Positions 1 through 64,000 of a stretch of DNA of 64,000 nucleotides are shown here, piece by piece (the first letter of the stretch is position 1; every line of letters begins with the position of its first letter). The stretch is taken from NCBI RefSeq assembly GCF_009914755.1, contig NC_060926.1. The stretch is one strand, 5' to 3'. Below the pieces are notes generated by a model. It had not been told where the DNA came from. It ran no database searches and saw nothing but the letters and a program-made list of their open reading frames with translations. Source of the stretch: the human T2T-CHM13v2.0 reference genome, Homo sapiens. The translations under genes and the position numbers were made by a program.

Positions 1-125
1 TTGTAGAGATGGTGTCTTGCCATGCCCAGGTTTCACACTGGCCTCACATTCCTGGGCTCAAGCGATCTGCCTACCTCGGTCTCCCAAAGTGCTGGGATTA
101 CAGGTGTGGGCCACTGTGCCGGGCC
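1..125 (-). mobile_element. Alu, partial at window edge
   Basis: ctcccaaagtgctgggattacagg (reverse complement of Alu 5' end). Confidence 0.85.
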
Positions 126-307
126 AAGGCATTGCTTTTTCATGTGCCTATCATTATAATTCTTTTCAATCATTGTTTAGAAGATTGTCTAAGATTATAC
201 ATAGCATATAATCACAAACTTAGAAGAATATTCAAAGTAGAAGGGATGTCTATGATAATCCTAGGTTCTTAATCTTTTTGACCTGGATTCATATAAGAAC
301 AGAACAT

Positions 308-620
308 GGTTGGGCATGTTGGCTCACATCTGTAATCTCAACACTTTGGGAGACTGAGGCAGGAGGATTGCTTGAGGCCAGGAGTTTCAGACAAGCCTGA
401 GCAACATAGGGAGACCCCATCTCTGCAAAAAATTAAAAAGTTAGACAGGCTTGGTGGCTCATGTGGTCCCGGCTATTCAGGAGACTGAAGTGGGAAGATT
501 ACTTGAGCCAGGGAGGTCGATGTCTCAAGTCAGCTATGATGGCTACAGTAAGCCATGATCGCACCACTGCATTCCAGACTAGGCAACAGAGTGAGACCCC
601 CTCTTGCGGGAGGGAAAAAA
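308..620 (+). mobile_element. Alu (old, J-like)
   Basis: diverged dimeric Alu with A-rich linker and tail. Confidence 0.85.
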
Positions 621-834
621 AGAATAGAATAAAAGTTGAAAACTGCACATGAATATAATTTTGTTTGTGGATTCAGAGACTCACTCATCACTTAAAACTC
701 TAGGTTTAAAATTGTGTGGGAATAGAAACTATATATTTATGAGTTTTCACTCTGTCTCATACTTTAAGATTTTAAGACTGTCCAAATCCATGTAATTTCC
801 AAGTTACATAAGCACAGCAAAAAAACCCCATATA

Positions 835-960
835 TTGGCTTTGAAGTCAAGACAGCTCTCAATCCATTCAGTTGTGCCATATAACATCTGTGGGTTTGCA
901 CACAGGTAATTATATAACCTCTCTGAGCCCCCATCTCCTCATCTATAAAATAAAGATATT
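835..960 (+). mobile_element. MIR fragment
   Basis: ctctctgagcc...ctcatctataaaat core motif. Confidence 0.55.
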
Positions 961-1256
961 ACCACTTACATTTGTCTTCAGCAAAAAGTACTGGCTACTT
1001 AGGACATATAGATGAGTATCTATAAAATTAATAGAAGCAGTACTTTAATGAATGTAACAGCAATTTCACTGTGTTGATGTTTCTTTTGTAATTGGTAAAC
1101 TTTTACTTTTAGTTCATTATGAAGAAAAAAAAATCCCAGAAGTATATTAGCTGAGATTTTGTTCAACAAAATTATTAAGAGTAACCATATTTTTAAGAAA
1201 AGCTCATTTTTATGGTATGATTTTTCATCCCAAATAATTTCATAAATAAGAAATTT

Positions 1257-1562
1257 GGCTGGGCATGGTGGTTCACACCTGTAATCTCAACACTTTGGAA
1301 GGATGCAGCAAGAGGATCACTTGAAGAGTTTGAGACCAGCATAGTCAACCTAGCAAGATCCCATCTCTACAAAAAATTTTAAAATTAACCAGGCATGGTT
1401 GTAAGTCCTGTAGCTGTAGTCCTAGCTACTCGGGAGGCTGAGGTGGGAGGATCACTGGTGCCCAGGAGGTCAAGGCTGCAGTGAGCCATGATCATGCCAC
1501 TGTACTCAGGTCCAGGCAACAGCATGAGACCTTGTCTCCAAAGAAAACAAAAAACAGAAAAA
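1257..1562 (+). mobile_element. Alu (J-like)
   Basis: dimeric Alu, ggtcaaggctgcagtgagc. Confidence 0.88.
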
Positions 1563-1701
1563 CATTTTAACTATATTTACTGGTTCAGGTCATATTTATA
1601 TATTATTAGTATTTATGCATATTTCTACAGAATGTTACCATGTCTCCATTTTATAATTTCTACTTAATCTGAGATTCCTTGAGTTAGTATCTAAAAATAG
1701 A

Positions 1702-2046
<345 letters not shown>

Positions 2047-2281
2047 TTATTAAGAACATGCTTTACACAAGATGCCTATACAGATCCTGTTCTCAATCAG
2101 CTTCGAGTCTAAAATAAAGGATGAGGATAAGTAAACAAATAACTATGGGCAAAAAAGTAATAAATGTCTCAGAAAAGTTACATTATGAGATTCAGAGATG
2201 AAGGGGTACTTACAACTGGAAGGAAATCAGAAAAATCTTTCATGAACTTAGCATTTTAGTATTCCCTGAAGGGTAGGTAAA

Positions 2282-2595
2282 TTTTATTTTATTTTTTTAT
2301 GTTTTATTTTTTTTTTTGAGACGTTGTCTTGCTCTGTCTCCAGGCTGGCGTGCAGTGGCATGATCTCAGCTCACTGCACTTCCACCTCCTAGGTTCAAGC
2401 GATTCTCCTGCCTCAGCCTCCCAAGTAGCTGGGAATACAGGCGCACACCACCATGCCCAGCTAATTTTTGTATTTTTAGTAGAGATGGGGTTTCACCATG
2501 TTAGCCAGGATGGTCTCGATCTCTTGCCCTCGTGATCCGCCCGCCTTGGCCTCTCAAAGTGCTAGGATTACAGGCGTGAGCCACCGTGCCCAGCC
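2282..2595 (-). mobile_element. Alu (Sc-like)
   Basis: poly-T followed by reverse Alu. Confidence 0.92.
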
Positions 2596-2944
2596 GGGTA
2601 GGTGAAATTTTAAAACGATATGTGATTTTAAAAGCTACATGCTATTAAAAAGTACATTTTCTTGTATGTTGCTTATATCTCAATAAAACTGATTTAAAAA
2701 GAAAAACATGTAAATACTCCCAGTAGAGGCGATACATTTGACAAGGGTCCTGAAACAGTAAGACTGGGACTTACACTGGGCAAGAACTGGGACCCATATT
2801 TCCTAGAAAAGGGGCCCTCCTGGGCTCCTCTCTCTTCTCATTCTACACACTGTCTATGAAATCTCATTCACTCCTCTACGATGATGACTCCCAACCATAT
2901 CTCCTGCCCACTTCTTTCAACCTCCAGAACCACATATACAACTA

Positions 2945-3261
<317 letters not shown>

Positions 3262-3977
3262 CTAACATGTCCCAAATTGAATTTGACATCCTGCCCATAA
3301 ATCTGTTCCTCCATTGGTTTACCTTCCCAGATTCCTCTAACCAGACCAAAACCTCAGGGATCATTCTAGGTTTTTGTCCACCATATTTAAATGGTTGGTC
3401 ACTAAGACCTCTATATTTAATCCCTGCAGCCACTGCAATTAAATCTTAACTGATGTTCCAACCTCCATCTTACAACTGCCTTGACCTCTACCCCAAATTT
3501 GATACTAAGAGGTCAAGGCTGTGTCTTAACCATCTGTGTATCTCTAGCCTTAAACAGGATTTATACACAGAGAATATTTAACAAAAAGATGCTCAATAAA
3601 CGTTGAGTCAGTGAGTAGAGAAGCAAATTAGTTTCCCACTACTCCTCCACAGAGGCACTCTATTCTCCAGACTTGTTTTTTTCATACCTCTGTTTCCTCA
3701 GCCTAGAGTCAATGCCCTTCCCAATCTTGCTAATCTCCAGGTAGTGTCTTCTCCTCTGTGCTCCACTAACCAGGTAACGTATTTCTAATAAGACCTTATG
3801 ACACTGTCTTATAATCATCTGCTGGCACCTTAAGACATTATTCATGATTGCCACCTCTATGGTATCCCTTTATCTTAATAATATTTGTTATTATAATCAC
3901 CAATAATTTGATAAGTGTATTTATCATCTCTAAAAATTGATGACTTTCTATATAGTAGGGATTGTGTTTCATATAAC

Positions 3978-4362
3978 TGTTACAGGCTGAAATGCATCTC
4001 CTCTAAATTTATATGTGGAAGGCTTAACTCCCAGTACCTTAAAATATGACTGTATTTGGAGACAAGGCCTTTAAAAAGATAATTAAAATGAGGACATATG
4101 GGTGGGTTCTAATCCAATCTGACTGATGTCCTTACAAGGAGAGAAAATTTGGACACACCAAGAAACACCAAGGGCACACAAGCATAGGGAAAAGGCCATG
4201 TGAGGACACAGAGAGAAGGAGGCCACCATCTGCAAGCCAAGAAAAGAGGCCTCAGGAGAAACCAACCTGCTGACACTTTTATTTTGAATTGATAACCTCT
4301 AGAACTGTGAGAAAATTAATTTCTGTTACATTTTGTTATGGTAGCACTAGTAAACTAATACA
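3978..4362 (+). mobile_element. MaLR LTR (MLT1-like)
   Basis: tgtta...ccatctgcaagccaag...gaggcctcagga...aactgtgag...actaataca. Confidence 0.8.
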
Positions 4363-4432
4363 ATTACATATAGAATAATGCCTGCCACATAGTAGTTATC
4401 CGGTAGGCATTATGGATCTATCATAATACTGA

Positions 4433-4474
4433 TATATCTATATCTATATCTATATCTATATCTATATCTATATC
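4433..4474. repeat. (TATATC)n microsatellite
   Basis: about 7 direct copies. Confidence 0.9.
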
Positions 4475-5679
4475 TTGGTCTCAAAAGGCAAGAATTGTCA
4501 GAGTCATCTTTGTAGTCTAGGCACCCAGCTCAGTAATTAGCAGATAGTACTCATAAACACTAACAGAAAAATGAGTGAGTTTGGTTGAAACAACTCATGA
4601 AATACAACTGTGGCAGATAAATTTAGAAATGTATTAAGAGCAAAACACAGAGGGCTCCAAAAGTTTGGGTGAATCTGGGGGCTTTAATCCTATACAATTT
4701 GAACAACATAGAAGATTTTGAGACAACTAAAACATTAGGGCGAAAATTTCAGCAAAACTAGTCAAATGATGGTATATAGCATATGAATAGGCCTGGGGGA
4801 TATAGGAGGGGTGAACTGCAAGACCGAGAATGGGGATGAGCCAAACATAATATATCATGTATCTATACTGTAGTAATTAGGGCCAAATATCTGATACTGG
4901 TCACATTTAGAACACAGGTCAATTTCTTCTTGTTCCCATCATTTAATTTCTGTTCCCATCATCCTCAAGGGAGACAATCTGGGTCAACACTTAGGCAACG
5001 TGTATATCTTTCAAAATGTTGGCTTTTGTCTTCTATGTATATGTTAGTTTTTTCCCCAAATGGCCAAGTGTTCTGTAAAAGAGAACACTGTAAGCTTCCA
5101 AATACTCATGGGAACTTGTAAACGTAATACAACATTCATGTAATTTCCACTTGCTACACAACACACCCTGAGGATGTTTTTCTGGAACATAACAAGTGGT
5201 TCTGTTGCTAAGAAAAAAAAAAGAGGTTGCTTGATGAAAGATATGAAAAAAATCTAAACACAGCCAAAATAATGCATTTGAACAATATCACTTTTTGTAT
5301 CAGAACAAGTGAAGAAAGCAGAGCCATATTCTTTCATTGTGGAACTGCATTTTGTAGTAAAATATTATTATGCACCAGAAACCATTACTTCTTCCTTAAA
5401 ATATTAATATCAATGTGGTTATAATTAATTACTGAGAAGGGAAAAATATGGATTGATCTTCTCAACTGGCTTTTTCTAAGCACTTAAATTCATTTTCACT
5501 ACCAGCCCTTAGATTTGTTTCAAAATAGAATTACATTTAAAGTATGGTCCAGGGAATGTAATAAGCACAAAGTATAAAGGGTCATTCTAGAGCAAATATG
5601 CAGGTACCCACTAAGAAACCAACTTATAAAAAAATTAAAGCACAATTTAAATAATGATCATAAGAATACAAACACAAAC

Positions 5680-5950
5680 AGCTAACCTTTATGGAACTCT
5701 TATCATGTCCCAGCTACTCTGCTAAAGGCTTAAGATATTTAGGATGAACCATATGAAAATGGCAATTTCATAAGGTTCAACCTAATACACTTGCTCATTT
5801 AATTCTTACAACCATCCCATTTAAGAATGTTGTTATCATCCCCATTTTACAGATGAGGAAACTAAAATTCAGAAGGCTTAATTTGATCAAAGTTAAAGAG
5901 CTAGGAAATAGGAGAAATGGGACTAAAGCCTAGGTCTGAATCCAAAGCCC
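5680..5950 (-). mobile_element. MIR
   Basis: ccccattttacagatgaggaaact. Confidence 0.7.
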
Positions 5951-6044
5951 ATATTCTCATTACATATTACACAATAACAGCAGTCTCTGCGTCTTGAAAA
6001 CCAGGCTGAAGGTATAGGCACACAAGCACTCTCACACACTGCTC

Positions 6045-6558
<514 letters not shown>

Positions 6559-7046
6559 CGCTGCTGGTATAATTTTTAAGAATTTTGAGAGAAAATTTTA
6601 ATAGTACAGATTAAAAGTCTTAAAAGATATATATTCTTTGATCCAGAAATTTCACTTTAAGGAACTTATTCTAAGGAAATAATTAAGAATCAACATAAAA
6701 TTTGCATTACAAAGATATTTATCAGCGTTTATAAAAGAGGAAAAAACTAAAAAATCTAATATGTCCAACAATCGGGTATTAGCTGTTATATGAGATCTAC
6801 ATATGATTAAAATAATGTTGGAGAAATATATTAATTAATAAGCTTTTCACAAAATATTATAGGAATGACAAAATTTATAAAAATCCTAGTCATTTTAGTA
6901 AAACTAAGATGCATGTATATATTCTACATACAGTATATCCGTGGATGGGGACGGAAACAGAGAAAAAACACTAAGTGATGGAATTAATACGTTTTTAATA
7001 TTCTTCTTTGTTCTACTTTCGCATATTTTTCTATAAGATATATATA

Positions 7047-7342
<296 letters not shown>

Positions 7343-7350
7343 GTATATAC

Positions 7351-7351
<1 letters not shown>

Positions 7352-7390
<39 letters not shown>
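7352..7390. repeat. (TG)n microsatellite
   Basis: about 19 TG units. Confidence 0.95.
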
Positions 7391-7393
<3 letters not shown>

Positions 7394-7703
7394 ATAAAAT
7401 AACTTAAAAAGAGGTAAAGCAAACAAACAGCAAAAACTATAAGAGGCAAATAACATAAAGCTGAAAAACTGTTACATAGGAAGTCCAGCCATCCAAAATT
7501 TTATTCTGCCTCCTAACTTGGAAATTACTGGGTTGATGCAAAACAACTGCAGTTTTTGCAATTATAGAATCTGTGATTTATTATGGTTGAAACTGAAGCA
7601 AAAAATATCTAATTTCATGTGAAATTGAGAAATCTAGGTCATTTTACCATATGGCCTGGGTTGAGAACCACTGCCTCAAAATACAGATACAAAACAAAGC
7701 ACA

Positions 7704-8004
7704 GGCCAGGCGCGGTGGCTCACACCTATAATCCCAGCACTCTGGGAGGCCGAGAGGGGCAGATCACCTGGGGTCAGGACTTTAAGACCAGCCTGGCCAA
7801 CATGATGAAACCCCATCTCTACTAAAAATGCAAAAATTAGCTGGGCGTAGTGGCACGTGCCTGTAGTCCCAGCTACTCGGGAGGGTGAGGCACGAGAAAG
7901 AATCACTTGAATCCAGGAGGCGGAGGTTACAGTGAACCACTATCGCGCCACTGCACTCCAGCCTGGGTGACACAGTGACTCTGTCTCAAACAAAAAACAA
8001 AACA
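7704..8004 (+). mobile_element. Alu (S-like)
   Basis: full length; TSD aaaacaaagcaca. Confidence 0.92.
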
Positions 8005-8422
8005 AAGCACAAATTATACTCTAAATATCTTTAGATAACAAAAACTTAAATGAATGTTTTAAAAATAAGAAGCATTTTTTTTTAGTATTACCTATCAAAT
8101 AAATAGAATTCTCAATAGAGTGAAAAAGCGAAAAGTGGCTCCTGACAGCCAGGAGTTGGCCTGGCACTGTCAGCTAGGCCTCGGCGTACTACAATTAAAC
8201 ATAAACAATTTCACAGAAAGTGGCTCCTGACAGCCAGGAGCTGGCCTGGCACTATCAGCTAGGCCTCAAGGTACTACAATTAAACATAAACAATTTCACA
8301 GAACACCAGTATCAGACAAGGCCACCCTGTGCTCATGATGGGTCAAGAGAAAAATTAAACCACTCTGTCTAATCATGTCTAAACACAGACAAAACATGAA
8401 CATTGTCCTGACCACAAAAAAA

Positions 8423-8466
<44 letters not shown>

Positions 8467-8467
8467 C

Positions 8468-8770
8468 AGGCTGGGCACAGTGGCTCAGGCCTGTAATCCC
8501 AGCACTTTGGGAGACCGAGGCTGGCAGACCACTTGAGATTACAAGTTTGAGACCAGCCTAGCCAACATGGTGAAACCCCATCTCTACTAAAAATACAAAA
8601 ATTAGCTGGACGTGGTGGCAGGTGCCTGAAATCCCAGCTACTCGGGAGGCTGAGCCAGGAGAATCACTTGAACCCAGGAGGCGGAGGTTGCAGTAAGCTG
8701 AGATCATGCCACTGTACTCCAACTGGGGCAACAGACGGAGATTCCATCTCAAAAAAATAAAAATAAACAA
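8468..8770 (+). mobile_element. Alu (S-like) preceded by (TAAA)n
   Basis: full-length Alu. Confidence 0.9.
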
Positions 8771-8808
8771 TAATAGCCAATGACCAAACATAATCCTGAC
8801 TAATATGA

Positions 8809-9202
<394 letters not shown>

Positions 9203-9954
9203 AACTTCTGTTTCTTTATCAATCACAGCTTTATTAGCCTTGCTCCATTTTCTTGCCTTCTAGGTTCTTAAAATTATTCCTACTTTCTAACAGCATCTAA
9301 TCCACTGCAAAGCCCCACTTCCTTATACTCTAACCAAAATCACTTAACGCAAGTCCAAATCCTATATGGTTCCCTATGACACATATTCTTCCTCAGTATA
9401 ATAAATCACCTCATTTTGTTTTACTGCAGATATATTCCTGGCAGTCTTCCCTGGAGAGCGATAACAAAAGTTGGGACTATACACTTGAATACAGGATGGA
9501 TTAGGAGTAAAATAACACAGTTACATAGAAATCCCAACAATCAAAAGAACAGATAACATTCTACATAAAGAACAGATAACATTCCACATAAAAGGATCTT
9601 TTGACACATAAACTGATCCTATTATGGATTTCCATGAATTCGAAATTCTGAATCTTTATCAGCCCTGCAATTGTTGACTAATATATTTTCAATTAAATTC
9701 TCAAATTACAATGTAAATATAAAAAGTAGAAGGTAAATGAAGAAACAAACCCCTGAAAATAATACCTACAACTATACAATTCTCTACTTTAAACACATTA
9801 TTTTTATGTAGGCTATGAGCTTCTTATTGAGAAGTTTTGAAAAACAACAGGTCATGAAAATTATCTATCTAGAACACAGGCATGACTTAGTATTTAAACG
9901 GTAAACTGTCTTCTGATTGATTATCAAGGGGAACCTTGCCCTATGCATCCTTAC

Positions 9955-10114
9955 CTCCTGGGTCCTTATCTGGATTATACTCTAAAGCATTGCTACAGAT
10001 GAGGTCAATATCTTTCAGGAAATCCTTTGCAGTCAGGTAATTATGTTTATCAATTTTAGTTATTACTGTTGATAAGTCCATTGGTTCCTTGATTACTTCA
10101 AGATAATCTGAAAC
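9955..10114 (-). CDS. ATAD2B: ATAD2B coding exon: bromodomain core (VSDYLEVIKEPMDLSTVITKIDKHNYLTAKDFLKDIDLICSNALEYNPDKDPG)
   Basis: ctgttttag acceptor, GAG|gtaagg donor; 160 nt; DYxxxIKxPMDL and NAxxYN bromodomain motifs. Confidence 0.96.
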
Positions 10115-11591
10115 CTAAAACAGATATTTTAATAAAAATTACTTCCAGTTTTTCACATCATCTCAGTTCATAAAAACACAAAATAAAAACAAAGTTCTTT
10201 AAAAATTAAATCTAAATATCAAATAAATAATTTATAAAGATAAAATTGCAGCGCTATTTATGCTACCAAAGTTACTATCTGTCATACTTTCCATGAAAGC
10301 TTCAGTTTCCAAGTCATACCTAAATCAACTCTGAAATGTTTCTGTTCTTAAAATTTGAAACCATGTCAGCTTTTTTTTTTTTTTTTTAATCCTTTGGGCA
10401 TATCCGGGAAGATAATGTATGGGCAAAAGTTCCCAATGAGCATCAATAAATATGACTTCAGGAAAAAAATTAAGGAAAATAAAAAGCAAAGACTTTTCAT
10501 ACTATGAGATAAGTTATTCTGATAAATCTCTTTAAATTTTCAACAAAAATTTTCTTTTTCAGTTTTCTAGAGTGAACTATTTCATGGAAAGTATTTTCCA
10601 CTCCTTTGGAGTCATCACAAACATTTAGAGTCAATTATATAAGAAAATTAAGTATAGTTTTCCTAACCAGTACGAGATCTGCTGGATTTGTCCCTAAGTA
10701 TAAAGAAATCTACAAACAAACAAACATGCTGCTTTCTGTGCTGATTTTCTGTGAGATAACCCTAAACAGGAGATATTACGTCATGATTTGCCCAATAAAT
10801 TGAGTATCCCTGACCAACAAGAAAGTGTTAGCAACTTATGTATCTACTGCCTTCCCCAATGCAAATCTCAAATCAAGTAAATAGGTTTGCTATAACAGCA
10901 GTCTTAGCAGTAATGTCTAAAATTAGTCCAGGAAAGATTTCTGGGGAGATGGTTAAGTTCTGCTCTATGAAGTTTCAGATGGCATCGATACCATTATTTT
11001 TAAATTTACACATTCACACACACACGCACATATATGTAATTTATATGTTTTTTAATGTTTAGGATTACTTATAAAAAATATTAAGTAGAAGTGTATGTGT
11101 GCTTTATTTTTCACCTTTTAGGAACTGAAAAACCAGTCAATCTCCCTATAAGGGAGGTAGCAGAGTTATACTGAAACAAACTACCTCAGAAGATATTAGC
11201 TGGATTCCTGCTTCTGGTATTTGACATAAATGCCTGTGTATAAGTGGAAACTGTTTTATAAACTAAAAAGCACTATAAAATGTATATTATTAAAGACTAT
11301 AAATGTTACCACTCTATGCTTAATTTTAAATTTAACATTTATTTTCTAAAGTTTTGCTTTCTCTGCAGTCTGCTTTGGAATTTGATAAAGTTTTCAGACA
11401 TTTTAAATTCATTAGTTAAATAAAAACTTTTGTTTTAGGTTATCTTGTTTTCCCCTCTCTATCCTTCCCAGAGACTCCTATGTTCTCAGCTTAAGAGCAG
11501 AACGAACCTAAGAAGAAAGATAAAGGAGAAAAGAAGAGAAATACAACCCTAAATAAAATATTTATCTGACCAACATTTTCTATCCCCTTAC

Positions 11592-11667
11592 CGTCATTTA
11601 TAAAACTATTACAGATGGCATTTGAAAATCTGACAAATCTTCTTTGATTAGAAAGAAAAGAGTTTTC
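11592..11667 (-). other. Candidate frameshifting cassette exon (76 nt)
   Basis: ttttgcttttgctcag acceptor, ACG|gtaagg donor. Confidence 0.35.
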
Positions 11668-13112
11668 CTGAGCAAAAGCAAAATTGGTTTACTCTCAGCA
11701 TGGGAAGTTGAGTTGGGGGCAAGCCCCTATCCTTTAAGAAGTGTTAGAGTCCAAATATACCAAATAGGGGAGTGGAAGAAAGGGCACACACACATATCAC
11801 ATTTATTTAAAATAATTTTTTAATCGGCTGATAGTTTTAAAATTATTTAAAAACACTATGGGGGGGGGGATGACCCAGCAATATAAACTGATATTTATTA
11901 ATTTAAAAAGCCAATTAGGCATGTCCTGTTATCCCAGTGGAAAGATATAAAGTAGCTATGATAATGAATGTGGGCTTTGAATTTTAAAAAACTTTCAAGT
12001 CTTGGCTATGTCACTTGCCAACAAGTCTGTTTCCTCAACTGCAAAGTAAGAATAATAATAATGATCCTACAAGGTTGATAAGAGGATCAAATGGAAAAAA
12101 CAGTGTATTGTGGATAAAGGTACAAATAAAATTATAGATAGTCTCTTCATTCCAAAAAGGGGGGAAAGTATTTCTTTTCAGACTTGCCAGGGGGGAGGAA
12201 TGTAAATGCTAGCTCATTCTTCCTAGTAACAGATGAGGTAATGGTTTCAAAGGTATCTGCTCAGGTCCAAAAGCACAGATTTCACAATTAGGATACAACA
12301 TTAAACCCTGAATCACCCATAATTCATTTTTTTAAAAAAAGAAATGAATAAAAACTAAAAACACCAAAGCTGTTCAAACATGGAGTCTGAACTATAAGAA
12401 AGAGGCCAGTAAAGATTACATTGTGTTCATCCACACACTACATTATCCCAGGATAAAACAAAAACCAAAAATGTAGTTGATAGTATTAGATTCCCAAATG
12501 GAAAATTTCTTTTCTCATCATCACAAACCATGCTCCCACAAGCACACAAAATAATACACATATAAAGTGAGAAATTTTCCACTGGGAGCAGAGAAAATCC
12601 TTAGAAAGAAAAATAATTTAGTTGCACGGGATATGTTTTAACTTCAAACAGCATCCCAGCCACAGGCATTTCCAAAATATGAAAGACAAAGAAATTTCAG
12701 GTTTTTAGCTACCTCTTTTGATGAGGTATACATAATTTGGGAAATGCCAGTATTAACTGGTATTGATTGGTTAATACCAATATACTCTTTGACAGCAGAA
12801 TTTATCCTGGAATAAAAATAATCTAGTATGGATATTTGACTAAGGCAACCTTTAATCCTCTTAAATCGAAGAGTAAGAGACCACAAAGGTTAATAATAAT
12901 TAAGAGGCCAATATAAATTGGTCGCTAATTTCATCCAAAAGTCACCAGATGTTTGCTGATGACATCGGTAGTTATCACATGGATTAAAATTTTATAGGCT
13001 AGGGGTAATATTCATCCATGCCTTTGCTTTTTTTTCCTTCCAAAAAAAGATGTCAATATTTTTTTCTTTTAGCCAGTTCAACTTCACTGTTTGCACACTA
13101 CTGAAACAAGAC

Positions 13113-13309
13113 CTCTTCAATATCCACCGGTTTGCTGAAGATGTTAAAGCGTTTATCTGTGGCCAGCCTCTTGGTTACATCCCTGAGAAACAACCGCAAC
13201 TCTCTTAAAGTATTTTCCTCCTGGTCCTCCATTCGACTTTTTTCTGATTCTGATAATTGACGAGGTGGAGAAGGTAGTGCAAGAGGAAGCACTTCCATAG
13301 CACAAAGAG
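13113..13309 (-). CDS. ATAD2B: ATAD2B coding exon: bromodomain N-terminal part (ALCAMEVLPLALPSPP...RLATDKRFNIFSKPVDIEE)
   Basis: ttttctctag acceptor, weak GAG|gtcttg donor; 197 nt, phase 1 to 0; FxxPVD ZA-loop motif. Confidence 0.93.
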
Positions 13310-13410
13310 CTAGAGAAAACAGAAGAAAATGTTAAGATTCCAACGTCGTGGGCCAGGACCCTTTTTTGGCATTCTCTCAAAATGTTCTTTAAAGAAAAGA
13401 ATTACAAATA

Positions 13411-13746
13411 CAGTCATGTGTTGCTTAACAACAGGGATACATTCTAAGAAATGTGCAGTTAGGCAATTTTGTCATTGTGTGAACATCATAAGAGTATACC
13501 TGCACAAACCTAGATGGTATAGCCTATGACATACCTAGGCTATATGGTAAAGCTTATTGCTCCTAGGCTACAAACCTGGACAGCATGTGACTATACTGAA
13601 TACTGTAGGCAACTGTAGCACAGTCGTATTTCTGTATCTGAACATAGAAAAGGTATAGTAAAAATACAGTATTATACTTTTATGAGGCCACCATCGTATA
13701 TGCAGTCCATCGTTGACCAAAACGTCATTATGCAGCGCATGACTAT
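13411..13746 (+). mobile_element. Tigger3a/MER7-like (TcMar) nonautonomous DNA transposon
   Basis: cagtcatg...catgact TIRs, TA flanks, acaaacctagatggtatagcct internal motif. Confidence 0.85.
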
Positions 13747-15597
13747 ATGTGTGAAACATGCAAATCCAGCAAGTAAAAATTTGCACAGAAACAAAAAGGG
13801 AATAGCTTCACTTTATAAAATAACTCACAACAGGACCCCTTTAAAAAACAAAATAATTTGATTTTGAAATATTATTTATATATAACTTACGAGAAATAGT
13901 TCAACACAAATATCTCCCAGTAAAGTATTACACACTGATTTTCTTAAGTCAACCTTGTTTAAAAACTGCTTCTTAAAATGGTATTACCTTAAATGCATAA
14001 AAAGTATAATGGGCAAGTAATATTTGAACCTTCCTATCCCCAAAAGAATTCTGATTTTAGGCAGGTCTCCTGCCCTCGTATTCTGAGTACAACAGAGTAC
14101 GGATAGTGAATGGCACCTGCAGGAAGGGAGGGAAAAAAAAAAAAAGGAACTAAAAAAAGAATTCCACAGTCATGAAGGAGATGGAAAACCAGTCCTAAGT
14201 GTCATATGTAAAATCCATGGTACTCACTATCTATCCTAAGAAAAACAAAAAATCTTCTTAAAAGGTAAAGTATTAACTTTCCTAATTACAACGTTCTCTA
14301 ATTTTAAAAGATTTCCCCTGATATCACACTACAGCTCAGAATTAAAATTCTAAGAATTTTTCACTGATTTTTAAATAGCTCCTAAGATGAAAAGTGAAAG
14401 TCAACAGAAGCAACTGAAAAAGAATTATATCAATCGTAAACATAGAAAATTCAGATCTATGAGATTAAAATATATCTAGAAGCATGAAAGATTGAAATAA
14501 ATCATTTTCATAATGAAATATTTAGATTAACAGGAAGCAACAAAATAAACATAAATAAGGTATAATTTACATATTCAATTTCCCAAGGTTTTGGGAGGGA
14601 AAAAACCATAACTACAGCAATTTGACAGGGGTTCATTTTTAAAACACCAATAAAATTTGGAAAGGAGCCACTAAAGAACAATAAAATTATTAAAATGTTA
14701 CATAATATAACCAATGAAAAACAAACAAAGTAAAAAGAATATGGAAAAATAAGGACTTGGCAGGGATGGGAAATGTATTGAGTATCCTACAAGAAGGGCT
14801 CTAAGAAACATAAAAGATGGAACAAGGGTAAAGAGGCTTAAAAATTTTTACCAAACAGGATTGCTACTTCCTAGAAGAGGCTGAAAGATTAAGCAGGTAG
14901 ATCTTATCCTTTACACATCTTTAAGATTAGGAAAAGAAAATCTCTTTTGAATGACTTAGAATGCAGCCCTTACTATGTCAAGGAACTGAAATCTGAGAAA
15001 TTCTTGAGGTACCTCTTAAGCTCAATTCTTGAGTCCAAAATTATTGAGTCCAAACCCAAGAAAAATCTAACACTTAAAACAAAGGCAGGATAGATTTTCA
15101 AATGGCTAGAATACAACGTTAAATGTAAGGGGTCCTAAATAAGTATTTGAAAAGTCAATCAATAAATAAACTAGAAATGGCAAATGTTCTAAGCAGCTAT
15201 TAGCCCATCAAATCTATCATGGCCCAAAAAGTAATGAGCACAACACCTGGTGTTCACAACCTGCCAGTTCAACTCCTGGGTACTTACTGTGACTAAAACA
15301 GAGGAGAACTGAAGACTTTTTTCTATGACTTTTTGAGCCCCATAATGTGACATCTACCACAGGATGTGGTTGAAGTCATAAGAAGAAGTCCTGTTTAGCA
15401 AAGCTTTAACAAGGCTATACTTCCCAATCTCAAGTCAGGTGAACACAATGGACACTTCCACACGTCATCTAAAGATAAACAGAACCTGACAAACTGTCCT
15501 CACTTCCAAGAAGAAAGGGCTAAAATAAACTGACTCCAAGAAAGGGTATTTCTTAACTCCATCCCTCCCATTTTCCTAAAGGCTTTACAAACTTTAC

Positions 15598-15733
15598 CAG
15601 CATGTTTCCTTCGTGGTGGAGCCATTGATGCCTGATTGAGAATCAATTCTTGAAAAAATTTTCTTCTGTCTTCTTCAATAGGCCTTTGAATATACAAGAC
15701 CTCTTCATACTGTATTCTAAAGATACATTTAAC
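15598..15733 (-). CDS. ATAD2B: ATAD2B coding exon (VKCIFRIQYEEVLYIQRPIEEDRRKFFQELILNQASMAPPRRKHA)
   Basis: tgtgtag acceptor, CTG|gtaaag donor; 136 nt, phase 0 to 1. Confidence 0.95.
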
Positions 15734-16839
15734 CTACACATATACACACACACAAAGACATTAAATATATAAAGAATTAAAAGCTTACATATCATACCAA
15801 ATTGCAATGTCTTCATCTTCCAGTATCATGTTCAATATTCATAGACCATTCACATGGGGTTATAGTTAACCTAGTCCTAGGCTATGCTGTTGAAGGGTTC
15901 AACCGCATGGGCTAAACAGGAATGGAAGAATGTCCAGTTACCCAAGTCATTAATGAATGATACTACATATCTAGTAAGAGTCATCAGATAATAGCAAAAA
16001 GGATAGCTGGTTGTAACAGATGGCAACAATCTCAAAGGCTTTTACATTAAGAGGGGAAAAGTAATTACTTCGAATCTATAATAGTACAGCTGGAAGAATG
16101 TTAACATTGCCATCTCTTATCCTCGTATTTCTTTGTACTCCCTATCCATTGACTTCCCTTACTGTGCTCTTTCCCTACCAAGTCTATTTCACTGTAATCT
16201 CTGGAATCCTGGTTCCACTGCAAAGAAACTATACCTCTAGTCTAGTTTATGCTCCATGACACACTCCAAAAAAATTAAGCCAATTATTCTCATATCCTTC
16301 AGCTCCATCCACTTGGTGATTACTCACCTCTTCTGTTTACCTACTCAGACTTTGACCCCAGGTGTCCACCTTCCAAGATATGCTGTTTAAATGCTCTTTA
16401 CCTCATCCAAATTTGTCTACTATGGCATTAAACACTGTATTTAATTTTTATGGTTTTTCTAGAATGTCTACCTTCTACCTTCTAGACACCAAACTCCCTG
16501 AGAACAGAGACCACTTCTTATTCACCTATTTTTCTATACCTATCCCAGTGCCTGGTATTTAGCAATGCCTAATAAGTATGTACTGAAAGAGTTAACCTTG
16601 TGATTTTTGTTACCCAGCCCAAATCAAACAGGAAACTGCAAATAAAAAAAGGGAGAAAGTCACCAGTATGGAAAGATAGACCAACCATGACACTGTGAAA
16701 ATATGGATTAGAATCAAAGACATCATATTCCTGCCCAAATTTAGCCACACATTTGTGGTAAAATTTGAATAATTCATTCAGTTTGTCATTTCTAACCACT
16801 TACTGGATTAAACCTATGAAATGAACCCTTAAAAATTCC

Positions 16840-16930
16840 ATAAATATGATATCATTCTACCTTCATAACAATGAGGTAAGTATTATTTCCTCATTTTACA
16901 GATGGGGAAACTGGGGCTTAGAAAGATTTA
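16840..16930 (-). mobile_element. MIR fragment
   Basis: cattttacagatggggaaactggggct. Confidence 0.6.
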
Positions 16931-17939
16931 AGTAATTGGCTTAAGGTAATAAAGTGAATAAAGAAGACTAAATTATATAAACTGTCAATGCCTTTTCCAG
17001 CTCTGAAATTCTAAGAGAAGAAGAAACAATGAAAGGTAAACATCAGAATTCAAAAACTGGATGGGGAATTATTTATCTCAACCTAAAGTCAAATCATTTA
17101 AAAGTTCATAAAATTTCACCTTGTGTCGTTCCAGTGCTTTTGTAGACTACCTTCATGCACAGTTCCCTCCAACCCTTTAATCAATGCTTTGATGGCCTTT
17201 CTTTGAAAGTTCTGGAAGTAAATTTACTACTGAACATGCTTTGTATGTCAAACATCATGCCAGACACTGCAGTTATAAAACTGAAGAAAATGTCTTTGTT
17301 CTCTGCTGTCAAAGATTTTAGAGTATCAGAAGAAAAGCATTATGATACTATGCTGGGAGTACTGTAACAGAGGTAGCAAAACAGAGCAGAGACCTTGCAA
17401 GGGGTGAAAAGACACTAGGTAAGATGTACCAGAAATCACTTATATCAATTGGGTCTTGAAAAATAAGTAGAACTTAATATCCTAGACGTACCACGATTTC
17501 GTTCAAGAATGGCAAAACATTTCATTTTAACTATTTTCTCTGATAATTTTCAATACTATGTTAACACTTTATGAATACAAAAGCATACCAAGAACAGGCC
17601 TACAATAATCCATGGATATTCTTACCAGGTTACTACCAACACCTTAGAATCCAACATTTTATAAGTGGGATAAATTATACTTCTCTAAGTTCACTCCTAA
17701 CTTTATCTTCTGACAGTCCTAGCCTCAAACTTCATGGTGTACCAAAGACAAGCCTTCCATAATTCCCAGAACAAATCACGCTCTGTTTCACATTGGTTCA
17801 CACTGGTTGTGATACATAGTATTCACTCATTCCTGACCCCTTCTTTAATGCACCACTCAAGCTGATGCTTTCTGTGTGATGCCTTCCCTAACTTTCCCAG
17901 ATGCACTTAGGCACACCTTCCAATATTTCTGAAAAAACA

Positions 17940-19150
17940 GTTCAATAATGTTCAGTAAATTTTTACAGATGTGTAGCCATCACAAGCACATTTTAGAACA
18001 TTTCCATTACCCCAAAAAGTTTCCTCAGGCCTATCTGCAGTCAATCCCCACTCCCACTCCCATGTCCCAGCCTAACAACCACTGATAATGCTTTCTGTCT
18101 CTAGAGAATTGCCTCTTCTAGACATTTTGTATCATACAACTGACAGTCTTTTATGCCTGGCTTCTGTCACTTAAAACTTCAGGTTTTTCCAAGTTGTAGT
18201 ATGTATTAGTATTTCATTCCATTTATTGCTGAATAGTATTTCATCACATTTTGTTTAGCCATTCACCAATTAAGGAACATTTGGATTGTTTCCACTTTTT
18301 GCTAGTATGAGTACAACAACTAGAAACATTCCCATACAAATGTCTTTCTGTGAAAGTATGTTTTCATTTCTTTTGTGTAGATAACTAGGAGTGGAATTGC
18401 TGAGTCATACCATAAATTTATGTTTAACTTTGGAAAGTGGCTGCACCATTTTACAATCCCACCAGCAGTATATAAGGACTCCAGTTTCTATATCCTTGCC
18501 AATACTTGGTATTCTTTATTTTTGATTACAGCTATTAGGTTGGTGCAAAAGCACTTTTTTTTTTTTTTTGCAGCTTTCAATGGCAAAAAACGCAATTACT
18601 CTTGCCCAACCTATATTTTAGTGGGTTGCAGTGGTATTTCATTCCTGAATGACTGATAATGAGCATCTTTTCATACACTTATCATCCATTTACATATACT
18701 CTAAGGAACCTCATATAAAAGGAATTATACAAAATTTGTCCTATGACTAAGTTAGCATAATGTCTTCAAGCTTCATCCATGTTACAACATGCATCAAAAT
18801 TTTCTCCTTTTTAAGGCTAAATAATGTTCCATTGTATATGCTACATTTTGTTTATCCTTTCAACTATCAATGGACACTGAGGATGTTTCCACCTTTTGGT
18901 TACTATGAATGATGCTGTTGTGAACATGGGTGTGCAAATACCTGTTCAAGTCCCTGCTTTCAATTCTTTTGAGTAAGTACCTAGAACTTGATTGGCTGGA
19001 TCATATGGCATTTATATATTTAAGATAATGTCATACTGTTTTCCACAGTGGCTATACAATTTTACATTCCCACCAGCAATGCAAAAAGGTTCTCCTTTTT
19101 CCACATCCTCATCAACATTTGTTAATTTCTGTTTTTTTTTAATAACAGCC
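17940..19150 (-). mobile_element. Old L1 (L1M) 3'-region fragments
   Basis: ggaattgctgagtcata, ttttacattcccaccagcaatg, ttctccttttccacatcct motifs. Confidence 0.8.
18535..18614. mobile_element. MADE1 (Hsmar1 MITE) with one arm disrupted by poly-T
   Basis: ttaggttggtgcaaaag...aatggcaaaaaacgcaattactcttgcccaacct. Confidence 0.8.
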
Positions 19151-19153
19151 ATC

Positions 19154-19432
19154 TTTTTTTTTTTTTGAGACGGAGTCTTGCTCTGTCGCCCAGGCTGGAG
19201 TGCAGTGGTGCAATCTCGGCTCACTGCAAGCTCCGCCTCCTGGGTTCACGCCATTCTCCTGCCTCAGTCTCCCAAGCAGCGTGCCACCACGCCCAGCCTA
19301 ATTTTTGTATTTTTAGTAGAGACGGGGTTTCACTACGTTGGCCAGGATGGTCTCGATCTCCTGACCTCGTGATCCACCAGCCTCAGCCTCCCAAAGTGCT
19401 GGGATTACAGGCATGAGCTATGGCACCTGGCC
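19154..19432 (-). mobile_element. Alu (Sc/Y-like) with short internal deletion
   Basis: reverse Alu lacking the ctgggactacagg segment. Confidence 0.9.
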
Positions 19433-19766
19433 AACCTTTTTGTTTTATCGAATTTATTAACACATTCCTTAGAATTGTTAGTCCCCAGTTTTGAAGGTAG
19501 GGTTCCTGCAACCTTTGTAATAAGAAAAATTAATGGTTAAGAACTTAAGATCTAAAAAAAAAAAAAAGAACTTAAGATCTCAATAACAAAAGGTGTGAAA
19601 AAGAGGTCAGAAATAAACCTAAGAAAGCTTTCATAAATAAAATTTGCTTTGCTCAAAACAAAATAGGATATCAACCCATTAAATAAAAATAGAAATAGTT
19701 TACATATCTCAAAATAGTAACTATGTTTACCTACTATCCTATTTCACTTAGGGAAAAAAAACTTGT

Positions 19767-20048
19767 GGCCGGGCACGGTGGCTCACACCTGTAATCCCAA
19801 CACTTTGGGAGGCTGAGGTGGGTGGATCACGAAGTCAGGAGATCAAGACCATACTGGCTAACACAGTGAAATCCCTTCTCTACTAAAAATACAAAAAATT
19901 AGCTGGGCGTGGTGGCGGGCGCCTTTAGTCCCAGCTACTCCAGGAGGCTTAGGCAGAAGAATGGCGTGAACCCGGGAGGCAGAGCTTGCAGTGAGCCGAG
20001 ATTGTGCCACTGCACTCCAGCCTGGGCAACAGCGAGAGACTCTGTCTC

Positions 20049-20077
<29 letters not shown>
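19767..20077 (+). mobile_element. Alu (Y-like) with long poly-A
   Basis: gaatggcgtgaacccgggaggcagagcttgc; TSD aaaaaaaacttg. Confidence 0.93.
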
Positions 20078-20079
<2 letters not shown>

Positions 20080-20887
20080 TGAGAAGATTTCCTTCCTCTT
20101 AAATTTTAAGAATCACGTAATTGTTTTATTACCAAAATATTAATATTAAAACAGTTCCCTTGTATCTTATGATCATTAATCTGAGTTTTCAATGCCCCTA
20201 CTTGATTTTTCTAATTGAAGTTACTGATTTTCCCCTCCCAGGTCCTACCATAAACCTAGAGAGACAATGACAAGAAACATTTAAGATAACAAAATGCTAT
20301 ATGTAATCTTACTTTCATCAGCATAGCTGAGGAATATTTCTTTAAAATTCATTTCCAATATACTGAATTATATAATCTTAAACCTGCTCATAATAATTTA
20401 ATAACAAAGCAGATACTGTGAATGTCTTCAGAAACAGAAATACAATTCTGGCCAAGGTTTACATTCCTTCCTACAAATATCTCTAATTTATTTGCTTCCT
20501 CCCTTAAGAGTCTTTTTTCTGTGCTCAACCTTAAATTAACTCTCTTCTCTAATTCTCCATAAATACCTTGCAATTCCCATATATCTCAAATAAAATTCTC
20601 CAAGTATCTTCAGAAAGGGTTTATAAAAGTAAATTTACTTACACTACAATTCTGCATGGTTCTCAAGTGGTCAAAAATTTAAAGAAAAAATATTTTAAAA
20701 GAAAGAATTATGCAGAAAGCGAGTGAGGCTGGGCAAGGGTTACTTAAATCCTACGTGATGATTCAACTGTTAGTTCCTTTTTTCATGCAGCAAACTTTTA
20801 CAGAGTAATTCCAATGTGTTAGCACTGTGCTAGGAATGGGAGAAATGATGGCCAGTAACACCTGAAAGTGCTAGTGGTCTAGAGACC

Positions 20888-21625
20888 AGAGGTGCACAAA
20901 CTTTTTGGTCTCAGGACCCCAAAAAAGCTTTTATGTATGTGAGCTATATGCATCAATATTTACAGATTTTAAATAAGCCCATTAGATATTAACACTAACA
21001 TTAAAAGAATAAAACATATATTCTTTTGAAAAATATATTTTTCCAAAATATAGAAAGAACATAAAACACATAAAACAAAATTTAGCGAGAAAAGTGGCAC
21101 TGTTTTATCTTTTTTTTGAGACAGCGTCTCACTCTGTCACCCAGGCTGGAGTGCAGTGACACGATCTTGGCTCACTGCATCCACCTCCCAGGCTTAAGCG
21201 ATCCTCCCACCTCAGCCTCCTGAATAGCTGGGACTACAGGCACGCGCCATCATACCCAGCTAATTTTTGTATTGTTTGTAGAGATGGTGTTATGCCATGT
21301 TGCCTAGGCTGGTCTCATACTCCTAGGCTCAAGTGATCCGCTTGCCTCAGCCTTTCAAAGTGCTGGGATTACAGGCATGGGCCACCACATCCAGCCAGCA
21401 CTGTTTTAAATGTTTTCAATTCTCTTTTGTGTCTGGCTTAATGGAAGACCACTGGATTCTCATTTCTGCTTCTGTATTCAATCTGTTACAATATGTTGTT
21501 TGACTGAAGTATATAATGAAAACCCAGACTCAGCAGATATGTAGTTGGAAATGAAACTTGATAATCCCCTGAAAAAGTCTTGGGGGCTCCTCAGGGGTCC
21601 TTGGACCACACTTTGATAACAGCTG
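20888..21625. mobile_element. hAT-Charlie (Charlie1-like) relic interrupted by an Alu
   Basis: aaactttttggtctcaggacccc start; ggaccacactttgataacagctg end. Confidence 0.65.
21110..21396 (-). mobile_element. Alu (J-like)
   Basis: reverse Alu; TSD gcactgtttta. Confidence 0.9.
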
Positions 21626-21758
21626 GTCTGGTGCAATGATTTCCAAACTTTTTTGATCAAACACCTCATCAGTAAAAAATCTGAAAATATTCTCATTACT
21701 ATATGCATATTTATTTAAATATACTATTTTGCTAATATACTACTTGGAAATAATATAT

Positions 21759-21887
21759 TATAAACCATATACACATGAAATATACTGTACTATTAAATAT
21801 ACTGTTTTGCTATACTACTATTAAATATACTATTACCAAAATAGTATATTTAATAGTACAGTATATTTCATGTATATATGGTTTATA
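21759..21887. repeat. 51-bp inverted repeat with 27-bp spacer
   Basis: 21759-21809 vs 21837-21887, 2 mismatches. Confidence 0.9.
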
Positions 21888-22685
21888 GTTTTATTATAAA
21901 CCATATATGCATGAAATATTTAATATGAAAAATAAAAATGAACAGAAATGCTAATGTTTTCCCCAGTATCCCAATGCACAAGTACAAACTTATCGTGGGG
22001 ACTATTGAACTACAAGAGAGGGATATATACAAAGAGACACAAGAGAATGTCAAAGAAGTTCTAAAAGATGAACTTGTCATTTTGTCCCACTAATAAGACA
22101 CTAATCATGGAAGGACTAATTATTTTGGGGTTTTCTTCTATTTTAAAAATAGAGCAGGAAAACTTCCTTTCTCCTTCCTCTGTGAATAATGAGGTTTATT
22201 TTCTGATTATAATGATAGTTATTTATTATGGAAGATATAGAAAATAAAGACAATAAAAAACTAAAATGACTATAACTTTTATATCCACAGATAATTACTA
22301 TTAACATTTCTGTGTATATCCTTCCAGTTATATCTTTATAAACACCATACACATTGATTTATTACCTGCATTTTTTAAAACAATACATTTAAACATATTT
22401 TCATGACATTAAATTTTCTCTTTTATTTTTGAGACACGGCCTCACTCTGTTGCCCAGGCTGGAGTACAGTAGTACAACTGTAGTAATAGGCCATTTTTTC
22501 CTCTGAGAATTGGTTTTGTACTGCCCACTCTCTACTTCATTTCTTCCATAGATCTGGCAACTTGCTAACCTACAGCTACTTGGTCTACAACTCTCTGTGC
22601 TACTCATTCATTCACCAAATATTTATCAATATGTGCTAAATATTAGAGATTACTATCTTAGTTTGTGACCTAAAGAAAGCAAGCA

Positions 22686-23036
<351 letters not shown>

Positions 23037-23038
23037 TT

Positions 23039-23183
23039 AGCTGGACATGGTGGCTCACACCTATAATCCCAGCATTTTGGGAGGCTGAGGCAGGAGGATC
23101 ACTTGAGACCAGGAGTCAAGACCAGCCTGGGAAACATAATGAGACTTCGTCTCTACAAAAGTAAGTAAACAAATAAAATAAAA
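23039..23183 (+). mobile_element. Alu monomer (FLAM-like)
   Basis: single left arm plus A-rich tail. Confidence 0.75.
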
Positions 23184-24640
23184 TGTTAAGACTTGGGAAC
23201 AGAGGAGAATTTCCTACAAACTATTAGTATAAAACATGTTATATAATCAAAAGAGAATTCCCATAATCTTCAGCCCACAAATACGATATCCACGATAGCT
23301 TTAAAAACTACTTATAAAGACAAAAGCGAGAGGGAAAGGAGCTGAAATTTCAGAATTCAATGCTGGCAAATTTCTAATATTTTAGATAGTAATTATGGGT
23401 ATTGGTAAATAAATACTGAAAAAGGTTACTAGTCAGTGGGCTTTCTGAATCCATTATAAGTTATGACAACAGTATAACATTGGAAATGTACATGATATAA
23501 TGTTAGCTTTAAAATACTAAACCAACAGTAAAATTACATATGCATATGGGCAACAGAAGTAGGTAAAATAAAAACTGCTTATCAAGAAGTTAGGCTCATC
23601 AAACTTTTATTTAGAAATTTTTCAAACAATATAGAGGGAAATTTTCAGGGAATATTCCCTATATATTCCCAACTAGAACCCTCATGTATCCCACATTTTA
23701 ACTCTTCTCTTTCTTTTTATAAAATTAGAATAAAACTGATAAAGAGGATCTAACTTGTAAAGTGGCTCCCAGGTTATATCCAGGTTCAGTCCATTCCTCT
23801 AAATTTCAACTTCAGCTGCATTCCTACTTTATAATACTAATACCAAACATTTAATAGCTCCATGGTTTCAAAAGAAATTCACGTATACTGTCTCACACCA
23901 ATGACCCTGTCTGTTATTATCCACATGTTATAGATGAAAATGAAGCAATTATACGTTCAAGTATTTATCTAAGATCAAAAGACTAGTAAGTCAATACCCT
24001 GGTTTTTCTAACTCTTGCTACATAAAGCATTCTATTAAACTTTATTAGCCTCTATGATAAACATTTTGATTAGTGATCTTCCTATACTATCAGATATTGA
24101 ATAATCAAAAATGAATTACTCTACATTTAATATATTTTCCTTACAAAAAGCAGTAAAGTATACAAATCTATTTTAGCAAGATAACTAATGAAAGCTGAAA
24201 CACAAAAGAACTCAGTAAACAAACACTTTAACCATAAAATTCTACATAATCAAGATTTATATTATAGCACTTAAAACATGTAAATCTTTTATATAAACAT
24301 CATTCCTACTTTGTCTCCTGGGGAAAATATTTCTAAGCATTTCTAAAGGAGACTATTTCAAGACCTAGTAAGCTCAGGGTATTAAAACAATTTTTAAAAA
24401 ATCAATTTCACTCAAGTAAGATGATCTACTATTTTTTTCTGAATCAACTATGATTTTACCTTAGATCTGAACTCAAAGTTAGACTTCAGATTTGAAAAAT
24501 ACGTGTATTAGTAATAACATTCAAGTTAACATGGTGCTATCAATGAAAGGGCTGAAAGGTCAAATCTCATCAAATGACCCCACAGATGATAAGGATGAAA
24601 AGGATATAACTGATAGTGATATAGCCACAATTTTCTTAGA

Positions 24641-24971
24641 AAGCTGAGTATCCCTTTTCCAAAATGCCTGAGACCAGATGTGTTTCAGATTTCAAACCTT
24701 TTCAGATTTTAAAATATGTGCATATATATATAACGAGATTATCTTGGGGATGGGATCCAAGTCTAAACAAAATTCATTTAAGTTTTATAAAAACCTTATA
24801 CACATAACCTGAAGGTAATTTTATACAATGTTTTTAATAATTTTGTGCAAGAAACAAAGTTTTGACTGCAACCCATCACGTGAGGTGTCAAATTTTCCAC
24901 TAGTGGCTTCATGTCAGCACTCAAAGAAGTTTCAGGTTTTGAATTTTTGAATTAGAGATGCTGAATCTGTA
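24641..24971. mobile_element. Tigger4/MER46-like DNA transposon
   Basis: gctgagtatccctt...cttggggatgggatccaagtctaaac...gatgctgaatctgta. Confidence 0.75.
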
Positions 24972-25224
24972 TATATATAATTCAGGTTTTGTTCTAAGCA
25001 TAAATTATCTCAATCTTTATAACAACACTGTGGAATACCACTATACCAAAAAAGAAACTAAAACTTAAATAACTTACCTACATCATACAGCTAATAGGCA
25101 GTTACACCCAGGATATAAACCCTGGCAGTATTAATTTTATAATAATTAAAAGGTGTCCAATTTACAGAGTCAACTATTTTAGAACAATATAATAAGGAAA
25201 GATAAATATTTAATCAGTTCTTAC

Positions 25225-25410
25225 CTCTTCAGGCAGTTCACTGTACATGGTTTCAGAGGTAGACAATAAAAATATAGGTGAAAATGATGGTATATCTTGT
25301 AGCAATGTCAGAAAAGTTGCTCTCACAGTTTCACTGACAGCTTCCCACCAATCCCCAATGTGAGGCATGTAAACAATACTAGGTACTGTTCTTCGAGCTT
25401 CACGAAAAAT
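25225..25410 (-). CDS. ATAD2B: ATAD2B coding exon: AAA2 (IFREARRTVPSIVYMPHIGDWWEAVSETVRATFLTLLQDIPSFSPIFLLSTSETMYSELPEE)
   Basis: ttccttaattag acceptor, GAG|gtaaga donor; 186 nt, phase 0-0; manual translation. Confidence 0.96.
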
Positions 25411-26377
25411 CTAATTAAGGAAAAAAACCAACATTAAACAACTCAAATTGATTATTCTAAAGTCTACCCAGTAATCTCCAAATACATGAAATATGTCAGG
25501 CCTATTATGGTCATTAGTTTCAGCCTCAAAATTTAAGTTCAAGATATGATGCACAAGCCTTACACAGCTTCAATCTACCCTTGCCCCACCAAAAAAAAAA
25601 AAAGTATGTTTTGCCCTATCAAAAAAAAAAGTATGTTTTGCCCTTTAATTATTCCTATTCAGTATATATTAACAGTGGAAGGTATCAAATTGCTCCACTT
25701 ATCTAGCATGTAAAGATAATAAAGCAAAACACCACTGTAAAATATGCTGCAAATAAAGAGATAAACATACACCTATGGCACTCATGTGATATCAGTAAAC
25801 TTTACAAAAAGAACAACAACATAGTTTACATTTTTGAGCACCTTGACTAAAATCATACAATATATAATCATTTTAACCAAGATGTACCACCCTAGAGCTT
25901 AAAATTAATGAACTACTTGCTGAAACAGTCATTCACCTCCTCCCATTATCTTAGTTCAATATTTTATAAAATAGTCACAAAATACTCTAACTTATCTAAA
26001 GAGCAAATGATAGCAAAGAGCTCTGCGACACTTCCATTGTCAGAAAATACAGAATGAATTTTTCCTCAGGTGTTAAAAAGTCTTAACCATAGTTTCAATC
26101 ACGCTCTGCCAACACACACCAATAGGGACCAGGTTGGCTATTAGTAAGCTGCCAAGCTGAATTAATGTCCCTTACTTATTAAGTCAACAGTTTAATATCC
26201 CACCAACAAATTCTGACATGTTAATAGGACATTTCTCATTATCTTTAACAAGTTTAATTATAAAAATCTTTCTTCCATTTTGAGAATTCTATTCCTAAAA
26301 TGCTCGACTTATTTTCCCTTATTTTTAACACATTTCAATTAGCCTATGTAATATACAAGATATAGAAATAAGAATTT

Positions 26378-26686
<309 letters not shown>

Positions 26687-28530
26687 ATTTAATATTTAAA
26701 ATGATTGGGATTATCGGAAACTATCCTAAGAATCAAGTATTATTTTTCTTTAATGAGTAAGCTTACCACTTGCATACATTTTTTAAATAGTGTATTTTAT
26801 ACAGCTTTCAACCTTCTGTGTAAAATAAAAGGTACTGCCAATTCAATAATAAACCAGATGAAAGAAGCTCAAATAATAATTGGAAAAAATGTAGATGTTA
26901 TGATCACTCACATCAAAAGTAATATTTGCTCCTTCCCTTCCTTAATATTTGCATATCCACCAATCCAGAACAGTTGTACAGTACAACTCCTTCAGGACTC
27001 TCAAATTTTGACCTTTTCTGCAAACACGTACCCTCCTATCCTGGATCTTGGAAATCCAAGGATTATTTTTTTCCAAAGTTCTTGTAGAAAATTCATAAGA
27101 GAAAAACAAGCATAAATATTGGCAAAAGGAAAGAACCATGCAGAAGCACAAAGGCAACTGAGGCACTTATTTAAAAAAAAAAAAAATTACATGCCACCCA
27201 AATCAGGCATGGTTACATGGAAGACAGTGACCAACTCCTTTTGTCACTTTCCAGTTCCCCACTCTGTGCTGGTAAAACAAGAAAGAGTCAGCAAGGAAAC
27301 AAAGGTGATCATATGAAAGACTAACCAGCTATAGGTTACTAAGAAACCTCACAAAGCCAATCACTTAATTCAGCCATGCAAGCTACCACATACATGCCCA
27401 GGGTATGAGAGAGATAGGAAAACATGCCTTTAAAAAAATGAAATTTTGCCTTTCATTCTAGTACTTCTAGGTTAGATTTTCCAGGAACATGTGTTGAGAA
27501 CATCTAGCCATTAACAAGTATCAAAGAGGATGAGCAAAGCAACAGAAGGTTAAGTGATAACAATTTGACAGAGTCAGAAGTTAACTACAGGTGTCTTAAC
27601 TGTATTTGCAAGGGTGAACTACATACAATCATCACCAGCTCTAAGAGTTGAGGTTTGTTTTTTTCTGTTTCTTTTTTTCCTCCAATTGTCTCAAAATTAA
27701 CATGATATTGAACTCAAATTGAACATGATGTTGTATTGACCCCATTAAAAAATTTAGAAATTTGTCCACATTTCCAAAAAATTTCTTATTTTCATCTCAT
27801 CTTCTCAAAATTAACAAATTGAACATGATATCCTAGTGATCCAATTAAAAAAAAAATCTCGAAGCTTTTTACTTCCAAAGCCTTTAGGAAAATGTCCTTC
27901 TTGATTAAAAAAAAAATTTATATTTGAAAACCTATTGGGGAAAAAAATCAGGCAAGTCTAAGATGAACATGGAAAAATAAAAAGGCTTCGCCTTTCTGAT
28001 CTATGAGTGTATAATTACATGAATTGAGAATTAACCTAACTACATGAAATACCAACATCTATGAAATATTTTTGTAATTTTTCTCCTAAGTCTTTAGAGG
28101 AAAACCATCCTTAATTTCTACAAAAACTAAAAAGCACTATTAAAACAAGCTTTCTTTTAAATTCCTTATTCTATGTTATCTCAGAATATTAAAATAAACT
28201 TTTATATTTTCTTTAGATTTATAACCAGTCTGTTCTAATTCCCATTTTGTAATAAAAATTCAAAAAGAACAGAGTTTGAGAATAGCATTTAAAAATTCTT
28301 ATAGTATAAGCAACAGGAAAAAAAAAAGTTTAATACTATTATGATTTTTTTCTGTAATATAAAAACAGCTCTTCAGCAGTTTGCTGGTAACTTTTAAAGT
28401 GTGGAGTAAAATACACTCTGTGAAATCAAATACCAGATAATTCAGAGTAGAAAAATATAGCCTAGTTTCAATGAAGCGGCAACTGGCTTGGGAACAAGTG
28501 ATGCCATTTGAGAACTAGAAAAATACTCAC

Positions 28531-28584
28531 CTATAGGGTGTCTTGGATTGGTGGATGTGCAAGGTGTAGTAGAAAACAGAAAAA
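28531..28584 (-). other. Candidate poison cassette exon (54 nt, last codon TAG)
   Basis: long T-run + ctataacag acceptor, TAG|gtgagt consensus donor; phase-0 translation FFCFLLHLAHPPIQDTL*. Confidence 0.55.
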
Positions 28585-30399
28585 CTGTTATAGAAAAAAA
28601 AAAAGACAGTAGGCCAAATTACTGAACCAACCGTTTCAAAATACCTCTGACATGACCAGCACTCTTGCACAAGTAAAATGAACAAATACCAGCATATGTG
28701 AACTGTTCATTTTGATTCTTTATTACAACATTATACTCCATTTCCTTCTGACCTCCTTCTTGCCACAGACATCATAAGGACCTTAGATAACTAATTTTTT
28801 TAAAACTTTCTTTATTAAAAAAAAATCACAAACTACTTCCTCTAAATATTAAAGATATTAAAGGCAAAAATCAGGCCATTGAAGTTAGAAGTATCCATCC
28901 AAGGAAGCACTCATGATATAACTCTTGCACTTACAAGAGTTCTAATCATCTCAAAAGCTAAACTTTGAAGTCAGCATTTTAGCCATGAAATTAAAATGTT
29001 CCATCCATGAAAATCTAGTGTATTTTTAAACTAAGAATTTATAGTCCCACAACAAGCCATTTCCTTTAGAAATTGAAAACTAGAAAAATTTTAAACCCAA
29101 ATGTGAATGAAGCAGAAAGCTCAAAGCCAGTATCACTTTTACCTGCCTAAAGAGGGCAATATAGAAAAGAGGGAAACAAATTTGTGTCATCAAGAAACTT
29201 CCAGAACTTGTCTCAATCACTTAATAGTATTATAAATATATTAAAATTATAAAGCACAGGTAAAAGAAAAATGTTGGGAGCTAAAACATCCTCAATATTT
29301 ATAAAAATTAAAAGGCACTAATAAATAAGTTTAATTCTTTGTGCCATGCTATCAGAAATTATTAAAATAAATAACATCTGTGCATTGCTGGTGGCTTTAT
29401 TCCATTTTTATCCCTTTACTCTATTTATATTCCCTTCATATAAGATTTATTGAGAATCTCTTGTGAAAAGAAGGCACTGTCTGGATTCTAAAGATTCAGG
29501 ATTCAATAAATAAGGTACAAATTTCTTTACATGCACATAAAATCAGCCTGTTATAAAACACACCTGTACTAGTTTCTGAACTATGGTAGTAACACAAATT
29601 AGCATTTTATGAAAATTAAATCACTTAAATTCTTTTTCTAATATTTTCATTCCCTAAGGACTTCAAGAATTTCAGTAAATGTGACACACTCCAGGTCAGG
29701 ATAATTTAACTTGTCTACAACTCAAAAAAAAAAAAAATTTAAGAAGTGTTGCTATGGAAAAAGTCAGATATCCATGTGAGCAAACACAAAAGCATCCAAA
29801 ATATACACAGACTGCTACAGAGAAATCCAGAAATCTATAAGCACAAACACAAGAGCAACCGAAGTATACACACAGGTAAGTACATTATTAATACTTTCAT
29901 GCTATTCAACCAAAAAGAATTTCCCCTGTGAAATTCCAGATAACAATTTCTTTCTGGGGAAAGAAATGCATTTAAATTTTCACCAAGAAAAGACCTTATT
30001 CACCTTTTGAAATTATTCCCAACACCACACAGTACATAAACTCCAAAGCTTTTCAGACCATATATAAATGTATTAATTGAATGAAACCTCTCTAATAATT
30101 AAAAAGATAAAATATAGCACGCTTATCAGTCCCTTTTTTCTAAATCAACAATAGAAATATACAGGAGGCAAAAATTATATTTGAGGATGTCAGAAAAAGA
30201 GAATCATAGTTTTGTTTTGTTTTTTAAGAGTGTTAATACCAAAGGTCTTTTACTACCGATATTAACATCTCCTGCCTTGTTGTAGGACTCAGTAATTACT
30301 TGTGAACTTAAGGGGGCAACTATAAATCTTCCAGGCTATACCAAGGGTTCTCATTCTCCTTCCAAAGCTGACTGTGAAATGCTCAGTAACATATGTGTG

Positions 30400-30433
30400 T
30401 ACACACACACACACACACACACACACGCGCACG
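30400..30433. repeat. (CA)n microsatellite
   Basis: direct reading. Confidence 0.9.
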
Positions 30434-30509
30434 CATTTGTTTCAGTAATAAATGTTGGACTAATGTCTAGTGACCAGCTAAAGTACTATAGCTCAAAGTG
30501 AGAGCTATT

Positions 30510-30672
30510 GAAAACCTAGAATAGTAATATCTGAGATGCATTTTTACAAAGTACAGATTCCTGGGACTCATTCCAAATTGAGTGAATCACAATCTATGGG
30601 TGTGGAGCCAGAAAATCAGAAATTTGTGTAAGTACACTCAGGTGATTCTTATGCACACTAAATCTTAAGAAA
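30510..30672. mobile_element. MER5-like hAT relic
   Basis: cagattcctgg...caggtgattcttatgcacactaaa. Confidence 0.6.
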
Positions 30673-31944
30673 CAATAAGAAAAACATTGCTTTTTAATAT
30701 AGTTGACACTAACTCTGCCATTTTTCACTCCAATTGATAATATTAATCAATAGCTGAATCCGTCAGAAGGAGAAAAGAAAGTTCTGTCATGTATATTCTT
30801 GTGCATGTATGTTTTAAAGGATAGACATAAAATGAAACATGATCCCCACAGTATAAACAATATCAAGTAGGGTCTCCCACCTTACCACGCATATACATAC
30901 AGCCCTTTAAAAGTGATTTAAGATTCCCTTTAAGACTGCCTTTCATGTTCATGTTACACTACTAAATACCAAACTTAATTTATATTAAGCATTTTAGAGC
31001 CTGGGGAAAAGAGAAAACATGCAAGAATAACTTACCACAGACTAAACCCTTATATTACACATCGATTTAGAGAGATACCTCTGAGTATAGGAGGACTAGC
31101 TGCCAAGAAAGGTGAAGCAAAAAGGAAGAACCAAAAAGGAATATAGAACAGAAGAAAAGAGAATCTTTTTCAATCTTTCCAGTGTTTCAGCACCTGACTC
31201 ATGCACTCTCTTCCCTAGCGCTTTTGTACCCACTTATAACCTGGTTTGCCAACCTTTACCAATTATTTAAAAATTCCTCTTACATTATGTAACAGCTTCT
31301 TCTTGCCGAATTTGTTAGCAAAGATAGTGTTATATTTATGAATGTAAAATAATTTTAAATATGCACTTAAGACACATATAATCACAGATTAGCCAAGACA
31401 TCTGGTCTCTGGCCAGTGTTCAGATAGAGGGTGGGTGTCTGCTATCATGACTGCACTTCATGGCTCGTCCTGGCAGACTGCCTATCCAGGAGGGGTCACT
31501 CTAGAGTAAGCTCGACTTCTAACCCAGAAGCTCTTAGGTATAAACTCAGAAGATGAGATGCCTTAATGTACTAGAGAAAGTGAAATACAACCAAAATGAT
31601 AGTGAGTTTTCATTGTTTTTCACTACCAAGTGACACCTCTCTCCTTCCCACCAAAACAAAAAAGTAGTAAAAGCCAAGAAGCGTACAAGAGACCAGAGGA
31701 TGAAGTTAGAATTCAAAGTTGGCCAAGCAGGATTCAGAATCATGCCACGAAAAAAATCAGGAAAAAAAAAAAAAACCCTATAACATCAATATATAGTTCA
31801 CTACAATGCTTCCTAAGTGTTTCCTTACCTTTACTTAAATAACATTAAACCAGTAATGTTTGTGAATATATATACAAATTAACCATAAGGAACAACTATA
31901 AACAAAAATAAAAAAACCTTTCTCACTTTGAAAATATTTCTCTT

Positions 31945-32258
<314 letters not shown>

Positions 32259-32439
32259 ATATTTCTCTTTCAAAGTGATTTTTTTCATCTTTAGCTTGCT
32301 TGATACAGTCAAATAAAAACTTCAAAAAAGAGAATTTTCTAAACAGTATAGCATAAACTAAAAAGGCAAGGTTCACACATTTCCCAATCTTCCAGATTCC
32401 TTCTCCCCAAGCCAAAGCAACCATATTAACAGTTTTTGA

Positions 32440-33790
32440 GAATACTTGCTTTTTTCACTAATGTCACCTGCATTTTTCAGCCCATGTAAATCTATCTCAT
32501 TCATGTTAATGGCTAGACAGTACTCCTTTGTATGTCAAGATACACCATAACTAATTTTAGCTGGTCCCACGTGAAGGGATATTCAGTTTGTTTGCCTTTA
32601 TGTTTCGTGTGGCAATTACACACGACACAGTGACAAATATCCTTGTTCATTTAGCAATGAATACTTGTAGCTAACGTATCTTTAGGAAAAATTCCTAAAC
32701 ATAGAATTCCTGGGTCAAAAGGTATATGTATTTGAAATGTTATTTTCTTTTCTCACACTACACCAATGTGGTACTTGAAATTTTAAAAGATGGTGCCAAA
32801 TTACACTCCAAAAACATCAAATAAATTTACATTTCCACTAAGTCTAAGCAGTCCACATCTCCAAATGGCATTATCAAGCTTTAAAAAAAAAAAAAAAAAA
32901 AAAAAAACAAATCTGATACTTTATTTTCACTTAAGTGAAGCTTAGAATCTTTTCACATTTTTATTGGTTACTTTTTATTTTCCCCCATAAATAGCATGTT
33001 TCTATTTTGCCAATTTTTATATTAGATTGCTATTCTTTCTTCTTACTGATTTTAAGGTATTTGCCCATATTTAGAAAACTTGTTCTCAACATATCTGCTA
33101 CAAATATACTTTTTCCCAGACTATATCTATTAATTTAATCTAAAGAATGCTTTTTGCCATGTGCAATTTAAAATTTTATATAATCAAATTCCTTCATATC
33201 TTTATGTTTTCTAGTTTTTGTGCATTGCTTAGAAATTACTTTCACACATAAGATAATAAATATACTGACCTTGTGAATTTTTCCAGTACTTTTATAGTTC
33301 CACTGCCCATGTAGAGTTTATTTTGGGCTACAGAAAAAAGTAGGAAATCCCAGTTTTATTTGTTTTGCTTTTTCCCCTACTGGAGGAGCTTGCCAGTTTT
33401 CCAAGACCATTTGGTAAATAATCCATTTCTTCCATCTACTGATATGAAATGTCATCGCCATTGTGGTCATAACCATCAAATTCTACTTCTACACAAGTCT
33501 AAGCATGAATAGTCTCTTCTGTTCTATTACTTTGTCTACTCTTGCACAGGCATACTTTCTTTATTACTGTAACTCTATTACACCCTTACAATTTTGGTAG
33601 GGCCCCCTAATGACACTTTTTCCTCTAGAATTCTCCTTGCTACTCTCATATTTATTTTCTAGAAGAAACAGAACTCTTTTTTTTTAACTTCTCCCCCTAA
33701 GTTTTGAGGAGATTATAATTAGAACTGTACTTAATTTATACATTAATTTAGGAAAAAACCTCACAGCCTTTGAATTTAAAGTCTTACCAT
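32440..33790 (-). mobile_element. Highly diverged L1 (L1ME-like)
   Basis: agaattcctgggtcaaaaggtat and T-rich antisense L1 character. Confidence 0.55.
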
Positions 33791-34673
33791 TCATTAGCTG
33801 TAAGCAGTAGCAGTGGCAGCAATGGTAGTAGTAATAAGCACGATTATAACTAACTTTCATTGAGGACTATATGTCAAGCCTATTTGATAACCTCATGGTG
33901 TCATCTCCATTTCACAGATGAGAAAATTAAGGCTCAGAGTGTTAAGCAACTTGCCCAAGTCACAACCACAACTGAGATTTTAATCTGCATAATTTGACTT
34001 GAGTCTACATTCTGAACTAAAGAAATTTAGCACAGTAATTACAAACAAAGTGTGCTTCTTCCTCTAAAGCTCCACATATTAACACAACATTATCATTAGT
34101 ATGAAGTCACCATAAGTATTCTAGCCAGGCATGGCTCTCTCTATGCAGATGACACTGTGAAGTATTCACTGAGATATGCCCATCCCAAATCCCCAGACTT
34201 TCTTGTTCCTATATAGTGGTTCACTCCCAATGCAGAGATCTGGAGCAATGATCAGATCATGGGAGCTGAGAGTAAGAGGTGATGAGAATATTGACATTTA
34301 ATTGATATCTAAAGCAGAAAAAACATCTAAGCTTTGCTATTTACTAATATAAAGATTAATAGTAGTGTGTACACACACATGCACACACATACACACACTA
34401 GAAAGAAGTACATTCACATATGGAGTTGAACGCTCAACAGATTTTTAACTGCCCAATCAAATACATTTGAAATTTATCTATGTAGAACATTCCAAACCTC
34501 TTGCCTCAAAAGAGTTGATCAGAAGACTGAAGATAACAAACAAAATTCTTCGCTTTTGGTTTACAACATAAGCTCCTGAGATCTCAAGGTAGAGATTTTA
34601 GTTTCAGACAACCAAATTTTGAAGTCTACAAGCTTGGTTTGAGACCCAAATGCCAAATCTCTAAAGATACTTC

Positions 34674-35452
<779 letters not shown>

Positions 35453-37524
35453 TAGGGATATGGGAAGAATACATGAGACTAGCCCAGCTCTGGCCTCCTT
35501 AATAAAGATGGCTTCTTCCCCCAGCCAAGAAGATTGATGATACTATGAAAGGCAGAGAGCATTCCTGGTGGGAGACTTCTCTGGCCTTTGGGTTTGGAAA
35601 CAAACAAATAAGGTATGTCTTTCATATATTCAACTGTCCCCCTCAGCAACTTTTAGTTTTCTTCTCATAGTCCCTTCATATTGTTTCTGCTAATTCCTAC
35701 GTAAACTTAGTTGCTATTTCAATTGGGACCTCTTCTTCCATTATATTTCTAACTTATTATAGTATTTATAAGAGAAAACTATCATTTTAAAACACTAACT
35801 TTGAAAGTGTCCACCTTATGGAATTTCTTTATTGTCTTACATCATTTTTTAGTTGACACTGTAAGTTTTCCATATAATTAATCACATCATAGGCAAATAC
35901 TTACAAATTCAGTGTATCCTTTCCAATACTTAGATCTCTCAATGTCTAACTGAATTAATCTTGCATGCTTTAGTAATGTTATATTATTCTTTTGATGTGC
36001 TACTAGATTTCATTTGTAATAGTTTCTTTATGAACATTGCTGAAATGAGATTGGTCTACAGTTTTATTTTGTATTTCCCTGAAAGATGTGATATTGTTGA
36101 TTTTGCCAATTTCACAGCTTTCCTCCTATTCCTATGCTTTTGGAACAGTGTGACTAGCATCAAAATGATCTTATCCTTTAAGATTAAAATAATTCACCTG
36201 TGAAACCATCTATGTTTAGTGGTTTTAAGATACTTGCTGAATTTCTTCTTCCACAGTGATTGTTTAGATTCTCTCTTCTCTGGGGTCAATTTTGTTGATT
36301 TATATTTTTCTACTAAATCATTTGTATTTATTTTAAATGGTACTGAGTAATTCTTTTACTTGCATACAACCTGCAGTAATTTTGTCTAAAAAGAAAAATA
36401 TGAGCAAACATATAAATCAACATTATTGGAAAACACACCCAGGATGAGTTAAATGTGTCAAACTGGGAGCAAAATACTGGTAGATAGCATTTAATTCAAG
36501 GGTTTTGGAAAGAAACCTTTAAATAGGGCTTTAAAAGTGATGAAGTGCTGGTAGGGTGTTCATATCCAGAGAACTGTGAGTAAAAGAGAAACTAAATCAA
36601 TACTACTATGAACTGTTTAAAAAATGCATATTTCTTGCTACAATGTAGGAAATGGCTTTCAGTTAGATAATTACAGTATATGTGTTAAGTATTCGGAAAA
36701 TGTAACTGGGAAAAAAACAACAAAATTGTGTGAAATGTTTTAAGTGTTACTACTCCAGTTATTTAACTCTAAAAGTAGGCTAAGTATCGAAGTACAAAGT
36801 GGCATTCCTCTCTCTAACTTATTTATTTGAAACATTATTATTCAAACATTTAATGACCACTTACTATCAGCTAGACACCTTGTCAGAGTTACAAAAATGG
36901 CTTAGATATGGTCCCTTGGCTCAAAAAATGTATTAACCTCATCCCTAGTTTCAATATGACATAATATATCCATGGTTATATATAACAACCTCAAGAAATA
37001 TAAACAGCCCCACTAGAACTTTGCTTCACAAACCAGTAAATACAAAATAGTTGAAAATCAAATGTCAAATACACAACTGTCAACACAAATATCTATAATT
37101 TTTGAACTGCTATCACTATTCTAATATGAATATTAAATCCTGATTATCTCAAATTGGATATAATTTCCCTTTCTATGATAAGGCTCTAAGAAAAGACAGA
37201 AGTCTGAAACTGCTCTGAGACCACAACTTTGAACAGAGGGTCAGAAAAAGGCAAAATAAACTCCCTTTCTACAATGCATAATGACACAGGGTATTAAAAT
37301 TTCAGTAAGGAGGATCATGAGAAAGACAATGAGCTCACTTAAAAAACTGTATGCATCAAAAGGATCCTTTACACTAATACTAGAATGCTAATGAATAATC
37401 AACAAAAAGTTAATATTCATATCGTACTCTGAAAAAATCTTATCTTTAACACTACACACTAGAAATACTACCAAATTATAAGCAATAAGAAAGTTGGAAG
37501 TGCTCTGATGTGGTACAAACCTAC

Positions 37525-37711
37525 CTGTGCACATGATTCCTCAGGTGTTTTGGCACTAACTGAATAAAGTGCTGGGAGATCTAGTCTATGCACAGAGAAT
37601 CTTTCTAGAGTGTGCAAAAGTGCTGGAGCAAGGTGAGAAGTTTGACCTGAGCCCCGTTCTCCAGAGAGCAATAAGCGTGGCCTGTAAGAGGTTGGCTGAT
37701 GATATGGTGAC
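37525..37711 (-). CDS. ATAD2B: ATAD2B coding exon: AAA2 degenerate Walker A (SPYHQPTSYRPRLLLSGERGSGQTSHLAPA...TPEESCAQ)
   Basis: attacag acceptor, CAG|gtaggt donor; 187 nt, phase 2 to 0; ORF 37468..37752. Confidence 0.96.
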
Positions 37712-37867
37712 CTGTAATACATGTAAGACATAATTATTTCAAAGGCATACATTCTGAAGACAAATATGAAATATCAGGCAAAATTTTTACATTAAAACAA
37801 TTTAACTCCAAATTAACAGAACTTTCCTATATTATTTTAGTATAGTGACTTATTTTTTTATTAATTA

Positions 37868-38264
<397 letters not shown>

Positions 38265-38429
38265 TTAAAATAAAATAAAATAACCTTGGTATTCCTGCTA
38301 TCATACCACATATATTAACTTGAAGATGCATTAAACTCCAGTATCATTTAGTTATTAGTTATCCAAGGTTAAATGTTAGGAATCTCACTTTTTGACAAAG
38401 AGGTAGATTTGAAGATTATCCCAAATGTA

Positions 38430-39030
38430 GGACTCAATTAACAGGCAGGGCCTTTAGGAGGTGATTAAGTCATGAGCAGTCAGCCCTCATGAATGGATTA
38501 GTTACATCATCAAAGGGCTTGATAATAAAACTAGCTAGTCCCTTCAATCCCTTCTGCCATGTGAGGACATTGTTGTTCCCCTCCAGAGGAAGCAGCGGTC
38601 AAGGCATCATCTTAGAGGCAGAAACCAAGCCCCCACCAGACACCAAATCTGCCAGAGCCTTCATCTTAGACTTTCAGCCTCCGTTAACTGTGAGCAATAA
38701 ATTTATGTTGTTATGTTCTCACTCATAAGTGGGAGTTGAACAATGAGAACACATGGACACAGGGAGGGGAACATCACACACCGGGGCCTGTCCGGGGGTG
38801 GGAGGCCAGGGGAGGGATAGCATTAGGAGAAATACCTAATGCAGATGACGGGTTGATAGGTGCTACAAACCACCATGGCACATGTACACCTACGTAACAA
38901 ACCTGCACATTCTGCATATGTATCCCAAAACTTAAAGTATAATAAAAATAAATAAATAAATAAATGTAGGTTGTTTATAAATTAATCTGTTTAAGGTATT
39001 TTGTTACAGCAGCAGGAACAAACTAAAACA
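38430..39030 (+). mobile_element. MaLR LTR (MST/MLT1A-like) interrupted by an L1 3' end
   Basis: gccctcatgaatggatta...ccatgtgaggac...aactgtgagcaataaa...ttgttacagcagca. Confidence 0.75.
38712..38963 (+). mobile_element. L1PA 3' UTR end (5'-truncated)
   Basis: ttctcactcataagtgggagttgaacaatgagaacacatggacac...cttaaagtataat + A tail. Confidence 0.93.
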
Positions 39031-39779
39031 ATCACAATTTTTAAAATAACAAATATATATATATATACATAAACTTCTTCCAACACAAATTTTATTTCTG
39101 TAACAACAAAAACTAACTGTTACTACCCTGACAGATGACATCTAAAGCTCCATACCAGAGAAAGAAAATATGTTAAACCAAACTTGACTTGTAATTTCGA
39201 GATTCTACAGCACCATTAAAATAACAAATGAAACAAAGTTTACTCTCACTGTGGGTAGTACTAGACATTCTAAGGCAATGCAGTAAGAATAAAGCAAATT
39301 TAAAATGGAACTAATAGAAAGCAAAAAGGGAAAAAATTGATACCTGTAAAGGATATCATTATGTAGTAGCAAATCCAAGAAATCAACCAAAAACTGTCAG
39401 AATCTACCAGCAAAGTAACAAGACAGAAGAAATAGAAAAATCAATAGATTTCCTAAACACCATCAATAACCACTGTAAAAAAGGAAAGGAGATCCTATTC
39501 ACTGCAAAAAAAAAAAAAAAAATTAAAAAGGTAAAACAAACATTATCTAATTACAGTCTTAGCAAGAAAAGAGTGAAACTGAGCCTGAACACAAAGACTA
39601 AATACATAAAGACGTCAATTCTTCCTAACCCATTTACTTTTTTATTTTATACACATAGGATTTTCAAGTTGAAATCCCAAAAGAATTTTTGGGAGGAGGG
39701 GAGTTTCAACTTACTCACAACTTTAACTGAAAGAACAATCAAGTAAGAATATCAAGAAAACTTTTTAAAACATGCTACC

Positions 39780-40065
39780 AGCCGGGCACAGTGGCTCACG
39801 CCTGTAATCCCAGCACTTTGGGAGACTGAGGCTGGTGGATCACAAGGTCAGGAGATGAAGGCCATCCTGGCTAACACGGTGAAACCCCCGTCTCTACTAA
39901 AAATACAAAAAATTAGCTGGGCGTGGTGGCACGTGCCTGTAGTCCCAGCTACTCAGAAGATAGAGGCAGGAGAATCATTTGAACCTGGGAGGCAGAGGTT
40001 GCAGTGAGCCAAGATCTCACCACTGCAACAGAGTGAGACTCAGTCTCAAAAAAAAAAAAAAAAAA
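39780..40065 (+). mobile_element. Alu (Sc-like)
   Basis: Alu with small 3' deletion; TSD atgctacca. Confidence 0.9.
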
Positions 40066-40656
40066 TGCTACCAATTTTAATGCATTCAAACATGTTTTAG
40101 TAACAAGCACTTGATAGAGATTTCTTGTTCAATTTTCTTAACAATTCTGTGAAACACATAGTTTCATTTTATTAAACAGATAAGAAACCAGGGCTCGTGG
40201 AGGTTAACTACAAAGTTGTATAACCAGGTGGAAGAGTTCAAATTGTCATTCAAGCCCATTTGACTGCAAAGCTCAGGTTCTGAACCCACTATGTTAAGAT
40301 GTGTCCTACTTTATACTGAAACATATTATAGAATAACAATTAATAGAATGTAGAATATATCAAAGAAACAGACAAACATAAAAGGCAGCCTAGGAAATGA
40401 TTAATTGTAATCACTGTATGAAAGAATTTCATATACAATGAAATAATTTATATGCATATGTTTATAAAAATTATATGAATTATAAAATATTTATAAGTCA
40501 TATAAATTATTTTGTTGTTATTTTATAATATATTATAAAATAATATGAATTATAATATATAAGTTTATAGGAATATAAATGTATAAAATGTATAAGAATT
40601 TATATTTTCTTACATGAAACAATTTCATCTAAGAAAAGAATCATAAAAAATAAATG

Positions 40657-40966
40657 AGGGCAGCACAGTGGCTCACACCTGTAATCCCAGCACTTGGGAG
40701 ACTGCGGTGGGGGGATCATTTGAGCCCAAGTGTTCTGAGACAAGCCTGGGCAACATGGCAAAACCCCATCTCTACAAAAAATTAAAAAAAAAAAAAAATT
40801 TAGCCAGGTGTGGTGGTGTGCACCTGTAGTCCCAGCCACCAGGAGGCTGAGGTAGGAGGATCACATGTGTCCAGGAGGTCAAGGCTGCAGTGAGCCATGA
40901 TGGTGCCACTGCATCCCAGCCTGGGTGACAGAATGAGACCTTGTCTCAAAAATAAAATAAAATAAA
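40657..40966 (+). mobile_element. Alu (J-like)
   Basis: dimeric Alu. Confidence 0.88.
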
Positions 40967-41173
40967 AGGAAGAGAAATGGATAATAAAATAAATGTTTAA
41001 AAACGGAGGATTCAGGTCATTTCACAGCATAAACAAAATGAATTCTAACACAAAATTTAAATTAAAAGATTCATTTATTTTTAATTCATAATAATCTAAA
41101 AACCTCTGTAACCCAAAAATTATAATCTGAACCAAATAGCAAACAACCAAATGGCATAAAGAATTTGCTACAG

Positions 41174-41310
41174 AGCAGGGCACGGTCGAACATGCCTGTA
41201 ATCCCAGCTACTTGGGAGGCTGAGTTGGGAGGCTCACTTGAGCTCAGGAGTTCAAGACTACCCTGGGCGACATAGACATCCTATCTCAGAAACAAAATTA
41301 TTGAAAAAAC
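41174..41310 (+). mobile_element. Alu monomer (FLAM-like)
   Basis: single arm. Confidence 0.7.
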
Positions 41311-41975
41311 ATAAAAAGAAAATTTAATAAAAAGAATTTGTCATAAACAGGAATGGTTCTTAATGTATAAAGAGTTTATATGCATAGTTTTCAAAAACCT
41401 CCATGGGCAAAGGACGTAAAACAAGACAATTCAAAGAGAAAATAGAAATAGGAAACTTTTTAAAATGTTTATTTAATTATATAACTATAGAATGCCTCCT
41501 ATGCTGAATGCCTTAGCCCTAAGTATCAAACAATACCAGTGTTATCATAGAGCTCATAACTGAGTGGTATTTAGTAAAAAAGTTAATATACAAATTACCA
41601 TAGTTCAATGTGATTAATAAGGGGTACTGTTTAAGTACACAGTGCTATGGAAGATACCAATTAGAGACTCATAGAAGGCATTCCTGGAAAAGTGTTACCA
41701 AGGCAGAAACCCAAAAGATTGGAGGTACAAGAGATGAATTCCAAGACTGCAAACAGGATGTGCAAAGGACCAACAGTTAAAAAGAACATGGCTCTTTGGG
41801 GTAACTAATACAGTTCATACAGCCAGTTTTGGTTTTGTTTGTTTGTTTTGAAGTACTGGGGACAAGTTGTGGAGGGTACAGTAAAGGTACTAGGGTGGGG
41901 AGAGAAAAAAGAAGGTAAGTTAGACTATGAAGGGCTACAAAGGGTTTTGTAAGCCACGTTAAAAGTTTGGAATGT

Positions 41976-42320
<345 letters not shown>

Positions 42321-43029
42321 TTAGAGGAACAAGATAATCATATACATGTTTAGGGAAGATAACTCTATCTCAGCATTGTCAGTATGGGAAAGGGTTTTGA
42401 AAGAAGGCAAATGAGAGGAAAGATAATCAGGCATCTGCTATAGTAACCCAGGCATGACATGTGAATGACAGTTCAACAAGAATAGTGTTAGAGAAAGAAG
42501 GAATAGCCTGCGATGAGACTTACTTAGTAAGAAAAATCAGAAAGACTTGGTCATTGACTAGACAAAGAAAGAAATAAAAGGAAAGAAGTTGAGAATGATG
42601 TCAAATTCTAGCTGAGACAACTGAATGAATGATGGCTCATAGGAGTCACAGGAAGAGAAGGGGCGTATGATACAGTCCAGCTATGTACGGAAAGATCCAT
42701 GGTACAACAAAGGGGAGATGGGCCACTGGTCAGGGTCTGAAGCTCAAGAGCAATCTAGGCTTGAGAACAAAATGGTAGTCATTAACACAGAGATTTTTAA
42801 AAAATGAGAAAATATAAATGAAAATAATGATGGACATCTTTTATCTGTTAGATTAATAAACCAAAAATTAATTGTAATGCCCATTATCAATGAGAGGATG
42901 GCAAAATTGATATCCTCACAACTAGTGGAAGAAAAGCACAACTTTTCTGAAATTATATGTGATAGATCTAAATATGCCAAAATGTATGCCCAAAAGTATT
43001 CAATAACTCACTCCACTCCTAGGGATTCC

Positions 43030-43265
43030 CCAGCCTCTTACTATCTTCTACATTTTTTCCCCATAGTACTTATCTTCTAACAGTTTATCTATCTAGCAAG
43101 CTATTACATTTATTATTTTACTGAATGTCTCCTCTGTTTAAAAATATAAGTTAAATGAGGGCCAGGATCTTACCCTATTTTGTTCACTGACCTACCCCAA
43201 CTACCCAGGACAATGTCTGGAACATGATGGGCACTTTTACAAAACATTTGAATGAGTGAATGAAT
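43030..43265 (+). mobile_element. L2 3' end
   Basis: ttttgttcactga...atttgaatgagtgaatgaat terminal motif. Confidence 0.6.
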
Positions 43266-45269
43266 ATATGAAAGAACAAATGAACAAGTCAACTAAACAA
43301 AAAGATATTATATTCATCTATCTGGTTTGTAAAGATTTTAAAAGACAGTGCTCAGAATTGACAATGGTATAAGAAAAATACTACTCTCATACATTAGTAT
43401 GAGAAATGTAAACTAGTACAAGCCTTCTGGAAAGCAATTTAACAATCTGTGTCAACATGTTAAATGTATACACTCTTTGACACAGCAATTGCAGTTCTTA
43501 AAATTTACCTTATGCTTTGAATCAGATAGTGGTGTAAAGATGTATACTTAGAAACAAGTCTATTGTTCATAAAAGAAGAAACTTGAAAACTTCAAATTTT
43601 ACCAATAAGGGTCTATAAATTATGGAATATCCAAAGTGTAAGATAATATGCAGCTATCTTAAAACAGTCATATTAAACATACACTGACATGAAATAATAT
43701 TCCCAACATAGTGGATGAAAAAGTAAGTTATATTAACAACTTATAGGAGGATATAATCCAGATAATGTATGGGTCTATACATTATACATGCATAGAGAGG
43801 ACATGGAAGTGTGGTCACCAAAACTTTAACAAATATTACCTGCAGGTGCTGGGGCTTTAATTTTTACTTTCTTCTTTATGCTCTTCTTTATTACTTGAAT
43901 TTTCTACAGTGTATATCATCTTTCTAATCAGAAAAAACAAAGCTATTTTCATTTGAAAAACCTCAGAAAATTCTGTTTCTAGTCACCCTTATGGTAATAT
44001 AAAGTAAGAAAGAAAATTTATTTTCCATCATAAAGCTTCTCTACCAGATTGGTAAACCTTAACTATCTTGACTTCTCCTTTATATTAAATGTAAAAAAGA
44101 AAAGGTTTCAACATTGTTTCAGGAGACTATTCCCAGAAATTCACCAGCAATACCCAGGCTAGTGTGACTGAAAACCAGCACTAAAGTTATGCTTTATTCT
44201 GGCCGAGCACCTTTTCTTCTGCATTGATCTGTAATGCTAACGTATCTTGCTCAAACAGAAAACTAAACCAACCAAACAAAAAAGACTATATGTTGCCCAT
44301 ACTAAAGGCCTTAATTCTAAAGTGTATGCTTCTTGGAGAGTGTGAAATATATGGCTTAACTTACCTAAAGAAGCAATGCAATTCCCTAGCTACTTATTAA
44401 GCTCAGAAATAACTTGGAAAAATATGGTCTTAGGAAACAGCACAGAGTCTGGCTCTGCCACCTGCTAGCAACAGGATCATGGGCAATTTATTTAACTTCT
44501 GTGTGCTTCACTTTCCTCATCTATAAAATGAAGATACCACAAATGCAATATGATTGTTAAGGGGCCTATATATATTACTGAATATGAAGCACAGATCTTT
44601 ACATACCAAGCAAGTATCTAATTTGTAAAAAGCACTCAGATGCAAACTCCCATCCCTTCATAATGAAAAGGACAGCAAATATCACTACTTCTCCTGTGAA
44701 ACCTTCCCAGACTTCCAGCAGAATTAGTTCTGCTTTCATAGCACTTTCGCCATATTGAAATGTTTGTCACCCCCAACCATGAGACCTTCTCCAAAGTAAG
44801 AACTATGTTATATCTTATTCATGCTTATGTTTTCAGCATCTCATACAATGCCTGGCATAGGGTAAACAAAGAAAAATTGGACAAATGGGTAGGTGAATAA
44901 AGAAATAAGTGAATAATTATTATTAAAACATCTAAAAAATGCTTATTCTAGCATATAGCTGTCTCATTATTTAATCAAAGTCAAATGAATGAACTAGAAA
45001 AGCTTATGTAAAGGAAGCTAAAATTAAACCAATTCTTTCAGAAAAGCTAAAACAAAATGAGCCATACCAATGTTTCACATTAAATCAGTGGCAGGAAATG
45101 TCCTCAATAAAAAGTCAAACTTAACACTGTACATGATACTTTCTAATATCAAAATCTATTTCTGTATTCCTTTATTGACGACAATTATCTTATAAAATTA
45201 AACACGTCTTTTGATACTTACTTAGTTTCTGCTACTACATAATACAAATCCAAATAACTATAACTGTCA

Positions 45270-45570
45270 AACACACATAAACACACACACACACATTACA
45301 CACACACACACACACACATTACACACACACACACACACACACACAGAGAGAAGGAGGGAGGGAAGAAGAGAGGGAGAGGGAGAGACGGAGGGAGGGAAGA
45401 AGAGAGGGAGAGGGAGGGAGGGAAGAAGAGAGGGAGAGGGAGGGAGGGAGGGAAGAAGAGAGGGAGAGGGAGGGAGGGAGGGAAGAAGAGAGGGAGACGG
45501 AGGGAGGGAGGGAAGAAGAGAGGGAGGGGGGAGAGAGAGAGAGAGAAAGAGAGAGAGACAGAGAGACACA
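45270..45570. repeat. (CA)n followed by an about 30-bp-period polypurine (GA) minisatellite
   Basis: ggaagaagag at 45361, 45395, 45421, 45451, 45481, 45511. Confidence 0.93.
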
Positions 45571-46414
45571 GACGCACAGGCTAGCCAGGTGAAAAGCAAA
45601 AAAAAAAAAAAAAATTGGCTTTCCCATAACTATCAATAAAACAAATCTGTAAAATGCTGGAATAGCCTATAAAAAAACTTCCCCAAGAGCATAAAAGAAA
45701 GGATCTGGAGAAGAAGAAAAAAACTTACAAAGAGTTTGCTATTAAAGAACATATGAAGAAAAAAAGAGGAGATGAAAGTAATTTAGGCTCATTTTTAAAA
45801 ATGAAAAACAAGAAAGGGTTATCAATGCAAATAATCAAATCAACATTTCACCAAAATCTACATGGGAAAACTTCAAGTTGGAGACTTAAATTTGTTCAAA
45901 ATATTAAAAGTACACACAATCCGGCCTCTTCTAATAGAAGTGCTATTAGATCTACCTGACTGAAGCTTTATGGTCCTTCAACTATGGGGCTAATTATGTA
46001 AATGCAAGTAAAGATGCTGTTAGTATTTGAAAACTATTTGGCCTCTTAATTTAAAATTACATTTGCACTAAAAGTGTTTACCTATTATAGTGCACAGCAA
46101 AACTTGCTTTAACACAGATAATAAAAGGGTAAATGTAAATTGAAAAATCATAAAATCCAAATTATGCAAGTATAATGTTTCTAGAAAATCAAAAAGTTAT
46201 TTAATTACTGAACAATTTCTAAATCGAAATCTCTTTAGCAGCCTTAGAGACCTAAATGATCATCTAAAGTTTATTACAAATTAAAGTATTCCAGATCATG
46301 GCAAATATTTCATTTCTGCCCATTTTAGTTTAAAGAAAAAGCAATAAAGTTGGGGCTCATGAGTTGACTTTCTAAGGGTAAGCTTTCCTCTGCCTCCATG
46401 GGGGAAAAAATTTA

Positions 46415-46786
<372 letters not shown>

Positions 46787-46973
46787 TTAACCAACAAACT
46801 AACTATTACCACATGAAAAAGAATACATAGTAAAAGTTTTCCAGAATTGTGTCCAAACAACAGAAAAACAATATCCTCACAGTTATAACCATAAGTAAAA
46901 ATATACTATAATTCTAATCATAAAGTATCAAAAATCACTCTAAATACAAAGAAAGTTGATATAAATCACTCAC

Positions 46974-47109
46974 ATTGTAAAATGAAGGTAGGGTTTATGT
47001 ATAGCAGCAGATGATGACTGTTTCTTTGGTGATCCTGAGTGACAATTGGTCTCAAAAATTGATAAAGCATTTTCATCTTCACTATCCTCTAAAATTAAAG
47101 TTTCTATAT
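46974..47109 (-). CDS. ATAD2B: ATAD2B coding exon: acidic linker (DIETLILEDSEDENALSIFETNCHSGSPKKQSSSAAIHKPYLHFTM)
   Basis: tttaaacag acceptor, AAT|gtgagt donor; 136 nt, phase 1 to 2; manual translation is open and joins both neighbours. Confidence 0.93.
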
Positions 47110-47729
47110 CTGTTTAAAAAAATCACAATGGTTATGGGGCTTATAAAGTCATTTAATATTCGTGCCCTACCAAAGCTAAGAAAAATTGGGTTAAAAAATC
47201 AAATGACATTAATAAGTTATCTATCAAATAATACAGGCAAACTGACAAACTGCAGCTTTTAAAATAACTTATAAACAAAATTAATATAACACTTTCACCT
47301 TTACAGACTATTTACTTAAGTGTTATGAGATATAATTTGGAAGAACTCACTGACTGGCTTAAAAAAAAAAAACAAGTCTGGAAAAGATGTGGCACTCTCA
47401 TAAAATCCCACCTATTTAACTAAAAATCTCTGAGTTAATTTTGACCAAAACCAGTCCATTTCATATTTGGTTTAATTAGTAGGTTAGCTGAGTCAAGGCC
47501 AGTTCTTATAAAAGCAACAAGGAACAAACTGACCCTTATTTTTTAAAGAGGATACACCTTTTCAAAGAAGTCTTAGTGTAGTTAAGATGGAGTCAGAAAT
47601 TCCGTCAAAGCTAATCTTAAAAATACACTCATTCATACAGCATTATTCTCTCTGTGGGCCTTAGGTTATCACTCAGGGAACTAACTGGAACTAAAATCTC
47701 TACTGAGAATGCAACACTTAAAGCCTTAC

Positions 47730-47741
47730 CTGGACTACCAC
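47730..47741 (-). other. Candidate 12-nt in-frame microexon (adds GGSP)
   Basis: catacttcag|GTGGTAGTCCAG|gtaagg; fits the phase-1 intron. Confidence 0.3.
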
Positions 47742-47966
47742 CTGAAGTATGAACAGCTGTTGCTATACTTCAAACATGCCTAATTAAAACTGACAATTCA
47801 TTCAATAAAAAGCAATGCTACATGTGTACGGGATATGAGAGAGAATTAAGATTAAGAGAAATCATATCCTTTCAAAATAAAAAATATACAGATGCATTCT
47901 AAAATGAGATGCTAAATTATGCTAGCAGATAGAGATCTCAAGTGGCTTTTAAAAGCTAAACATTTA

Positions 47967-48198
<232 letters not shown>

Positions 48199-49030
48199 TT
48201 AGTACAAGTCATAGTTTAATCTGGGAAATAACTGAGTATCTTTTGAGTGATAATTTCATACACAAGGAAATATTTATCTAAGAAAAATATTAAAGGTCAA
48301 AACAAGCCAGAATAAATATGACTAAATAGCTAAAAACCAATTATTGATAATCAAATAAAATTTGGTTGCTCTTCTCCACTGGTTCATGGCAACTAGTTCT
48401 ACCAACTGGAACTAAAGCATACTTTATATTTACACACAAAAAAAGCTATAAGAAAACATAGATAATAATGCTATAAAATGGTAATTCACAAATGGAGATA
48501 AAAAGCTATGATAATCTCTCCAAAGGAAAGATGAGGTTTTTATGATTTTCTAAAGGTGACGTAAGTTTTTTGGGACGTTTTGGTACATAACATATATATG
48601 AAATACATTTCCAGTTATGAAATTCAGAAATAAAAAATACACAAATCATGGCATCGTGCCTGGCTCACAGATATTCAGTAAAATATTCATTCCCCTCTGT
48701 CTGCCAAATTTAAGAAATCAGGTATTCCATGTGGTATCTTATGTGAGTCTGTCACTAAACAATTAAAGTTTCTGAAAAATATATTTATGACAGAAGAATT
48801 CATTGAACAATATTCATAATTTTTACTATATATATTTTTAATGTTAGTATAATTCTCAGAATAATTTTCTATTTGGTGCAGACTGCATTCCAGACAAGGT
48901 GCTAGGAACTGCAGAAATTAAGATAATCAAAAGACATTACTTTCCCTTCAAAGTTTATGAGCTTTATACTCTGATTAGAATGTCAATGTAATTTTTAAAT
49001 GTTTTTCCTGTAAATGAGTGATGTTTTAAA

Positions 49031-49182
49031 TTTTATTTATTTATTTTTGTTTTTAATTTTTTAAGAGACAGGGTTTCACCATGTTGGCCAGGCTGGTCTT
49101 GAACTCCTGACCTCAGGTGATCCACCCGCCTTGGCCTCCCAAAACGCTGGGATTACACAGGCGTGAGCAACCGCACCCAGCC
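49031..49182 (-). mobile_element. Alu left monomer with its own tail and TSD
   Basis: TSD atgagtgatgtttt on both sides. Confidence 0.85.
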
Positions 49183-49478
49183 ATGAGTGATGTTTTTAAA
49201 GGTAGTTTTCTGTTTTTATCTCAGGTGCAAAGTACAATCTGAGGCTTGACAAAACTCAAGATCCTCTAAAATGAGGTTCTTATTTACTCCCTTACCAATA
49301 CCTTACACTCCTATGAGCACTGCACACTGCAGAGTGTCCTACCAATAACAACAAAATGATTAGTTTAATCCAAAGAAGCATTATAGCAACATAGGTAAGA
49401 GCAAGGGCTGTCATCAGGCTCCCTGGGTTGAGGCAGTCCCCAGAACTTATTGAATGACCTTATATTAATTAAATTACC

Positions 49479-50170
<692 letters not shown>

Positions 50171-50486
50171 GGATTAGTAAGTGATGATTTAGGGGCTTTA
50201 AAGGTTAACCTATTATTATTATTATTACAGTCAACTTTCTAAAGATAGTAATAGCCCTACATTAAGATGATCAGAATGTCCCAAAAGTGAACATTCATTC
50301 ATTTGTCTTAAAAACATTCACCAGGCAACTACCATATGCCAGGCAATATGCCAGGCCTGGAATATATAGTACTGAATAAACAGATATATTACAAAAGTGA
50401 CACATAAATAATCTTATGAGGAAACTATATTTATTTATTCCTGTATTTGTTTCATCTTAACAATATAAAAAAGTAGTTTAGAGTAC

Positions 50487-50798
50487 CTTCTTTTTTGTCA
50501 CTCTGGCTAATTTCAGCATGAGGAAACACTTTTTGCAAGACTGCTAGGATGTTGTTGAAGCTTCTTTCCAGCAGTGGTCTTATGATGGGGGATAGTGCAT
50601 GCCCTGAAGACATCACAGCACGTTGGGAAGCAGGCACGATATTCTGCATTGCATGGTAAAAATCTTGGGCACTAAGCACTATTGAGGAAACATCCAGCTG
50701 CAGTTTATGACTGCTAGCATAGATCTGGGGATAACGCCTCCGCAGTGCAATCAGGGCGGCTTCAGTGCACAGGGCCTTGATATCGGCTCCACAGTAGC
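50487..50798 (-). CDS. ATAD2B: ATAD2B coding exon: AAA lid (GYCGADIKALCTEAALIALRRRYPQIY...HAEISQSDKKE)
   Basis: gtattag acceptor, AAG|gtactc donor; 312 nt, phase 1-1; GADI motif; ORF 50452..50853. Confidence 0.97.
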
Positions 50799-51150
50799 CT
50801 AATACACAAAAGGAGAAGGATAGCAAAGGTACATTCATTATTCCATGCACCAACTATGTTTTGTAAATATACACATCTTTAGCTAAAGTCATAATCAATA
50901 CTAAATCAATAACTATGTGCAATTTTACCAGCAAAATGAAAACTAGCCATTTAAAATCACCAAACAAAACTTTGAATAAAGGGCTGAATACTTACATTAA
51001 GATTAAAAATGTTTTGAATATTTTTAATTAACAAAAAACATAAGCTAACAATATTAAAACAAAACAAGCTATGTATCTTAAATATGTCCTTGATATGAGC
51101 TTTAAAACAAAAGCCATGTATTATGTGATTAACTGATTACAATGTACAAC

Positions 51151-51491
51151 TTTTTTTTTTTTTTAAGAGACAGGGTCTCAAAAAATAAACAAGAGACAGG
51201 GGTCTCACTCTGTTGCCCAGCCAGGCTGGAGTGCAGTGGCACAATCCGGCTCACTGCAACCTCTACCTCCCAGCCTCAAGTGGTTCTCCCACTTCAGCCT
51301 TCTGAGTAGCTAGGACTACAGGCATGTGCCACCACACTCGTATAATTTTTTTCTTTTCTTTTATTTATTTTTGTAGAGATGAGGTCTCACTACATTGCCT
51401 AGGCTGGTCTCAAACTCCTGGGCTCAAGTGATCCACCCGCCTCAGCACCCTCAAGTGCTGGGATTACAGGCCTGAGCCACCACACCTGGCC
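51151..51491 (-). mobile_element. Alu (J-like)
   Basis: TSD tacaa(t/c)gtacaacttt. Confidence 0.9.
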
Positions 51492-52168
51492 TACAACGTA
51501 CAACTTTCTTTAGAAAAAAGTTTTAAAAGAATAATAGTTTCATTTCAGTCCTTCATCAATATTCCTAATCATTAGGTTAGTCCTCATGACATCATACTCA
51601 CTTATAAATGACTTTCTCTAATATTATTAACTTCCAAACACGTATAAAATAGTATATAAACAGAAACTTCAAAAACAGAGCTATTCTACTACCAACTCTG
51701 AGTACAACCAACTATTAACATTCAGTTACTCCCATAATTATCATTTAAAATTGTAATTCATCTGATAGTTCCAAATATATTAAAGTAAATAAGAACATTA
51801 AAAATATTTCCACTGATTTTCCACATTAATTTTCTTTTTTTAGTTTAAAATGACTGATAATCTAAGGGTTATACCAACATAAGGTATTATTTATTACCCA
51901 TGTTTAATGTATGATACAATCAAACAACAGATCAAGCCCCACTGTTTTTAAGTCATTTCATTCATCTGAGTAACAAATACATACAAAAACACATGCTCTG
52001 TTGCATCCTTGTCACAAAAAGGAAGAAAAGCTCAAACTAGCCATATTGTTTTCCCTGTTGGCAATTAAACTTGCATTTGGCCACAATTATCAGTTATGCC
52101 AGTAGGGGGAACCATTCCAATAGTTATAGAATATTAGACCCTAACTAAGCTTCAACAAACAATACCAG

Positions 52169-52473
52169 GTTTATTTTTATTTTATTTTTGGGAGACAGCA
52201 TTATCGCTCTGTTGCCCAGGCTGAAGTGCAGTGGGTGATCATGGCTCACCGCAGCCTTGACTTCCTGGGCTCAAGAAATCCTTCTGCCTCAGCCTGCTGA
52301 GTAGCTGAGACTACAGTGTGTGCCATCACATCAGGCTAATTTTTTTTTTTTTTTTTTTTTGTAGAGATAGGGGTCTCACTTTGTCCAGGCTGGTCTCAAA
52401 CTCCTAGCCTCAATCCTCCTGCCTCACCCTCCCAAAGTGCTGGTATTACAGGCATGAGTCATCACACCTGGCC
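52169..52473 (-). mobile_element. Alu (J-like)
   Basis: reverse dimeric Alu. Confidence 0.88.
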
Positions 52474-53276
52474 TATTTATCTTTTTATACCTCACAATGA
52501 CCTTATAGAACACTTAAATACTGAACTAAAAATGGTGATTACAAAGAAAAACCTATTCAAAGTTAGGGAAAAACTTAATATGACCTAGAAGAACTTAATT
52601 CAGAAGACTATAAGCAGATTACGCATTAACATTGTTCCATGACAGTGATCTATCTCACAAATAATTCTTCAGATAACCAAATTTACCACTAGTGTCTTGT
52701 TTTATTTTCTATTTCTCAAAGAAACCTGGAAAAAAATTATCTTTTCCTTTTGCATATATACCCATTTCATTAATTCAATAATGTATAGAACACTAGCTCA
52801 AAGTTATAAAGAGTTAACAAAGTAATCTAAGTATATGATTATAGAATGTGAATTATGTCTTCCATTTCCGAGGAAATAGGAATATACTACCATCTTCAAA
52901 CAACATAAACAATCACGTTTCTATTTCTTCTTTAAAAGGATATACACAGTTAATGAACATATTATATGGTCCTATTTTAAGTGCAAAAGCCTAAGTTTAA
53001 AAAAATTAAAACTCAGAAACTATTAAGGCAAAACAAATAATTAGCCACTAGAAGGCATTTTAGGTAGTAAATGTTACCCATAACATTTATGTTTGCCACA
53101 ACATGTTAATTACATATATAACAGCAATGTATTATTTATTCATTTATTCCAGACAAAGAAATGATCAATAGACCCCATTTAATGAAGTAGATTTTCACAT
53201 TAATTATTATAACCAACAGACTTATAAAGAAGGAAATTTTTTTACATTCGCTTATAAGTAAGAATTACCAGTTTAT

Positions 53277-53457
53277 ATCTGTGGTTCTCACCTTGATTAT
53301 CCATCTGAATAAACACTGAAACTGAAACAAAAAAAAACAGATTCCCAAGCCCCACAATAAACCCAGTGAATCAGAATCTCTGGGGGCTTGAAATCATATG
53401 TGCATTTCAAGAAAGCTTTAGAAGTGACTCTGATACACACAAAATTGAGAACTACTG
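53277..53457. mobile_element. MER5-like hAT relic
   Basis: gtggttctca...gaatcagaatctctggg...ttgagaactactg. Confidence 0.65.
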
Positions 53458-55028
53458 ATTTAACATACTTCCTTCTAAAACTTTAAAATTGCATCATAAC
53501 CATGGCTAAATGGGTTATACTTAGGGTAACCACATGTGCTGGTTAGGCCTCTTGTCCTGTCATAATAGCACATCTTTTCACTCTCAAAGCGTCCTTGTTT
53601 AGAAAATAAATAATATGATCATTCTAGTAATACTGAAAATATACTACAGCCTTTTAGGCGTTAAAAGTTAATATTAAAGAAATTATAAACATCCCTTTCA
53701 TAACCATACTAAATCTACCATTACAATTCTAATACTCTGTGAACACATTTAGTTATCAAATAAAGAGCATTCCTGAATACTGCTATTAAGCTAGAAATTG
53801 TTCTAAAAAGACTAAAAATACAGCTACTAAAGAGGTTAGACTAGAAACAAGGTCATAACAAAATTTTATAAAGTTTTAAGTACAGCATCACACATAATGA
53901 AGGCCCACAAGATAAGTCACTTCATTGAGACTCTTTCATTGTTTTAGCCCTCTCATTGAAAATGGAATAGAAAAATATGATTAGAGTTGAGTGTTTCATT
54001 AATCATAAGTTTCCTACTATTTATGCAAATGTTCCTGATATCAATGTATGTTGAGTTTTTCACTATGCAAAAATCACACCCAATATGCATGCAAAAACCT
54101 CTAAGAACTTGGGAATTTCAAGGTAAAAGTTACCAAATCCATAACCTCTAACAAAAGGTCAGCTATCTTCACAGCTGTTCATCATACTCTATGAGGCATA
54201 AATTTCAATGAACTGAACCTATTCATGTTAAAACATGTTTGGCATACACAGACTAGTGAGTTTGTAATGGATTTAAAATTACTATTTCACGCCCGTTTGA
54301 AGATCTGAATTTGATTTTTTTTTTAATGTGAACCGGTTTCTCAGATGGAATGAATGTCATAACAAAAAACAGAAGTCATTTAATTATAATGGATTTTTAT
54401 GTCACTGTCCAGGAAGAAAATGGTATATAAGCAGAGTCTGCACACATACTACCACCCCACAGAGGGGAGGGAAAAAAGGTAAGAGAAATTTATCAGTCCT
54501 GTAAGAAATTATACCATGAAAATTTTAAAACTTAAGAAACTGCCTAAAAGCTAAAAAAATCACTGGGAAAAATGAGAAGTATTGTCTTTGGAAATGCAAA
54601 AGGAAACTAAGATTCTAATATTTGGGGTGAAGAATTAAACTAGAGTATATAATATTTCAGATGGTAGACAGTATAATAGAAAGTAATTTAGAGTACCTAT
54701 CTCTTAGGGAATTTCCAAAATGATTTGACAACTTGACTTCTGCTTATTTCAGTTAAGGATCATTCTGTGACAAATTCACAGAAAAATCTACAAAGATTTC
54801 CCAGTCCGATCTGAACTCTAGTAAAATATCATCATAAATAAAAGGGGTCTATTTTCAAAAAGGGAAAAGACTGGATTTTATACCAAATACCACCCTCTCC
54901 CATAAAGCAGCACAAGGCTTTGCAAAGGTCAAGCCAAATTTACATGAAATGTGTTTGGCGCATGCTCTCTTATACCAGGCAAAGCTTAAACTGAAGTAGT
55001 GCTGGAGAGATTTACGTTTTCTCCTCAC

Positions 55029-55091
55029 CAGAAGATGTCGAGGTCTTTGTGGTTCAAAAGCTGAGGGATGCTGCTTCGGAGATGGAGGTCC
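55029..55091 (-). other. Candidate poison cassette exon (63 nt, in-frame TGA)
   Basis: tcctcttcatccacag acceptor, CTG|gtgagg donor; phase-1 translation GTSISEAASLSF*. Confidence 0.5.
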
Positions 55092-56079
55092 CTGTGGATG
55101 AAGAGGATAATTTGGATGTAGCTAACTGAATGGACTAATGTTCTATTTAAGTTTTAATTATTTGATGGTGGATCACAATGATTTTTTAAATTAAGTTGTT
55201 CTTTTTGGCTTTGGTAACTTTAAAGTTTTCCCAAGTAAGCTGTTGTTAGTGGACTTATTTGGGGGATTTCTTCATAATGCTTAAAAAGTTCATGAAGATT
55301 GGGTTTTTTTTTTTTTATTTATATTTTTCAGAGTATGAGAGGAAAACAGACAAAAGAGGGGGAAAGAATGAAGGAGAAATACCTATGTGTATATTCAGGT
55401 GCCTAACATTGTATTCCTTTTTATTTCAGACCTAATTAGAGCCAAAACCCTGAATTCCATCTCCTATGTGTGATCATCTGTGCAGATAAACACTCTCACC
55501 ACATCCTAGAAGGACAGTAGTGTTCATTCACTCTGTGGGGAGATCTTCCACTCTGTGAAAAATTTAAAGTTAAACTGGAAAGTTTTATATTTGGGGAACT
55601 ACTACTAAATATAATTAACTATTTTCTTTGAAGACCTCTCCCACCCAACTTCTTTCTAGACCACAGGAATGAAAATAAGCCCGTTGTGTAATCTGCAAAG
55701 TAAAAGTAAAAGGCTGCAGTCCTGCTTTGACATGGACCTTTCTCTCTCAAGTTCAAGCTTATTTTTCTTAGTAAAATTTCTAAGAGGGAATGATATTCAA
55801 AAGGAGACCCTGTATTAATATTATGGATACCCAGCACTCAATGAAAGGCATGTTATTATTGAGCTTTGTTAACTAAACACCTAATGGCAGTTAAAATTCT
55901 AATTTAGAAGTACTCAAACTTTAAGTGAAACAGTCAAAATAACTTTAAAACATAAAGGTAGAGACAATCTATTGCACAATCAAAAACATAACTATGCTCA
56001 TTCACATTCCAAATAAGGGGAAAGGGAGGTTGAGCAGAACAAACAATGACAATCAAAAAATTCAAACAGTAACACTCAC

Positions 56080-56170
56080 CAACACATTTTTCAGCCAATT
56101 CACCTAAAAATGCATCTGACAATTTTGGATTCCAGTCCCTGGTATGGATCTGTAAGATGTGTTTTCTTGC
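56080..56170 (-). CDS. ATAD2B: ATAD2B coding exon (ARKHILQIHTRDWNPKLSDAFLGELAEKCV)
   Basis: catcttag acceptor, TTG|gtgagt donor; 91 nt, phase 0 to 1, in frame with neighbours. Confidence 0.96.
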
Positions 56171-56696
56171 CTAAGATGAAAAGCACAGATACATAAAATC
56201 TTGCCCAAGAAGAAAAGTACAGATAAAATATTATCAATCCCTCAAATACGTTAGGTGGAACAAATTTTGACTAACAATCCCATTAAAATTTTTATTTTAA
56301 AAAAAATTTAAACACCTTAGCATCTGTCTACATCAACTCTGATTCCAACAATAAATCTGGGAGATATGTAGTAGAGATCTTGTCTGTGTTTCACAACCTA
56401 AGACATTTAATGTTGTGAGAGGTGAAGAAAATTGACTAGCAGCATATAACAACTAAGTGACTCATCTGGGACTAGAATTCAAAACTATATTTCACTTTTC
56501 CACCATACCACTTTTACTATTTGAAAATATATGAACAAAAAACTTTCATGTTATAAAAGTTATAGTCATAATTTTAAACAAACTTTACATTTCATAGAAT
56601 TTGTGGTATTATGATCAACAATGAGCAAAATAACAAGTAACTTAAACTTGAAAAAAGTTTTTAATTTGGAAAGTATTCAAGTTTAATTAAATATCA

Positions 56697-57003
<307 letters not shown>

Positions 57004-57219
57004 ATCAAGCATATTATTACTTTGTCAGTTAGTTGATGCTTTGGCATTTAATACAAGGTATTTCAATAAATATCAATTAAATTCATTGAAAGATCAAAGT
57101 GTTATAAACAATTTTACATTGATTTCAGCATTCTCTAGCTTAAATCTGACTGCATATAGCACAATCAAAATTTTAATGTCTTGCTTCCAAAACAAACAGA
57201 AATTTATTTTTCTAAAATA

Positions 57220-57540
<321 letters not shown>

Positions 57541-58759
57541 TAACATATAAGAATCTATAATCAGCTGATACTATCCACCACCAACGGTAAGATCAGAATT
57601 TTGTTTTCACATCTGCACTCTTTGGAGAAAATTACAACACTTTTTAAAAATTGAGTATGCTTGTTCCCTCAACACTGCTGTCTAAGCTTCTTGAGACATG
57701 AAAAAGTAAATTATAACCAAGATGATAACACCTTACTGGCTTGATGAGGAATCTGGGGTCCAGCAACAAAACAGAACAACTTCAAAGTCATCAAGATAAA
57801 TCTTGCTCAAAAAGTTGACAAAATCTGGAATCAATAGCTACAGTTTCAATTCCAAGTTCTAAGTTAGGCATTCAGCTATGAAAGTTAAAGCAATGATATG
57901 ACACTTATTTTCTTCCAACTTGAAGTATCTGCTTGAACAGATACTAAAAAAAGAAGGTCCAAAAGAAATATCAACCTAACAGCATATATATTCTGTAAGA
58001 TGACATTAAGAATCTATACAAACTTCATTAGCAGCACAGGCACTGTGCTGCTAAGGGTGATTACAAGACCCTTAAAAAATAAAGAACATGTAAAAAAAAA
58101 ATTATGCTGGAAGATATCCCAAAAAGAGATCCATTCTTATCCTCTCCTTTCCCTAAAAAGAGGTTTAAAGTAATGAAATTAATTATCTAAGGTTAGCAAG
58201 TTATCTTCAGGTCCCTAATAATGCTCTTTCCCTATATAACCCAATCAAAGTCACCTTCCTTTTGTCATACTAAAAACAAGACATGGAATGAAGAAAAAAA
58301 TACTTAAATGTAGAAATCAAGAACTGTTCATTATGTATTTTACTCTATATGGCAAACCGAATAGTAAGTCAAAGGGCTTCCTCTAATAGAAAGTACCTTC
58401 CTCTACTATTAAACATCAAAGGCAAATTCAAGCTCCTCATTTTTCAGAATCCACAAGTACACATACAAATATATATTACTTACAACAATCATAAAAATGA
58501 TGATAAAGGAAAATAAAAGAAATTAAAAAGCATTATTGCATATAGAAGATGTGTACTATTTTATGCAAATAGTTAACAAAATTATTAAAATTTGAACCAA
58601 GATTTACTTTTATTAATCTTTTACTTAATGAAATAGCAAGAGTCATGATATTCTATTGGCCAAACCATAGGACTGAGACACTGACTGGTATCACTTTAAA
58701 TTAATGACCCAAATGGGTCCTTATTACTACCCTTAATACTTCCCTAGGCCGTTCATTAT

Positions 58760-59500
58760 GCCTTTCTCCTAGCAGACTATTTCACAGCACATCTTCACAC
58801 TCTGCTGATGACCGTGCCTCCCAATTCACTGAGAAAACTGAAGCAATCAGAAAAAAACTTCCCCAGACTCTCCACATCCTAATCACCAAAGATGTCCACC
58901 CATCAGCATGTGTGCCAACAATATTCTGTCTTCTCTCTGTTGTCACAGATGAACTAGCCAGCTCCTATCTAAAGTCATTCACACCACTTTTACGCTAAAT
59001 CCTATCACTTTTTGCCTATTGAGGACATCTCTCAATTTCACATAAAAATTCCCTTTTCTACTAGATATTTCTTCCATCTTGAAAACAATGAAACACATTA
59101 TCTTGCCCCTGCTTCCTTCAATATCATATCACCTAAATTATTTGCTTCCCTTTGCAGAAAAACTCTTTTTAAAACATATCTATATTCACTCCCTCCAATT
59201 CCTTCCCATTTTCTCTTGAACTAACACACTCCAATTAAGCTTTTGCACCCACTACTAACTGAAACTGTTCTCATCAGATTCACTGACGACCTACATCATG
59301 ATAAATACAATGACGAATTTTCTGTGCTTAGCTGAATGGACTTAGCAACACGTGACATGGTTAATCACACCCTCCTCATTGATACATTTTCTTCACTTGG
59401 CTACCAGAACACCCCACTCTCTTTAGTTTTCCTCTTACCTTACTGACTGCTCTGTAAGAGAGAAGACTTGGTAATCTCATCTAGTCTCGGGACCTTAAAA
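58760..59500 (+). mobile_element. L2 internal fragment
   Basis: ttcactgagaaaactgaagcaatcaga...ccactactaactgaaactgttctc...ttcttcacttggct. Confidence 0.65.
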
Positions 59501-59644
59501 ACTATTTAAGGGAAAAAGGTAAACAGCCAGCATAGGCCTTTCCACAGACCCAGGCTTGAGAAGAATGACTTAGATTTCAGTCTCACAAAACTGTTTCCTC
59601 GAAATGTTAGAAAGGGAAAGTTAATGTGGAAAACGATGTTCAAG

Positions 59645-59877
59645 ATCCATGCTGTGCAATATAGTAAGCCATGAGCCACATAATGCCATTTTATTTAAAT
59701 TTTAAATTAACTAAGACTAAATAAAATTTAAAATGCAGTTCTTTAGTTACACTAGCCACATTTTAAGTGCTCAATAGCCACATACGGCTAGTGTCTACCA
59801 AAATGCACGCTGCTCGAAGAACAATGCCAAAATAGAACGTTTCCATCATCACAGAAAATTCTATTAGACAGTGCTGT
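59645..59877. mobile_element. MER33/MER3-like hAT element
   Basis: ctagccacattttaagtgctcaatagccacat...gaaaattctattagacagtgctg. Confidence 0.75.
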
Positions 59878-61150
59878 TCTAAACCTTGTTTACTGTTAAA
59901 CCCTTGATTTGTGTGAACTGAACCTGGACTGTAAGGGCTGTGATTGGCATATAGACTCTGAGGCCTACTTAGCTAAGATAGTACAGAAGACAAATGGGAA
60001 ATCAAGGAAATGGCTTTCCTGTGCTGTGTCTCAGAACTAAGCACATTTCCCCATGTACTGAAGAGTATAAAAGCTGTGCTTGGACTGTTGTTAGATGTCC
60101 CAAACAAAAAAGCTGATGCTTCCCCATGTGGAAGTAGACTGTACCTACTTCAGCCCTATCTACTACAAATAAACACACCAATATGCACTGATACATTCCT
60201 GAAGGCTGCACTTGGGCAATGAAAATAATGCTGTATATGCTATGTTTCCTGTCCTGACAAAGCTAAATAACCTGGTGCCAATTTAAAGCCTGTAAATTGA
60301 ATTGTCAATCCAAATCTGAGTCAACTACTGGTGACTGTGGAGACTGATGTCAAACTGAGGTATGAACTGCTCTACACAGGGAAGCCATTGCCTTTGTTTC
60401 TCTATGGTCTTCCATACAGTCCGAATCACTTAAGACTTTCACAACTAGGTATGTAAACCAGGCATTTCACATAGAGGTCCAAAAACAAAGCTATACATAT
60501 TCACATACAGTACCTCCTTTGCATGTATCTCTTCCTCTCAAATTTGAGTTTCTAATGAAAAGCCAGTCAGATTATACTAGTCAAACCAAGAATAATATTA
60601 AAAGTTTGAAGTTGAATTGGGAAAAAAAAAATTTGTATATCATATAACATTTACAGAATCAATGATAAACATTACCCTGTATTATTAGTACATTCTTTTA
60701 AAAAAACTTTATACCATAATGAATAAAGTTTGTTGCTTTTAATTAAATATAGCAATTTCTATGAAAATTCAGGTACTGAGTCCTTATTCATAAACCCACT
60801 AATACTCTATAAAAACATTATTTTATGAGAATAAAGTTACTTTGGCTAACTAGGGACACAGAAACTGCCATACAGGACAATTACTACAATCTGGAGAACT
60901 AAAGCACAAGTAAGCATCTACAGTGATCTATCAAGAGCTTTCCTCTTGCTGCCTAAAAATCACAAACTTTCTTATAATTGTTAATAGAAAAAAACTGTTC
61001 CATAATTACATAGGTTTTTAAAGCATTAGATAAGATATCCTTAAGCAGAAAATCTGAACAATGAAAATTCATAAAATATCACCCTCAGAACATATGCCTT
61101 ATAGTAGAATTACATATAAATGTTAACATATTGAAAACAAAAACTCTTAC

Positions 61151-61310
61151 CTTTTGATCAGGCAGGTTGAAGAGGAATTCTCTGTCAAAACGACCAGGTC
61201 TCCTGAGTGCAGGATCTATAGAGTCAAGTCTGTTTGTAGCACCAATAACAACAATTTCACCCCTATTATCTAATCCATCCATAAGAGCAAGGAGGGTTGA
61301 TACTATAGAG
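61151..61310 (-). CDS. ATAD2B: ATAD2B coding exon: AAA1 second region of homology ([53 protein letters not shown])
   Basis: tattttacag acceptor, AAG|gtaaga donor; 160 nt; AAA sensor-1/arginine-finger motif [20 protein letters not shown]. Confidence 0.97.
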
Positions 61311-61321
61311 CTGTAAAATAA

Positions 61322-61717
<396 letters not shown>

Positions 61718-61829
61718 TAACTGTAGCATGATTATATTTTAATGCAGGATCAAGTGATTTACAAAAATTATTTTCAAAGGCATTCAGAAAATATAGTAGA
61801 CACCTAAACCTTGGCAACCAAAAAAAAAA

Positions 61830-63182
<1,353 letters not shown>

Positions 63183-63202
63183 TGAGTGAACTGTACAGCT
63201 CT

Positions 63203-64000
63203 TATTATGGGGTCCTTGTCAGGGTCGCTTTTCTGGCTGGAAACCTCTGTGGCTGGTAGTGCCTCTGCCTCAGTTTTGCTTAGACCTGCTGGGCTCATTC
63301 CACCCACTCGACCTGACTGCGCTCGGCTCACACTACCAGCCTGTATCCCATGCCTGCCAGGGGCAAGCCAGGCATGGGGCAGCAAGGGGTGTTTGAGAGA
63401 GCAAGTGTGAGGTCCAGCCACTGCACACAGTCTGGCATGCCGGCTGCTGCACCGGGGCGGGCAGCTCCAGGTGTTGGCACAGGTGCTGGCTCTCTGTGAG
63501 GCTGTGGCTGGACCAGGCACACTGCAAGCAGCTTCCACGGCTGCCACTGGGGAACGTGGTGGTGCCTGGAAGCTTGGAGACTCCAGGAACTGCAGGGCTC
63601 CAAAGTCACAGCCCTGGCTCAGGGAGCTCCCAGGTCTGGGCTCCCTGAAGGGCTGCAGCTCTTCTCTCCTCTTCACCCACAAAATGGCAAGCAAGGGGCA
63701 TGTTTCAGCCCTGTTTGTATTATAGCTCTTTCAGCCCTGCCATCTGACAGGTCCCGAGTTCTTGTCCTGAGTCCAGGAAGAACAAGATATGCAGACAAGT
63801 GGAGGGTGAGCAAGGCGAAGAAGAGCTTTATTGAGTGACAGAATAGCTCAGAGGAGATCCTGGAGTGGGCAGCTCCTCTCTACAGGCAGGTCGTCATGTT
63901 GAGTGTTGTTCAGCTCTCAGCAGAGAGGAGGTCCTGGAGTGGGTAGCTCCTCTCTGCAGCTGGTCATCCTGACATCTGCAGCTCTCAGCAGAGAGGTGGC
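63203..64000 (-). mobile_element. GC-rich ERV1 LTR (MER52/LTR1-group-like), runs off the window
   Basis: minus-strand 3' end ccagccacagaggtttcc...aaggacccc; AATAAA on minus at 63827-63832; repeated cagctctcagcagagagg. Confidence 0.75.

What the first reader, a model, noticed from the sequence alone, without database searches (positions are those of the whole stretch)
26949..28600. 54-nt stop-terminated poison-exon candidate with a 19-nt complementary box 1.6 kb downstream
Seen: on minus, a long U tract + ctataacag acceptor, 54 nt, then TAG|GTGAGT (28584-28531). It lies in the phase-0 intron inside AAA2 and reads FFCFLLHLAHPPIQDTL*. Exon bases 28544-28562 (UUGCACAUCCACCAAUCCA in the pre-mRNA) are reverse-complementary at 18 of 19 positions to 26949-26967 (13 bp contiguous + 5 bp, one C-A mismatch). 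Both lie in a roughly 5-kb tract (26700-31900) where I see almost no interspersed repeats. Known: cassette exons with premature stops trigger NMD and tune chromatin-regulator dosage, and long-range intronic pairing can control exon choice. Inference: a long-range duplex masks the exon and loops out its donor, acting as an RNA-structure switch on ATAD2B output.
Basis: partly seen in the sequence, partly recalled or inferred. Interest (0 to 1): 0.8.

Follow-up and report, generated by a model that had tools for sequence, protein, structure and literature searches.

The report
ATAD2B poison exon with complementary partner
A short, already annotated stop-carrying exon of the human ATAD2B gene can pair almost perfectly with a stretch of the next stop-carrying exon 1.6 kb downstream, which may tune how much working ATAD2B message is made, though only sequence statistics and folding predictions support this.

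Summary
The 54-nt exon (28584-28531, minus strand) has an 11-U tract, a CAG acceptor, a TAG|GTGAGT donor and a phase-0 in-frame stop. It coincides exactly with a RefSeq alternative exon in the hub table, so the exon itself is not new.

The 18-of-19 complement (28562-28544 with 26967-26949) is real and predicted at -27.9 kcal/mol.
- No dinucleotide shuffle of the exon matches it: 0 of 1000 against the intron, 0 of 5000 against exon B.
- The motif occurs only at these two places in the 3.1-Gb genome.
- It forms with probability about 1 in 1.8-1.9-kb global folds.

It lies inside the next annotated alternative exon (27080-26913), which also carries in-frame stops.

A second unusual pair (28731-28703 / 28272-28244, 25 of 29) brackets the exon, but it is unstable in long folds.

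There is no repeat family, no extended homology and no Rfam family. Conservation, expression, NMD sensitivity and in vivo pairing could not be tested.

Best reading (0.45): a genuine pre-mRNA duplex coupling two neighbouring poison exons, most likely repressing exon A. The main rival is a coincidence with no effect (0.38). This kind of control has been shown for BRD2/BRD3. Interest is moderate.

The parts
28531..28584 (-). Exon A: 54-nt cassette exon with 17 codons and an in-frame TAG as its last three bases. It is an annotated RefSeq alternative exon.
   Evidence: hub gene table
28585..28605 (-). 3' splice site of exon A: an 11-U tract, then CTATAACAG
28525..28530 (-). 5' splice site of exon A: GTGAGT directly after TAG
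28544..28562 (-). Box A: the C/A-rich core of exon A, 22 nt from the acceptor and 13 nt from the donor
26949..26967 (-). Box B: reverse complement of box A at 18 of 19 positions, with an A at 26954 opposite the C at 28557. The core duplex is predicted at -27.9 kcal/mol.
26913..27080 (-). Exon B: annotated alternative exon that contains box B. It reads NFGKK-stop in phase 0. The acceptor is TTTTCTACAAG. A GTGAGT starts at 26911, one base beyond the annotated end.
   Evidence: hub gene table
28703..28731 (-). Upstream arm of a second inverted pair, in the intron 119 nt before exon A's acceptor
28244..28272 (-). Downstream arm of the second pair, 258 nt after exon A's donor. The arms match at 25 of 29, at -23.9 kcal/mol, and would loop out exon A in a 430-nt loop. 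The pair crosses the A-B duplex.
25345..25354 (-). Box C: a 10-mer identical to the core of box B, inside the constitutive exon 56 nt after its acceptor, in the codons for G-D-W-W. It is a weaker possible partner of box A (-21.1 kcal/mol).
37525..37711 (-). Upstream constitutive coding exon, ending in phase 0
25225..25410 (-). Downstream constitutive coding exon

Best explanation
Exon A (28584-28531) is a genuine, already annotated cassette exon of ATAD2B. It inserts 17 codons and a stop between the two exons coding for the second AAA module. Its inclusion therefore gives an unproductive, NMD-prone message.

Its C/A-rich core pairs in the pre-mRNA with a 19-nt box 1.6 kb downstream. That box lies inside the next annotated unproductive exon, B (27080-26913). 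I take this duplex to be real and to act on splicing.

Proposed mechanism. The duplex turns the middle third of a very short exon into double-stranded RNA, 13 nt from its donor. This would deny the exon the single-stranded enhancer contacts it needs for exon definition. Exon A, and probably B with it, is then skipped, and the productive 37525-to-25410 junction is made. When exon A is defined before box B has been transcribed and paired, it is included and the message is lost.

Shown here: the sequences, the frame, the rarity of the match, and its stability in folding models.

Inferred: pairing in vivo, the direction of the effect, NMD, and any regulatory use.
For: Exon.
- Consensus splice sites and an in-frame TAG.

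Rarity of the match.
- 0 of 1000 and 0 of 5000 dinucleotide shuffles reach it.
- The next best score of the exon anywhere in the window is 13, against 18.
- The 19-mer pattern occurs exactly twice in 3.1 Gb, both times here, with 0 hits for the control pattern.
- Exon A is the outlier among the 12 exons compared. Its exon-versus-6-kb score is 18, against 10-16 for the others apart from exon B's reciprocal hit. Its flank-to-flank score is 21, against 10-17.

Partner. It falls in an independently annotated exon that makes up about 1.4% of the intron.

Stability.
- The core duplex is -27.9 kcal/mol.
- It is the best of 243 sliding windows of the intron: -40.5 against a mean of -18.7 (sd 6.6), next best -35.0.
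- Pair probabilities are 0.78-1.0 for 18 pairs in global folds of 1781 and 1921 nt. They fall to 0 when box B is shuffled.

Not a repeat.
- Both regions are single copy.
- No homology extends beyond 24 nt.

Precedent. Poison exons of BRD2 and BRD3 are controlled by complementary regions, shown by minigene mutagenesis and antisense oligonucleotides (PMC10789245, abstract read).
Against: - No conservation, expression, NMD or structure-probing data could be consulted, so function rests on statistics and equilibrium folding only.
- Global folding of about 2 kb of naked RNA ignores proteins and kinetics.
- The helices that the MFE adds next to the core are no better than composition gives: 54 of 500 shuffled-flank controls reach the observed energy.
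- Both arms are exonic, unlike the intronic arms of the described BRD2/BRD3 cases.
- The match was picked post hoc from a 64-kb read, and theory expects roughly 0.4 such pairs within 2 kb per window of this size (my estimate, not a call).
- The intron holds four annotated stop-carrying exons. This also fits low-level splicing noise.
- No paper links ATAD2B to a poison exon or to RNA structure.
Confidence: 0.45

Rival explanations
1. Exon A is a real but low-level unproductive exon. The 18-of-19 complement is a coincidence, or the product of a neutral local mutation such as a short template switch. It has no measurable effect on splicing in cells.
For: - The pair was found post hoc in 64 kb.
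- Similarity stops abruptly after 19-24 nt.
- The flanking helices are not significant (54 of 500).
- Four annotated stop-carrying exons in one intron fit splicing noise.
- There is no literature support.
- Nascent RNA is coated by proteins, so a 19-bp helix over 1.6 kb need not form (established knowledge).
Against: - Shuffles: 0 of 1000 and 0 of 5000.
- The next best score of the exon in the window is 13, against 18.
- The partner lies in an independently annotated exon covering about 1.4% of the intron.
- Exon A is also bracketed by a second unusual pair: 0 of 1000 shuffles and 8 of 1000 pseudo-exons reach its score.
Confidence: 0.38
2. The duplex promotes co-inclusion rather than skipping. 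It brings A's donor (13 nt from the helix) next to B's acceptor (113 nt from it) and speeds removal of the 1.45-kb intron between them. A and B are then used together as a two-exon poison module. Their use may even be the reason both were annotated.
For: - The geometry.
- Both arms lie in annotated exons (hub table).
- The duplex is stable in folds.
- Pairing that shortens the distance between a 5' splice site and the branch or 3' site is known to help splicing (recalled).
Against: - It is unknown whether any transcript holds both exons, because the hub table gives no per-transcript structure.
- The helix would bury 19 of exon A's 54 nt.
- The annotated end of exon B (26913) is not at a donor.
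Confidence: 0.1
3. Box A is a docking site with two competing selectors: the strong box B and the weak 10-nt box C in the constitutive exon. Each selector lies shortly after an acceptor. The pairing chosen decides which acceptor exon A's donor uses.
For: - The 10-mer occurs three times in the window, all within 3.2 kb and in these three exons.
- The core of exon A pairs best with the exon 25225-25410 among the nine constitutive exons: -22.9 against -8.3 to -16.8.
- The selectors lie 113 and 56 nt after their acceptors.
Against: - Box C is fixed by the codons for G-D-W-W; the W-W is shared with ATAD2.
- A 10-mer match has roughly 0.8% chance under a uniform model (my estimate).
- B and the constitutive exon are not homologous (79 of 300 shuffles reach their score) and are not mutually exclusive exons.
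Confidence: 0.04
4. The two arms are remnants of an inverted pair of transposable-element copies, or a DNA-level pair of inverted CCAAT-type protein-binding sites, with no RNA role.
For: - Inverted repeats in human introns mostly come from transposable elements (established knowledge).
- The box holds a CCAAT core (read; the motif name is recalled).
Against: - The pattern occurs only twice in the genome.
- Both regions are single copy.
- No homology extends beyond 24 nt.
- A DNA-site reading gives no reason for both arms to be exonic.
Confidence: 0.03

Closest known systems
BRD2 exon 3b and BRD3 exon 5b: poison exons controlled by pairs of conserved complementary regions (PMC10789245, abstract read)
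   Same: A stop-carrying cassette exon in a bromodomain-protein gene, with long-range complementary boxes predicted to set its inclusion and a proposed link to elongation kinetics.
   Different: - In BRD2 and BRD3 the arms are intronic and conserved, and their effect was shown by mutagenesis and antisense oligonucleotides.
- Here both arms of the strong pair lie in two neighbouring annotated poison exons.
- Here conservation and effect are untested.
Long-range pre-mRNA structures found by RIC-seq and shown to affect splicing (PMC10573301; search listing and start of the abstract only)
   Same: Kilobase-range pairing within one pre-mRNA as a determinant of exon choice.
   Different: - No proximity-ligation evidence was seen for this pair.
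Docking-site/selector competition in mutually exclusive splicing (Dscam exon 6 type; recalled, no call)
   Same: One box (A) with two same-sense partners (B and C) placed shortly after alternative acceptors.
   Different: - The partners are exonic.
- One partner is only 10 nt long and is dictated by coding.
- The exons concerned are neither homologous nor mutually exclusive.
Inverted Alu pairs that loop out exons or drive back-splicing (recalled)
   Same: Inverted complementarity within one intron.
   Different: - The arms are unique in the genome and only 19-24 nt long.
- The three Alu-type elements seen in this intron (26373-26708, 31893-32296, 34669-35350) all give plus-strand signal-recognition-particle-RNA (Alu-type) Rfam matches and lie outside the pair.

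Membership tests
Poison (stop-introducing) cassette exon coupled to NMD | Usable 3' and 5' splice sites bounding the exon | tested here: met
   An 11-U tract, then CTATAACAG, and TAG followed by GTGAGT. The same coordinates are an exon in the hub's RefSeq table.
Poison (stop-introducing) cassette exon coupled to NMD | In-frame premature stop on inclusion | tested here: met
   Phase 0 after 37525; 17 codons, then TAG.
Poison (stop-introducing) cassette exon coupled to NMD | Stop more than 50-55 nt upstream of a later exon-exon junction | tested here: met
   The next constitutive exon is 186 nt long, so its downstream junction lies 186 nt after the stop (hub table). The rule itself is established knowledge.
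Poison (stop-introducing) cassette exon coupled to NMD | Isoform rises when NMD is blocked, and inclusion lowers gene output | not testable with these tools
   No RNA-seq access. PMC6744440 lists ATAD2B among miR-24-3p targets derepressed on UPF1 knockdown, through its 3'UTR and not through this exon (passages).
[quoted passage not shown] | Stable complementary pair within one pre-mRNA | tested here: met
   18 of 19 positions, -27.9 kcal/mol. Pair probability is about 1 in 1.8-1.9-kb folds.
[quoted passage not shown] | Conservation and compensatory substitutions across species | not testable with these tools
   No vertebrate genome other than the window's own was available. The paralogue comparison was dropped.
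[quoted passage not shown] | Arms in the introns flanking the regulated exon | tested here: not met
   Both arms of the strong pair lie in annotated exons (hub table). The weaker pair 28731-28703 / 28272-28244 does meet this feature.
[quoted passage not shown] | Inclusion changes on disruption and is restored by compensatory mutation | not testable with these tools
   This is a bench experiment.
Docking-site/selector mutually exclusive splicing | Two or more selectors competing for one docking site | tested here: inconclusive
   Box B pairs at -33.2 and box C at -21.1 kcal/mol with the same core. Box C is only 10 nt and is fixed by coding.
Docking-site/selector mutually exclusive splicing | Homologous, mutually exclusive exon variants | tested here: not met
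   No similarity between exon B and the constitutive exon beyond chance (79 of 300 shuffles reach the score).
Inverted pair of interspersed repeats | Arms belong to a multi-copy family and homology extends over the element | tested here: not met
   - The pattern occurs twice in 3.1 Gb.
- The regions are single copy.
- The arm of the second pair is unique at up to 3 mismatches.
- The alignment ends after 24 nt.
- The tool warns that very common words are skipped, so old diverged repeats are not excluded.

The most novel reading that the evidence does not exclude
Two neighbouring poison exons of ATAD2B are zipped together by exon-to-exon pairing. A weaker second partner sits in the constitutive exon, and an alternative early stem sits in the flanking introns. 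Together these would form a transcription-order-dependent device. It would decide whether exon A's donor is silenced, joined to exon B or joined to the constitutive exon, and so set the dose of a bromodomain AAA+ ATPase. The A opposite C in the helix (26954) would be a natural ADAR target that could lock the duplex.
Probability: 0.07. Interest if true: 0.7.

Novelty: new member of a known kind. Interest (0 to 1): 0.4.

Why it matters
- ATAD2B is a little-studied bromodomain AAA+ chromatin factor. My searches found no description of how its dosage is controlled.
- If the duplex acts, it would add a second bromodomain-gene family, after BRD2/BRD3, in which RNA structure gates unproductive splicing.
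- It would be an unusual case in which both arms are exonic and link two poison exons.
- It would give a concrete antisense target (26949-26967) that lies outside exon A and could shift ATAD2B output.
- If the duplex does not act, the locus is a useful warning: an 18-of-19 match that beats every shuffle can still be inert.

Tried and rejected
1. Transposable-element origin. The regions around both boxes, and the whole 5.2-kb tract, are single copy in the genome. The 19-mer pattern has only these two hits. The arm of the second pair is unique at up to 3 mismatches.

2. Extended homology between exon A (reversed), exon B and the constitutive exon. Nothing extends beyond the 24-nt core. B against the constitutive exon: 79 of 300 shuffles reach the score. 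Reversed A against the constitutive exon: 114 of 300.

3. A longer composite helix. The MFE adds two helices: the polypyrimidine tract of exon A with a purine tract of exon B (28605-28592 with 26929-26942), and 28522-28506 with 26989-27006. The energy gain is no better than shuffled flanks of the same composition (54 of 500). It beats real intronic flanks only modestly (11 of 500). I do not count these helices.

4. A clean two-state switch between the flanking-intron stem and the A-B duplex.
- The stem has probability about 0.63 in a 601-nt snapshot and 0.0 once box B is present.
- It is already down to 0.03 in an 1801-nt snapshot that lacks box B.
- It stays at 0.03 when box B is shuffled.
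- The switch is therefore not supported by the folding model.

5. Known RNA families. Rfam at E up to 1 gave only Alu-type matches outside the pair, a few microRNA-like hits inside those Alus, and one weak AniS match (E 0.49, below its gathering score) at 34354-34466.

6. Coding potential on either strand. Two ORFs of 120 and 65 aa overlap exon B. Neither has a Pfam match.

7. Pfam on the single flanking exons gave no AAA hit.

8. Comparison with the paralogue ATAD2 in the same genome was not done. The one query I sent was not accepted, and I dropped the step.

The paper reader closed. As a result the supplements of PMC10573301 and the text of PMC10789245 beyond its abstract were not seen. A catalogue of complementary regions or RIC-seq contacts there may bear on this pair.

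10. The one supplementary file held for PMC11632617 does not mention ATAD2B.
Full report
**What is there**

The minus strand carries ATAD2B. At 28604-28594 there is a run of 11 T, then CTATAACAG. A 54-nt segment runs from 28584 to 28531 and ends in TAG, followed directly by GTGAGT.

The upstream coding exon 37711-37525 ends in phase 0, and the downstream exon 25410-25225 begins in phase 0. The open frame across the two is continuous. With the 54 nt inserted, it reads 17 residues and a stop.

The flanking exons align to contiguous residues 384-442 and 443-504 of the human ATAD2 chain 8h3h_A.

The hub's RefSeq table lists an alternative exon with exactly these coordinates. The exon is therefore real as an annotation and not new.

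**The complement**

28562-28544 and 26967-26949 are reverse-complementary at 18 of 19 positions: 13 contiguous, a C opposite an A, then 5. With looser scoring this becomes 21 of 24. Nothing further aligns in 500-nt contexts.

Spliced after 37525, that exon reads five residues and a stop. The pairing thus links two neighbouring unproductive exons.

All four annotated alternative exons of this intron bring an in-frame stop.

**Chance**

- Dinucleotide shuffles of exon A never reach the observed ungapped score of 18. Against the real interval 25225-37711 it is 0 of 1000 (maximum 17). Against exon B alone it is 0 of 5000 (maximum 16).
- Against every 2-kb block of the window, in both orientations, the exon's next best score is 13.
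- Among the 12 exons compared in the window, exon A has the highest exon-versus-6-kb score: 18, against 10-16 for the others apart from exon B's reciprocal hit.
- Less extreme controls exist. 1 of 300 mononucleotide shuffles reached the gapped score between the two local contexts.
- 207 of 1500 random 54-mers reach 18 within 6 kb. Scores up to 46 show these are mostly interspersed repeats.
- By Karlin-Altschul reasoning (my estimate, not a call), about 0.4 such pairs within 2 kb are expected per 64-kb window. What is rare is where this pair sits, not that a pair exists.

**Not a repeat**

- The 19-mer pattern, with the mismatch position left open as a purine, occurs twice in the 3.1-Gb genome. 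Both occurrences are here, and the control pattern has none.
- 321 nt around exon A, 401 nt around exon B and the whole 5184-nt tract 26709-31892 match only themselves, apart from one marginal 46-nt hit.
- Rfam sees Alu-type sequence only at 26373-26708, 31893-32296 and 34669-35350.
- The tool warns that common words are skipped, so old diverged repeats are not excluded.

**Stability**

- The core duplex is predicted at -27.9 kcal/mol.
- It is the best of 243 sliding 150-nt windows of the intron: -40.5 against a mean of -18.7 (sd 6.6), with the next best at -35.0.
- In global folds of 1781 and 1921 nt it is part of the MFE, with pair probabilities of 0.78-1.0 for all 18 pairs. It vanishes when box B is shuffled.
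- The additional helices that the MFE builds next to it are no better than composition allows (54 of 500 shuffled flanks).

**A second pair**

I listed all inverted matches within 2 kb in the window. There were 357 with score 17 or more. Of these, 23 lay outside the 20 listed masked stretches and passed an entropy filter.

By my reading of the printed sequences, most of the 23 are Alu-like or AT-rich. That labelling is by eye. Three are left at score 18 or more, and two of the three touch exon A.

The new pair is 28731-28703 with 28272-28244. It matches at 25 of 29, at -23.9 kcal/mol, and brackets the exon in a 430-nt loop. No shuffle reaches its score (0 of 1000). 8 of 1000 pseudo-exons elsewhere in the window do, all from one other locus. 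Its arm is unique in the genome at up to 3 mismatches.

This pair crosses the A-B duplex, so the two exclude each other in a nested fold. It has probability about 0.63 in a 601-nt snapshot. It falls to only 0.03 in an 1801-nt snapshot without box B, and stays at 0.03 when box B is shuffled. I therefore do not claim a switch between the two.

**A third, weak partner**

The 10-nt core of box B recurs once more in the window, at 25354-25345 in the constitutive exon, 56 nt after its acceptor. There it encodes G-D-W-W; the W-W is shared with ATAD2.

Among the nine constitutive exons, this one pairs best with the core of exon A: -22.9 against -8.3 to -16.8. This may be chance.

**Mechanism**

I favour a repressive duplex. 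A 54-nt exon depends on single-stranded enhancer contacts. The helix buries its middle third 13 nt from the donor, so exon A (and probably B) would be skipped and the productive junction made.

The same geometry also brings A's donor close to B's acceptor, so co-inclusion is a live rival. Which holds depends on whether A and B occur in the same transcripts, and the table given to me does not say.

NMD of the inclusion isoform follows from the 50-55-nt rule (established knowledge), with the next junction 186 nt after the stop. It was not observed.

**Literature**

- No paper in the library holds ATAD2B together with 'poison exon', or with 'RNA structure' and 'splicing'.
- The searches with nonsense-mediated decay, NMD, cryptic exon and exon inclusion returned three papers. 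I read passages of two of them; the third, PMC10931094, I saw only in the search listing.
- In the broader five-term search, none of the 15 papers listed contains ATAD2B.
- One of the two papers read is a table row for a TDP-43-dependent 63-nt exon of mouse Atad2b (PMC6440020, passage). I could not map it to this intron.
- The other is a study of ATAD2B as a UPF1-dependent miR-24-3p target through its 3'UTR (PMC6744440, passages).
- The closest precedent is BRD2/BRD3 (PMC10789245, abstract).
- The paper reader closed. Supplements that may list complementary regions or RIC-seq contacts for ATAD2B were not seen.

**Verdict**

- The exon is already annotated.
- The complement is real, rare and stable in silico. 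It is more interesting than described, because it joins two poison exons.
- Function is unproven.
- If it acts, it is a new member of a known kind. Interest is 0.4.

Noticed in passing
window 30401-30426: (AC)13 on the plus strand, which is (GU)13 in the ATAD2B pre-mRNA, lies 1.8 kb upstream of exon A. UG repeats are TDP-43 binding sites (recalled). A table in PMC6440020 lists a TDP-43-dependent 63-nt exon in mouse Atad2b. Whether the two are related could not be checked.
   Followed up: no
window 59981-60023 and 60375-60417: This is the strongest non-Alu inverted pair within 2 kb in the window: 43 nt, score 23, RNAduplex -42.2 kcal/mol. It lies in the intron between exons 61151-61310 and 56080-56170. 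Its origin and role are unknown.
   Followed up: partly
window 26906-26913: The annotated low end of exon B is 26913, but a perfect GTGAGT starts at 26911. A spliced exon would therefore end at 26912. The bases after 26913 are TG, not GT. The annotated exon is probably the truncated end of a transcript model.
   Followed up: partly
window 25324-25410 and 25340-25410: The hub table lists two exon variants that end inside the constitutive exon, at 25340 and 25324. By my reading, no GT follows either end. They look like transcript ends. 25340 lies 5 nt past the 10-nt box C.
   Followed up: no
window 33270-33327 and 35457-36385: The two other annotated alternative exons of the same intron also bring in-frame stops: after 11 residues and after 9 residues. 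The 58-nt exon has good splice sites. The 929-nt exon has an acceptor but no donor, and it ends next to an AT-rich tandem array at 34929-35446.
   Followed up: partly
window 26954 (opposite 28557): The only mismatch of the duplex is an A in box B opposite a C in box A, with a U on its 5' side. As I recall, this is the context ADAR prefers. Editing there would make the helix perfect. This is not tested.
   Followed up: no
window 26753-27115 (+) and 26942-27139 (-): ORFs of 120 aa (antisense to the gene) and 65 aa overlap exon B. Neither matches a Pfam family at E up to 1. They are probably chance.
   Followed up: yes
window 26929-26942: A purine-rich tract in exon B lies 7 nt downstream of box B. 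The MFE pairs it with the polypyrimidine tract of exon A's acceptor (28605-28592). The pairing is compositionally easy and not significant against shuffled flanks.
   Followed up: yes
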